64,000 bases of DNA from Nematocida ausubeli (taxonomy: Eukaryota). The DNA lies in contig NW_026515634.1 in the NCBI RefSeq assembly GCF_000738915.1, positions 847,156-911,155 on the forward strand. The letters run 5' to 3'. Under the pieces are notes generated by a model. That model was not told the origin of the DNA. It saw nothing but the letters and a program-made list of their open reading frames with translations, and ran no database searches. Below, one piece after another: positions 1 through 64,000 of the stretch (position 1 is its first letter; each line of letters opens with the position of its first letter). Both the position numbers and the translations under genes were made by a program.

Positions 1-37
1 ACTTATCGTTACATCAGGCTGTTGCAGAAAGCATACT

Positions 38-277
38 TTACCACTCTAAAAGATTCTTTACTTTGAATATCTCTGTGTACACATCTCTTCTTTTCTCCTG
101 CATCTCCATAAGGGCCTTCTGGGTAGTCTTTCCTGAGATATTCTCTGGATGCAAGTCCAAGGAATCAAAATACCCCAAAATAACACCTTTTTTATATTCT
201 CCCATACTCCTACTTGCTAAAATATTATCAATCCCTTCACCTATTCCAATTGCTCTGTCGCTTGTAGCTGCATCCAT
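38..277 (-). CDS. Small hypothetical protein (79 aa); weak resemblance to Yae1/Lto1 Gly-repeat proteins
   Basis: ATG-initiated ORF divergent from NIF3 with 42 bp of AT-rich spacer; GIGEGI...YKKGVILGY segment. Confidence 0.45.
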   Translation of the reverse strand: MDAATSDRAIGIGEGIDNILASRSMGEYKKGVILGYFDSLDLHPENISGKTTQKALMEMQEKRRDVYTEIFKVKNLLEW

Positions 278-319
278 GGAGACTATTAATATAAATAAAT
301 TTTATGTTTTGCAAATCAC

Positions 320-1114
320 ATGGCATTTATACATCGGCTGGCAGAGGCTGTGGAATTAGAATTTCCAAAAGAAAGAGCTGATAGTTCGTGGGACAACACA
401 GGAATCCTTATGGAGTTCTATGAGAGCGAGAAAGAAAGTGTTCTTCTGTGCATAGACTTAACAGACTCTGTTCTGCAAGAGGCCCTGGATCTAGGTATAG
501 AAACAGTTCTGGCGTATCACCCACCTATTTTCACGCCCTTAAAAAGTATTACGCAGGAGAGTCCCATTCTGTGCAAGTGCATGAACAACAAGGTGTCAAT
601 ATACTCTCCGCACACTGCGCTGGATGGAGGAAACAACGGAATCAATAACTGGCTGGGCATGCTCATTCCGGGGGCTGAGTCCATCAGCACAACAGGATAT
701 ATTCAGACATTTAGAAATTCATGCACAATAGAAAGTATCCTGCAGACACTTGAGAAGGAGCTTGGTCTAAACACAATACGGTATGTATTGGGGGATGGGC
801 ATGCGGAGGACACTGTTCCATCCGTTATGTCCATTGGGGCAGGCGCATCCACCAGGAACTTGAAGAAGCTTATCTTGGAGACAGGCAAAAGCAGCGATGA
901 AAAGCCATCTATTGTGATCACAGGAGAAGCATCGCACCATGACATGCTGTGCTTCCAAAGAAATGGGGTCTCCATGATCATCCTGGAGCACTCCAGAAGC
1001 GAAAGGGGATTTCTGCAGCCTCTGGCGGTGCACTTGAAAACAGCTCTTCCAAATGCAGAGGTGCACATTTCAGAGAAGGACGCAGATCCTGTACGGTTCT
1101 ATCAGAAGCAATAA
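320..1114 (+). CDS. NIF3: NIF3/DUF34 (YbgI-like) metal-binding protein
   Basis: Motifs WDNTG, CIDLT, AYHPPIF, YSPHTALD..G.N, ITGEASHH, LEHSRSER. Confidence 0.95.
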   Translation: MAFIHRLAEAVELEFPKERADSSWDNTGILMEFYESEKESVLLCIDLTDSVLQEALDLGIETVLAYHPPIFTPLKSITQESPILCKCMNNKVSIYSPHTALDGGNNGINNWLGMLIPGAESISTTGYIQTFRNSCTIESILQTLEKELGLNTIRYVLGDGHAEDTVPSVMSIGAGASTRNLKKLILETGKSSDEKPSIVITGEASHHDMLCFQRNGVSMIILEHSRSERGFLQPLAVHLKTALPNAEVHISEKDADPVRFYQKQ

Positions 1115-1131
1115 AGATTTAAACGATTTAT

Positions 1132-1668
1132 TTAGTTGTCTCCAGTCTTTTCTACTAGAACAGTGCCGTCAAAGACAGTTCTAAACCAGTTGATAGCCTC
1201 TTCCTGGGACACTCTTTGTCTTTTTCCTACCTTTGCCTTGCATTTTCTTCTCTGGCTGACTCTCTTTCCGGGCTTAGTCAGGATTACGCTGAAGTCCATT
1301 CCGAAGATACCGATGTTGGTGTCGTACTTGATTCCCAGATCGATATGCTCCTGGATACCAAATCCAAAGGTTCCTGTGTTAGAGAAGCAGGTGTATGGAA
1401 GCTCGTACTCCTTTACTCGGAGACCGGCAGTGAGCACGTCCATTGCCTTCTGTCCTCTGATAACCACATTTGTGGCGATCTTTTCGTTTCTTCGGATACC
1501 GAAGGCTCTGAGGGTTATCTTTGCCTTGCTGAACACAGGGGACTGTCCTGATAGCTGCTCAAGCACTTTGGCTGCCTTGTTTAATGAATCGTCATTCTTT
1601 CCGGTACATATGTTTAGGCAGATCTTCTCTAGTTTTATTTGCTGCATGGGATTCTCTTTTCGCTCCAT
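1132..1668 (-). CDS. RPL11: 60S ribosomal protein L11 (uL5)
   Basis: NPM..IKLEKICLNI, FGIRRNEKIA, FGFGIQEHIDLGIKYD; CCCC motif just upstream of the ATG. Confidence 0.98.
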   Translation of the reverse strand: MERKENPMQQIKLEKICLNICTGKNDDSLNKAAKVLEQLSGQSPVFSKAKITLRAFGIRRNEKIATNVVIRGQKAMDVLTAGLRVKEYELPYTCFSNTGTFGFGIQEHIDLGIKYDTNIGIFGMDFSVILTKPGKRVSQRRKCKAKVGKRQRVSQEEAINWFRTVFDGTVLVEKTGDN

Positions 1669-1783
1669 TCTGACTGGGGCGTTATGAAAAAATAAAATTA
1701 AATAATTTCAGCAGCCCAAGGAGCTGTCAATTTCTGGGTTAAAAGAAAGTACAAGGTGGGTTTATTTAGTTTTTACAAAGACT

Positions 1784-1996
1784 CTACTTTATTGACCTTT
1801 TTATTATGCCTCTATGTCTTATTTTTGAAAGAGTTTTGCCTTCTTTGTTTATTACATACTTTGGAAACTCCAAGGGGAATTCAACCACCTGGTACGCTGC
1901 GTTTTCGGATTTAAGAAGAAGTCTCCCATCCTTGTACTTTATAACAGTAAGCTTGCCCTTTTTCAATGTCTTTGGGATCTTAATTGCAATGGACAT
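1784..1996 (-). CDS. Small basic protein, possibly a minimal RNA polymerase III RPC4/Rpc53 C-terminal domain
   Basis: ATG preceded by an AAATTT-type element; GKLTVIKYKDGRLLLK resembles the RPC4 GKL..KSG..L pattern (weak). Confidence 0.35.
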   Translation of the reverse strand: MSIAIKIPKTLKKGKLTVIKYKDGRLLLKSENAAYQVVEFPLEFPKYVINKEGKTLSKIRHRGIIKRSIK

Positions 1997-3012
1997 CGAC
2001 AGAAATTAAATTTGCAACATTAAATATTTATAATTCTTGTGGAATATTCCAGCAACAAACTAAAAAAAGAATTGAGTGAATTTAAATTCCAGTTTATTCA
2101 AAGACATGGAAAGCCCAGAATATACAGATGACCAAGTGATGTGTAGTAGAGTCACGATAAAAATAAGCAGTACATAGAGTCATTCGAGTTATAAGATGTT
2201 TTTGTACTGGGAGTGGAATATTGCAAAGAATCACATACTATACATACTATGAGTGAATAATATACAGTTATTATTAGGCTGCTTTCAACTATTATATGCA
2301 ATGTATACAGGATATGTACTAGACTAGAGTGCATTCTGGTTATATTTGGTGTAAAAAGAGAGAAATACTTTTGCTGCAGTATAGCTATGCGTGTATGTAT
2401 TTATGCAGTCTCTGGAAGAAATTACAAAACAGATGCATGGAGCGTGGATGCAGTTCAAGAAGTTGGGTGAGTGAAGGAGAGTATGCTTTGATTGTTTGGT
2501 TAAAGATATAAGCGTATAAAGAGAAAGACTTTCTTAAATATTAAGATCTTTAATGAGTATCTGCAGAGGATGGCATTCTTAGGGATGGAAAATAAGTAGT
2601 TTTGCATGGATTTATGTACATACTGGAAAGATGTTCACGAAATTTAGGCCATATTCTGGAGAAATCTGCTAGATTATTTTTTCATGTGGGAATAATTATA
2701 TGCTAGAAAACACTTTAAGTCTATTTTAGAAAAATTAAACTATCCTGTGACTGGGACAACAAAGAGGTGAATTTAAAGTATTACTATTTAGCATATAAGA
2801 CTATATTTTAGTTATTTGGATTATAGTTATTTAAATATTAGTTTTATTTATGAGTACCCGTTAAATTACAGCAAAATACATTATAATAATCGGTAGAAAG
2901 CATACTAGCAAGGTTCTACTAAGAAATAGGGCATTTAATAGGGAAATCAGCAATAAAATAACGGGTTATATTCCTGAAAAGAGTTAAATATTGAAAAAAT
3001 TTTAAAATTTAT

Positions 3013-4386
3013 ATGAGAAGTTCAGGAGAAGAAGCAAAGCATGGAGAGAAATCATTAAAGATTGATGATATGGAAATATGCTCTAAGGAATATGAAATAA
3101 AAGACATAGATAGTAGCTTAATAGGTAAGACAATTAGGTTCCATGGATGGGTGCGCAGTTTCCACCAGATCGGAAAGAAGTCCTTCTTTACGGTTTATTC
3201 TGCAGGGTATATGGCTAAGTGCATGCATGTCAGTGAAGAAGAGAAGATTCACTTGACAAAGCACACCTCCGTTATTGTTACAGGAGATGTTAAAAAAAAC
3301 TTTACCAAGGACTCATTCCCCTGTGAGATCCACGTGAAATCCTTTGAAATTTTTGGGGGCAAGTTAGCCCCTACTTTTGAGATCGACAGAGAGCAGACAA
3401 GCGAGTCGTTCCTTCTTGACCACCAGCACCTGCTGATTCGAGACATGGAGAAGACAGCTGTTTTGAAGGTTCGTGCAGAGCTTCTGAAGCTTGCAAGGGC
3501 GTTCTATGACGAAAAGGAATACACAGAAGTCACTCCCCCAACACTTGTGCAGACACAGGTAGAAGGAGGAAGTACACTGTTTAAGATGGACTACTTTGGG
3601 GAAGATGCATTCTTGACTCAGTCATCGCAGCTGTACTTGGAGACAGTCGCGCCTATCTTTGGAAAGGCATACTGCATTGCATCATCTTACAGGGCAGAGA
3701 AAAGCAACACCAGAAGACATCTGAGCGAGTATACGCACGTAGAGGCTGAGCTGGCGTGGATTGACTTTGAGACTTTACTTTCTGAGATTGAGGATATGAT
3801 CATCTATCTGACAAAGGGGTTCAACACAAAGTGCATTTCTATACTGAAGCACTTTGGTGTCAAGATGGAGGCTCTTGCCGTTCCAGAGAAGCCGTTTAAA
3901 AGACTGAAGCACTCTGAGGCAATTGACATCCTTGTAAAAGAAGGAGTTAAAAAGGAGGATGGAACAGACTACACATACGCAGATGACATTCCAGATGCAC
4001 CGGAAAGGTTCATATGCGATGTTGTAGGAAAGGGAGCACCAGTGTTCCTAGTCAAGTTCCCCTTTGAAATGAAGAGCTTCTACATGGAGAAGACAGAGGG
4101 CACTTTGACAAACAGCTGTGACCTGCTATACCCTGGTGTAGGTGAGATAGTAGGAGGGTCTATGAGGCTTTGCGACTACGACGAGCTTTTAGCAGGATTT
4201 AAGCGAGAGGGAATATCCCCAGAGCCATACAAATTCTACACGGACCAGGCACTCTACGGTGCATTCCCGCACGGAGGGTATGGCCTTGGCTTTGAAAGAA
4301 TCATCATGGGTTTTATGCCAGAGATTGTGTCCAAGGTGCGCCATGCATGCCTGTACCCAAGATTCAACGGAAGATGCAGACCCTAA
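3013..4386 (+). CDS. NARS: Asparaginyl-tRNA synthetase
   Basis: OB-fold GWV; VQTQVEGGSTLF, LTQSSQLYLE, YRAEKSNTRRHLSEY, GVGEIVGGSMR, PHGGYGLGFER, YPRF. Confidence 0.97.
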   Translation: MRSSGEEAKHGEKSLKIDDMEICSKEYEIKDIDSSLIGKTIRFHGWVRSFHQIGKKSFFTVYSAGYMAKCMHVSEEEKIHLTKHTSVIVTGDVKKNFTKDSFPCEIHVKSFEIFGGKLAPTFEIDREQTSESFLLDHQHLLIRDMEKTAVLKVRAELLKLARAFYDEKEYTEVTPPTLVQTQVEGGSTLFKMDYFGEDAFLTQSSQLYLETVAPIFGKAYCIASSYRAEKSNTRRHLSEYTHVEAELAWIDFETLLSEIEDMIIYLTKGFNTKCISILKHFGVKMEALAVPEKPFKRLKHSEAIDILVKEGVKKEDGTDYTYADDIPDAPERFICDVVGKGAPVFLVKFPFEMKSFYMEKTEGTLTNSCDLLYPGVGEIVGGSMRLCDYDELLAGFKREGISPEPYKFYTDQALYGAFPHGGYGLGFERIIMGFMPEIVSKVRHACLYPRFNGRCRP

Positions 4387-5380
4387 ATGCCTGTGCAGAG
4401 GTGCATATTTGACCAGTCATCTACGTAGTGCAGCAAGTCTTCTCTGGATGACTAAATAAATGCACTTTCCAAAATTCATACTATTCATACTGCCTGCAGC
4501 ACAGAGCACTTACACGCAATATTCATCTTCTTTTCTTTCTTTTATGCAGCCACCCTGGATATCTGTATATTTTCAGATAATGAATCTAGTAGTATGCGAA
4601 TATACAATTGCACTAGGCATCCTGTAAAACAAGGCGAAATATACTCCTGTGAATACTGTAAAGAAAATACAGTGGAGATAAATTAAGCTGAATAAATCAG
4701 GAGTACTAGGGGTAGACCAATTTATATCCAAAAGTGCTTAAAACAAGTGCCTATTATTTATTGTTATACAAGTATTATATACTTAGCGCACTATTTAAGT
4801 GCTTTTAGTTAAGCAATATATGCAGATAAAGAGTATTTTCATTACATCATGCACTAATTTCACATATATCTGCATGGCTGGATACCCAATCCATATCACA
4901 CAATTTTCATATCCATTCAGAGTATATTAGAGCATATTCGGGTTATATCACTGTTATATATGCATTTATATGTATGTAGTCTTGTGCACTTTTTTCGTGG
5001 TGCTAATTAGGATTAGTTCTTAACTGTGCTGAGGTGTATAGTACTGCAGTGCTATGGTGCCATTCTTAAGCTAGCCAGCATAATAATTGCTGTGAAATAG
5101 TCTTAGAATAGATTGCAGGTTCTTTTCATTGCATACAACTAGAGCCATAAATATGCTTTCTTTGGGTCTTTATGCCTCTGTAATGTCTTTTAATTCAGAT
5201 TATACACAAGATATTCCTAGTTGGTCAGCATCTCTATTCAAGATGTTTTAGTTATTGCTATTTCATTTGCTGCTTGCTGCGTGGGTGCTTGTTTCGTTCA
5301 AGCCTATTTAGGTGTGTGCACATCAGTGCTTCTGCCACTCTGGCATCCTATTTAAACAGGCTAGTCATTATACATTTATA

Positions 5381-6481
5381 CTAAAGACTATGTATGTCTC
5401 TTATCTTCAATAGTGCTCGGTTTCCAGATCCTTCAAAATACGGCATAATGTCTTTTTCGCCTTTCTCCTGATGCTTTGTTTCAGGATAATCAGGCGACAA
5501 GGATGTACTACTGCTCGCAGTCTCATCTGTTTTTGCTTTCTCCATGAGTGCAGCTGTCGCTTTATATGAGGACTCTTCCAGAGATTTCTTTTTTAAATAG
5601 CAGTGTGCAGTTGTGTGCCCTGTCTTTTTGCATCCTGTGCATACTATTTTCTTCGTTTGTGCCTTTTGCAGTGGCTTTTCCAGGACCTGGGCCTTTGCAG
5701 CCTGCTCCAGGTTGATTTTTGTTTGCTCCAGCACCTTTGTTTCATATTCGCTGTACTTAATGAGCTTCTCCCGTATCTGATTTGGGGTTTGCGTAAAGTC
5801 TATTTCATCCCACCTAACAGGATAGTTTTTGCCTCGCATTATTTCTTCTTTTAGCTCTTTTAAGGTGTAGTTGCTGCACCAGATGTTAGACAAAACCCTG
5901 CTCACCCAGACTTCCCAGTTATAGTAGCAGCTTTTGATAGATGGAAGCTTAAACTTCTTTTCATTTGCATACTGGCAGATAATCTCTGTCAGATCGTCTT
6001 TCACTCTCTTCCACTCTTCTTTGTGCCCTGCAGTCTCCTTGATTTCCAGGAGCTCCTGGTACTCTTTCATTTTTCTTTTTAAAAGTGCAAGATTTGGATT
6101 TACTTCTGTGTTTATGCCTATACATATATATCTTACCTTTGTAGCAGGAGATGTCTCTCGGATACTTTCTTCCAACCATATTAGATCTTCCAGGTTTTCT
6201 ATAACCTCGTATGGGGTTGCTGTGAAGTTTATTTCATTTCTTATCTGCTTAATCAAGTCTCGAATGTCCTTTTTGTTTCTCTTCAATTTCTCCTCTTCCT
6301 CTAGTGCTGTGCTAGTGGGTGAATCTCTGCTGCTTTGTGAGTTTTGCGAATATGTGGCATAGTCTGCTAGGAAATGCTTTTTTCTTCTTTCCTTTGAAGA
6401 TATCTTTAGCTTATTCTGCAACTCTTCTGCTAAATTGTTTTTTGCATATTTATCGCTCTTTGTCATTGCGTAGTTGTGCAT
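5381..6481 (-). mobile_element. Gag-like ORF with CCHC zinc knuckle (retroelement-derived; no pol seen)
   Basis: CTGCKKTGHTTAHC (CX2CX4HX4C) after a helical region; no protease, RT or integrase motifs or LTRs recognised nearby. Confidence 0.6.
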
Positions 6482-6857
6482 GGTTTTTTTTGTTTTCCTT
6501 TGTATTTATAATTTAACACATACCTAGCCAATCAATGCCTAGAGTTTGGAAAAGAGCCAATAAGCATGCATCTAAATCAACAAATAAATTGTTAAGGTAT
6601 TCGAATAGTTCCTTCTATAGCATAGATTAAATCTAGTGCACTGATAGAGAGTGCTATATTTCTTATGCAGCAGTTTGGCAGCACACTAGATAGTGCGAAT
6701 TAAATATATCCGTATTAAAATACATATTAAAAGCTTTTCTTTATTTATGTGCTACTCTGGATATTCTGGTTTGGGGTAAATTCGTATCAGATGCTGCTGC
6801 CTGGATCTGAGAAATGTAAATCCTGTGAGAATAGTATATATATTAACTTAAGCTTAT

Positions 6858-8426
6858 TTATTGATCATCCTCAAATATAGGCTGTTTGTATGTTGAGGAG
6901 TACTTTGACTCTTTAGCATACTCGTTCATTCCAGCACGGTTTTTAACGTTGTGGTGGACTCTTTTCAAAAATGGATCATTCTTGGAAGATGTCTTTGACT
7001 TGAACACTTTGTTCACTACGTATGCGTGCTGTGTCCTTTGCACCCGCAGTGCACCATTATGGGACTCAGTTATCTGTGGGCCAACCAGCGGCAAGAGGTT
7101 GGTTCTAGCCATGTTTGCAAGTGCCTGACTTTCCTTCTGGGCTGGTCTGACATTTTCTGCAGGAATGGCCTTCTTTGCCTTTGCATTCTGAGTGCGTGCA
7201 CCGCTTGGGAAGCCGTTTGTCTGCTGGGAGCGTGCACCGCTTGGGCAGCTGTTTATCTGCTGGCTGCTCAGTGGGGTCTTGAGTATGCTGAAGTAAGTGG
7301 CTCTGCTGTTTGTGTTTGGATCAACTTTGCTGTAGCCTGTCACATCCTTGCTCTTATAAGTCTGCTGGGGCTTGCTTTTATCTGTGCTTTGCATTCTATT
7401 CTGTGCCTGCTCTCCAAACTTCTTGGGTGGAAGCTGCTCAGAGCGGGTTTTGCTTAGAGGTGCTGCTGCATACTGTCTCCTGCCGTGGCGCAGATGTGCA
7501 GGTGTTGTAAGCATCTTGCGAAGCGTTGGGTTTTCAGAGTCCTTTTCTGCGTACCCAAGGAGCTCTTTCTTAATCTTTTCTCTGGCCTGCTGCTTCTCTG
7601 TCTTGCTGAAGAGGGGCTGTCTGCCTGTGCTTTGGAGACTTCTGTCAACTGGCTTAGCACCAAAGGATGAAGAAGCTGGCCTAGCACCGAAAGATGAAGA
7701 AGCTGGCTTAGCACCGAAAGATGAAGAGGCTGGCTTAGCACCGAAAGATGAAGAAGCTGGCCTAGCACCGAAAGATGAAGAAGCTGGTTTGGCACCAGAA
7801 GGTGAAACAACCGGCATGGTCTTTGTAGGGAAGTCCTTCCACCCAGATGCCCGTGTAGACTCGGATTTATTCAAGCTCATACTCTGAAGGCTCTTGTGGA
7901 CTGACTTCTCGCCAGATGGTGCCACAACAGGCATGTCCTTTGTAGGGAAGTCTTTCCATCCACTAGATCTGGTAGATCCAAGTGATTGTTCACTTAAAGA
8001 GTTCATTTTTGCTGGCATCTCTTCTTCTTCTGAAACATCGCTGAATTCTGCAGTCTGCTTGCTTGGATCAATTGGCAGGGTATAATCTGCATCCTCAGCT
8101 GTCCATGTCTTGTACTTCTTTGTTTTCTGTGCCTCTTTTATCTTATTCATTGACTTGTTTATTACGCCCAGGGCAAGTTTCACTTCCTGGTCATTCTGCG
8201 CATTGTCAAGTGTTATTTCTTCAATGGGCCTAGTGGTTACGCGCCCCATTGTTCCGATTGGCGGTACACCTGTGCGAATGCTTGTTCTGCTGGTGTCTCT
8301 TTCACTGCGCATGCTTGGTGATCCGGGTAGCTTTATTGACTGCACTGGCTTTGCCATTGGATTCTTGTGCTCCTTGAATTGATAGTTCTTGTTTGATGTT
8401 TTTGCTTTTCTGAATGTTTTACCCAT
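6858..8426 (-). CDS. Hypothetical low-complexity basic Ser/Lys-rich protein with internal repeats
   Basis: 522-aa ATG ORF; (GAKPASSSF)x5, SGWKDFPTK.MPVV.PSG x2, QQ.N..PSGAR x2. Confidence 0.85.
   Translation of the reverse strand: MGKTFRKAKTSNKNYQFKEHKNPMAKPVQSIKLPGSPSMRSERDTSRTSIRTGVPPIGTMGRVTTRPIEEITLDNAQNDQEVKLALGVINKSMNKIKEAQKTKKYKTWTAEDADYTLPIDPSKQTAEFSDVSEEEEMPAKMNSLSEQSLGSTRSSGWKDFPTKDMPVVAPSGEKSVHKSLQSMSLNKSESTRASGWKDFPTKTMPVVSPSGAKPASSSFGARPASSSFGAKPASSSFGAKPASSSFGARPASSSFGAKPVDRSLQSTGRQPLFSKTEKQQAREKIKKELLGYAEKDSENPTLRKMLTTPAHLRHGRRQYAAAPLSKTRSEQLPPKKFGEQAQNRMQSTDKSKPQQTYKSKDVTGYSKVDPNTNSRATYFSILKTPLSSQQINSCPSGARSQQTNGFPSGARTQNAKAKKAIPAENVRPAQKESQALANMARTNLLPLVGPQITESHNGALRVQRTQHAYVVNKVFKSKTSSKNDPFLKRVHHNVKNRAGMNEYAKESKYSSTYKQPIFEDDQ
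7650..7797. repeat. 27-bp coding tandem repeat, about 5.5 copies
   Basis: Repeated GGCYTAGCACCRAARGATGAAGARGCT. Confidence 0.95.
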
Positions 8427-9131
8427 ATTTCTTTTATTCTCAGATGCTTATATAGATGACCAGGAGAGATAATCTCCTTTTTTTGGGGAAAATATCCCCT
8501 GTTTTATAAATTGCCATTTCCCCGATATTCGTTATAGAGTGCACATATTTACCATTCTCCTGATATTTTCACTATACCCCGGGTTAATTTCTCTCCTGTT
8601 ACACCCGCATCCCCTGTACTAGTCCAAAAAAGACCATTCAGACTATACAAATACTACGACAGCTGCATAGATTGGTTCTATTACCAGTATAGACTCTAAA
8701 TATCTCCTGTGCAGCAACTTATAAATGTCAGATATATCCAATGGATGGAAATATTACATGCACACATAATAGATCAATTGATGCGTAGTAGTCAATTAAT
8801 ATACCATATCCAAAGCACATCATATTTCAAGTTTAAAATTAGCATATAATATAACACTATATAAACAATTTCTGCAAGTATAAATTGCACAGAGAAGTGC
8901 CTATATGGAAAGAAATAAATAATCTCACATTCTATTCAGCTTTCTCTTTGCATCCTGTACACAAACCCATCTGATTGTGTTAAGTGATATTCTTCTGTAT
9001 TTCCGGCTGTATAACATGGCACTAAGCCATTCTAGCCTAATATACGAACATGCAGATGCATCTTATTTCTTAAATTTCTTAATATCCAGATTCTTTTCCA
9101 TTTGTTCATTCACAGGAATTTTATTTTCTGT

Positions 9132-9362
9132 ATGCACATAAAGATTAAAACACTTGAGGGAACTGAGGTGCAGCTGGAGGTAGACAAGTCAATGAAGATA
9201 AGAAATATCAAGGAGCTCCTGCAGGAAAAAGAGGCAATCTCAGTAGAGCAGCAGAGATTGATCTATGGGGGCAAGCAATTAGTAGATGCAAACACCTTGG
9301 AGACATACAGTATACAAAACAATGACGTACTGCACTTGGTGCTTGCCTTAAGAGGAGGCTAG
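9132..9362 (+). CDS. NEDD8: NEDD8/Rub1 ubiquitin-like protein (76 aa, ending directly in GG)
   Basis: [32 protein letters not shown] at 9132 gives the canonical length. Confidence 0.92.
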
Positions 9363-9374
9363 AATAAATTCGGG

Positions 9375-9665
9375 CTATCTTCTGTTCTTCCACTGGAAGT
9401 ACTGCTGTGATGCAATTAGCTCTACTACTTGCTTGTACTTCAGTGCATCCACAAACTCCTTTGAAGTCACCAAAAGATGCAGAATATTCAAGGCCTGCGG
9501 GAAGAACAGATACTTAGCATATTCAGGCCTTTTCCAGTACTGCAGGTATGCAAGATACTCCATAAAGTCAGGCCTAGAGAAGTATCCCTGCTGGTACAAG
9601 TACTGCAGATACTGCGGATTACACAGGCACTGCACAAACTCCAACTCTTCAACAAAGCGTGACAT
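9375..9665 (-). CDS. MED31: Mediator subunit Med31/Soh1
   Basis: RF..ELEFVQCL.NP.YL.YL.Q.GYF...F..YL.YLQYWK.PEYAKYL.FP. Confidence 0.97.
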   Translation of the reverse strand: MSRFVEELEFVQCLCNPQYLQYLYQQGYFSRPDFMEYLAYLQYWKRPEYAKYLFFPQALNILHLLVTSKEFVDALKYKQVVELIASQQYFQWKNRR

Positions 9666-9978
9666 AGTGAATAAAAATAAAAGAGTCTTATAACAGATTT
9701 ATAAACTGAAGGAAATTGTCATCCTGCTGTACCATTTATGCGAAAAGGACATAGATACTTCAAGAGACTGCATAAATTGCAGGACAAAAATTAATTAGTC
9801 TTATAATTCTTGATTTTCACAAAAAGACAGAGGCAAGTTTGCAATAGAAGGACTGCAGAGAGTGCAGTGGGTAGATCTGAAAAGAAGAAATCTTAAATAG
9901 TTTTATTCATAGAAGTAAGGAATATAAGGAGGCTATTTGATCTCTATTTAGGCTATATTATTCTTTCTGGGCCTGTGA

Positions 9979-11685
9979 CTACTTTCTTCCACCCTTTCCC
10001 TTCTTTCTTTCTTCTGCTCGCTTGAGACCTGCTTTGTCCTTTTTCATACGCCTGTCGGTCATTTTGAATCTGCCTTTAATTCCCTTTGCAACGGTCTTGC
10101 TTGGGCCTGCAAACACAATCTTGGGCTTCTCTCTTTTCTCCTTCTTCATGGCGCTCTTTCTGATAGACCTGAGGTCGACATCCTCGCAGCCTTCCTCCAA
10201 TCTTTCCTTGATCTTCTTAAGCTTTCTCTCAACTCTTCGCATACGACGGGCCTTCATCTCCTCAAGCTTCTTGGAGACAGTTACCTTACGCTCCAGGTCA
10301 TCCCTCTTCTCGTCGAATACGTATCTCTTGTTGTACTTTGCTTCGTCATTTTTGAAGAAGTGTGGGAGGTTTTCATCGTCATCGTAGACGTATCTGTCAA
10401 TTCCATCAAATTCATCTTCGTCTTTACGGAGTCTGTACCCGCAGACTTTGTCTTCTATCTCAAGAGAGGACGAGCAAGAGTCTGCCTCGCTGTCAGTCTG
10501 ATCTTCTTCAGCATCCTCTAGCTTTACGTCAGACTCTATCTCTGGCTCTTCTTCCTCTTCCTCCGAGTCCTCATCTCTATCGAATATATTGTCCTCAAAG
10601 AAGTCTCCATGAACTTTCTCAATTTCCTCAATATCCTGCTCTGTGAGGCCCAGACTCTTTGTTCTCTTTGCAAGTATCTTTCTCTGGAGGATCTTCTCTC
10701 TTCTGTCCATGGCTCTGCGCACGCTCTGCAGCTCTGCCTCCTGTCTTTCTGCAGGTGTTCGCAGATCCTGCACCTCTTCTGGTGAGTTCTTTCCGTGCAC
10801 GCCAATGTATGCCTTCTGTATTTTCTTCAGCGTACGGACAAGCCTTCTTCGGTCAGCCTCTCCCACCACCTGCAGATCTGACAGAAGAATAGCAGTCTCC
10901 TCGTCAATCATGTCCTTCATGCAGTCGATGTTTACCTTTGTGCAGTGTGTCAGGTCTATTCTGTCTCCAAGTATAGAAGAGAGATTGTTCTCTGCAGCAA
11001 CCACTTCATCCTTCTCTGCGAATAAAAACAGAGGGTCAAAGAATCTCTCGTCAAGGGACTCTGGCTTCTTGTATCCTCTGCATACAAGGAATGCCTCTGC
11101 ACTTTCATCTCTACTGCTACGTGGCTTTGTTGTAATGCACTCAGTGAATAACTGACTGCACATCCACACAAGCGAGTTGAAGTCCTTTGATCTGAACACT
11201 TTTGTCACAAATGTGCCGTTCTTGCGGAGTATCTTGCAGGCCAGCTTGGCTGCATGACAGACCAGCTCATTCTGGACGTACGAGTCTCTCTCCCAGGATG
11301 CTCCTACATTTGGTGCTCCATCGTGCAGCACAAGATCTATCTCAGTCTCTCCAACTGCTGACATTATATCTGACACGCAGTGCTTGTCTGTTATGTCTCC
11401 CTGGATGGTGTGTACCCCGTGGATTGCCTTGATTGGGTCAAGATCCACTCCAACAATCTTGCTGGGTGGGCGCACAGTCTTTGAGAGGACCTGCAGCCAT
11501 CCACCCGGAGCTGCACATAAATCAACAGCTGTGTGTATGTTTGAGAGAAGATTGAATGACTGGTTTAGCTGTATTAGCTTAAAGGCAGAACGGGCTCTGT
11601 ACCCGTGTTCCTTTGCCAGGAAGTAGTATTTATCCAGACGGGCCTTTCCGACTTTCTGTTTTCTTGCTGGTCCAACTTTTCCCAT
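9979..11685 (-). CDS. SPB1: rRNA 2'-O-methyltransferase Spb1 (FtsJ family)
   Basis: GKARLDKYY.LAKEHGYRARSAFKLIQLN, DLCAAPGGW, VLHDGAPNVG, TKVFRSKD; C-terminal KG.KGRFKM.D.RMKKD. Confidence 0.96.
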   Translation of the reverse strand: MGKVGPARKQKVGKARLDKYYFLAKEHGYRARSAFKLIQLNQSFNLLSNIHTAVDLCAAPGGWLQVLSKTVRPPSKIVGVDLDPIKAIHGVHTIQGDITDKHCVSDIMSAVGETEIDLVLHDGAPNVGASWERDSYVQNELVCHAAKLACKILRKNGTFVTKVFRSKDFNSLVWMCSQLFTECITTKPRSSRDESAEAFLVCRGYKKPESLDERFFDPLFLFAEKDEVVAAENNLSSILGDRIDLTHCTKVNIDCMKDMIDEETAILLSDLQVVGEADRRRLVRTLKKIQKAYIGVHGKNSPEEVQDLRTPAERQEAELQSVRRAMDRREKILQRKILAKRTKSLGLTEQDIEEIEKVHGDFFEDNIFDRDEDSEEEEEEPEIESDVKLEDAEEDQTDSEADSCSSSLEIEDKVCGYRLRKDEDEFDGIDRYVYDDDENLPHFFKNDEAKYNKRYVFDEKRDDLERKVTVSKKLEEMKARRMRRVERKLKKIKERLEEGCEDVDLRSIRKSAMKKEKREKPKIVFAGPSKTVAKGIKGRFKMTDRRMKKDKAGLKRAEERKKGKGGRK

Positions 11686-12470
11686 TGTAAAAATTTGCGT
11701 TTGTTTTTTCTTTTAACGCCCCATAGTAGAGACTGCCTGGCGTACAGTGGCACTGCAAAACTAAAAAGTGAAAAAGTTCAAATTGCATACTAGTACTGTA
11801 ATAGAGCATATAGTACAGTGATAGAGCATATTTAGAATTTTGTGCAGAAATGAGTGTGTCAGGTTATATTTAAGCTTAAGATCCTTTAGAGAACTAAAAT
11901 TCAGATAATCTTATCTATAAGATATATTTCTGTTATATGAATGCACTGAAAAATAACAGAATTTCATAAGAATAACTGAAAGTATTTTAGTATCATATGA
12001 AAGTGCCACTTATTTATGTACTAAGAGACTGTATATTAAGACAGCAGATTATTGAAAATACATTCTCTCAGAGAAGAACAAGTTTATCTATCAGAGCATA
12101 CTTTAAAGGCCTTTATTTGGACTATTTTAAATGGCACTATAGTAAGTATGCGTGACTAGAAAGATGTGATATAACCCGAATGTTACAAGAACCCGATATA
12201 ACCCGAAATATATTCTACTGCTTTATCACTATATTTGATAATTTAAAGGAGTAAGATCACAGTAAATTAAACTGAATATGCAAAGTATTATTATCTAATA
12301 GTAGAGTAGAGTGGACTAAGTTTACAATTCGGGTTATGGCACATGGCCTGGTCTTTGGTTTATTCGCTGTGTTTTATTTTTCTCACTCGATATTTTTTTA
12401 AAATAGTTTATGAGAGGTCTTCCGGACGTTTTCTGTCTCTTTTCCTTCTGAATATTTTTATATCGTTTTT

Positions 12471-13076
12471 ATGGGCGGGTTTGTTGTAACGTGCGTGGAT
12501 GGCGGCAGACAGAACGGGATGAGAGAGGTCTTGATGATGCTGAAAATGGCAGCATTCCATTTGGAGGGTCCTGCTGAGATTGCTAGTTCTGCGGGAGGAA
12601 TCCGGGAGGACCTGCAAAGAGAAAGAGCAGAAGCAAAAAAGTCTGAGTTTACAGTTCTTGGGGGACGAAGAGACTCCGATATACTTTTCATACGAAATGA
12701 CACAAATTACACAGAAATAAGCATATACAACGCACTGATAACACACACACAGCGTGCAGAGTATGTCCGAAGGATTATTCCAGTGCACTCCATCTTCACA
12801 CTCTCTGTGGAGAATCTAGTAAAAGCAGCAAAGGAGTCATGCGAGCTAATTGGAACACAGGAGTCTTTTAGAATCAGTCTGTCAAAAAGACTGTGCGCAC
12901 ACATAAGCAGCGAGTTTATTATAGCAAAAGTAGCAGAAAGCATCCCCAGGAAGGTAGATTTGAAAACACCGGACAAAGTGGTTATGGTGGAGATAGCAAA
13001 GGATTTGTGTGCAATTGGAGTACTTCATCCATGCCCAGGAAATTATAATATAATCCGGGGGCCAAGAGAGCAATAA
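12471..13076 (+). CDS. TAN1: THUMP-domain protein Tan1/THUMPD1
   Basis: N-terminal GFVVTC, RRIIPV, KVDLKTPDKVVMVEI, C-terminal YNI. Confidence 0.85.
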   Translation: MGGFVVTCVDGGRQNGMREVLMMLKMAAFHLEGPAEIASSAGGIREDLQRERAEAKKSEFTVLGGRRDSDILFIRNDTNYTEISIYNALITHTQRAEYVRRIIPVHSIFTLSVENLVKAAKESCELIGTQESFRISLSKRLCAHISSEFIIAKVAESIPRKVDLKTPDKVVMVEIAKDLCAIGVLHPCPGNYNIIRGPREQ

Positions 13077-13574
13077 ATAAACACACATGAAAGTAAGAAA
13101 GTTAATTAGCAAAGACATAGACAAATCAAAGATACTATGGTTCTTTGCAGTCAGAGTCCTTATCTATATACATATCTATACAGTAAAGGCGTTTTGCAGG
13201 CTGCTGTATGCAGTCATGCATATACGCAATTATTTCCGTATCCTGCTGTTTAGTCCATTTCAGAGCCTTTTTGGGTTCGGGTTATATCGGATTATATAGG
13301 CATGGTGTGCACTGGCTTTTTATAGCCTGGTATAACTAGAATTTGATGGAGTTCATATCACTTAATCCTGTACTAATTAGAGTCTCTGCTGTTCATGCAT
13401 GCCTTCTGCCTGGAATTAATTAATATTTTGGAGAAAATCTGGGCGTGCCTATTTCAGGTATATATAACTCATATTGATCATATTAATTATTTAATTAAGG
13501 GTCTGAAGAGTCTTTTCTTAATGCGGTAAAGTGCGCCATAATTAAAGCATAAATATAGCTAGAAATGTTTGGAT

Positions 13575-16487
13575 ATGAGTAAAACTTTGGCAGCCCCAAG
13601 GGACGTGGACGTGGTAATCTCAATCTTCAACACACTCAGTAGGCCATTTGCATGCCTATGCAAGGGCGTAGCGCATCTGAGAAGTGTAAGAGCGAGCATC
13701 CAGCCACTGCACGAAAAAATAGACGCAGCCGTATTGCAGAGCTTTGAAGGCTCAAGGGAGCACAAAAAGACAAAGGTCTTTGTGCTTGGGCATCTGGCAA
13801 AGGAAATGCGCGCATACTTTCTGGGCCTCCCTGCAGGAAGAACTCGCAAAGGAGAGAAACAGTACCGCTTCATACACGAGGTCCTCAGGAATAAGGCGCA
13901 TGCTTTAATTGGAGATTTAAATGGAGATTTTTTCGAAAATCTTATGAATAATGTATTTGGCGTAGAAAAGAAAACAACTGGAAATAATACAGATGTGCAG
14001 ATAGGAAGAAAATCAGCACAATCTATCACGCACTGGCCAATGAGACTATTCAGAAACACAGGAGACATAAGCACTTCCATCCAGGACATGGAGTACTATG
14101 ATATTCTGAAGGAGTTTCACTATGCGGTGTACCAAAGCAAGAACAGCATTCTTACAGGACAGAACACAGATGTCTGGGCACTTATTCGGGAGTTGTACAC
14201 CCGAACCATTGGCCGCACAGGAACTACCCCTTCCTCTATTGACGAAGTTTTATTTGTGCTTCTAATAGACAAAGCCTGCAGAGACTACTCGCCGCCTCTG
14301 CTGATTGGCGGGGGAGTGGTGGGAAGCCTTAGAATACGCAGAAAAATCTACTTTGAGAATGCAGTGCGCATGGTATGCACTGACCTAAGAAACTATCCTA
14401 TTCGAAAAATACTTAAGTCTGGGAAGATATATATGTATGCTCCTCTAATCCAGGGAGTAATGAATGTGCTGACAGAGCTAGGGACATGCAAGAAGGACCT
14501 GTCTGCCTTCCATGAGCTCCTGGACATGGAGATCCAGGAAACCAGCAGCCTGCCAGAAATGGAGAGAGAGAAGGCAGAAGAAATTCTAAAGGAGACATGC
14601 AGAATTTCAGAAGAAATTCGCACAGAAAGTGCACTGCCAAAGAGCGAAGAAAGAGACAGAAACATTGCCAGCCTAGAGGCCCAGATGATCACGCAGATAA
14701 TTCTGGGCAGCGAGGCAGTCAAAGGGCACAGATGCACACAGCAGCAGGAAGCACAAATTGACAAGCTTGTAGAAGAGTGCACAGCAACTTGGGAGAAAAT
14801 TATTCCTGCAATAGAAAGCACTAGTACGCCCGCCCCATCAGCCCTATACTTTGCAGCACCCAGAGACACTGTGCACAAAGACGGACTTACAGCAGAGTGC
14901 ACCTACACCAGCTCCATATACCATGAAGAGCTTCATTTAAGCACTTTCCACGGTGCACGAGCTGCTTCTCGCATAGCCCCCCATAATGCAAGAAGCAACA
15001 GCACGTGCAGAAATCCCCCAAGCATAAATGAGGGAGCTGAGGAAGAAAAAGTCAACAAGATTGATATTTCTAACAGCAAAGATAGTGCTAATCCTGCATC
15101 AAAAATTGCTTCAGTGGAAATTACTGCAGACACTCCTCTGAAATCAAGCCCATCCCTCATTCGTGCTGGCGGCAGTGAGACTAGTGCAAAGAAGAAAGAG
15201 CTAGGGGGCTCGCCTGCCTCAAGTGCAACACTCACCGTGAGCGTAGGACAAGTCCCAAAGGAAAGTCCCTGCTCTGACTCCAGATGCCACGTACACACCG
15301 TAGAGAAAGAAGACATGCACTTGCAAAGGCTTTCTGCCCCTCTGGATATCCAGGAGGAGTCTCAGAAGAGACAGCAGCGCATGGAAGAACTTCGGCAGTA
15401 TTTTGGCGGTCTGAAGTACGCAAGCTTCTACACCCGGAATGTACCCGACCATTTGAAAAACCTTTTCAAGAACACACCGCACATCTACAACAAAGTAAAG
15501 AAGCTCTACGACAGGGAGTTTACGGATGTACTCGCAAAGGAAGAGATCCGTGTGTGCAGGCGCAGTATGTTTAGGGATGCATACTCTGAAATGATGAATG
15601 CCCGGGAGTCAAGCGAGATACTCATGCATGTGAAGGATGATGTAATTGTAACGAAGTATATGGACACATTAAAGGAGCAAACAATTGAAAAACTAATCGC
15701 AACTGAGAAAGCCAAGAAAAGAGAGGCAATACTGCAGTCTCGCCAGGTGCCAAAGCTAAAGGGAATCAAGAAGCTTCTCAGAAAAATATCAAAGACATTT
15801 GAAGAGTTTTTCTACGCGCCCGTGCCTCTGCTTTCAGTTGAAGAAGAGCTGTCTGAGTGGGAAGATGCCCGGAGGAAGGAAATGCAGGACGAGGTTGTAT
15901 TCACAAAGAACTCGTCGCAAAGGGTTTCACACGGATTCCTGAACGTGTCAAAGGCCCTTGTTGATTTGATGCAGTACACCCCAGGATACGTATACAGAAA
16001 GCAGCCAGAGACAGTTGATGTAAAAGAGAAATATGCTGCATGGATTGACAGGGAAGAGCCCATTGACTATGAGGCTGTGAAGAGCAACCCAGATGAGCTC
16101 AGAGCACTCTCCATGGTATTCAACCGGTACATCAGAAACTACAACGGAGGAATTATCTCCAAGTACCTTTACGTTGCAGTTGCTGAGAGAGCAAACAAAG
16201 TTCCTGCAGAGAAGATTGACTATGGCCTAGGTCTTCTTATGCTTCCTACAATGGGATCTAATGTTCTTTGGCTCCTAAAGCACGCGGTGTACACAATTGA
16301 GCAGGCTGCAAAACACAGCGAGAAAAATGCAGTCTCCTACCAAGGCATAGTGAACATAGTAGCCCCAAACCTTCTGGCTGACGATGTGCCTTATACCATG
16401 GAAACATTTGTGATTGCCTTAGAGATTGCGCATTCTCTCTTTGCAGCCGTCCGGAATATCTCATTTTTAGAACAGTTCTTTGCATAG
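13575..16487 (+). CDS. Large protein with a C-terminal RhoGAP-like domain
   Basis: C-terminal YVYRK (putative Arg finger), ALSMVFNRYIR, HSEKNAVSYQGIVNIVAPNLL; first ATG at 13575 (the ORF track start is TTG). Confidence 0.7.
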   Translation: MSKTLAAPRDVDVVISIFNTLSRPFACLCKGVAHLRSVRASIQPLHEKIDAAVLQSFEGSREHKKTKVFVLGHLAKEMRAYFLGLPAGRTRKGEKQYRFIHEVLRNKAHALIGDLNGDFFENLMNNVFGVEKKTTGNNTDVQIGRKSAQSITHWPMRLFRNTGDISTSIQDMEYYDILKEFHYAVYQSKNSILTGQNTDVWALIRELYTRTIGRTGTTPSSIDEVLFVLLIDKACRDYSPPLLIGGGVVGSLRIRRKIYFENAVRMVCTDLRNYPIRKILKSGKIYMYAPLIQGVMNVLTELGTCKKDLSAFHELLDMEIQETSSLPEMEREKAEEILKETCRISEEIRTESALPKSEERDRNIASLEAQMITQIILGSEAVKGHRCTQQQEAQIDKLVEECTATWEKIIPAIESTSTPAPSALYFAAPRDTVHKDGLTAECTYTSSIYHEELHLSTFHGARAASRIAPHNARSNSTCRNPPSINEGAEEEKVNKIDISNSKDSANPASKIASVEITADTPLKSSPSLIRAGGSETSAKKKELGGSPASSATLTVSVGQVPKESPCSDSRCHVHTVEKEDMHLQRLSAPLDIQEESQKRQQRMEELRQYFGGLKYASFYTRNVPDHLKNLFKNTPHIYNKVKKLYDREFTDVLAKEEIRVCRRSMFRDAYSEMMNARESSEILMHVKDDVIVTKYMDTLKEQTIEKLIATEKAKKREAILQSRQVPKLKGIKKLLRKISKTFEEFFYAPVPLLSVEEELSEWEDARRKEMQDEVVFTKNSSQRVSHGFLNVSKALVDLMQYTPGYVYRKQPETVDVKEKYAAWIDREEPIDYEAVKSNPDELRALSMVFNRYIRNYNGGIISKYLYVAVAERANKVPAEKIDYGLGLLMLPTMGSNVLWLLKHAVYTIEQAAKHSEKNAVSYQGIVNIVAPNLLADDVPYTMETFVIALEIAHSLFAAVRNISFLEQFFA

Positions 16488-16518
16488 TTAATAAATACAT
16501 TACATTAGTCTTCACCTT

Positions 16519-16742
16519 ATAGAATATATTTATCTTCTCCTTACTTCTAGAGAATATTTACTCACTTAGAGAATATATTTATCTTCTAGAGAACAGTCAT
16601 TCTTCATGAATTTACCACATAAACTAGACATATTTACCACATAAACTAGACACATTTACTCCATAAACTACACAATATTTACCACATAAACTAGACGTAT
16701 TTACACCATAAAGGGAATATTACCACATAAACTATACATATT
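16519..16742. repeat. Intergenic minisatellites
   Basis: TAGAATATATTTATCTTCT-like unit x2; about 6 copies of a ~22-bp TTTACCACATAAACTAGACA unit. Confidence 0.85.
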
Positions 16743-16882
16743 TAATCCAGCCACAGGTACTTTTATTCTGCAATGCACAAGTATCCTACAATGCACTGGC
16801 TGTATGCATCATAAAACTCAAGGGCTTTTAATAATTTATTATTCTTATCCTATTTATTAGCCATTTATTATTATTTTATTTC

Positions 16883-19105
16883 ATGAAAGACAGGATAGCA
16901 GGCAGATTTGAGAAGGCGCGTGTAAAACAAGTTGTCTCGCATAGAAAAGAACCCCTTTCTTTGGTGGTCCTTTACAATGGAGAATTTGAAATGTGGAATA
17001 CAATTAGCATGTCTATGATTAAGTCAGGAAGTATTGGTGAAATACCCATTAGAGCAGCTGCCTTTATTGAGGACTCTGAGTGCTTTGCAATTGGGGCTGA
17101 CGATGGAATAGTCAGAATTTATTGCATAGACACATTTAAGCTAAAGTGCCAGGTGACAGCACACACTGACTTCATAAGATATATTGCAGTGCACCCAGTC
17201 CTTCCGTACCTGGCAACTGCATCAGACGACACAACAATCAAGATATGGGACTACTCCCAGGATATAACTCTGATTAAAACACTCTCTGGGCACACGCACT
17301 TTGTCATGGGCCTGGACTTTTCTTCAAAGGACAACAAGATTCTGTACTCGTGCTCACTAGACCACGCAATTATTGCATGGAACATTGAGACAGGTACACC
17401 CATTAAAACCCTAAGTAAAGCGACTAAAACAGGATTGAATGCAGTTATGGCAGTTACAGACAAGTACATCATAGGTGCAGGTGATGATGGGAAGATACAT
17501 GTCTGGGATGCATCTGCATACACTCTGATAACTAGTGTATCTGGGCACACAGGGCCTGTCACTTCAATAACACAGACCCCGCACGGGTTTATAACAGCAG
17601 GTGAAGACGGGCTGGTTAAGGAATGGAGTACAAAGAGGTTTAGGCCAGAGACAGTAACACCTGCTACAGTGCAAAGGGTCTGGAGCACAGCCACCACACG
17701 GTCTGGAGACATACTGGCTGGGGGTGACTCAGGAATTGCCTTCATTAAGCATGCGCAAAGCAGAACACTTTACGCATTCACTGCCAGGGATAAGATCGAT
17801 GGAAGAGTGATACTTGCAGAGAACACGCAAATCACACAGATAAAACTCTCTGCCCCAAATAACCCCAGAGTCGTGTCATCACTCTCTTTTCTGCCAGACA
17901 GAGTGTCTATCTCGGAAAGTGGCCGGTATGTTTCTGTTGAGTCTGATGGAACAGTCTCTGTGTACACAGTTCTTGGGTTTCTTCTGCAGATATCCGTCCC
18001 AGGGACATCGCTTGTGTGGACAGGGCCTGAGTCCTTCATTGTGGTCCATGCAGGGAATCTAGTTGTATACACAGACTTTGAGGCTGACAGAACAATAAGT
18101 GTGCCTGGAGTGCGTGCAGTCTCTGTTGAAGGTGTCTCCAAAACAGAATATTTCATTAGATCTGCAGCAGAGGAATCTGATCCTGTTGCTAGAATTATCT
18201 CTGTAAGCCAGACTGATACAACGGCTGTAGATATTCTTGATATCCCAGGGTGTATAGGCGTGCACAAGTATAAGTCTGTCTATGCTCTCTTCTACCCAGA
18301 GAGGGTCGATATTATCTCAGCAGATGGAAGTGTAATTAGCACACTTTCCTGCAAAGTTGTCAGTTGGTGCACACAGGAGAACCTTCTGTTCATACAGACA
18401 GGAGGGCAGGTGATCTATTCTATAATAACCCTGCCTAAGCAAGGCAACCTCCAGAAAGCAGCAAATAAAATGCATGCAATTGCTTTGATGGGAGTCACTG
18501 GGACTCTTCTTGGTGCGTGCGGGGATGCACTGTGGTACTTGATAAAGGAGTCTGGGCGCATATGCATGGAGGATATCCCAAGAGAGGTGATATCCTGGCA
18601 AGAAGGCATTTTGCTTGGGGAGAAGAGGCCTGTGCCAGAAGGACACTTGCGAGAGTGCATACACTTTCTGGTCAGTCTGCATATGCTTGAGGAGGCATAT
18701 GCTCTGGCAGATGATGCAGACGAGAAGTTTGAGCTTCTCATACAAATGGGCCGGCTAGAAGAAGCAGAGGAACTGGCAGACACGGAGGCAAAGTGCACTC
18801 GAATGAGCAGCCTCTTTGCGCGTGCAGGAAGAGTAGAGGCAGCCCTTAGATGCGCCCAGAAGGGCGGGTCCCCAGAGGATGAAGTTCTTCTGGCATGCCT
18901 TGCAGGATCATCCAAGGACATCTCTACAGCCGCGCACAGGGCAGCAGCTGCAGGCAAGAACCTGGTGGCCCTGGCAGGCGCGTACAAGGCAGAGCAATTT
19001 GATCTTTGCCAGAAGATTCTTGCAGGCACTGAGTTTGCCAAATTATTTGCCCGTACACACACCAGCTCTCAAGGCACCCAAGCACAGCCAAGCACAAATG
19101 AATAA
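16883..19105 (+). CDS. SEC27: Coatomer beta' subunit
   Basis: WD40 repeats with AHTDFIRYIAVHP.LPYL.TASDD.TIK.WD, GHTHFVM; C-terminal KFEL.IQ.G.L..A. Confidence 0.93.
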   Translation: MKDRIAGRFEKARVKQVVSHRKEPLSLVVLYNGEFEMWNTISMSMIKSGSIGEIPIRAAAFIEDSECFAIGADDGIVRIYCIDTFKLKCQVTAHTDFIRYIAVHPVLPYLATASDDTTIKIWDYSQDITLIKTLSGHTHFVMGLDFSSKDNKILYSCSLDHAIIAWNIETGTPIKTLSKATKTGLNAVMAVTDKYIIGAGDDGKIHVWDASAYTLITSVSGHTGPVTSITQTPHGFITAGEDGLVKEWSTKRFRPETVTPATVQRVWSTATTRSGDILAGGDSGIAFIKHAQSRTLYAFTARDKIDGRVILAENTQITQIKLSAPNNPRVVSSLSFLPDRVSISESGRYVSVESDGTVSVYTVLGFLLQISVPGTSLVWTGPESFIVVHAGNLVVYTDFEADRTISVPGVRAVSVEGVSKTEYFIRSAAEESDPVARIISVSQTDTTAVDILDIPGCIGVHKYKSVYALFYPERVDIISADGSVISTLSCKVVSWCTQENLLFIQTGGQVIYSIITLPKQGNLQKAANKMHAIALMGVTGTLLGACGDALWYLIKESGRICMEDIPREVISWQEGILLGEKRPVPEGHLRECIHFLVSLHMLEEAYALADDADEKFELLIQMGRLEEAEELADTEAKCTRMSSLFARAGRVEAALRCAQKGGSPEDEVLLACLAGSSKDISTAAHRAAAAGKNLVALAGAYKAEQFDLCQKILAGTEFAKLFARTHTSSQGTQAQPSTNE

Positions 19106-19565
19106 AATAGGCAGTTAAATAATTATCTAATCGCTTGAAGTAAAAATGCACTTGTTCTAGTCTGCGCATGCATAATAAAGAGTGCTTTATCAGAAGACTG
19201 CGTATTCTGTCCAGAAACCCCCTTAAAAGTGAATTATTTCCCCTAGCAAAGAAATTTATGGTAGAGTAGCAGCAGATCTGCAAGTAACAGAATTATCATA
19301 TGCCTAGTCTGCAGCAGTATGAATCTTGCAGTCTTTAAGTAGAAAGAATTCTCCAGAATAAATATATTTTGTCTTAAAAGAGTTCTATTTTATTTTATGC
19401 CTTGTTTCTTTCATTTTTGTATTTTCTTATGCTGTAATAAAGTGACTTATTAGTTTATTTCAACTTGAAATGAGAAAAATAATCTGAATTTATGCGGATA
19501 GATTTATGCTGAAATTAGAATACTCTTCATGCAGACTGACTTCAAACTAATAGCTTATGGGTTGA

Positions 19566-20321
19566 CTATATAATGGCACTGGTAAGATCTAACTTCATTA
19601 CTTTTTCAATTATATCTTGCATCTTGTCTGAATTCTCCATTTTTTCTATTTCTTCCACCTTCTCACCTAACCACTTTGTGAGTTCTTGGTCATTGCAGGT
19701 GTCTTCAAGGAGTTCTTGTTTTTTGCTCCCTATTAAACAAGACCTCTTCAAAGTATCTGTGTTTTTTGGTATAGTATCTGTGTACTCCTTTAATTTACTG
19801 TCTATTTTCTTATCTTCCTCTATAAAGCGTGCAAATGTCTCCAATCTTTCTTCAATTATTTTGTTAATCTCTGCCTTCATTTCCTTTACTTTTACGTCTA
19901 TTTCTCTTAATATGTTGCATTGCATGGATCTCTGGTGTTTTAATGCTTTCTTTACTCTACTGTAATTCATTAAATTCATTGCTATGTCTTCTTTTGTCTC
20001 CTGCTTTTTGGAAATTGTCTGGCTTGTATCTATATTATGTGTTGAAAGCACTGCATTCCATGCTTTTCTTAGTTTTTTGCTGTTCGCGAATATGATCAAA
20101 GACTTAATATACTCGCACTCCATGTCTTCTTTCTCTTGGACATCGTTGATTTTAAGCCACTCCTCCCAAAGACTTTTGTTTGCAGTGAATCTAAGGTTTA
20201 ATTGGTGAAAGATATCTTCGTATTTCTGAACCTCTGGGTTAGTTCTTTGCCCAAAGTACATTTCATGTTTTTCTGTGCAGTCCTTTCCTACTTTTAGCAT
20301 TTTAAATATCTCTAGAGTCAT
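19566..20321 (-). CDS. Hypothetical coiled-coil protein
   Basis: Lys/Glu-rich heptad-like ORF; first ATG at 20321 (ORF track extends to 20456). Confidence 0.65.
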   Translation of the reverse strand: MTLEIFKMLKVGKDCTEKHEMYFGQRTNPEVQKYEDIFHQLNLRFTANKSLWEEWLKINDVQEKEDMECEYIKSLIIFANSKKLRKAWNAVLSTHNIDTSQTISKKQETKEDIAMNLMNYSRVKKALKHQRSMQCNILREIDVKVKEMKAEINKIIEERLETFARFIEEDKKIDSKLKEYTDTIPKNTDTLKRSCLIGSKKQELLEDTCNDQELTKWLGEKVEEIEKMENSDKMQDIIEKVMKLDLTSAII

Positions 20322-20831
20322 AAAGCTTTTCTGCAAATGCAAAATATATAAATAGTAGAAAACTAAACCATTACCTACCCAGCCAGCAGAATGAAAATAC
20401 TTAAAGCAGCTAATTAATAACCCACAAGATATACACAATAACCCACAGATATACACTCTTGCATATAAAATTATTTACATATACGCATTACAGAACAATA
20501 TTTCTGTTGAGAATTTGTGCATTTTTATTTTAGCTTGGCATAGATACAGCATGAACACAATATACCCGACATAACCCGATATAACCCAAATTATATGCAG
20601 AGTGCCACTAAGAAGATTGAAATAGATGAGTTTTTCTTGTGTGTTTTTCTTGTGTGTTTTTCTTGAGTATTAAATTTACGGTTATACAGGATAGATTGTT
20701 GAATTAATAGATAAATATGGCCTAAGTGGCTACTACGCGCATTGTATAGTATTCTACTATTATTTATGCTGATATTCGCACTCCCAAACAAATAAGAATT
20801 ACATAAGTATCGACAATTAACAAATAATACA

Positions 20832-20972
20832 ATGCAAATAAGTAAAGCTTTTGTTCTTGTTCTAATACTCCTGGGCTGTACAGAATGCGGGTCATTTGAG
20901 ATTGAAATTACAACACAGTCTGTAAGAAATAAAGACTCTTCCACAGATAACCCCAAGAATAACACTCCTTAG
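20832..20972 (+). CDS. Short signal-peptide ORF (46 aa) or truncated secreted-protein pseudogene
   Basis: Hand translation MQISKAFVLVLILLGCTECGSFEIEITTQ...NNTP*; below the ORF-track cutoff. Confidence 0.4.
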   Translation: MQISKAFVLVLILLGCTECGSFEIEITTQSVRNKDSSTDNPKNNTP

Positions 20973-21101
20973 CAAGGTGCATCCCAGGATATTGATATAA
21001 ACATAGATGGAAGTATCTGAATTCTGCAGAAAACACTGAATAAAGCACAATTACTCACTACGGTTTCTGAATAATTTAAATTGCTGAGATTTTTTAAAGA
21101 C

Positions 21102-22379
21102 ATGGAGGAAAGATGTTCTCTTGTCAAGTTAAACTTGCAGTTTCACGAAGATGCAGCAATATTTTCCGTTGATGTAATGGAAAGAGAAGGAAAGACAATA
21201 CTAGCGACAGCAGGCGGGGATAAGGCAATTCGTCTCTGGGAGTATATATACGAGGCAGATCCCCCAAGAGACCCATTTGAGTACAAAACAGCCATGTCTG
21301 ATGGGTGCACAGTGACGCACTTGTTTACACTGAATAAGCACCAGGGAAGTGTTAATAGCGTACAGTTCAGTAAAGATGGGAAGTATTTGCTGTCCGGAGG
21401 AGACAAAGGAGCAGTTTTCCTGTGGGAGATGCAAAGCATCCTGCAGAGTACCCCAGGGGAAGAAGATAAAAAGTACTCTGGCCAGCCAATAGTCATAAGA
21501 GAGACAGATAATACAGATATATACGAAGTAAAATGGCTGAAGGACAGAATTCTTGTTGGGACATCAACAGGGCGGATTGAACAGTACAGGATATCCAGTA
21601 AATCACCAGATGCACTGCAAGAAGACAGCTGCTCACAGGAGCCTACTAGAGTGGAGAAGGCAAGTGATTCACCCCAGGCCTCTCAGAAATTAAGCGAAAC
21701 CCCACAAGAGTCCACCCAGAGCGAGAATAGTCACCCGAATGAAAGCGTACCCGTAAACAGTGCACAAACAAAGACAGAGAAACCAGCCCAGAAGATTAAA
21801 CTGAGAATAATTGAGGAGTACACCACAAACATCACATCAAAGTGCATTTCATCCAAGAGACAGCACAAAGACGTGATCCAGGGGGTTGCATGCACTGAGG
21901 ACGTATATGCCACAATTGGAAATGATCGTGTGCTGAAAATATTCACAGAGTCAGGCAAACTGCTTCGAAAAGTATCTAAGAAGTCCCTTATAACAGACAA
22001 GCACAATTTCTTCTTCCGAAGAATATCTTTTTCGCAGGACGGCCATCTGTACCTGCCATCTGCCACACATGAAGGAAAACATGTGGTTTACATTCTGGCC
22101 CCACCAGACTACTTAATTACAAATGCAATCAGCCCCTTTACGACCTCCACAGTCTGCACCCTCTCTACTGCAGACTACCTTGTTGTGTCAGAGGGCAGGC
22201 ATTTATACATTTTTAACTCAAAGACACTGCAGCTGGTTTTAAGGGTAAAAGACTGCACTTTTCTCCCAATTACAGATATTAAAACAATATACGACAGAAA
22301 GGACAGCCTTTCCCTGATAATTTCCTCCAGTGATGGGTTTTTAACTAATGCGCGGATTTTCAAGCCAAGTAGATTATAA
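21102..22379 (+). CDS. CAC2: WD40 protein, chromatin assembly factor 1 subunit B (Cac2/p60)-like
   Basis: LATAGGD..IRLW, HQGSVNSVQFS.DGKYL.SGGD, HKDVIQGVA, FFRRISFSQDG, SSSDGF; HIRA N-terminus is the alternative. Confidence 0.8.
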   Translation: MEERCSLVKLNLQFHEDAAIFSVDVMEREGKTILATAGGDKAIRLWEYIYEADPPRDPFEYKTAMSDGCTVTHLFTLNKHQGSVNSVQFSKDGKYLLSGGDKGAVFLWEMQSILQSTPGEEDKKYSGQPIVIRETDNTDIYEVKWLKDRILVGTSTGRIEQYRISSKSPDALQEDSCSQEPTRVEKASDSPQASQKLSETPQESTQSENSHPNESVPVNSAQTKTEKPAQKIKLRIIEEYTTNITSKCISSKRQHKDVIQGVACTEDVYATIGNDRVLKIFTESGKLLRKVSKKSLITDKHNFFFRRISFSQDGHLYLPSATHEGKHVVYILAPPDYLITNAISPFTTSTVCTLSTADYLVVSEGRHLYIFNSKTLQLVLRVKDCTFLPITDIKTIYDRKDSLSLIISSSDGFLTNARIFKPSRL

Positions 22380-22397
22380 AAAAATTTGCAGCTTCTT

Positions 22398-24011
22398 ATG
22401 ACAGAAACCAATAACTACATTCCGCCTAGCATGAACAGGCAGAAGGAGAATTTCTTGGAGTCCGAGGAAAACGGAGTCCGTACAAAGACAAAAGACAAAG
22501 TAACACCAATGTCCTCCTTTAAAGGCCAGCTTATTGCAAGCAAGATACTTGAAAATATGAAGGAGAACAAAATAACCACGCCCACTCTTGTACAGAGATA
22601 TGTTATGCCTCTGGCACTGCATGCAAGGGATCTTTTGATCTCTGCCCCAACCGGCATGGGGAAAACAATTTCCTTTTTGGTGCCTACGCTGAACTTCCTC
22701 TATTCAACGGTCGGCAACTTTGCCAAAAAAACTAAATCATTCTCTGGAGAGAGAAGGTTCCAGCGAGTCAAAAAGCCAACACTTGCACTTATACTTGTTC
22801 CCACTAGAGAACTTGCCATCCAGATATATAATGACAGTGTAGCCCTTATGAACGGACTTCCCATTACATGTGCCTGTGCCTACGGAGGAGTCCCAAAGAA
22901 GGAACAGATTCCCTCAATTATCAATGGAGTGGATCTTCTGATTGGAACACCTGGCAGAATCCAAGACTACCTTAACTATCCTGGTGACCTTTTAAATCTT
23001 TCAAACATACAGGTGCTTATATTTGACGAGGCTGATAGAATGCTGGACATGGGATTTGAGAAGCAGATTCGAGGAATACTTGCCAGGCTGGATCGTAACC
23101 AAAAGAGACAGACTATGATGTTCTCAGCCACATTCCCTCCTGTTGTAAGAAAACTAGCACAGGAGTTCTTCCAGCAGGCTCCAGAGGAGGTGCACATAGG
23201 GAACGGCCCAATAGAGAATATCATGCAGGAAATAATCCAGATCGAAGGACACAGCAAGAAGCACACAGAGAGAAACGAAAGACTCATGAAGATACTTTTG
23301 GAGTACGGGTACACACCAAGTGCAGCTGTAGAGCAGAAGGCGTTCTTTGCTCCCCGCAGTCCAGCAGCACTCATGCAGTGGGGAAATAAGACCAAGGAGC
23401 CCGTCAAAAAGAAAGAAAAGGAAAAAGAGACCAGCACCCAGAAGATCGTTATTTTTGTTGAAAAGAAGGAAGATTGCACAACTCTATCAGACTACTTGCA
23501 CTCCCGTGGGATCCTCTGCACAACTCTGCACGGGGACAAGAAGCAGGCGGAAAGAGAGTTTGCACTGTCTGACTTTAAGGACACAATGCCAATCCTCATT
23601 GCCACCTCAGTTGCAGCACGTGGCCTAGATGTCCCTGGAATTGTGCTCGTGGTTAATTACATGATGCCAGCTGATGTGAAGGAGTACATCCACAGAATTG
23701 GCAGAACAGGAAGGGCAGGGAAGACAGGCAGATCGATTACTTTCTTCACATGGGATGACCAGCCACAGGCAGCAAGCCTAATAGAAATACTGCAGAAGGC
23801 AAACCAAGAGGTGCCAAAGTTCCTCCAGGACATGGCACAAGCCAAGAGCTCAAAAGGAGGGCGAGGAGGAAAGTCTTTCTCTGGAGGCAGCTTCAACAAG
23901 AAAAAGGACGACAGCGGCCAGCACTTTACTGAGACCCAGGAAATAAAGAGGAAGGAGGCACCTGTTCTTAACGAAAAGATAGAAATTCAAAAGAATCTGT
24001 CCTGGGATTAA
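22398..24011 (+). CDS. DED1: DEAD-box RNA helicase, Ded1/DDX3-like
   Basis: PTLVQ, APTGMGKT, PTRELA, TPGR, DEADRMLDMGFE.QIR, RQTMMFSATFP, HRIGRTGRAG, ANQEVP. Confidence 0.8.
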   Translation: MTETNNYIPPSMNRQKENFLESEENGVRTKTKDKVTPMSSFKGQLIASKILENMKENKITTPTLVQRYVMPLALHARDLLISAPTGMGKTISFLVPTLNFLYSTVGNFAKKTKSFSGERRFQRVKKPTLALILVPTRELAIQIYNDSVALMNGLPITCACAYGGVPKKEQIPSIINGVDLLIGTPGRIQDYLNYPGDLLNLSNIQVLIFDEADRMLDMGFEKQIRGILARLDRNQKRQTMMFSATFPPVVRKLAQEFFQQAPEEVHIGNGPIENIMQEIIQIEGHSKKHTERNERLMKILLEYGYTPSAAVEQKAFFAPRSPAALMQWGNKTKEPVKKKEKEKETSTQKIVIFVEKKEDCTTLSDYLHSRGILCTTLHGDKKQAEREFALSDFKDTMPILIATSVAARGLDVPGIVLVVNYMMPADVKEYIHRIGRTGRAGKTGRSITFFTWDDQPQAASLIEILQKANQEVPKFLQDMAQAKSSKGGRGGKSFSGGSFNKKKDDSGQHFTETQEIKRKEAPVLNEKIEIQKNLSWD

Positions 24012-24356
24012 ATCTCATAAATAAATGCATGTCATGATCTATCCGAACTATCTATATATTAAATGCCCTGCATCCTGCTATTATTTCTGCACTCTCCAAG
24101 GGAATTCTACAAAAGATCTTTAGAAAGTACCCATATCCAGAATATAACAATAACCCGAATAACCCGAATTAGAATATAACCAGAATATTCAAAACGCATA
24201 TTATTTTATTCCCAGTATATTCTATTGTAATATAGTAGAAATGTTTTAATAGAAGTATAGTAGAAGTATTATGCATAGCATGGTTGTCATGAACCTGCTC
24301 AGATTTATGTAAACTCTGTTTTGTTAATATCTTTATTGATTTTGATTACTGTGCGT

Positions 24357-25568
24357 CTATTTCTTTAGGGAATGTGATCTTCCATTCTCCTGTGCAGATA
24401 CGACGGATATGTCTAAAGACTTTGACTGCTCCCATGGGAACTCGCTCCTTCCAAAATGTCCGAAGACAGAGGTTGCCCTGTAGATGGGTCTGTCCAGGTG
24501 CAGGGTCTTCACAATGTCACCCAGGCGCAGGGACCAGTTCTCCTTTACTACTGCAAGGATCTTCTGGTTTGTGAATGAAGAGGAGCCATATGTATCGATG
24601 TACAAGGAGATTGGGTCTCTTACACCAATTGCATATGACACCTGCACTAATACTCTTTTGCACAGGCCTGCATCAACAAGAGACTTAGCAATCCATCTGG
24701 CTGCGTATGCCCCAGTCCTGTCAACTTTGCTCCAGTCTTTTCCTGAGTATGCACCTCCTCCGTGGGCACCCCAGCCACCGTATGAGTCCACTACTAACTT
24801 ACGCCCAGTCAGGCCTGAGTCTGCCTTTGGCCCACCAACCACAAATTTACCGCTTGGTTGCAGCACGTACTTTGTGTTTACAAGCAGCTCTGGGGCAACG
24901 ACCTTTTTAATTAGATTTTCCACCAGGAATTCCCTAATGTACTCTGTCTCCACCTCTTCCTTGTGCTGTGTGGATATGACAATTGTGTCTACTCTTATTG
25001 GGACAAGCACGGATATTCCGTCCTTCTCGCTCTCTTCGTACTCCATGGTTACTTGTGTCTTGCTGTCTGGTCCCAGCCATGCAACTGTTTTTCTTAGAAC
25101 TGCCAGCTCCTTTCCAAGTGTATGTGCTAGTGATGCTGTTAGGGGCATTCTCTCTGGGGTTTCGTCTGTTGCGTATCCAAACATAATTCCCTGGTCTCCT
25201 GCTCCTAAGTCCCATCTATCCACATTTGTCTGCTCAAGGCCATTTGATATGTCCATGCTTTGCTTTGTGATGTGCGTGAGAATAGTGCATGCTTCTGGGT
25301 CTAGTCCCCACTCGTGCGTGTACCCTGCATCCCGCAGAACTTCTCTTGCTATTTCCTCAAAGTCAACCACTGCGCTTGTAGTGAGCTCACCAACCAGCAT
25401 GACCATGCCGGACTTAATGACTGCATCCACAGCCACTCTGGAGAATCTGTCCTGCTCAAGGCATGCATCCACAATTGAGTCACTTATTTGGTCGCATATT
25501 TTATCTGGGTGTCCTTTTCCCACAGACTCCGATGTAAATAGAAATCTTCTGCTTTGTTCCGTTGCCAT
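24357..25568 (-). CDS. SAM1: S-adenosylmethionine synthetase
   Basis: FTSESV..GHPDKICDQISD, GAGDQG, GLTGRK, GAHGGGA.SGKD.SKVDR, GHFGR. Confidence 0.98.
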   Translation of the reverse strand: MATEQSRRFLFTSESVGKGHPDKICDQISDSIVDACLEQDRFSRVAVDAVIKSGMVMLVGELTTSAVVDFEEIAREVLRDAGYTHEWGLDPEACTILTHITKQSMDISNGLEQTNVDRWDLGAGDQGIMFGYATDETPERMPLTASLAHTLGKELAVLRKTVAWLGPDSKTQVTMEYEESEKDGISVLVPIRVDTIVISTQHKEEVETEYIREFLVENLIKKVVAPELLVNTKYVLQPSGKFVVGGPKADSGLTGRKLVVDSYGGWGAHGGGAYSGKDWSKVDRTGAYAARWIAKSLVDAGLCKRVLVQVSYAIGVRDPISLYIDTYGSSSFTNQKILAVVKENWSLRLGDIVKTLHLDRPIYRATSVFGHFGRSEFPWEQSKSLDISVVSAQENGRSHSLKK

Positions 25569-26147
25569 TAAAATTTTTACAGCACAAAAAAATTAAATAC
25601 TACATCAGGCCAAATGAGAATGAGTTTTCCCATAACAGAACTCTGCTGCAAATATTATTCAAATCAATTTATTATGTGTCTTTAGTGATCTAGTATAACT
25701 AGAATGGGTGAAAATAAAATAAATTATTTTACAGGCAGACTAGTCCATACTGCCTGCCAGTCCCTCTGTCCTGCTACTGTGCAGTAAAGAGTGAAAATAT
25801 CACAGGACAACTTAACCAGGTCAACTTAACCAGAACTTAAATAATATTTATAGTCTATAATGCATTTCTGTGCTAGAGAGGAATATTTGCAGCACAAAGA
25901 GTCATGTATTTCTAGTTTTACCACAGTAATGCGTACTAAAGTATACTCTACTAGTTGATTCATAGGATATAAATGGACTATGCTATATTTAGACATATTT
26001 CATGTGTAACTGGTCTATCCAAATATATCAAGTGTGCCAAGTACCTAGTTGTCTTACTACATCAATCACTAATAACTACTTTTTCCATTATATTTGTTAT
26101 ATCCGTTATTTCTGCTATATTTATTATCTTTATTAATTGCTGCTGTT

Positions 26148-27641
26148 TTATGACCATATATTATATACTGGAATATTCTTGCCTTGTACTAGCATTTCCG
26201 CTGATTCTGCGGTTTCTTTATCGTAGGAGTCAGTCAGAAGGATGTACCCCAGCCTGCCTTGCACGTCTATCCCAGCCTCCTGGGAGACCATTTGGCATCC
26301 TAGGGGGTACTTTGAGCCAATGGGTGCATGGTATGCGCTTTGTATGACTTTTGTCTGCACCTCCTTCTCTGGCACATTCACTGCCTTGTTTAATATTTCG
26401 CATCTGCTGAGGTCATTTAGGTAGATGTACTTTCTGATTGTATCCCCAAGTACTCTGCTGTAATTAATCTTCTCGGTTTCATTGATTGTCTCAAGGATGT
26501 TAAGTGCAGGCAGGGAGTACTTTGTGTTCTCATTGTACGCCATCTTAAAGAAGATATATCCTATGTCTTTTACGATCTCCTCTGTGTAGTTCTTCTTAAG
26601 GGATGGAATTGTTCTCTGCCACTTTATGAACCGCAGCAGTCCCTTCAGAAGGGAAGATACAACTGCCAGGCCTGACTTAGACTTGACTGCTGGGTTATCC
26701 ACTTCCTCTGCCACTTTCTTGAGTATCTGCGAGAATCCCTTTATAAGAGGATATACGTATACGTGGTAATCTGCGTCTTCCTGCACCCATTCTGACTTAT
26801 TCAGGAGAAGGGCTAGGGTGACAAAGTACTTTACCTTCCTCATGTTCTTATGGGATAGAATTGTTTGGGTTATTTTGTCCCTTAGAATAGAGATTAGATT
26901 TATCTTTCTATTTCTTACTATGTATGTAAAGATGGCTGCTATTTCTTTATCTATCTGATGGTCTGCTGCATCCAATAGAATATCAATCATCTGACCACTC
27001 AGTGTATCTGCTTCAATCATACTCTTAATAAGAATTGCTATCTTTTCCTTCAAGAACGGAAATTCTAACTGTTTTGCAAGTGCTGCAACAAGTCTTTTTA
27101 TAAACCCAGAGTGCTCTATGAATTGGCAGAACTTATCTTCATCTATTTTCTCTTCCTCTTCTGTCTTTTTCTTGGTCTCTTTTATTTCCTCACTCTCTCC
27201 ATCAAGTTCTTTAATTTCTTCACTTATGCTATCAGATGAGTCTTCTTCTTCGTTTTCAGGTGTGTCTGATTTCTGCTTCTTGCACTGCAAGTAGTACTCT
27301 GCCACCTTCACTGCATGCGTAATTGCTAAATACGCCTTGTCTCCGCCTTCTGTATTCTCCAGTATGTGGATTAAGTCTTCCAGGGCCTTTCTGTTTTGTT
27401 CTTTTATTATGATGAGTGCCATGGCGGTCACTCTGTCTTTGAATGTTCCCTCAGTGAGGATGAACTCAGTCAGCTCTGAGTCTGTTCTGAATGTCTTGTT
27501 TACAACATTTCGGGTCAGCTTTGTTCTTGGCTTTTGTGTCTGCTGCTTCTCTCCTCTGTAGTACGTTGGTGCATTTCTATGGGGTTTTTCTTTTCCATGG
27601 AACGACTTCTTGTCTTTCCGGTGTCCTTTACTGTATGCCAT
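26148..27641 (-). CDS. MAK21: Mak21/Noc1 (CBF)-like ribosome biogenesis protein, reduced
   Basis: GTFKDRVTAMAL resembles Mak21 GT..DK..AL.L; helical repeat body. Confidence 0.6.
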   Translation of the reverse strand: MAYSKGHRKDKKSFHGKEKPHRNAPTYYRGEKQQTQKPRTKLTRNVVNKTFRTDSELTEFILTEGTFKDRVTAMALIIIKEQNRKALEDLIHILENTEGGDKAYLAITHAVKVAEYYLQCKKQKSDTPENEEEDSSDSISEEIKELDGESEEIKETKKKTEEEEKIDEDKFCQFIEHSGFIKRLVAALAKQLEFPFLKEKIAILIKSMIEADTLSGQMIDILLDAADHQIDKEIAAIFTYIVRNRKINLISILRDKITQTILSHKNMRKVKYFVTLALLLNKSEWVQEDADYHVYVYPLIKGFSQILKKVAEEVDNPAVKSKSGLAVVSSLLKGLLRFIKWQRTIPSLKKNYTEEIVKDIGYIFFKMAYNENTKYSLPALNILETINETEKINYSRVLGDTIRKYIYLNDLSRCEILNKAVNVPEKEVQTKVIQSAYHAPIGSKYPLGCQMVSQEAGIDVQGRLGYILLTDSYDKETAESAEMLVQGKNIPVYNIWS

Positions 27642-28260
27642 AATAAAATTTTACTGCAAAACAATTCATAAATAACCGACAGTATTCAACTGAAAAAGAT
27701 GTCCACAAAAGAGCATGCAACCACACTGCAGCCTTTCATGTACTTATTACTCTCTTAATTTATAGTCTATCAATATAAATACGCATTTTTATCTCTGTCT
27801 TTTCCAAGAAAGAAATATACTCTAAAAGGACAGAATGACTGGTCTATTTTGTAGCCAGATACGGGTTATATTTTACTATCTCATATGTACTCTACTATGC
27901 CCAGTAAATCATTGCCCATCCTGAGACCTTTTGCTTTCTAGGTCTATCCAAATAAAATCTCTAGAATATTCACTTTAACCCCGTAGTATAATAACTAAAA
28001 ATAACTTTAACATGAAAAGACAGCAAGAGTAGACTTTAAAAAGGAATAAATGCATTCAAATGAAGAATAAATGCTCTTTGCTTCTAAAATAGCATTTTTC
28101 ATTTGAGTTAGTACTTTTATAGCATAGTTGTATATTTGTAGCAGGCTTTTTCTTCTTGAAGTGTTAGTCTCACTCATACTAATTTAGATTTTATTTATTT
28201 CTTGCCGTCTATTTATAGGTCTTCGGGTTATATCAAAGTAATTCAATGGAAGTTTTCCAG

Positions 28261-28690
28261 AACCTAAGGATAACCCGAATATATGTGTTGGATGCCTTGA
28301 GGACATTGAATCTCTCCAGGTCAGAAAGTAGTTGATGACTGTCCTTGCCCTCCGGATCTTTGGCTATCAGGCATATCCAACTCTAAGTCTGCTAGTAGCT
28401 GTTACAGTGAACGTGTTTAGACAAGGAGGTATCCCTGCACGAGGGATCTATAAATAGAGAACGAGAAATAAATTTCAGTTAGAACGACAAAGTCTAATAT
28501 TTCGAGAAGCAAAAACCAAATATATGCCACTTAGAATCACTTTGATATAACCCAAAATAAACAAGTAGAGCGCCTGGTGATGTGTTGGCTTACAGCCAAA
28601 CCCTGAAAGACCACCAATATACATTGCTGACCCAGTGATTCCAATGTCCTCAGGTAAAGAAAACCAATAGCATTCGGGTTATATCAGGTT
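28261..28690 (+). other. About 430-bp imperfect fold-back element (structured ncRNA or MITE-like)
   Basis: Nested complementary blocks 28270-80/28672-82, 28298-308/28642-52, 28309-12/28637-40, 28319-24/28627-32, 28366-72/28572-78; internal hairpins 28431-47 and 28585-99. Confidence 0.6.
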
Positions 28691-29030
28691 ATGTTCGGGT
28701 TATATCTTATCTTTCATGCTATTATCCCATAGATATCCATATTTTATACTTTCTAAGTCACGCAAACCAAAAGAAATTGGGATTTTTACCACAATATATA
28801 ACACTTATTGCATATTCTATTATAATACTCAATATAGAACACACCAGCATGTTCTGACTAGAGCAGTATTTATCTATTCTATTTCTTATCTATCTTTTTC
28901 TTATTTTCCTGTGCCTGCATTTTTTAAAAATAAAAGCCTTCAGATTTCTCTTGGTACATGTTAATTTATATAGAATTGTATCATTTCATTTATTATTTTA
29001 CAAATAGAAAAGTAAACAAACATAATAAAA

Positions 29031-31169
29031 ATGCTCAGGACAGTCAAGGTGCCCCATAAAACAGTTCTTTTTGCACTTAGTGTTCTTCTTAGGACATACA
29101 ACATAGCAAACCCTAGCTCAGTTGTCTTTGATGAGAATCACTATGCAAAATTCATTCTAATGTACATAAAAGGAGAAACAGTAGTAGATGTACATCCACC
29201 CCTTGGAAGACTATTAGTCTATGGAATCACAAAGATCTATCTACGCCATATAAATGTACCAAATGAGTTTGATGAAGCATCTGTCTCCATAGGAAAGACA
29301 TATGCAAATACAATACTATCAAGTGCCTACATTATGCTTAGGACTGCTTCTGCAATTACTTCATGCATTTCTGTTGTTGCAGGGCATGAAATACTCACAG
29401 AACTCAACGTATCAAAAGGCAGTGCCCTTCTGTTCTCTACTCTTCTTCTATTTGATGGCTCTATGTTCAGTATATTCCGTCTATTCATGATAGACAGTTA
29501 TGTTCTAGCATCAATCAGTCTTATTCTCCTATCTCTCCTAAAAATGAACAGACAAAGGTATCTTCTACAACGCATCTACAGGTCACAAAAAGGTATCTTA
29601 CAAGAGATCAATATATCCCCAAAAGATCACCATTCTGCACTTACACCCATCCTCACTAACTCTATAAAAAATACCACACAGAAGCATATGAATACAAAAA
29701 AAGATGAAGAAAGGAAAAGAACCAGCCATACGGCAAACAAGTTACAGATTGCTTATATTCATGGAATAAAGTGGTCGGTCATTCTGGGCATATCCCTGGG
29801 AATTGGCTCTGCATTTAAGTGGGCAGTTCTTCCAATGGGTGCTCCAATTGCTCTATACCTTTTAACAGACTTAATCACAGCAAAAAAAAAGTCACTTTCG
29901 AAAAGGCGTCTGTTGCTTCCTGTTATACAAGGCACCATAATCCTTCTTATTTCCATAGTAATATACATAAGTACTTTTATCGTAAATTTCTCAGTCCAGA
30001 ACAGATCATCTGAAAAGACAATCCACTGGCACTCCTTCTCCTATAATGCATCCTTCATTAACTCCCCGTATATAGAATATGTTCATGATACTATACCACC
30101 AAACAAGCTTATTACCATAGCCATCCCAGAAATAAGCCATTTTCTCACTGTAAGCAACCAAACCTTCTCAATTAGCAGGGTACCCAGTGCAGAGCCAGAG
30201 TGGAAAATAATACCACAGAAAACAATGGAGTATGGTATGCCCGTGTACATACAGCACACCTCAGGGCTATATCTTAGCACAGATCCATCATTCCTTTCAT
30301 ATACGCCATCAGTTCTTTACATCTCAAAGTACAAGAAACACATCGCCATTAAATCACCCAGTGGTTCATATTTAAACCTGTCAGAGACGCAAAGTGCCAC
30401 ATGGTCACCCATCCTGCAGCCAGTAGTTCTACTGCAAAAGCGAACACCCACCCAGCAGACAGACAGCACCATCCATGGTACTCTAGCAGACACTAAAAGA
30501 ACCATTAGAAATATTCACCCCCATAGTAGTATAGAGTCAATTCAAAATAGCACAAAAAGCAGCCGTATATGCTCATCTACCATAGAGCCATCCTCTCTAA
30601 TAGAGAGAATTATTGAGTCAAACAAAGTAATGTACCTTTGCAACAAGACAGTAACAGGTTCACATGCATATAAATCACTCCCTGCTGCATGGTTATATAA
30701 GCAGAATATAATACACCTATGGAGTGGTTCTGTCTCTGAATTTACAGATCCGCTGAGTAGTCGGTCCATAGAAATATTTCTAGTGCAAAATCCAGTTCTG
30801 CTTATTTCTGCATCTATTGGTCTTGTAATTTATCTTATTCTTGTTCTTACAACAGAACTTCCCCAGGCACTTTCTCACTTTCTTGTGCTCACAGCCTATG
30901 TGTCAAACTACCTTCCATACTTCCTTATTGCAAGAGACAGATATATTCACCATTATATTCCATCCTATTACATTTCCATTCTTATCTTGGGAGGTCTTCT
31001 ATACAGATGCAATTACAGTGTGCTCCTGGTGTGTGCTGCTGCCATAATGCACTTGGTGCAACTTCCTATTCTGCAAGGAAGTTCTGCATATTTTGAGCAA
31101 TGCTGTCTCTCATTATACCTCAGCAATAGACTCTCTTCTTGTGCTGTATTTCCATCTATTCTTGAATAA
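29031..31169 (+). CDS. PMT: Dolichyl-phosphate-mannose:protein O-mannosyltransferase
   Basis: VVFDE.H..KF, DVHPPLGRLL, KW, H.Y.S.P..W, NYLPY...R..YIHHYIP; multiple TM segments. Confidence 0.93.
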   Translation: MLRTVKVPHKTVLFALSVLLRTYNIANPSSVVFDENHYAKFILMYIKGETVVDVHPPLGRLLVYGITKIYLRHINVPNEFDEASVSIGKTYANTILSSAYIMLRTASAITSCISVVAGHEILTELNVSKGSALLFSTLLLFDGSMFSIFRLFMIDSYVLASISLILLSLLKMNRQRYLLQRIYRSQKGILQEINISPKDHHSALTPILTNSIKNTTQKHMNTKKDEERKRTSHTANKLQIAYIHGIKWSVILGISLGIGSAFKWAVLPMGAPIALYLLTDLITAKKKSLSKRRLLLPVIQGTIILLISIVIYISTFIVNFSVQNRSSEKTIHWHSFSYNASFINSPYIEYVHDTIPPNKLITIAIPEISHFLTVSNQTFSISRVPSAEPEWKIIPQKTMEYGMPVYIQHTSGLYLSTDPSFLSYTPSVLYISKYKKHIAIKSPSGSYLNLSETQSATWSPILQPVVLLQKRTPTQQTDSTIHGTLADTKRTIRNIHPHSSIESIQNSTKSSRICSSTIEPSSLIERIIESNKVMYLCNKTVTGSHAYKSLPAAWLYKQNIIHLWSGSVSEFTDPLSSRSIEIFLVQNPVLLISASIGLVIYLILVLTTELPQALSHFLVLTAYVSNYLPYFLIARDRYIHHYIPSYYISILILGGLLYRCNYSVLLVCAAAIMHLVQLPILQGSSAYFEQCCLSLYLSNRLSSCAVFPSILE

Positions 31170-31224
31170 ATTTAGAATAAATCTTCTTATGAAATCTCAA
31201 TAAATTTATACTGGATAGGTAAGT

Positions 31225-31638
31225 ATGCAGCCCACAGCAGTCAGGAGCACAAGAACAAGGAATACAGCACACACATATGCTACCCTGATTGCTAGATCAA
31301 TTGAATCGTCAGCTCACGGGATGTGTACACTAGCAGAGGTACTTCAGTACGCGCAGATGCACTACCCAGGGATCTGTGCAGATAATTCAGCAAATTGGCA
31401 GAATTCAATTCGTCAGGTACTCAGTCGGGACACCAGATTCATAAAGCTAGCCAGAAGTGAGAGCAAAAGGGCCAGTGAGTGGATCTACTTTCCTCCACCA
31501 CCAGAACCAGCTGAAAAGCCCCTTTCTCACTTGCGCGAGATAAGGCGTGCACTAGCTCAAAAGGGCATCTACAAGGAGTTTGTATATAAAGAGGCCCAGG
31601 GCAGCACTGAAAAGGACGAGCACTCCTGGGGCCTGTAG
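31225..31638 (+). CDS. Minimal forkhead-domain transcription factor
   Basis: TYATLIARSIESS..G.CTL.EV..Y...YP...NWQNSIRQ.LS...RF.K...W. Confidence 0.9.
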   Translation: MQPTAVRSTRTRNTAHTYATLIARSIESSAHGMCTLAEVLQYAQMHYPGICADNSANWQNSIRQVLSRDTRFIKLARSESKRASEWIYFPPPPEPAEKPLSHLREIRRALAQKGIYKEFVYKEAQGSTEKDEHSWGL

Positions 31639-31858
31639 TGCACAAGAAGGTTTCTGGTTATATCAGGATATATGTGGGCACGGGAAGGCTGGTGCCAAAA
31701 AGAAGAAGCTTCTTTAAAGTTGTAGAGTAATAAATAGATAAAAATAACTGTAATAACTGTGTAACATGCGATACAAAACATTCATTATGGTATATTAGTA
31801 ACAATTAATAATGTAATATAGTGATTTGCTAAGTAATTTACTGTACTATGAATTACCT

Positions 31859-32248
31859 TTAGAGTTCCTGTTGGGAAACTGCCTTGGTTTTGTCACTCTT
31901 TGTTTTTGATTCGAGCTGGGATGATGGGCAGACTCCTCCCTCCTTGATGAGCCAGTTACGGCCGAGTGAGTAAAGCTCTTCATCCTTTCTTATTGCTATT
32001 GCAAGGTGTCTTGAGACAATCTTTCTCTTGTTTTCTTCATCGCAGATCATCTTGGATGCTTCGATTATTTCTCCAAGGGTGTACTCTGTGACTGACCCAA
32101 GGGCTACAATTGCCTTGTGAGAGACTCTCATCTTTGTCTTCTCTCTGATCATTCTGTGGAGCTGTGCTGTTTTAAATACTGGCTTGTTGTGGTTGCTTAT
32201 TTTCTTTGCTGATGCTGGGTCTTTCTTTCCTTTTCCTGTTCCTGCCAT
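31859..32248 (-). CDS. H2A: Histone H2A (divergent) with C-terminal SQ motif
   Basis: RVS.KA.V.L..V.EY...EI.E, I..RHL.IAIR.DEEL..L...I..GGV.P; ends SQQEL. Confidence 0.92.
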   Translation of the reverse strand: MAGTGKGKKDPASAKKISNHNKPVFKTAQLHRMIREKTKMRVSHKAIVALGSVTEYTLGEIIEASKMICDEENKRKIVSRHLAIAIRKDEELYSLGRNWLIKEGGVCPSSQLESKTKSDKTKAVSQQEL

Positions 32249-32293
32249 TTGCTATTTGCAGAAATATTTCTTATTTATAGTTTTAAATAAAAA

Positions 32294-32302
32294 GGCGGGA
32301 AA
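32294..32302 (-). promoter_or_regulatory. E2F-type site TTTCCCGCC about 45 bp upstream of H2A
   Basis: GGCGGGAAA on the + strand within an otherwise AT-rich promoter. Confidence 0.5.
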
Positions 32303-33335
32303 TATTCCCGGGTAAACTAGCTACAAATTGCATGGTAGAATGGATGGATGTCTTCTATACTGTGCATTCCACAGCACATCCATTATACGTGTTGTTCAAT
32401 GGGAGACTAAGACACATTTCCAGTATACGGAATAGGGCAATGTATTACTTTATAAATTAACAAAATGTTCTATGTTTATATTAGAGTATGTCTATAGGGA
32501 ATATATTGACTTAGTACTGGAATACCATATAAATATGAAGTTTCATTAAGAATAGATAGTTTTAGCTTGTACTTCGTCTTATAAGACTGGTTATACTTGA
32601 GATTGCAGTTTGGATAATTTTCAGGTTCTAGTTCATAGAGTTCTACTTCATAGAGTTCTAGTACTATTCGGGTTATATGGACTAGAATGGATTTAATTAT
32701 AGTTAGACTAAGAGTATTATAAACTAAGCATAAATTAGATCTAGCCATAATTCACTCGAATTAAACCCGAATAAGAATTCTTCCTTTAAATGGTCAATAT
32801 AACCCGAATAAACCTCAATAAACATCTACTATAACCACTGTATTGTGCTATATTTATGCTGTACTTTAATGTTAATTTCTAGTTTGTTTTCACACAGAAA
32901 TCCAAATATAACCCGAAACCCAATCAGCCTTTATATGAGTGCTAAGCAGAATATAGTTCTGCGTATGACTAGATGATTTCATACTATGCCTTTAATATCC
33001 AAAATAAAGAAGTTTATAGACTGAATAATTCTGTCATAGAATTACTTTATTTACAGTAGGAATATCCACCATGCAGTAATTTCAGCAATGTTAGACTGTC
33101 TCTATGAGAAACACGTCCAGATTTAGTTCTTTAAAGAAATCTGCTGAACTGCAGTCAAGAATGTCCTTAGAGAAGAATAAAAGTTTCTTACTACAAAAAT
33201 ATCCTTGGTATATATGGTATACTAGCTAGGATATCCTCTTCACTGTACCATTACCTTGAATACTTAGCAAAAGAGTAGGGTATTTATGGTTCTGGTTATG
33301 CTGCTGCTTTTCTCTGAGAGACTGAATATTCCCAT

Positions 33336-33650
33336 TGAATAGTCACTCAGTCTATACTAGAGGTATATGAAAAAGACAAAAAGACGAAATATACTTTAAA
33401 GTGTCCATAGTTCAATAGAGAAGAAGAAAAATTCAAACAGAAGAAGGTTAAGCAACTGATCAGCTTCTTCCAAGAGAATTCAGTCAATCATGAAGTACTT
33501 AGTATGATGGAGACACGTGCTCAATGGATGAAGTTAAAGAGGGAAGTCTCTGAAGAACTTAAAGAATTCTTCTTCTCTAAAGAGAACCAGCCAGTTGACA
33601 CAACGAAGGGTGAATTTCAGAAGAATTGGTACAGACCTAGACAAGCCTAG
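33336..33650 (+). pseudogene. Degenerate fragment similar to the Gag-like ORF at 5381-6481
   Basis: Hand translation *IVTQSILEVYEKDKKTKY...CP*...QWMKLKREVSE...KNW against WLEESIRETSPATKVRY...EWKRVKDDLTE...YNW; in-frame stops at 33336, 33408 and 33648. Confidence 0.45.
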
Positions 33651-34378
33651 CATTGCATACTGCAGGAATTTGGGTTATATCGGGTTTATTCTGTTCTATT
33701 AATATATATTTCACTCCCTAGTCTATTTCCCATCTGTACTAGACTAGTACTCGGGTTATCTCTAATGTAATAGGAAGGTACTGAACTAAATAACCAAAGT
33801 ATTCAATTCTGTATACTTCCTTCAGTCCTATTAGCAGAATTGCATAGTATAACCCGATATAACCCGAAATATTCCAGACAAGAGATAATTAGTCTAGAAT
33901 AGACAGTAGATATACAGTAGATAGTTATCAAGGGTATATTTTTGTCATATACTTGAATATCTTTGTCTGTTTTTCAGGTTATTTTTGTTGACATTTTCTC
34001 TCTTTTTCTAATTTCACAGCCACTTATATAACCCGATATAACCCGAATGACTAAAATACACTTTTATTTAGACTAATCCCTTGGATAGAATTATTCTGCT
34101 AGAATATAGACATAAATTAAAGGATATTTAGAATACTTCTAGTACTGAATGGGTGGGTCTTTTTATTAATTAAATGGTAAATTACGTTTATGGCTTATTT
34201 TGTGGATTAAAACGCATTTATATGACAGAAGTATTACTTGGATTAGACTATCAAGAAATATTTCGGATACTACAATACTTATTTAGCTTCATTACATTCT
34301 TAGTCCAGTCATATACTACATTCATTACGTCCTTTTTCTCTTTGTGCAAGGACTGTACTTCGTACCTCACGGTTGACC

Positions 34379-34895
34379 AAGACTTATTCCACATTATGCA
34401 AGACTTATGGCACTTTGTGCAGAACTTAATCCTCACTTAATAAAATATGACAGAACTTATTACTCACTTAATAAAACATGACAGAACTTATTACTCACTT
34501 AATAAAACATGACAGAACTTATTACTCACTTAATAAAACATGACAGAACTTAATCCACTTTGTTAAGACTTAATCCACTCTATCCCAAAACTAGCAAGAT
34601 AATAGTGCAAGACTTATAGCACTCTAAAATATGTATTACAACTTTGTGCAAGACTTTTTCTGTGTGCCATAAGTTTTGTATAAAGTGGAAAAAGTCTTGT
34701 TTATATAAATATAAAGTGGATTAAATTCTGTCATTTATTCTGATATAATGTAAAAAGTCTTGTACATTCTTTTACAAAGTGCCATAGTCTTGTCTCCACG
34801 TAAAAAGTCCTGTCACTTCGCTATAAGTCTTGTCAAAGTGGATTAAGTCCTGCACTATTATCCATTACTTAGTACACCATGTGTTATAAGTCTTG
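34379..34895. repeat. 31-bp tandem repeat (3 full copies from 34447) within an orientation-switching CAAGACTTA/TAAGTCTTG array
   Basis: ATGACAGAACTTATTACTCACTTAATAAAAC at 34447, 34478 and 34509; 34548-34572 is the 23/25 reverse complement of 34824-34848. Confidence 0.9.
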
Positions 34896-36146
34896 GACTA
34901 TTTCGTCAACTCTTTTCTTTATCTCATTAATAACGGTGCTTATTGTTTTAATCTCTTTTTTGCTCAAATATTTGTAGCCTATCCAGTGAAAAGTGAACTC
35001 TTTTGAAATCCCGTTAAGTTTTCCCTTAATTAAATTGCAGCCAAGAATTGTTAAAAGATTTTCTTCTACTTCCTTTTCTGGCAACGATAAAGCACCTGAT
35101 ATTTCATTAAGATTAACAATTCTGTTTTGGCAGTTAAAGAAATACTTTAACAATTTTATGACGATTATTTTCTTTTTGACAATTTCAGTTATTTCTGCAC
35201 CAAAGTCTTCAGAAAGTTTGACTGCCAAATTTGCTAAGTCATTTTCTATTGCAACTGCCATTGAAAGAGATTTTGACTCTTTTCCATTTAAGGAAATTTC
35301 ATTGAAGTTCTTTTCTGTTACCTTTTCGGGTAGTTCAATTTGCAGATTCTCAAACAGCCCGTTAAAAGAGTAAATCTCATTAGCATAACAACCAGATATA
35401 ACTGCCATTTCAACTATTTTCCCAATTGGGAATATTTCCTTTTCTGGATAATTATTGCTCTTAACAATTTTAATGTACTCAATTAGGAAATTGTATCCTA
35501 ACGTACTTTTAAAATTCAACAAGCCTAGCCCAAAATACAATTCACTAATTACACTGTTACTATATATGGTAATGTTCTTGCATTCATAAAGAATAATTTT
35601 TGATAAATAAAAAACTTCCGTGTGGTTGTTAATTAAGAAATTATTTGCAAGTTCAATTAGAATTCTGACAAGACTTTCGCATCTTTGTGTAATAAGTAAT
35701 GCACTTTTAACAACTTTCTCATAATTAAAATTGCCATTTGCAGTAATATCCGTAATATTACTATTACTGTATGAGGAAACGTCCTTATTAGGAGTACTAT
35801 TACTTACAGATTCAGTAATTTCCTTATTGGGTGACTCTTCACCAGTTATTTCCATATTTTCCCCACAATTCACTAAGTTTTCCTTATTAAGTAATATAAC
35901 TAATGTATTAATTAACACATTATTTTTATTACCATATACGGTAGTGTCCGTTATTTTCCTTGATAATTCTATGCTTATTTTTGCCAATATTTTATTATTA
36001 ACATTGTTTTTGTTTGTTAAAATTAACAAATTATAACCTGACACGAGTTCTTCTACTGATACTTTGTCTATATTGCCCAGAATATTTTGTGCGAGCTGGT
36101 GGAAGAGGCCTTGCTCTGCAAGAAGAGAGAAGTTTTGCATGGGCAT
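34884..36146 (-). CDS. RPN9: 26S proteasome lid subunit Rpn9 (PCI domain), divergent and Asn/Ile-rich
   Basis: C-terminal EVE..L...L..NLIKGKLNG..K..TF.WI..KYL...EI matches the Rpn9/PSMD13 PCI tail. Confidence 0.75.
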   Translation of the reverse strand: MPMQNFSLLAEQGLFHQLAQNILGNIDKVSVEELVSGYNLLILTNKNNVNNKILAKISIELSRKITDTTVYGNKNNVLINTLVILLNKENLVNCGENMEITGEESPNKEITESVSNSTPNKDVSSYSNSNITDITANGNFNYEKVVKSALLITQRCESLVRILIELANNFLINNHTEVFYLSKIILYECKNITIYSNSVISELYFGLGLLNFKSTLGYNFLIEYIKIVKSNNYPEKEIFPIGKIVEMAVISGCYANEIYSFNGLFENLQIELPEKVTEKNFNEISLNGKESKSLSMAVAIENDLANLAVKLSEDFGAEITEIVKKKIIVIKLLKYFFNCQNRIVNLNEISGALSLPEKEVEENLLTILGCNLIKGKLNGISKEFTFHWIGYKYLSKKEIKTISTVINEIKKRVDEIVQDL

Positions 36147-36449
36147 TAAAAAAAAAGAAAATATATACTAAACATTAATTAATACACATAGTGTAATATA
36201 TAATGCAATTTAGACAGAACTTATGGTACTATTGTAATAAGTAGTGAATTTGTGTTGTATTTGGTCACATATTACATTACTTATAGTCAGTGCGTAATAA
36301 GTAGTGAATTTGTGTTGTAATTAGTCGCATTTGACAGGACTTAATACACTAGTGCCATAAGTAATGCACATTCCAGACCCTATTTTATTTATATTATCAG
36401 AAATAACCTGTATCTATATAAAATATAAATTAAAATCAAGTGAACACCT

Positions 36450-36690
36450 TATTAATAGACTAATTATAGGGGAAATATACAGGAGTAGATTAATTATAGG
36501 GGGAATACACAATAGTAGACTAATTACAACGTACTACTACTAACTACAACAGAAGAGCTTAAACAATACACTAATTACAACAGAATACACTAATAATATA
36601 CTAATAATAACAGACATATTAGATTAGTCTATAATACAACAATATACACTAATTACAACATAATACTAATAATAGTCTATAAAACATACA
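36450..36690 (+). repeat. AGTAGACTAATTACAAC-family satellite array (forward orientation)
   Basis: Many degenerate ACTAATTACAAC/ACTAATAATA units. Confidence 0.85.
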
Positions 36691-36797
36691 ACACAAGGGT
36701 CCCCCCTTACAGCCCACTAATCTTCCCTTACAAAACCCGAAATAATTTAACCAACAACCTTATTAAATCTCCTTAAACTCCTTTATTTCTGCCGTGA

Positions 36798-37412
36798 TTA
36801 TTTTGCTGCAGGTCTCCCCCACTTCTTCATGTTCTCTGCGTACTTCTCTGAGAATTCTTCATCAACCTCTGTGACTAATTCCTGCAGGCCAGGCACCATT
36901 TCATTCAGTGCTATGCAGGCTGCTGACTTCCTGCCTACGAGTGAGCCTAGTTTATTCTTGCTGTCGTATATGGCGTAACTTACACCCATCTTCTTGCAGA
37001 GTGATGGCAGGAATAGGACTACGACTAATGGGTCTACATCATTAGCAATTAGTACTAATTTTGCCTTCTTCTGTTCAATTGACTTGACTATCTGTCTTAT
37101 TCCAAATATAATTGATACTTTTTTGTCTTTTCCTTGTTCTACTCTCTCAGCCTTCTCTTCTGGGTTCTCTGGTCTATATCTCTTAAAGACTTCTTCTATT
37201 TTGTCTTTTAAGTCATCAGATATTTTCTGTTTGAATTGGTGTATGGCAGGTGGGCATTTTAGTGCACTTTCTAATGCTGTCTTTTTCTTGGCTATTAGTT
37301 TATCTTGTGCATCTCTTTCTTTTTTTGCCATTTCTGCTGTGTGCTTCTGGCCACTTCCTCTTTTATTCTTTGGGGCCTTAACTTTATGCTCTGTTGGTTG
37401 GATTATTTGCAT
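36798..37412 (-). CDS. RPL7A: 60S ribosomal protein L7a (eL8)
   Basis: LKCPPAIHQF, YRPE..EEK..R, KKAKLVLIANDVDP..V.FLP.LCKKMGV.Y, LG.LV.RK, KWG. Confidence 0.97.
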   Translation of the reverse strand: MQIIQPTEHKVKAPKNKRGSGQKHTAEMAKKERDAQDKLIAKKKTALESALKCPPAIHQFKQKISDDLKDKIEEVFKRYRPENPEEKAERVEQGKDKKVSIIFGIRQIVKSIEQKKAKLVLIANDVDPLVVVLFLPSLCKKMGVSYAIYDSKNKLGSLVGRKSAACIALNEMVPGLQELVTEVDEEFSEKYAENMKKWGRPAAK

Positions 37413-37559
37413 GCATGGGGTACATTAAAAAAAATTTAAGTAGGAAAATATACGGAAATTAGTAGGGAAATTTAGGGTATACAAGGGGGGACCCTTGGGT
37501 ATATAGAATAATAGTGGGTGTAAGGGGGGAGTATTGGAGATGTTTGGATATTTTGGAAA

Positions 37560-37920
37560 TTAGTGATATTCTGTTGCATTATAGGCTAATATTGGTATAC
37601 TGTTGTAATTAGCGTATATTAGTATATTTCTGTTGTAATTAGTCTACTACTGTATATAATTAGTATACTAGTGTGTATTAGTGTATTCCTGTTGTAATTA
37701 GTCTACTACTGCATATACTAGTATGTATTAGTGTATATTAGTGATATTCTGTTATAATTAGTATACTACTGTATATATTAGTGTGTATTAGTCTACTACT
37801 GCATATATTAGTGTATATTGGTCTATCCCTGTTGTAATTAGTATACTACTGTATATTCCCACTATAATTAGTCTACTACTGTATATTCCCTGTATACTCC
37901 CACTACAATTAGTCTACTAT
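37560..37920 (-). repeat. Same satellite family, reverse orientation
   Basis: Repeated GTTGTAATTAGTCTACTACTG units. Confidence 0.88.
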
Positions 37921-40137
37921 TCTATCCATGCAATATTTTTTTATTTTTTCATAAGAGACAAATGGATACTTTTCTTCTATAATATTAGATATATCTTTAA
38001 TAATAGATATATATAATTCAAGGTTATTAGTAAGGGGGTCTCTGGTGGTGATATTTTTAGTGAAATTATTATGACTAGCAGTGCAACTATTACTGTGATC
38101 ATGAGTAGTGAAGGTATTAGTATACTTACTAACACACTTATTATTAGTCACATTTTCAACACACTTATTATTAGTCACATTATTAACAGGGAAGTTATTA
38201 TTAGTCACATTTTCAACACACTTATTAGTAAACTTAGTATTACTACATATACTATGACTAATATTACTACAATTACTTGCTCCAGATACATTATGACTAA
38301 TATTACTACATATGCTATGACTAATACTACTACATATATTATGACTAATATTACTACAAGATATATCCTTATATAACCCAAGGTCTAATAGTCTTAATAA
38401 TTCCCTGTGTACTTTACTTAATATGTGGGCAGGTGATTTTCTTATGAGATATTTAAGTGTAACTGATTTTATTCTTTTTGTGAGTACTTTTGAAAGGGTT
38501 TTTGTTTTTGTTTTTATTTTTATTCTTTTTTGGAAAGTGTCTATTTTTTTTATTATTTTATTATTTATTTTATTAATTATTTTGTTAACAGTTTTTTCTG
38601 TTATTTTTAATGAGAATATTAGGAAGAGAGTATCCTGCCATATATTACTTGTTATATTGTGCTTATATAATAATATTATGCAGGATGCACTCTCTGGGAA
38701 TAATTTTGAGAAGATTCTTTTTATGTGGATTCTGTCTCGCATTTCTTTAACTGTCAGGTTCTTTGTTTTCATTTTTGATTTTCTTTCTTTTTTTATGGCA
38801 GTTATAATTTTATTTGATAATTTCTCCAGTATCTCCAATGGGAATATTTCTTTTTTTTTATTTTTGAATATATTTATATTATATATCTGATTTATTGCTT
38901 TTATGGCAAGTTCGATTCCCTGCACTCTTTTTTTTATCTTTTTCTCCATGTGGTTTAAATGGTCATCTGCCATTATATCGTTGTATCCTTTGAATTCTTC
39001 ATGGAATATGCTTCTTACCCTGGGTGCTGACCCTTTCCCAAAGAATTCACTGCTTTTTCCACGTGGTATCCCATTTTTATACGTATTTTGCAGTAATTTC
39101 ATGCAACCAGGCAGTAATAGGCGTATTCTACGCAGTATATCCTTTGTATTTAGTGTATTATTAGTGTATTCTGTTGGATTTAGTCTATCTGTTGTATTTA
39201 GTGTATTCTCATTAATACTGTAGAATTTAGTCGTATTTATATCTGTATTTATATCATTGTAAGGGGGTACCATTGTATATTCTTGTTTCATGTCTAATGT
39301 ATATTCTTGTGTATAGCATAATCTGTCTATTTCATTGTATATTTCACTGTAATTAGTCATATTATTAGTATTCTCGTTGTAATTAGTAATATTAGTGTTA
39401 TATTCAGTGTAATTAGTATAGTTAGTATCATATCTGTTACAATTAGTCAGGTTATTAATATATTCACTGTAATTAGTCTTATTCTCACTATATTCACTGT
39501 AATTAGTCTTATCTCTGTTATTATTAGTATCCCTGTTATAATTAGTGTTATCCCTGTTATAATTAGTCATATTCCCACTATTCCTAATATAATTAGTCAC
39601 ATTCCCACTATCTCTGTTACAATTAGTCATATTATTAGTATCCCTGTTACAATTAGTCTTATCCATATATTCTTTATACTCTGTATATTCCTTACTAATT
39701 GTATATTCTAATATATCCTTATATTCCTGTGATATTATTATATTATATAATATATCATATTTATCTTCTTTATATAATATCTTATTATATATATTATATA
39801 ATATATACAGTATATTATTATATATATTACATATATATATATTATATAATAGTTCATATATACTGTGTATATATAATATATCCTTAATTATCTTTCTTAT
39901 TATATATATATGTGATATATCTAATTGTGTTAGTAATAGTAATAGTATTAGTATATTAACTGACTCTGTTGTATTTTTATCTAATATATTAATAATATTA
40001 TAAATGTGTTCATTTGGAATATATTTATAATATATTTTACTGAAGGGTTTATTATTTATACTATCTGGTGTGAGTATTGTAGTGTCTGTTGTAATTAGTA
40101 TCTTATTAAGGATCATATGGATATATTTATCAGGCAT
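37909..40137 (-). CDS. Hypothetical 742-aa Asn/Ile/Tyr-rich protein with satellite-derived repeats
   Basis: Long stop-free frame in extremely AT-rich DNA; complex core GIPRGKSSEFFGKGSAPRVRSIF; TN(C/Y)N repeats. Confidence 0.75.
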   Translation of the reverse strand: MPDKYIHMILNKILITTDTTILTPDSINNKPFSKIYYKYIPNEHIYNIINILDKNTTESVNILILLLLLTQLDISHIYIIRKIIKDILYIHSIYELLYNIYICNIYNNILYILYNIYNKILYKEDKYDILYNIIISQEYKDILEYTISKEYTEYKEYMDKTNCNRDTNNMTNCNRDSGNVTNYIRNSGNMTNYNRDNTNYNRDTNNNRDKTNYSEYSENKTNYSEYINNLTNCNRYDTNYTNYTEYNTNITNYNENTNNMTNYSEIYNEIDRLCYTQEYTLDMKQEYTMVPPYNDINTDINTTKFYSINENTLNTTDRLNPTEYTNNTLNTKDILRRIRLLLPGCMKLLQNTYKNGIPRGKSSEFFGKGSAPRVRSIFHEEFKGYNDIMADDHLNHMEKKIKKRVQGIELAIKAINQIYNINIFKNKKKEIFPLEILEKLSNKIITAIKKERKSKMKTKNLTVKEMRDRIHIKRIFSKLFPESASCIILLYKHNITSNIWQDTLFLIFSLKITEKTVNKIINKINNKIIKKIDTFQKRIKIKTKTKTLSKVLTKRIKSVTLKYLIRKSPAHILSKVHRELLRLLDLGLYKDISCSNISHNICSSISHSICSNISHNVSGASNCSNISHSICSNTKFTNKCVENVTNNNFPVNNVTNNKCVENVTNNKCVSKYTNTFTTHDHSNSCTASHNNFTKNITTRDPLTNNLELYISIIKDISNIIEEKYPFVSYEKIKKYCMDRIVD

Positions 40138-40591
40138 ATATTATAATATATTCTGGTATATATAGTTTATGGGTCCTTATTATATTAATAATAGACAGGA
40201 TATACAGGGATAGACTAATTATAGTGGGAAGGGTGAGTTAGTTATAAATACAACGTAGATAGACTAATTATAACAAATTACAACGAAAAGGACCAATTAC
40301 AAGAGGAAATATAAGTTAGCCACAAATACAGTAGGAGATAGACTAATTATAACAGGAATATACAGAGATAGAATAATATATACTAATAATACATTAATTA
40401 GTCTACAATACAACACAATATCACTAATAATACACTAAATACAACAGTATATTAATAATATTTTATCAATAAAATAAAAATAAAACCCTTCACTTATCTC
40501 CCATATAATATATAATATATAATAATTTAAACTGTACACTTTATATTTTTATCTATATATTCTCTTTTTATCTTTAAATATATAAATAAAT

Positions 40592-41269
40592 ATGAAAATA
40601 TTCCATACAGACAGAATATTCTTTATAATTAGTACATTCCTGCTGTTCCTTAATGAGACCGTATATACACTGACTATTTCCCTGATTATTTCATGCTACA
40701 TATTCATGCACACCCTAAGTAATAAGGATGCAGTCACAGTGGCCCTAATTACTACTAATATATTTATGCATAAATATATACAGGAATCCAGTCATATACA
40801 CCTAATGACATGGTGCTTTATATTAGCAAGAATAATTAAGCCTAATAATTGCTGTATTAAATATAATACATATATATCATATATTAGTCTATTTATATCT
40901 GGTGTATGGTCTATATATACATTTATATCTGGATTTGGACTAGAAAGAAGTATAATCAAGGGATGTACATTATTCTGCAGTATGTGCCCATGTCCATTTA
41001 TCATAGGAAGACCACTAATTAGTAGATATATATACACAGGCAGACTAACAGAGACAGAAGGACGCAGTATACTTAGACTACTAGATATATGGGGTATAAT
41101 ATATAACAGTATTATGATTATAATAAATATATTTGGGGAATGGATGGGATTCGAACTTACCCCAGGGACATCCAGTTTTATAATGGTGCACTCCACAGGG
41201 GTCACGTATTATATAATGTGGGCAAAGATGCGTAACAGGGATATACAGAAAGAAAGGGGAAAGAAATAG
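40592..41269 (+). CDS. Membrane-only derivative of a P1B (Cu-type, Ccc2/ATP7/CopA-like) ATPase lacking A, P and N domains
   Basis: Ordered motifs NKDAV, ESS..LMTWCFILAR, CPCPF..G.P, degenerate YTGRLTE, WGIIYN, L.P...IMVHST; mostly hydrophobic. Confidence 0.65.
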   Translation: MKIFHTDRIFFIISTFLLFLNETVYTLTISLIISCYIFMHTLSNKDAVTVALITTNIFMHKYIQESSHIHLMTWCFILARIIKPNNCCIKYNTYISYISLFISGVWSIYTFISGFGLERSIIKGCTLFCSMCPCPFIIGRPLISRYIYTGRLTETEGRSILRLLDIWGIIYNSIMIIINIFGEWMGFELTPGTSSFIMVHSTGVTYYIMWAKMRNRDIQKERGKK

Positions 41270-41616
41270 GGAGTAGACTAAATATTGCGGGGGTAGATAA
41301 TAGTAGACTAAATATCACTAAATATAACAGAATAATAACAGACTAAATATAACAGAATAATAATATACTAAATACAATAGAGAGTATAATATTAGTATAT
41401 ATTACAACAGAATATACAATAATTAAAGCAGAATATACACTAAATACAACAGAATATTCTAAATACAACATATCCTTAATAAATACAACAGAATATCCTA
41501 ATAATACAATAAATACACCAGAGAGTATAATATATGTATAACCAATAAATATACCCTATATTTAACTGTATCTAGTTAGACACCCGAAAATATGTTTATT
41601 GAGGGACCCTGGTATA

Positions 41617-41689
41617 ACCCGGTTAGCTCAGTCGGTAGAGCATTGGACTTTTAATCCAAGGGTCGCGGGTTCGAGTCCCGTATCGGGTG
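41617..41689 (+). tRNA. trnK-UUU: tRNA-Lys(UUU)
   Basis: Cloverleaf ACCCGGT/ATCGGGT, GCTC/GAGC, TTGGA-CTTTTAA-TCCAA, GCGGG-TTCGAGT-CCCGT; T5 terminator at 41691. Confidence 0.97.
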
Positions 41690-42094
41690 CTTTTTACCAT
41701 ATTACATACTCTATGATATATTTTTACAGTATCTCATAACTAATTCTTCCCTTATAATACTCCTGTTGTATCTGTGGATTATTTCCAATAAGAAGTCTCT
41801 TTGTCTTTCATGAAAATAAATTATTAAAGAGAAATATTAGGGAGATATATTAGAAAACTAAAGATAAATTCATCTAAAATTACTACTATAGAGCCATTCA
41901 CAGCAGAGGCATTAAAGGGAAAAAGTAACAAGACAATTTAAGAAACAAAAATATCAAGATACACTAAGATATAACCAGACACAATAAGATACAACATAAA
42001 TACAATACACTAAAACACACCATAATATTATCTATATATCCCTCTATATTCCTATACTACCTCACTTCTATTTCTATGACAAATTAGTCACATA

Positions 42095-42470
42095 ATATTA
42101 TAGTGTGTTATAGTGTATTATGGTGTATTATGGTGTATTATAGTGTAGTAGTAATTTCAAATTATTTTCTATCTTTAGTCTCTCTCTATACTACTGTACT
42201 ACTATACTACTATACTACTATACTACTATAGTATTTTTTAAATTATTTTTTGTCTCCAGTGTATACTATAATAGTAGTATTTTTTGTTTCTAGTCTCTAT
42301 ACTATTAGTACTAGTACTGTAGTATTTTTTAAAATATCTTCTTTCTTTAGTCTCTCTGTACTATACTAATAGTAGTACTGTAGTAATTTTAAAATATTTT
42401 TATCTCCTGTCTCTAGTCTCTCTAGTCTCTATATACTACAGTACAATAGTACAGTACAACAGAATATATA
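42095..42470. repeat. Microsatellite/minisatellite mosaic
   Basis: TRGTGTATTA 10-mers, ACTATACT 8-mers and repeated TAGTA.TTTTAAA.TATTTT.TCT blocks. Confidence 0.8.
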
Positions 42471-42542
42471 ATAATATACAGAATAATCAATCTGATTATT
42501 GGGTTATATTTAGGTATATAATACGGAATATTTTATGTATTT

Positions 42543-43403
42543 ATGTTTTATCCAAGTGTTTTCGTATGTAAAGATAGCCTGCTGTATAGAATGTATGTAC
42601 ATTCTTGCTTGAGACGAGTTAATACTGCACTTCCTGTTGACTTACTGGGTGCATGCCTGTCTGCTGTTGATGGGGATAATTTATCCTTGCGTTTGCAGTC
42701 TCGCTTGATGATCTCTATTGTGACAAGTCTTCTGGTGCATTACAGGCAGGCACTTTCTTCTTTAGTCCGGGTTATCTCTAAGGACACGTCTACTGAAAGG
42801 GAAGTTCATAATAGAATATACAGCAAGCAAGAAATAACATACAATTACAACATGGATGTACTTTGCAGTGTACTTAATTATCAAGCGAATAAGACTGTAG
42901 TGCAAGAAGAAATAGAGTGTGCCAGGGGGAGTGCAGTATTATCTGAAGGAATGGGGTCCTTTCAGGTGCAGATGCTCTCTGAGATATATTCTGGGCAGAT
43001 AGCAGAGGAAACTGTAAGAAGAATTGATGCGCCTGTGAAAAAAGTAAAAATAGACAGAAGGATAGATGTGCCTGGGGAGATGATTTTAGGAAGAAGTGTG
43101 CCTGTGGTAAGGTGGTACCAAGGGATGGTAGATGCAATTATGAAAAGTATCCCGGAAGAAGATCAGGAATATATTGCAGATATATCTTCAATTGAAGCAC
43201 TAAGAAGGTACTCTTCTGATACGTATATGGATGATGCAGTGCACATGGACAGAAGCATATCAGTTCATGGAAGAATAAGCAGCATAAACATCCCAACAGA
43301 AAACCAAAAAATAATTGACTTTATAAATCTGCTGCATGAAGTAACAGAAGGAAATATAACTGCAATACAAGCAGTGCCATATGGGAGGATAATAAGGATT
43401 TGA
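42543..43403 (+). CDS. RAD21/REC8: Cohesin kleisin Rad21/Rec8 family (short)
   Basis: N-terminal LSLRLQSRLMISIV; C-terminal winged helix FINLL...TEG.I.AIQ.VPYG.I. Confidence 0.8.
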   Translation: MFYPSVFVCKDSLLYRMYVHSCLRRVNTALPVDLLGACLSAVDGDNLSLRLQSRLMISIVTSLLVHYRQALSSLVRVISKDTSTEREVHNRIYSKQEITYNYNMDVLCSVLNYQANKTVVQEEIECARGSAVLSEGMGSFQVQMLSEIYSGQIAEETVRRIDAPVKKVKIDRRIDVPGEMILGRSVPVVRWYQGMVDAIMKSIPEEDQEYIADISSIEALRRYSSDTYMDDAVHMDRSISVHGRISSINIPTENQKIIDFINLLHEVTEGNITAIQAVPYGRIIRI

Positions 43404-43409
43404 TTTGGG

Positions 43410-43690
43410 CAGAATTACAGTTATATTCTTGAGTGTATTTACAGTTAGATTATTGAGTGTAATTGCGGTTAGATTCTTGAATGTAATTACAGTTAGATTT
43501 AGGGTATAAATTTACAGTTAGATTTAGGGTATAAATTTACAGTTAAATTTAAGGTATAAAATTACAGCCATATTTACAGTTATATTCTGGGTATAAATTT
43601 ACAGTTAGATTTAGGGTATAAATTTACAGCCATATTTACAGTTATATTCTGGATGTAATTTCGGGTTATATTCTGGGTATATTCTGAGTA
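43410..43690. repeat. About 25-bp minisatellite
   Basis: AATTTACAGTTAGATTTAGGGTATA and variants, about 10 units. Confidence 0.88.
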
Positions 43691-44350
43691 TTATAGAAGG
43701 CGCCTGTAGTACTCTTGTATAGATGCCTTACTAGTGAATAAATAGTCATCAGTAATAGATGGATTTATGACTTCATTATTCTGTGATATATAGTTTCTAA
43801 CAGTATTTTCTTGTCAGTCTCTTATCACAGGCATTTTCTTGTCGTTGATTTTATTATCCCGAAATATTCCGAATATAAGCAGCATAGGAATGCCTTGTGA
43901 GAGAAAATAAATTATTTATTGCACACCAACAGTAGACTAATTACAACAGAAATATACGTATATACATAACAGTAGACTAATTACAACAGAAATACACAAT
44001 AATATTACTAATAATAGACACTATATACATACACTATATGCACTGCAAGAAAATATTATATAATCAAGCAGATACGCCCTTGCATACACTGAAATATATC
44101 CCAAAATATCTGAAATACTCACAAATCTAAATATGTTACTTACATGTAGTTCCTTTCATACAGGCTCTTTACACTTCTTCCTAGTAAGGGATCTTCTAGT
44201 AAATCTGAGACTGTGTAGTATTTTATATTATATTCTGAGAAGGCTTCATCTTTTGTCATTCTCTCTAGCTTTGCAAACAATGTCTCTTTGTCCATAAAAA
44301 ATAAGAAGAAGAATTCTTTATTGAAATTTCATGCCTTCTTGCAGGCGACT

Positions 44351-44623
<273 letters not shown>

Positions 44624-45622
44624 CTACTTGTTAAGGAATGTGCCAGTCAAAATAAAGCCAGAATGGCTTGTCCTACACATGATAGGATGCAGTGCACCAA
44701 GTGTACTCTGGTACTCTCTGTAGAATATTTCTCTTAAGTCTAAAAGACAGAATGCTCTATTGCTCATCATTGAATTAAAGAGATCTAGAATGCCTTCTTT
44801 TGCTGTGTGGTGTATTATAAAGTCAACTGGGCCTCCTGATGTAAATGTCTCTGGAATTGTGCTGATTATGTGAAGTACTTCTTCTGGCTTATATTTATCC
44901 CTTTGTGCTAGTACTAGAAGAAATCCCTTCCTTCTGTCTTGCACTTTAAAATTCTTCTCTTCTGTCTCTATTGTGCATTTTAAATCTTCTGTCTTCTTTA
45001 TACTCTCTGTCTCTTTTTTGTCTTCTGCTTTAGTGTTTTCTGTATTCTTAAACAGAGTTTTATCGTGTGGTGTATACTGGGGACAGATATATTCCATGAC
45101 TTCCATGGGGTAGCCAAGTGCCCCTAGGACGTGTATATCTTTAGTGTGGCCTTCCATTCTGTATAGATTTTGTGTTCCCCGGGCTGCCGCCACGGCTGAC
45201 AGGATGACGGATTTGTGGTCGTCCTTTACGACTACGCACTTAGTTCCAATTGCATGGAAGAGGATCTGGCTGACTGCTTCGTGCGAGACAGATAAGTCTC
45301 CCTTCTGCAAGTACATTGCGACTATACCCGGGAGGGTTGGGACTGTAAGCACAATTTCTGTTGAGTGTTTGGCAAATTTCTTCTGTGCGTGCTTTCCTGT
45401 GGGCTTCTCTGTGGGCGTGCACTCCAGAAAGGCATTCTTGCTAGGGGACCACACGAGGGGCGTGTTGAGTGGGGCGTGCATGAGGGCAGAGACAGGGAAA
45501 GTGCCTCTTCTTCCCAAGGAAAGAGTCCTTAAGGCGTCTCTCTTCATGCCTACGCACTTAATGGGGCCTTTGTCTGCTGTGTGAATAAGTACCCATGTGT
45601 CTTTAGTAACTGTAGCTTTCAT
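44624..45622 (-). CDS. TRM6: tRNA m1A58 methyltransferase non-catalytic subunit Trm6/Gcd10
   Basis: C-terminal E.FYREYQ....LHPIM....SGFILTG; N-terminal LGRRGTFP. Confidence 0.8.
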
Positions 45623-45644
45623 AAAAAATGCGGAATTTTATTTA

Positions 45645-46277
45645 TTATATCATTCTCTTAATGAGATCATCGAGGTATCTACCGCGATCTCCTGTTGATC
45701 CTCCCTCAGTGAAGTCTTTTATCTTTCTTCCGCCGAATCCCTTTCTTGGGCAGCTTAGCTTGAATGGACTGAGCCACTTGTTGATTGCAGATGCGTCTGA
45801 TCTGTTTCCAAGATAAAGAGCCTCTACAATGTCCTCAAGGGTCTCTACAGCTCCTCCGAATTTAGTGAATAGCAGCTCTTGGGTAATGTTTACTGAAGAT
45901 CCGTTGTATCTTCCAAATCCTCTTGTGTAGATGAGCTTTCTGATTGTTTCAAGGGAAAGAGTTCCGTATGCAACGTATGCTCTGACTTTCTGGAGGAGAG
46001 ACTTGGAGGACTTGTTGTTTATGACGAATGTTCCGGTGTTGACATTTCTTAGTCTGAGGGTGTCAAGTGCGCACATGACATCTGGGGATGCCTTGTTGGA
46101 ACTTCTAATTCTAACAACGAAGAAGAATGGCACTTCTGCAGGGACGTATATGGAGTTGTTCTTTTCTGCCTGTTCCTTCTTCTCTGCTTCTTCTTTTATG
46201 AAATCCTTCATTCTTCTGATGGATGCAATTGTTTTACTTTCTACTTCACTTGTAGTTAGCTGGTGCACTTGGTTCAT
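45645..46277 (-). CDS. RPL7: 60S ribosomal protein L7 (uL30)
   Basis: YVPAE..FFVVRIR, LRLR..N.G.FV, YVAYG, LIY.RG, L.PFKLS.P..G, F.EGG..G.R. Confidence 0.96.
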   Translation of the reverse strand: MNQVHQLTTSEVESKTIASIRRMKDFIKEEAEKKEQAEKNNSIYVPAEVPFFFVVRIRSSNKASPDVMCALDTLRLRNVNTGTFVINNKSSKSLLQKVRAYVAYGTLSLETIRKLIYTRGFGRYNGSSVNITQELLFTKFGGAVETLEDIVEALYLGNRSDASAINKWLSPFKLSCPRKGFGGRKIKDFTEGGSTGDRGRYLDDLIKRMI

Positions 46278-46389
46278 TGCAAGGGCAAAAAATAAAATTA
46301 TTTTGAGTGTTTTTTGTCAGTTGAAACAGACAGACTCTTTAACAAGCACAAGCCATGCAGTATTTTATTGCGCAGAGTGTGGGTGTCTT

Positions 46390-47013
46390 CTATAGTTCAT
46401 CGATCTTATCCATGTCAGCTTGGCTGATTCCAAAGGCTTCTGTGAACATACTGTGGGATAGATTGAAGGACTGCCGGATGTGGTGCTGCAGTGCATTGAA
46501 TGCTTCTGCCCACTCATCGAGGTCTTTTTGGACATTTGAGAGCTCTTCCTTGAGTGAGTCTATTTTAGCAGGGTCATTCTCGCTCATTACTGCAACTGTT
46601 TGGTTTACGCTTTCAAGCTCTTTCTTTTTTTCTTCCAGCTGCTTGATCATTTCCTCTCTCTCTGGAGAGGATCTATTCTCTTTGAGAGTGCTAAGCTCGT
46701 CTGCAAGAATCTCTTTATTTTTGGAGAGAGATGCATTCTCATCGATAAGTTTTCTTACTTCAGCTTCTTTGTGCAGTTTTAGATCTGAGCGGAAACTCCA
46801 GTAGTACTTTGTTGCTCCTACTTTTTTCTCTTTTGCCTTTCTCTCTGAAATGAGTATGTCAAGCACCTCCTTCATGCTCTGCGGCACAACTCCCTTTTCC
46901 TTCTGGCATATCTTCTCCAGGTCTTTCATGTTGAATACGTCATCCTTCTCCTGCAGCAGGCTAAGGACACGCTTTGTTTTTTCCTCCATTGACAAAGGCT
47001 TGGCTCTGCTCAT
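46390..47013 (-). CDS. MND1: Meiotic nuclear division protein Mnd1
   Basis: LS.EEK..R.L.L..EK.DVF..KDLEK...KEKG....S.KEVL..L..E.....K.G...YYWSF; coiled coil; C-terminal FGI. Confidence 0.9.
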   Translation of the reverse strand: MSRAKPLSMEEKTKRVLSLLQEKDDVFNMKDLEKICQKEKGVVPQSMKEVLDILISERKAKEKKVGATKYYWSFRSDLKLHKEAEVRKLIDENASLSKNKEILADELSTLKENRSSPEREEMIKQLEEKKKELESVNQTVAVMSENDPAKIDSLKEELSNVQKDLDEWAEAFNALQHHIRQSFNLSHSMFTEAFGISQADMDKIDEL

Positions 47014-48238
47014 GCTGCAAAATTATTTTTAGACGTACTTATAGGCCGATAAAACTTGGGGTATTCAGTGCCTGCTGCATCCAGAAAGAGGCAGATACCC
47101 AGGATATAACCCAAAATAACCCGAAGCAGTGGAGTGTATGTAGAGTGTGCAGTGTAGTGTTTGTAGAGTGTGGTGTTTCATATATTTATTCAGTTACAAA
47201 GAAAAGAGTATTTTTGTGCTGATGCATGTAAAGTGTTTATGTAAATAAATACTCAGATATGTTAGTGTGGATTGATTCCTTAGAAAGCTTGTGGTGCAGG
47301 AGAAGAGGGAATAAAGCATAATCCGGATATTTGTATACAGTATAACCCGAATACGTTGTATTTAACAGGCTTGGTTACTTAGTCATATTATATACGCATT
47401 TTACGTCTTGCATGAGTATTTCATAAAAGTCTTTGCTCATACTATGCATCGCGTATCTTTTATATTTAAGAATTTCAGTGCACGTGTTTAAATTATGAAA
47501 CCCAGACAGGGACTAGTGAATAGAAGGGGACTATTTTTATGCAGATTCTTAAAGTGCAAAAATAACCTAAAGAATTGAATAAAAGTGCTGGGTTATATGA
47601 AGATACTATTAAGCTGTATTATTTATGCAAAAGTGAGTTATTTCGGGTTATATAAACAGCCAAAAAACTTAATGTTTTGTTTGTATATCAAAACTGCATT
47701 ATCTTTGTTATTTCTGATATGCATTCTGCTTGATGCTAGTTAGAGCATAAAACAAGTGAGTTTATTTATTCTGAGTAATTCGGGTTCTGGTTATTTTAGC
47801 CTCTTATGTTCACTACAACTGGGTCTGTATACAGCATAAAGAAGAGAATTATAAAAGCACAAAATATATGTGTAATTTTATCTGGATTGAATTTGCTTCT
47901 TTTCTTTCTATTTCCTCAAGGAATATGCATACAAGCAGTCTTACCAACCTAGAATAAACAAAAATACCGCTTATAGGTAGATTTAGCCAGAAACCCCGGA
48001 ATTTTATTATTTATAAAAGAGGCCAATTCGGGGGTTTTGAAGAATTTTCCCAAAAACTAGAATATAATGCCATTGCATAATCTAACGTGTTTTAAAGACA
48101 CTTCTTCCATCCAGACATTTTTAATTGCGAGATATGCTATATAGAGAAGTGTCTCCAAGAAATACCCGCTTGCTCTGGCTTGCATAATGGTGAAGTCTAG
48201 AGTGCATATCTGAGGAAGCAGACAGGCCACTGGATATT

Positions 48239-48790
48239 CTATGGGAATGAGTATCTAGGAGTTGGAGTATTATGGGGCAGACTCTTTTTTGCGTCTTCTG
48301 AGGGAACTGGACCATTTGGAAGGAAGAAGGTTTGGGGCAGCTCTTGTGATATGTATGGGCTTGTAGTGCTCTCTGCTGTCTTCTGGTCATACGACACATT
48401 CACCTTTTCCATTAAATCTGTTGTATTAATACTGATGCTCTGCTGCATGTTCTTCACTTTCTGGAAATTCCCAAGATTTGTCTTGTCCACTTTCCATATC
48501 TTCAGACTGTTTCCAATTGCATCAAACATGCGTATTTGTATAAAGCAGATACTATCTGCTAGGAGTGCTGCATAGTACTTCTTTGGCTTTGTTTTTTCGC
48601 CGTACTTCGTTTTTATTTTTTTGTACAGTGTCTTAAAATAGACAGGCTGGTCTTTTTCATTTAGAATTAGCACTGCAATATCTTCAATTTCGTAGAGGTA
48701 TTTGTCCGAAGGAATAGGCAGCGAAAGAATGAAATTCGCGCTGGGTAGTGATATCAGTGTGTTTTGAATTGTTAGCAGTTCATCGTCCAT
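48239..48790 (-). CDS. Hypothetical protein, possibly a divergent WH1/EVH1-like domain with a Pro/Ser tail
   Basis: Start uncertain (MDDELL at 48790; ORF track starts at 48928); the beta-rich pattern is only suggestive. Confidence 0.5.
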   Translation of the reverse strand: MDDELLTIQNTLISLPSANFILSLPIPSDKYLYEIEDIAVLILNEKDQPVYFKTLYKKIKTKYGEKTKPKKYYAALLADSICFIQIRMFDAIGNSLKIWKVDKTNLGNFQKVKNMQQSISINTTDLMEKVNVSYDQKTAESTTSPYISQELPQTFFLPNGPVPSEDAKKSLPHNTPTPRYSFP

Positions 48791-50264
48791 GATCCATGTT
48801 TTCCTCTTCCCATTGTACAGCACAAAATAAGTGTCTATATCATACTTGCACTGAATTTGTATTTTGAGAGATAAAGATCGGATAGGAATTGATAGCTCGT
48901 GGTAAAGCAAGCACCCAATAGAATGCATGGTATACCAAATAAATGAAATATAAATAGCATATGAAATCGATCAATAAGATATAAGAGTAATTAAAATGCA
49001 ATAAAGCTCTTACTTTGGCTGCATAAACAGTCTGCAAGGCATAAACATAGCCCGGGTGTTTTTTTTGCAACTTGGCACAGCCTAGTAGATGTGTTTTGCT
49101 TAAAAAGTTCTCTGGCAGCCAATTTATTTTCGCATTGTAAATGAGTAAATAAAAGCATACAGAGTGTTTTAGTGGCGCAGGTGAATCAAGCTTCTCTATA
49201 TGAAAATTCTTCTTTTTCTTGCATTTCTTCTTTTAGACTTGCATGTCTTCTAGAAGCCTGGGGAGCATGAATGTGCTGTGTTTTATGCACGGATGGAGTG
49301 AATTTGGATGCACGCGTGTGCATAAATGCAAGTTTACATTGCACTGCAGAGAGCAAGAATACAAATAGAAACATAAATTATAGAGTATAGTATATAAAAA
49401 TACAAAGTAATATAAGACTTTATTATATAAATGAGAATTCTTTGGTCACAGAGACACACATATACGTACAAGAAGCAAAAAGAAACCAAAAACATGAGCT
49501 GGTCAATAGACCGTGTTTCTTTGCTTTTTGTACTCTGCGCGTGTAAATATACTATTGCGCTGACTCTAAAGAAATGTCAGTATGCTATAAATAACCTTTC
49601 CCAATTATTGGTCTAAGCCACAAGTAAGATTTAAATGTGCTGCATAAAATTAGCAGAAATATATCCAGAGTGGCCCGAAATAGTCTAAGTTTATTCCTAA
49701 TCTATGCATACAACCAGTGTGTAGCAGTCTAATTTTCTGGAAATTCTGGGATGTATTTTGGTGTTTTCTTTGAAGTGCAATCCTGATATACTTGCTTATT
49801 ATTGTTAGTTTTATTGCCCTACTATTTACAATATTTCTTAACTACTAAGCCCATTTTCTCTGAAGCATTAGACTTTTTAATTTATTTTTACTTATAACTA
49901 AAATTGCGTGTTTGTAAATAACTAATTTTAATACAAAAACAAACAAAAGATGATTGTTGACGTCTAAATAAACACATTCGCATGTTTGGCCAAAGTGGTC
50001 TAAACACCTTCAATACATAGAGAAGCCCAGCAGAACATGCCGCTTAAATGCAAATTATTCGGAGTAGGAGGATGGCGTAATAAAACTACCATGGATAACA
50101 GCAAGCTAAGAATAGTTTATGCAAGAATACAGTAAAAAAAATAAATTTTATAACTTAAAAAGCATAATCTGTTTGTTTAATGTTTTTAGAATGAAATTTT
50201 TAATTAAATACACTGATCGTTGAGGGGTATTTAATAGAATAATTTTTAATATTCAGAATTTAAA

Positions 50265-53108
50265 ATGCTACCATCGATAAAAATAGTAGGTTTAGTGTCG
50301 CTTGTACTTGGTGCGTCGCTTATAGCAGGTGTGTATTTGCATAATGCAAATACTTCTAAAAAAAAGGCTGAAGCCCCAAGGATAGCTACCATTAGAAATT
50401 ACCGCAATAATGCATATAAGAACAAGAGTACAGAAGAATTTATAAGCCTAAATAGGCCAGATAGTGCAGTGTATATGCCAAATATGGTCAAATGTGAAGA
50501 CAGTTATTCTAAAATGTATCCAAATTCTAGCGATTCAGACGATAGAAGGAATAATACGGACATTAACCAAAAGAAGAACAATGTATGTTATGGTGCGAAT
50601 GAAATATGCATAGAGAATGTGCATCTATCTAAATATGCAACTAATACAAGAATTCAGAATCCACAGTCAAAGGAACCCAACTATAATTCTAAAGATAGAG
50701 AAGTACAGCCACAGCCCAATCTTAGTATGTCCGAAATTATAGAAAAAGCCCGGGCTATTGCACAAGAACTACGCCAAAATCAAGAACAATCCAATTCTAG
50801 TACAACTAGTACACCTAGTACAACTAGTATACCTAGTGAATCCAGTGCATCAAATGCATCTAGTACAACTAGCACACCTAGTATAACATCAGATCTACCG
50901 CCTATATCTACTAAAGCTGAAAATACTACTAAAACTACAGGTGTATCCATACTCCAGCAAGAAGTACAACCGAATGTCGGTACACCAAATAATCCTCCTA
51001 TAGAAGAAGAAGAAGAAAGTAGTTTGACCACTAAGATAATAAAATTGGGTTCGGATCTAAGGGCGAACGGGCTAATACTAGATCCAAGTGAGAATAATGA
51101 CGATTTAAAAGAAGAAAGTGTTGAAGACCCCCCACAGTTAAATGTGACTAACCCCATCCCAACAGATGAAAGAAATTCTTTTGTTGCCCAACCAGAAATA
51201 CTTTATATCCGAGAAAAGGGAGAGCCTCCACATACTAATGTGAATTCTTCTGATTCCCAACCAGAAATATTTTCTAACCCAGAAGAGAGACAGCCCCCAC
51301 CTACTGATGTGAATCCTTCTGATTCCCAACCAGGTACAGTTTTAACCCCAGAAAAGAAACAGCCTCCAGAGACTGAAGAGAATTCTTCTGGTGGCGAATC
51401 AGAAATACTTTCTAACTCAGAAGAGAGACAGCTTCCAGAGACTAATGAGGAGAATTCTTCTGGTGGCGAATCAGAAATACTTTCTAACTCAGAAGAGAGA
51501 CAGCCCCCAGAGACTAATGAGGAGAATAGTGATTCTACTAGCGTAAAAGCCAATGCAAAAAAGGCAAATATTTCAGTGTCAGACATTCTAACAATCCAAA
51601 AAGTGTTTACAGATAAAAGCGGGGCTAAATGGAACCATTTACTTCATGCAGTTGATTCGCCGAACAAAGATAGCTTGAATATATCTATAAACAAGTTTAA
51701 TAAGTCAATGCAGGATCCAGTTATGCATATGCTGAGATATAATCAGTCATACATAGAAATAGTGAAAGAAGGCGATGCATATCCAAAAACTATCGATATG
51801 AAGAATTTGACGAATACACTAGGCGAATGCATCAAAAAGATAGAAAACCAAAATCATAATTCTGATGTACTCAGAAATATGAAGTCGATTGTATTCCATA
51901 CTATACTCCTTAATTCACTCTTAGAAACCTCTAGCAAATCTATTTTAAAAGAGGGAGATATAATTTTCAACTTAAGAAAAGAGCTTGATAATGAAATAGA
52001 GAATACGGATAAACAACACAAACAAAACAAAAATATCCGGCAACCATCCAATTCTCAAGAACTAAAAAAAGAAAAAATTAAAGCAGTTTTGAATAAAGCT
52101 CAGGATCAACTGCAGCCGTGGAAGGAAGAATCTAAAACGCATGCAGAAGAAATTGAAAAGAGTGTTAGCGATTTTATGGAAGCACATAAAGATCTAGGTA
52201 ATATAGATGATTTCAACTTATCTGAAATAGCTAATACGCACCAAGACAACCACCCACCAGCTGCAGTAACCCTGCATAATAAGACTTCTCCTAAAGAGTT
52301 TTTTTTATGCAATATAAAAAATCTTTTAGTTCCTAAAGATAAACAATCAGAAAACAGGAGAAGAGAAGTTAAAACAACTATTACTTTTGATGAAATGAGT
52401 ACTAGAAGCAAGGAAAAAACCTCAGTTATATATTACTTATTGAAAGACGCTGATGAGAAAAGACGTAAACTTTCAAAGAACATTGGCTTTATTTTCTTTG
52501 AAGAATGTAGCGGGTTTATCTCAAGTTGCAACGCTTCCAGCCACGGAGGGTCTACTTTGAATCTCAGAACAAACAGATCTCTATCAGCTTCTAAACGCCA
52601 CTCTGCCTCTGTTCCTGCACTGAACTCCATCTCTAAGACTTTGCCCGGTGGCGAGCTATATATACTTTCCCCGAATAAAATACTAACATTCAGTGCAAGT
52701 GTGCTCGCCAATATAGAGTATCTTCTAAGCAAGATTGAAAAGAATACAGAAGGAAAAGAGACTTGGTGCGATTCGCATACAGAGCTCATTGCATTGGTTA
52801 GATTTACAATGTGCATCTTTGCGAATGCTTCTCTTGAGCAGTGCAATCTTTTGGTGAACAATAGAGTGAACAGCAATATGTTTTCTATTGTATACAAACT
52901 CCTCTTCTACAAAAATACAGTAAGCTCTGATATAGTAGCTAATTATGAAAAAACAATCAATAAGCAGAAACATAGCATTGAGAAAAATTCTTACTTTGAG
53001 CACAATGGATTGAATAATAGAAATATCAACTTATGGGGTGCATCAGCTTTAGACTTAGAAAATGTGGACTACATTAAAAACATTTTAACGCGCAATAATA
53101 GAAAGTAA
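50265..53108 (+). CDS. Lineage-specific 947-aa protein with N-terminal signal/TM anchor and acidic Ser/Pro repeats (candidate host-exposed protein)
   Basis: IVGLVSLVLGASLIAGVYL; STTSTPS repeats; 23-24-aa NSS..E.EI.SN.EERQPP.T repeats at about 51170-51530. Confidence 0.85.
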   Translation: MLPSIKIVGLVSLVLGASLIAGVYLHNANTSKKKAEAPRIATIRNYRNNAYKNKSTEEFISLNRPDSAVYMPNMVKCEDSYSKMYPNSSDSDDRRNNTDINQKKNNVCYGANEICIENVHLSKYATNTRIQNPQSKEPNYNSKDREVQPQPNLSMSEIIEKARAIAQELRQNQEQSNSSTTSTPSTTSIPSESSASNASSTTSTPSITSDLPPISTKAENTTKTTGVSILQQEVQPNVGTPNNPPIEEEEESSLTTKIIKLGSDLRANGLILDPSENNDDLKEESVEDPPQLNVTNPIPTDERNSFVAQPEILYIREKGEPPHTNVNSSDSQPEIFSNPEERQPPPTDVNPSDSQPGTVLTPEKKQPPETEENSSGGESEILSNSEERQLPETNEENSSGGESEILSNSEERQPPETNEENSDSTSVKANAKKANISVSDILTIQKVFTDKSGAKWNHLLHAVDSPNKDSLNISINKFNKSMQDPVMHMLRYNQSYIEIVKEGDAYPKTIDMKNLTNTLGECIKKIENQNHNSDVLRNMKSIVFHTILLNSLLETSSKSILKEGDIIFNLRKELDNEIENTDKQHKQNKNIRQPSNSQELKKEKIKAVLNKAQDQLQPWKEESKTHAEEIEKSVSDFMEAHKDLGNIDDFNLSEIANTHQDNHPPAAVTLHNKTSPKEFFLCNIKNLLVPKDKQSENRRREVKTTITFDEMSTRSKEKTSVIYYLLKDADEKRRKLSKNIGFIFFEECSGFISSCNASSHGGSTLNLRTNRSLSASKRHSASVPALNSISKTLPGGELYILSPNKILTFSASVLANIEYLLSKIEKNTEGKETWCDSHTELIALVRFTMCIFANASLEQCNLLVNNRVNSNMFSIVYKLLFYKNTVSSDIVANYEKTINKQKHSIEKNSYFEHNGLNNRNINLWGASALDLENVDYIKNILTRNNRK

Positions 53109-54100
53109 AATGCAAGTTTGAAAAAATAATTGTTGAGAATAAATACAATAGTTAGCAAGAGTGCTTTATTTGTAGAACTCTGCAGGCTTCTGGGAGGGAT
53201 GTCTGTTTGTCTTTTTGCTTAGTGTGTTCTTTATTGTTGGCACATACTGCCTTTTTATATACGCATGCGTTCGTATGCTGCTTCTATTGACTTATCCATC
53301 TTTTGGAACTATTTCCTTTTATACGAGCAATTTTGTGGTCTTGGCGTAGAGAAGTGGGGATTTTACTCCAGTCTCTAGCCCGAATTACAAGCAGAAGGTG
53401 CATATGAATCTAGCACTTCAAATGTTTAAAGAAAAGCACTGCGTGCTGGCCACACAGGCTCTATACCTCTGAAGCCCACTCTAATACAGCATTCTTAGTA
53501 GCAGTGCTGGCTATGCATAGAAGAGACAAAATACTTTTGCAAACTATAAGTTATAGACAGTGCCTAGCGTAATATACTAAAGGAGTAATTTTGGAAGCAC
53601 GTGCGCCAGATGAAAGAACGCTCCATTTAAGTGCAACTAAATGGCTTTACAGGTAAAATAAAAGCTGTTTAAGCAATTATTTCTGCACCTTTTGGCTATT
53701 AAGTCTAAGGCAATGTTGTTTTGGGCTAGGCTAGACTGCATATCGGATAGTTGCAGCTATGAAAGCACGCCCTAGAAAAGTATTTGTGCAAAAATAACAG
53801 GATGAAGTGATCTGATCTTTTTGGAAACCGCTGAGCTAGATATTTAATGCTTTGTAAAGAGCTTTATAGTATGCTGCAAGCAAAGGCATAAAAGAACATG
53901 ATGCTGTGCGCTTCCTGCAGCAGATTTTTAAGTATCAAACCATCTAGAATGCCTCTGCTGCCCTGAAAAGTAAGACAAAAATAAAATTAATTTGAAATTA
54001 AATATCAGGGAACCAGACTGGCCTATTATTTCCATATATAGGCATTTTATTACCCAAATCATATAACTATATAAATAAACTTTGATGAAAAATTTTATTA

Positions 54101-55372
54101 ATGCAAAGTGTAGCAAAGGAGAAAGGACTCTCAGTCTCACAAGCAGTATTCCCCATGATAGGATCAATCCTAGGATCAGGGATTTTAACACTTCCACGGG
54201 CAGTTGAATTCTCGGGTTATATGATATCCGGGCCCATTCTTGCCTTCATATCAGCGATATGCGCCTTTACCTTGTTCCAGCTCGTGCACTGTGCTAAGAA
54301 CTTAGACGACAGCGATCCCTCGTATTTCAAAGTGTGCCAGAACACATTCTCTCTGCTTGGATACATAGCAGAAGGAAGTATTGGGGCGCAGGGCTTTGGC
54401 TCTATTTTTGTCTACTTCTTAATTCTTCGAGGATGGATCTCGGGCATGCTTGGGATCGAGGAGAAAATAAAAAGTTTTCCATACAATGTGCTGTTCAGCA
54501 TAGGACTTATTCTTTTTCCAACGTTCCTAGCCATGCAAAAGAACCTGAAGAAGCTTGGAGTTATGTCGATTCTCTCCACTATTTCAGTTTCATTCCTTTC
54601 GCTTATTGTCTTAGTATCGGGAGCCCTTGCTCTTTTTCTTCCAGACAACAACATCAAGCGGGATGTGCTGAAGAAAACAACTAGCAGCCCTGCTGACATC
54701 TTTGCAGCGCTTTCATGCTACATATTCGGTCTGGGGTGCCAGCAAAACATGGTGCGTGTGTTTTCTCTTATGGAAAAGCCAACAAAGGCAAACGGTGCTA
54801 AAGTAGGCAGCTATGCAATTCTTGCTGCCTCAATTGCATACTTCCTGGTTGCAAACGGTGGATACATTGCAGGCGGAAACGGTCAAGACAGGTCCACTCT
54901 GGACATACTCATGGACAAGGATAGATACTTTTACAAGGTTGTCCACAGCAACTTTGGGCCCGGCATGGGAGATATGTACTTCTATTTGATTTCTTTGTCT
55001 AAGATGGCCATGTCGGTTGTGCTGCTTGGGGCATATCCTCTGCAGATGCACCCGACAAGAGACTCTGTAATCTCCTTCCTGAACTTATTGGCTAAAAAGC
55101 AGATCGAAAGCAACAGGCGGCTTACTGAGATAGCAGTTACTGGGGTGATAACCCTTGCAATTTTCCTTCTTTCCTTCGGTGACTTCAAGTACACCTTTGT
55201 AATGAACTTAATTGCAAACACTGCTAGCTGCTATATTATGTTCTCTCTTCCCAGCATTGCATACATTGCATCGCAAAAGAAGAAGCTTTCTTTTACTTTG
55301 ATTTCATGGGGTATACTAGTAGGAAGTATTCTGTTCTCTCTTTTTGGAACATATAACTTATTTGCTGTATAA
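54101..55372 (+). CDS. Amino acid transporter, AAAP/Aa_trans (AVT-like) family
   Basis: ILGSGILTLP.A...G, IF...CQQN, YPLQ.HP.R; about 11 TM segments. Confidence 0.93.
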   Translation: MQSVAKEKGLSVSQAVFPMIGSILGSGILTLPRAVEFSGYMISGPILAFISAICAFTLFQLVHCAKNLDDSDPSYFKVCQNTFSLLGYIAEGSIGAQGFGSIFVYFLILRGWISGMLGIEEKIKSFPYNVLFSIGLILFPTFLAMQKNLKKLGVMSILSTISVSFLSLIVLVSGALALFLPDNNIKRDVLKKTTSSPADIFAALSCYIFGLGCQQNMVRVFSLMEKPTKANGAKVGSYAILAASIAYFLVANGGYIAGGNGQDRSTLDILMDKDRYFYKVVHSNFGPGMGDMYFYLISLSKMAMSVVLLGAYPLQMHPTRDSVISFLNLLAKKQIESNRRLTEIAVTGVITLAIFLLSFGDFKYTFVMNLIANTASCYIMFSLPSIAYIASQKKKLSFTLISWGILVGSILFSLFGTYNLFAV

Positions 55373-56561
55373 GTTTAGTTGATTTTATGCCGCCCACTAG
55401 ACACGTGTGTGAAACTATAAATAAATAAACGAGTGCCAGTTTTCTTAGATTTTCTTTAGTCTTCTTTTTGTACACGGCATGTGAAATACTGCTGCAAGGT
55501 ACGTATTACTGTAAAATTGCTGTATTGTGTGCACTAAGTCCTGTAATAGAGAAGGCCCTGCACATTCATTGCACCCCTACTTTTGCACTATTTATATGAG
55601 AAGACTTGCCTCCTCTAAGAAAGAATTCTGAAAAGTCTCATAGAAAGTTCTGCTGCGAACAGGCTCACTTGTATTAATAAACTCTTTTTATCCTCCAGAT
55701 TAACAGCACCCAGCACAAGAACGAGCATATTTTGTTGTTTCTAATCCACCCCATGCATCTGCGACCAGATGCAGTGCATCTAGTGGTACGCGTTCTGTGA
55801 AATATCCTCGGAAGCACACTTCCTTATGATAAACACATGCAGGCGATGATGCAGCCTGCTCTATTAGCCAGCCATACACATAACTCATATTCTTTGCACA
55901 GCAATCCACAAGCGAGAATATATATGAGAATGCCTTCTTGCTTGATTGATATAACCCGAATATATTTAAAATATACTGGCCCAGAGCTCTGCAAAGCTGC
56001 TGTATACTGTTTGAAACCTCTGCCTGACAGTAGATAATTAGTTCACCCCAGATCTCTGGCTGCTTCTTTCGCTAAGTCTGACCCGAAATATTTCTATCTC
56101 TTATTAGAGACAGAGTCATGTGCTAGCTAATAAACAGCATGGATCATATTTGGGAGTATATAAGTTTAACAATAAAATAGCACAGTCCTTGAACTTGAGC
56201 TAGTTTGTGCGTGTATGTGAAGACACAGAAGTAATGAGATCTAGAACTGCCCGCTTTCCTAAATTATTTGAAGATAATTAATAGCTACCAAAAGAACTTC
56301 TCTTCTCTTGCAGTCATAAAGGTATATATATATGCACATATAAAAAGACTGCTGCAAAATACACCAGTGTATGCAAATTTTTGAGTTTGCCCAATGCATA
56401 AAGTGCTAGATGCATACGCGCACAATAAAAGAATGGTGCAGCACATGAATGCATATAGACATCTTTTTTCTATCAAATATATTTGGTTTGGCTATGCGCA
56501 TATGCTTTTTCAGCAAAATATATTTGGTTTTTGTGTGTAAAAAAGTTATTTTAGGCAAAAT

Positions 56562-56834
56562 ATGGTAGATAAACCAAAGAAAGAGACGCTTTCCCAGAGA
56601 AGATACAGAATAATCATTGCTATCCTATACGGGCTAACAGTTGGTGGGATGTTTTCTATAGCGTGGTGGCTAGACAGCCTAGCAGAGCCTCTGAAGACGC
56701 AGGATGCCAAGAATAAAGACATATGTGTATATGTGGAAAAAAGCGAAAGTCCTAAAGACGATGATAAGATGGGTAAAATGGAAGGTCCAAGCACATATAC
56801 ATCAGATGTAGAGAAAACTGCATTAGGTATGTAA
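56562..56834 (+). CDS. Small single-TM protein (90 aa)
   Basis: IIIAILYGLTVGGMFSIAWW followed by a hydrophilic tail; AATAAA overlapping the stop. Confidence 0.65.
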   Translation: MVDKPKKETLSQRRYRIIIAILYGLTVGGMFSIAWWLDSLAEPLKTQDAKNKDICVYVEKSESPKDDDKMGKMEGPSTYTSDVEKTALGM

Positions 56835-57355
56835 TAAAAAAAGAATCATTGGATTTACAAAACACGCATAAATATATTTATAGAAGGCGTACATATGGCT
56901 TGAGAGCTTATTTGCCAAGATTGCATGCTGTGCATATAAATATACGGGCTGCAATTATATTGCATTTCATACTGCGCTCTATAACCCGAAGGTCTACAAA
57001 GAATTTCTTTTATAATTTTGCTTAGAAGGTAAGTGTCTAGTCCTCCTTATAAAGCTTTATTAAAAAGCATAACTTTATTCTCCAAAGAAAAAAGTACATC
57101 TTAGCACTCCGCATATATTTTGTCCTTAGGTAAGTAAAACACACTGCAAGCTGTGTGCACAAAATAACCGTGGATGGTCTTTTTGTTTATACTTTGGCTT
57201 TGAATTAAAGCATGCTAAATATACAAGCAAAATAAAATAGATGAATATTCACTTAGACCGTTTAGAAATTCACAAGATAGCCAACTCGACTTGCAATATA
57301 TTTTAAACCATCTTTTGATTGTGCGGCGTTTATATATTTCTTTCTTTGTGGTAGC

Positions 57356-57643
57356 ATGTCTAACTACCCATCGAAAGGCAAGACGCCCTGCCCAATGACA
57401 GCATTATACGTTCTGCTCTTAGCAATAGGTATTCTAATGATTTGGGCGAGTGTTCTTCTGTGCCGATTTATTCGCGCAGTCTCAGGAGGCATAGTGGACT
57501 CAATAGATGCTACACGTGAAGAAATTCAGGAGGAAATAAGTGCAATTTTATACGAAAGCATGCAAGGAAATCCTGCAACTGGCGAAGAAGCTGTAAAGCC
57601 ACACGAAGATCATTCAAGTACACAGCATAGAATACCCATGTAA
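57356..57643 (+). CDS. Small single-TM protein (95 aa)
   Basis: ALYVLLLAIGILMIWASVLLC followed by an acidic tail. Confidence 0.65.
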   Translation: MSNYPSKGKTPCPMTALYVLLLAIGILMIWASVLLCRFIRAVSGGIVDSIDATREEIQEEISAILYESMQGNPATGEEAVKPHEDHSSTQHRIPM

Positions 57644-58079
57644 GCGGCCATACTCAGCAGGCATTTAGCAGCTTATTGACAGCTGTGAGAAGCATAAAGG
57701 CTTTGTGGGTGCAATGCATACACTTTTTCTTACCCAGACAAATACAGATAGTGCAAATTGGAAGGAAGAGCACAATATTTTACAAAATGTTTCTGAGTAA
57801 TGGGTCTGCCTGCTCATGCATACACCAATATTGTGTCTTTCTGTGTTCTTTTAAAGAGCACAAATAAAGAAGCATGTTCTCTAAGGCCAACTGTTTGCCA
57901 GTATACTAAAGTGTTACTGCGCGGGAAGAAAAGACTCTGTTTTGAGGAAAGCCAGGCCATATACTACAATAAAGTATCTACGGCAATACGATGCAAAGAG
58001 AAACTGTCTTTATATACTATGATAAAAATGATTATTCAAGATATAAAATATTAACACAAAAAGAATAAAAAAAATAATA

Positions 58080-58499
58080 ATGAGCGATGCATGCACAAAC
58101 TATCTAATAATTAGTAATTCTTTAAACACACTAGGGATATATATTCTTCTTATTGCATTTATTTATATAGCAGTAGAATACCTACGGCGTACAGAAGATC
58201 CCCCACTCAGTAATACTTCTGCATCTTCGCATGAAGAAAATAGCAATGTAGAAAGCGCGCCAGATGTAGAAAAATTATCTAATAACATACTAAAGATAGA
58301 GCTGATCGATATCATGGATGGTTTGGATAAACAAGATAATGCAAAGTCGAGCAGCACAGAAGATGGAGTAAAGCAGAATGGAAAGATAAAAAGTACTCAG
58401 CTAACACTGAAGAAATCTATAGAGCCATCCTTCGAGACACTAAGCCCCTCTGCTGTGAAAAGGAGAAAAACTTTGGCTGGCATCAAACTAAACCTATAG
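58080..58499 (+). CDS. Small single-TM protein (139 aa)
   Basis: LGIYILLIAFIYIAV followed by a polar tail. Confidence 0.65.
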   Translation: MSDACTNYLIISNSLNTLGIYILLIAFIYIAVEYLRRTEDPPLSNTSASSHEENSNVESAPDVEKLSNNILKIELIDIMDGLDKQDNAKSSSTEDGVKQNGKIKSTQLTLKKSIEPSFETLSPSAVKRRKTLAGIKLNL

Positions 58500-59313
58500 T
58501 TTTGCAGGCTGCTTCTGATAAAGATGTTTCTACCCGAAAGTCAAAAAGAACAGTATTTTTAATTGCAGAGGCACTGGAGGTCTCTCAAAAAGATACTAAA
58601 CATCTAGCCAAATAATAAAAAGCTGAAGTGAATAAAAAAGAAGAGTAATTCATATGGAGTTTATCCAAAATCTATCTGTCTCAAACAGAATTTGCTTTGG
58701 CTGATGGGATTTTATTTGCCTAACACTGTGGATTCTTTGTTTTTATTGTCTATCTATAGACCACTAGTAATTAATTTATCAGTAATATGTAATTACTAAT
58801 AAACATAGCAAAGACCGCAATAGAAATATAAATTCATTAACAAACAAAATATAAACAAAGATAAGTGTATGAGCAGATAATTAATTTAATTTGGCGTACG
58901 AAAAAACAACCCTCATGGAATATTTCTAACTTAAGGAATGGCTTTGCGCTCTCAAGGAAGAAAAGCCCAACAAATTTAATAACTTTCCTTGAACAGAAAG
59001 CATTGATTGGCAGTCCTTCGTGTCTCTGCTAGAGCTTCTTTCAAAAAACATACTTTTACTAAAAAAACAATGTGCAGTGTGCTCTCTGGTGTCTGGGCAT
59101 GTATTAGCTAAGAGCGAAATTTCTGTAATTCTTTAATTTTATTTCTTTATGGCCATGCTATTGGGCTAATATTTTTATGCAGCAATAAGCATGGTAGCGC
59201 TATCAAAACAATAAAGCAATTAATTTATGTATTTGTTTGTATTAAATCACTGGATATATTAAAATAGAACTATTTAAGAAGCTTTGCCTTCATACAAATA
59301 CTAAAGTTTAGCA

Positions 59314-60594
59314 ATGGCTTATTTTAACAAGAAAAAGATAATTATATGCGTATTAGCAGTATTCATAGTATGTCTGGGCATGTATATGATGTATAGCAGA
59401 AATTTACAGAAAATAATAGCCGAAAAAACAAGCAAGGAGGAAATGGCATATATACGCGTGCAAAGTAATGTGCTGGGCGCAGATGAAAAGGCTTTCAGTG
59501 AGAAAGAGGGAAAAGATGTAGAAGAATATGTAAATTTAAACAAAACAGCAGCCTCTGCAAGAAGTATAATAGACACAGAAGATATAGATGAAAAAACAGA
59601 AAATAGCACTTTTGCACTAGAGTCAAAAGAGAAAGAAGAAAAAGACAACAAAAGTAAAAAGATACCAGATGAAATAGACGCACCGGAAAATACGGTCTCT
59701 GAAGCCAAAGATACATCTTATATAAAAGCTAAAGAAAGCCACAATAATTTAGTGTTAGAAGAGATGGTGAGAAATCTAAATAAAAAGATGGTAGATTTGG
59801 CTTTTGAAAGGAGCGCATTAGGAATGCAAAATCTAAAAAAAACAATACATAGATTAAATGCATTCGAATTTAGATATAATCAAGCTAGTGATGAAATAGT
59901 GAAAACTAGTAGCAAGTATACTGAATATGAGGCTGCATATAATTTAATCGTCAAAGAAGCAGATGTTCTAGATAAGGAAATTAAAACTTTCGAGAGTGAA
60001 TTCTGCAATATAGAAATACCAAATGCTAAATGTGTTGTGTATAATGAATGTGTAGAACAAGTTAAAAATCTCACAGTAGAGATAAATGGCTTAGATAAAT
60101 TGATTTATAACAAACTTTATTTATTCACAAAAGCTTTAGAAAAAAAGAGAAAATTAGAAATGGAATATATATTATCAAGAGAAGCCTATATGGAATATTA
60201 TTCGAATGAAATAGAAAAAGAAGAAGTGTTATTTGAACTCTTAAAAGGGCTATTAGAAAAAACTAAAAAATTAAATGCCCAAGCAAGGGCGTTGCTTTTA
60301 GTAAGGAAAAAAGAGCGCACCCATGAAAAAGATTTCGCTAAAAAGCATAAGTTATCGGGTTATATCAAAATATATAAAAAGTGGCATATGCTTATAAAGG
60401 ATAATATTCGGGTTATAACCCAAATGATTAAACTAAGCGAAAATAGTATATCCATGAAAATAAAACAGAAAGACCTGTATGAAGCGTTTATTAAAGCAGA
60501 AAATAGATATATACAGAAGAGGACAGTGGTGGAAACAAAAAATGACCTTGCAGCTATCCTGTCAAAAGAATATAAACGAATGTGCAACAAATAG
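59314..60594 (+). CDS. N-terminally anchored coiled-coil protein (426 aa), candidate host-exposed protein
   Basis: KKKIIICVLAVFIVCLGMYMMY followed by Glu/Lys-rich heptads. Confidence 0.85.
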   Translation: MAYFNKKKIIICVLAVFIVCLGMYMMYSRNLQKIIAEKTSKEEMAYIRVQSNVLGADEKAFSEKEGKDVEEYVNLNKTAASARSIIDTEDIDEKTENSTFALESKEKEEKDNKSKKIPDEIDAPENTVSEAKDTSYIKAKESHNNLVLEEMVRNLNKKMVDLAFERSALGMQNLKKTIHRLNAFEFRYNQASDEIVKTSSKYTEYEAAYNLIVKEADVLDKEIKTFESEFCNIEIPNAKCVVYNECVEQVKNLTVEINGLDKLIYNKLYLFTKALEKKRKLEMEYILSREAYMEYYSNEIEKEEVLFELLKGLLEKTKKLNAQARALLLVRKKERTHEKDFAKKHKLSGYIKIYKKWHMLIKDNIRVITQMIKLSENSISMKIKQKDLYEAFIKAENRYIQKRTVVETKNDLAAILSKEYKRMCNK

Positions 60595-62720
60595 TAAAAC
60601 ATAGATCTATGCTAAAGAACAGTATATGCAGTTTATAGCATAAGGCAGTGGGTAGAAAAGAATATGCACATTTAAAATAGCAGATAATGCAGATGCGGAG
60701 TGCATAAGTAGTGTATGCGCGCCAGGAGAGCGATGCTGTCTGGAGCGCAGCCTCCGTGCTGTATTGTGAATATGTAATAGGATAGGATGCGGTAAGGCTG
60801 CAGCTGGCCTATATGCTGGCCATGGAATAAATTCATTACAGCTTTTTATTTTTCTTCTTACACATTCACTAGACAGTGCACAGTAGCACATATTTACATG
60901 CACACAAAATTGTGCAATATTGAGGAAGACATCTAAATGATCATTAGGTGTAGCAGAAAGAATAAGAGAGAAGAGATATGCACAGGAATGGGCAGTGCGC
61001 ACGTACAGAGAAGAGGCTCACTGAAATACGCTTTGCTGAGTATGCAGGTGCTTGCATCACTTGGGGTGCATATATGTACATTATACAGGGTAGAGAGCAG
61101 AAGTGTGTACTGTAGCAACAGTGCTCCTACACAAAAAAGGGCGCGCGCAAGTCTATGGTAAAAGAAAAAAAAAGCAGTGCAGTGCTAAGATGTAGATATA
61201 TACTGCGAAAAGTATATATATCCGTGTCACCAAATACACACTATTATGATAAGTGTATACGAGTGTGTGTATAGCTGTCAATAAATGCTTATTTCGTTCT
61301 CTATTTGTCTGTAATGTGCTATTCTCTCTGTTTCTCTCTTTCTTCTCTCTTCATGTCTGAGCAATGATGGTTCTCTGGGATGTGCAAATTTTCTTCTTTT
61401 CCCTGTCTCTCATGCTTTATTTCTCTTTTTATACCTACGTAAAATAAACTAGTCCACAAAAAGAAATATACACTTTATTTCCCAATATATAGGAGAATAA
61501 AAATACAAGAAGAACACTGAAAGAGAGGAAAAGGACAAAGTAGACAGAAGCACAGAAATGAAAGAATAGACAGATAAATAGAGAGTATAGATGGAGTAGC
61601 ATTCATAAACAGGGTTAAGACCAATACAAGGCTGGTTTGACTGAATACGGCAAATGTATTCAGAATGCAAGCAGATACTAATAATTCGTAAGAAAGGTGA
61701 CTGAGCTGGCACATAGTGTAGAAAGAAGGGTAAGTTGGACTTAGCCTCTGCCACATATAGCTCGAGTAACTCAAAGAGTATGCAAACTGTGCTCAGCAGA
61801 CAACATAGTAGTGGTATTTCTAAGTAATATGCAATGGTAGTGACTTTAAATTGTGCAAAGTAATAGCTAAGCCGTCTCTGCTACTCTTACTAAATTTTAT
61901 TAGTGGAAAAGAATTCAAACTAGCCATGCTATGTTTGTAAACAGAGAGAAGAGGTGCAGCTTAAATAGGAAATGCTAGAGAAAGAACCCAGGAACACATT
62001 ATATATAACCAGAAGATGGCTTGGTGTGGGAATAGCTGAATTTATTTTTCTAAGATGCTAGAATTGGTTTTTCTATTTGGAAGCATCCTTTATTTCTCGC
62101 TGTCTATTTATAGACCATTAGCAGTTAATATATTAGTAATATGGAGTTGCTAATAAACACAATCTAACTAACATGCCCAAGAGGAGATGATGTTTCCGCG
62201 AGGAGGTTATAGTTTAGAATAAAAAGTGTAGTTGTTAAGGAAGTTTTATTCGTGTATTGTTGCAGATGTCTGGATATACTGTGGCGACAGGCTTTTGGAT
62301 AAATAGAAAGTTTACCACAATAATTTGAATAAATATTAATTCATTAACAAAAAATAGTCAAAAGGGGAAGTATTAATAATTAGTTGGTTTTAATTAATTT
62401 AATTTAGAACAAGAAAATAGTACATTCTATACCATATTGCTAACCCAAGGAAAGAGATTTGCGTCTTCGAGGTAGAGAAAAACAACAAGCCGTGCATGGA
62501 CACATAAGTACATAGCACTAGTTAAATTCGAGTTGTATTTTGTTGCATAGGGCATTCAACATAGCCTAAATTTTCTTCTGTAGAATTTACTAAAAAACTT
62601 ACTGCGAAAATAGAATGGTCTTTTAATACTTAATGTGCACATGCAATTAATCACTATTGATCAATTACCCCAATTTAAATGCTTAAATACAAGAATATTT
62701 GAAAATTTCAGTACTAAGAT

Positions 62721-64000
62721 ATGAACATGAAAATAAAAAGAAAAACACATGAACATCTATACAAGAGAAATAACAGACAGATATCTATCAAGCTACTAGC
62801 AAAAGTGCTTCTTATGGGCGCGCTTCTATTTGTGCAGAACGTCTTCGGATTATTGAGCGAGGAGGATATGAAAGCAGTGATAAAAGCAATATTAAGCAAA
62901 ACAAAAGGTGATACTATGCTGAAGCTGGATGGGCCTTTTAGCCCAATTATGCTATATCTATACGAATGGTCTAGCACTCTTCAGAATAAGCGATTTGATT
63001 CTTCATACATAAGTAACTGTTTTTTAATAATAAAGGAAGAAGATACTTCACATAAAACATACCAAACAAACCACATAGCCAGAGAAGAGGATTCAGAGGG
63101 AAAGAAGATACCAAAGAGAATTGTAGACCACTACAATGCACTAATTAATATGTTTCCTTCCCCAAAGAGAAAAATAGGCATCTATCCTAAAAAACTCCGA
63201 AAAGAGTCTTTTACTTCTTTCTTGAAGAGTGAACATGTCAAGGAATATGCCCATAGAATTCTTGCAGTACTTCTTCTGCAGGCAGAGGGGATGCCCGTGT
63301 CTCTGAGAATTGAGGATGAAGAAAGCGCATGCCCAAAACTTACATGGATGAATGAATACAAACCCAAAGACTCCTTCAGTATTCCTATATACACTACTAG
63401 TACGGAAGGACAGGAAAGTAATAGCTCTAATGAAGAAGCAAATATAAAAAAAAGTAGCATTAAAATAGTGCAGACTATTAAGTACTTCCTTAATGCAGAG
63501 TCCAGCCAGGAACTTGAAGAGAGTATAGCGCTGAAGGAATCAACTGAGAAAGAAATTTATTGGAAGAATGAGTTTACTGAGACACCAGCCTGGCTTATAC
63601 AGTCGTACATATACTACTATCTGGAGACTAAAGAGGATGCAATTAACTTTTATGACGAGATGTCTGACAAATTAAGGCTTTGCTTCACAAAGCTTAAAGA
63701 GAAAAACAATGCAGTGATTTCAACCCGGCTATTTCAAAAGTGGCTTACAAAAACATCAAATAGGTCAGTAACGTTGGAGTGGTGGGGTAACGTAAAAGAG
63801 CTTAAAGATTTGGTTGAAGCCGAGAAAGAAATTAAACCACTTCCCTTCAAAAATAATAGTCTGTACCTTCCCACAAAAAAGAATTATTGGCCTAAATATG
63901 AATATTATAAAACATGCACGTCTTCACCTAATATAGAATCTACACTATTTACTCTATTCTGCTGCTTTGTATATGACCCAGAGACAAACACATACAATGT
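62721..64000 (+). CDS. Nematocida large gene family (NemLGF1-like) secreted protein, 3' end beyond the window
   Basis: Not in the ORF track; hand-translated open frame with signal-like LLAKVLLMGALLFVQNVFG, GPFSP, NKRF, YNALINMFPS, ILAVLLLQAEG, TPAWLIQSYIY, LFCCFVYDP (family motifs recalled from memory). Confidence 0.8.
   Translation, partial: MNMKIKRKTHEHLYKRNNRQISIKLLAKVLLMGALLFVQNVFGLLSEEDMKAVIKAILSKTKGDTMLKLDGPFSPIMLYLYEWSSTLQNKRFDSSYISNCFLIIKEEDTSHKTYQTNHIAREEDSEGKKIPKRIVDHYNALINMFPSPKRKIGIYPKKLRKESFTSFLKSEHVKEYAHRILAVLLLQAEGMPVSLRIEDEESACPKLTWMNEYKPKDSFSIPIYTTSTEGQESNSSNEEANIKKSSIKIVQTIKYFLNAESSQELEESIALKESTEKEIYWKNEFTETPAWLIQSYIYYYLETKEDAINFYDEMSDKLRLCFTKLKEKNNAVISTRLFQKWLTKTSNRSVTLEWWGNVKELKDLVEAEKEIKPLPFKNNSLYLPTKKNYWPKYEYYKTCTSSPNIESTLFTLFCCFVYDPETNTYN

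What the first reader, a model, noticed from the sequence alone, without database searches (positions are those of the whole stretch)
40592..41269. A Cu-type P1B-ATPase reduced to its membrane scaffold, with no ATPase domains
Seen: an intact 225-aa hydrophobic ORF carrying, in order, NKDAV, ESS..LMTWCFILAR, CPC (nt 40985-40993) followed by PF..G.P, YTGRLTE, WGIIYN and L.P...MVHST. Established: Cu+ P1B-1 pumps (CopA/Ccc2/ATP7) have NMD.L, ET...LITFILLG, CPC.L..ATP, the phosphorylation motif DKTGTLT, W...YN and MxxSS in that order. They also have an actuator domain between M2 and M3 and several hundred residues of P/N domain between CPC and YN. Here the actuator position is a ~10-aa loop (PNNCCIKY) and CPC-to-YN spans only 36 aa. 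DKTGTLT survives as YTGRLT without the catalytic Asp. Inference: both cytoplasmic domains were deleted in frame while the metal ligands (CPC, YN, M..S) were kept. That suggests a passive copper channel/uniporter, a membrane metal sensor or chaperone, or half of a split pump, in a parasite that depends on host ATP.
Basis: partly seen in the sequence, partly recalled or inferred. Interest (0 to 1): 0.9.

Follow-up and report, generated by a model that had tools for sequence, protein, structure and literature searches.

The report
Copper pump stripped of its motor
A microsporidian parasite carries an intact 225-residue membrane protein whose second half matches copper-pumping ATPases and keeps their copper-binding residues but lacks the ATP-driven motor domains, so it likely handles copper without ATP, a form of P-type pump not found in the papers searched.

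Summary
The ORF (40592-41269, 225 aa) is real and lies in a Nematocida ausubeli protein cluster. Three distant homologues (27-44% identical, unnamed contigs) share it.

Its second half derives from helices M3-M6 of a P1B-1 Cu(I) ATPase. A family profile hits only P1B pumps in the PDB (10 of 10). One homologue matches HMA4 at E 1e-6 and aligns as one block to a CopA profile lacking the P/N domains. That homologue's AlphaFold model, built without CopA rows, ranks ATP7B first (Z 10.9).

CPC, YN and the M6 Met are invariant. CPC-to-YN is 36 aa in 4 of 4, against 298 in CopA. No A, P or N domain and no catalytic Asp is present.

Weaker points: the N-terminal MA-M2 motifs have no statistical support. 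YTGRLT is not conserved, and its DKTGTLT origin ties with another origin. Both folds are low-confidence, and the window protein's own model matched nothing. Expression and a separate motor gene were not tested.

Best reading: an ATP-independent Cu(I) carrier (0.45). Rivals: static copper binder or sensor, non-copper role, split pump. It is not a P-type ATPase by definition, and no precedent appeared in ten literature searches.

The parts
40592..41269 (+). Gene for the 225-aa motor-less P1B-derived membrane protein (P0001)
   Evidence: cluster of 7 with N. ausubeli names; homologues
40592..40837 (+). Four predicted helices (res 2-82), probably MA, MB, M1, M2 of the ancestral pump
   Evidence: helices in the low-confidence model; no significant profile match; loose overlay of the homologue's model on ATP7B 687-1385. 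Inferred.
40721..40729 (+). N44-K45-D46, the likely counterpart of the M1 entry motif, with Lys in place of the entry Met
   Evidence: K/K/R in 3 of 3 full-length members; Met in 78 of 79 CopA rows; the alignment is by eye and not significant
40838..40864 (+). Short loop in place of the actuator domain, with a family-specific Cys pair C87-C88 (nt 40850-40855)
   Evidence: P84, C87, C88 identical in 3 of 3 full-length members; no A-domain match
40985..41014 (+). M4 metal motif C132-P133-C134 ... R140-P141 (CopA CPC...TP)
   Evidence: invariant in 4 of 4; aligned to HMA4, AfCopA, LpCopA
41015..41089 (+). 25-residue linker replacing the P and N domains; invariant E156 and D165; no catalytic Asp; origin unresolved
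   Evidence: same length in 4 of 4; alternative profiles compared
41102..41107 (+). M5 Y171-N172 motif
   Evidence: invariant in 4 of 4 and in 79 of 79 CopA rows
41183..41197 (+). M6 M198-V-H200-S201-T202 (CopA MxxSS); H200 is a new invariant residue

Best explanation
This is an intact 225-residue membrane protein whose second half derives from a P1B-1 copper pump, keeps the CPC, YN and Met copper residues and lacks the actuator, phosphorylation and nucleotide domains, and it likely works as an ATP-independent Cu(I) carrier. Shown: the homology of M3-M6, the loss of the motor domains, and conservation of the metal site across members only 27-44% identical. Inferred: the first four helices are MA-M2; Cu(I) binds at C132/C134 plus M198, with Y171/N172 and the M6 hydroxyls shaping the site as in HMA4; the cytosolic C87-C88 pair stands in for the lost metal-binding domains and entry Met as a capture site; R140, E156 and D165 staple the new M4-M5 linker. 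Copper would then move only downhill between thiol sinks, most likely in the ancestral direction, from the parasite cytosol to a lumen or the outside. Proton coupling through H200 is possible but has no evidence.
For: Family profile against the PDB: 10 of 10 hits are P1B ATPases, 8 of them Cu pumps, with two matched stretches (M4, M5-M6) in the three alignments printed. P0010 against the PDB: the 8 hits with E<0.01, of 13 listed, are all Cu pumps, best HMA4 E 1e-6; TIGR01511 Cu-ATPase E 6.3e-8. P0010 aligns as one domain of 51 bits across the junction of a P/N-deleted CopA profile, 0 of 300 shuffles; profile-profile probability 93.6%. P0010 model, from a family-only alignment: top three VIA rows are ATP7B (Z 10.9, rmsd 4.0, 137 residues, 23% identity). 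Nine of 16 invariant columns are positions at least 95% conserved in CopA. PMC10973460 (section 17 read) names the CPC Cys pair and the MXXXS Met as the likely high-affinity ligands and calls the CPC region highly dynamic.
Against: No transport or binding data exist. Without A/P/N domains nothing drives alternating access, so the site may be static. The entry Met seems lost and the MXXXS Ser is Thr or Met. No metal-binding domain is present. A copper need is not evident: microsporidian SOD is described as Mn or Fe/Mn type (passages), and loss of cytochrome oxidase is recalled knowledge. No named orthologue from another Nematocida species appeared. Models have pLDDT 51-52, and a designed helical bundle reached Z 9.3 in the same VIA list.
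Confidence: 0.45

Rival explanations
1. A static membrane copper site: the protein binds Cu(I) as a buffer, sensor or hand-over point to a partner membrane protein, with no transport across the bilayer.
For: The motor that opens and closes the pathway is gone. The entry Met appears replaced by a basic residue. The linker has a fixed 25 residues with invariant charged residues that could lock M4-M5.
Against: A buried intramembrane site plus about eight helices is costly for simple buffering. No signalling domain or tail is shared among members.
Confidence: 0.27
2. The scaffold has been repurposed for another metal or for a non-metal role, such as a Zn or other soft-metal carrier, a redox dithiol, or a lipid-modified structural subunit.
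For: New invariants H200, R140, E156, D165 and the C87-C88 pair. No known cuproenzyme in the microsporidian papers read ('copper' occurs 0 times in each main text).
Against: The Cu(I)-type set CPC, YN, Met is kept intact in 4 of 4, and the best family match is the Cu-specific model.
Confidence: 0.15
3. Half of a split pump: a separate soluble A/P/N protein docks on this membrane part and restores ATP-driven export.
For: A family annotated 'soluble P-type ATPase' exists in methanogens (one table row, PMC4153887). The genome could not be searched.
Against: No A or P/N match in the 64-kb window. M4 is joined directly to M5, removing the covalent links by which the P domain moves the helices (knowledge). 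The phosphorylation motif is not conserved.
Confidence: 0.09
4. A decaying remnant of a lost copper pump with no function.
For: Patchy recovery among named proteomes; low-GC, repetitive surroundings; expression not shown.
Against: The same architecture, 36-residue spacing and metal residues persist across four sequences 27-44% identical. The frame is full-length in 5 of 7 cluster members; the other 2 are partial records on short contigs.
Confidence: 0.04

Closest known systems
P1B-1 Cu(I)-ATPases (CopA, HMA4, ATP7B; TIGR01511)
   Same: M4 CPC...P, M5 W...YN, M6 P......M..S in order; M3-M6 helix arrangement overlays on ATP7B; about eight predicted helices.
   Different: No metal-binding domain, no actuator (TGE), no P/N domains, no DKTGT Asp; 225 versus more than 700 aa; CPC-YN 36 versus 298 aa; entry Met apparently lost; new H200 and Cys pair.
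TMEM94/ERMA (degenerate P-type-like protein)
   Same: P-type fold with disputed catalysis: no ATPase activity and no TGES in PMC12134183 (first part read); PMC13322241 (listing only) argues the opposite.
   Different: TMEM94 keeps A-, P- and N-like domains and ten helices; here the domains are physically deleted and the scaffold is P1B type with its metal ligands kept.
Ctr1-type passive copper permeases (recalled)
   Same: Possible functional analogue: ATP-independent, sulfur-ligand Cu(I) passage.
   Different: Unrelated fold (three helices, trimer; recalled); no Ctr match in Pfam.
CFTR, an ABC pump turned channel (recalled)
   Same: Precedent for a primary pump scaffold giving downhill flux.
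   Different: CFTR keeps its nucleotide-binding domains and is gated by ATP.

Membership tests
P-type ATPase superfamily | DKTGT motif with phosphorylated Asp | tested here: not met
   No DKTG in any of 4 members; if YTGRLT is the relic, the Asp position holds I/T/I/L
P-type ATPase superfamily | P and N domains between M4 and M5 | tested here: not met
   25-residue linker in 4 of 4; P/N profile gives no match above shuffles
P-type ATPase superfamily | Actuator domain with TGE between M2 and M3 | tested here: not met
   A-domain profile gives no match above shuffles; about 10-residue loop
P1B-1 Cu(I) ATPases | CPC...P in M4 | tested here: met
   C132, P133, C134, P141 invariant in 4 of 4
P1B-1 Cu(I) ATPases | YN in M5 | tested here: met
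   Y171, N172 invariant; segment beats shuffles in 4 of 4 (0, 0, 1, 0 of 300)
P1B-1 Cu(I) ATPases | MXXXS in M6 | tested here: inconclusive
   Met and the +3 Ser are invariant; the +4 Ser is Thr (3 of 4) or Met (1 of 4)
P1B-1 Cu(I) ATPases | MA/MB helices, MB' platform and M1 entry Met | tested here: inconclusive
   Four N-terminal helices predicted; no significant profile match; loose overlay; Met appears as Lys/Arg
P1B-1 Cu(I) ATPases | N-terminal heavy-metal-binding domain | tested here: not met
   No HMA Pfam match, no N-terminal CxxC
P1B-1 Cu(I) ATPases | P1B transmembrane fold | tested here: inconclusive
   Homologue model: ATP7B top three, Z 10.9/10.2/9.9, but pLDDT 51 and under the tool's caution level for helical bundles; the window protein's model gave no P1B row
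P1B-1 Cu(I) ATPases | Cu(I) binding and translocation | not testable with these tools
   needs biochemistry

The most novel reading that the evidence does not exclude
A new family of passive or proton-coupled copper transporters made by deleting all three motor domains from a P-type pump: the P1B membrane domain alone would be enough for Cu(I) translocation, letting an ATP-importing parasite keep copper transport while dropping its energy cost.
Probability: 0.45. Interest if true: 0.9.

Novelty: new variant of a known kind. Interest (0 to 1): 0.78.

Why it matters
P-type pumps are defined by tight coupling of a phosphorylating motor to their membrane helices. A natural, conserved protein that has dropped the motor but kept the Cu(I) site is a ready-made test of what the membrane domain can do alone: bind, occlude or leak. 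It also bears on which residues form the high-affinity site, since evolution kept the Cys pair, YN and Met but apparently not the entry Met or the terminal Ser. For microsporidia it shows genome reduction acting inside a protein, and points to a copper problem or copper use not described in the papers read.

Tried and rejected
Window protein alone: no PDB sequence hit; weak Pfam and NCBIfam hits only (E 0.41, 0.14); no usable ESM Atlas hit. Its AlphaFold model (pLDDT 52) gave no Foldseek match at E<=0.001 and no P1B row among the 50 VIA rows shown; this is inconclusive given model quality. Foldseek on the homologue's model also had no match at E<=0.001; ATP7B came at rank 27 (E 1.5, probability 0.90, rmsd 2.5 over 60 columns).

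No eukaryotic P1B sequences were in hand for a better profile.

Linker origin: four hand-built profiles summed to 100.2 (DKTGT region), 96.5 (last P-domain helix), 78.1 (post-M4) and 72.8 bits (no linker). An ungapped scan was not significant (195-215 of 500 shuffles reached it). Unresolved.

Relatives with genomic context: none in metagenome contigs, prokaryote genomes or viral contigs. A search for longer forms of P0010 returned one ordinary CopA at E 0.11, weak evidence only.

Expression: no RNA holder listed; no reads were laid, so expression is open. No whole genome is held. Earlier scan findings: none. Literature: searches listed no paper whose title or abstract start describes a P1B protein without cytoplasmic domains; most subscription journals and all supplements were not seen.

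Rejected by inspection: an intron-split full-length pump (both junctions lie inside one open frame in all members; no A/P/N exons in the window).

Full report
Observation. The window holds an open frame at 40592-41269 (+) that encodes 225 mostly hydrophobic residues. The protein belongs to a 90% cluster of 7 sequences whose named members are hypothetical proteins of Nematocida ausubeli. Five are full length and two are partial records on short contigs. The neighbours are unrelated eukaryotic housekeeping genes and a tRNA-Lys, so context says nothing about function.

Relatives. A full HMMER pass over 1.84 billion representatives found 4 proteins at E<=0.001: the cluster itself and P0008 (290 aa), P0009 (114 aa, second half only) and P0010 (252 aa), all unnamed Logan sequences. 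Pairwise identities are 27-44%. Their organisms and surroundings are unknown. No named protein from another Nematocida species appeared; both searches have blind spots, so the distribution is open. Scans of metagenome, prokaryote and viral contigs gave no relative.

Homology to copper pumps. The window protein alone gives only hints (Pfam E1-E2_ATPase E 0.41; TIGR01525 E 0.14; no PDB hit). The family makes it clear. Its profile retrieves 10 PDB sequences at E<=10, all P1B ATPases (8 Cu, 2 Zn/Cd; best HMA4, E 7.5e-4); the three alignments printed each show two stretches, at M4 and M5-M6. P0010 matches the Cu-ATPase model TIGR01511 at E 6.3e-8 and HMA4 at E 1e-6; its 8 hits under E 0.01, of 13 listed, are all Cu pumps. 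I built profiles from 79 full-length CopA proteins: 78 of 80 fetched loci had CPC and YN, plus P0011. The M5-M6 segment beat local shuffles in all four members (0, 0, 1, 0 of 300). The M3-M4 segment did so in P0010 (0 of 300) and P0008 (3 of 300), but not in P0001 (220) or P0009 (136). The A-domain and P/N profiles matched none. With the A and P/N columns removed, P0010 aligned as one domain of 51 bits straight across the M4-M5 junction (0 of 300). P0008 and P0009 also passed (0 of 300); P0001 did not (31 of 300). Profile-profile comparison gave 93.6% over residues 90-199.

Structure. Both AlphaFold models are poor (pLDDT 52 and 51). The window protein's model matched nothing. The P0010 model was built from the family alignment only. 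Foldseek gave no significant match, with ATP7B at rank 27. Re-aligning Foldseek's top 1000 chains put ATP7B in the first three rows: Z 10.9, rmsd 4.0, 137 residues, 23% identity, model 112-249 on chain 910-1383. A third row extends to 177 residues from model 34 at rmsd 5.6. A designed helical bundle reached Z 9.3 at 5% identity, so this supports the sequence result rather than proving the fold.

What was kept and lost. Of 103 columns shared by all four members, 16 are invariant. Nine are positions at least 95% conserved in CopA: C132, P133, C134, P141, Y171, N172, P191, M198, S201. PMC10973460 (passages and section 17) gives the CPC cysteines and the MXXXS Met as the likely high-affinity ligands, YN and the MXXXS Ser as shapers of that site, and an M1 Met as the entry ligand. 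Here the cysteines, YN and Met are kept. The MXXXS Ser is Thr or Met. The entry Met appears as Lys, Lys, Arg if the by-eye alignment holds. New invariants are R140, E156, D165 and H200, and a Cys pair (C87-C88) in the loop that replaces the actuator, in 3 of 3 full-length members. CPC-to-YN is 36 residues in 4 of 4, against 298 in CopA.

The N-terminal motifs are not statistically tied to M1/M2. YTGRLT varies among members. A DKTGTLT origin fits P0001 best, while the last P-domain helix fits P0010 best (LMRS...LLTA against HMA4). The summed scores, 100.2 versus 96.5 bits on profiles I designed after seeing the data, do not decide, and an unbiased scan was not significant. Either way no catalytic Asp remains.

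Mechanism. The protein cannot be a self-contained pump. Selective retention of the Cu(I) ligand set over deep divergence argues that it still binds soft metal in the membrane (inference). I commit to an ATP-independent Cu(I) carrier working downhill, probably outward from the parasite cytosol, with the Cys pair as a capture site (0.45). A static binder or sensor is the main rival (0.27), because nothing now drives alternating access and the entry Met seems gone. A changed substrate or role gets 0.15: the microsporidian papers read mention Mn or Fe/Mn SOD and never copper (passages of PMC4654818, PMC5381614 and 10.1101/110809). A split pump gets 0.09: there is no A or P/N match in the window, but the genome could not be searched. 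A dead remnant gets 0.04. Expression is untested (one search listed no RNA holder).

Comparison and novelty. It fails the defining tests for P-type ATPases and should be filed as a derivative of the P1B-1 membrane domain, not as a pump. TMEM94 is the nearest degenerate P-type protein found, but it keeps its cytoplasmic domains (PMC12134183, first part read). Ten literature searches listed no description of this architecture; coverage is open-access only and no supplements were read. Earlier scan findings held nothing similar. Verdict: real, conserved and apparently undescribed; a new variant of a known kind whose function is directly testable; interest 0.78.

Noticed in passing
P0010, ESM Atlas: The top three feature hits (0.91-0.93) are unnamed bacterial clusters of 130-208 aa without a common Pfam family; lower rows carry E1-E2_ATPase or HMA. 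They may be CopA fragments or bacterial mini-forms; no ids were given to test.
   Followed up: no
window 37909-40137 (-): 742-aa low-GC ORF with Asn/Thr-rich repeats, divergent from the gene studied; no Pfam match.
   Followed up: partly
window 34001-44000: GC falls to 25-33% in this stretch against mostly 34-47% elsewhere in the window, with repetitive AT-rich spacers around the gene.
   Followed up: no
window 41617-41690 (+): tRNA-Lys(TTT) about 350 nt downstream of the gene.
   Followed up: yes
window 50265-53108 (+): 947-aa ORF with a hydrophobic N-terminus and acidic Pro/Ser repeats, no Pfam match; it looks like a secreted or host-exposed protein.
   Followed up: partly
P0002, P0004, P0006, P0007: Other cluster members have 4-8 extra N-terminal residues from short repeats of the start region (MKINMK, MKIKMKIKMK).
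   Followed up: no
P0009: This homologue starts at the end of M3; whether it is a truncated gene call, a broken copy or a natural half-size form could not be checked.
   Followed up: no
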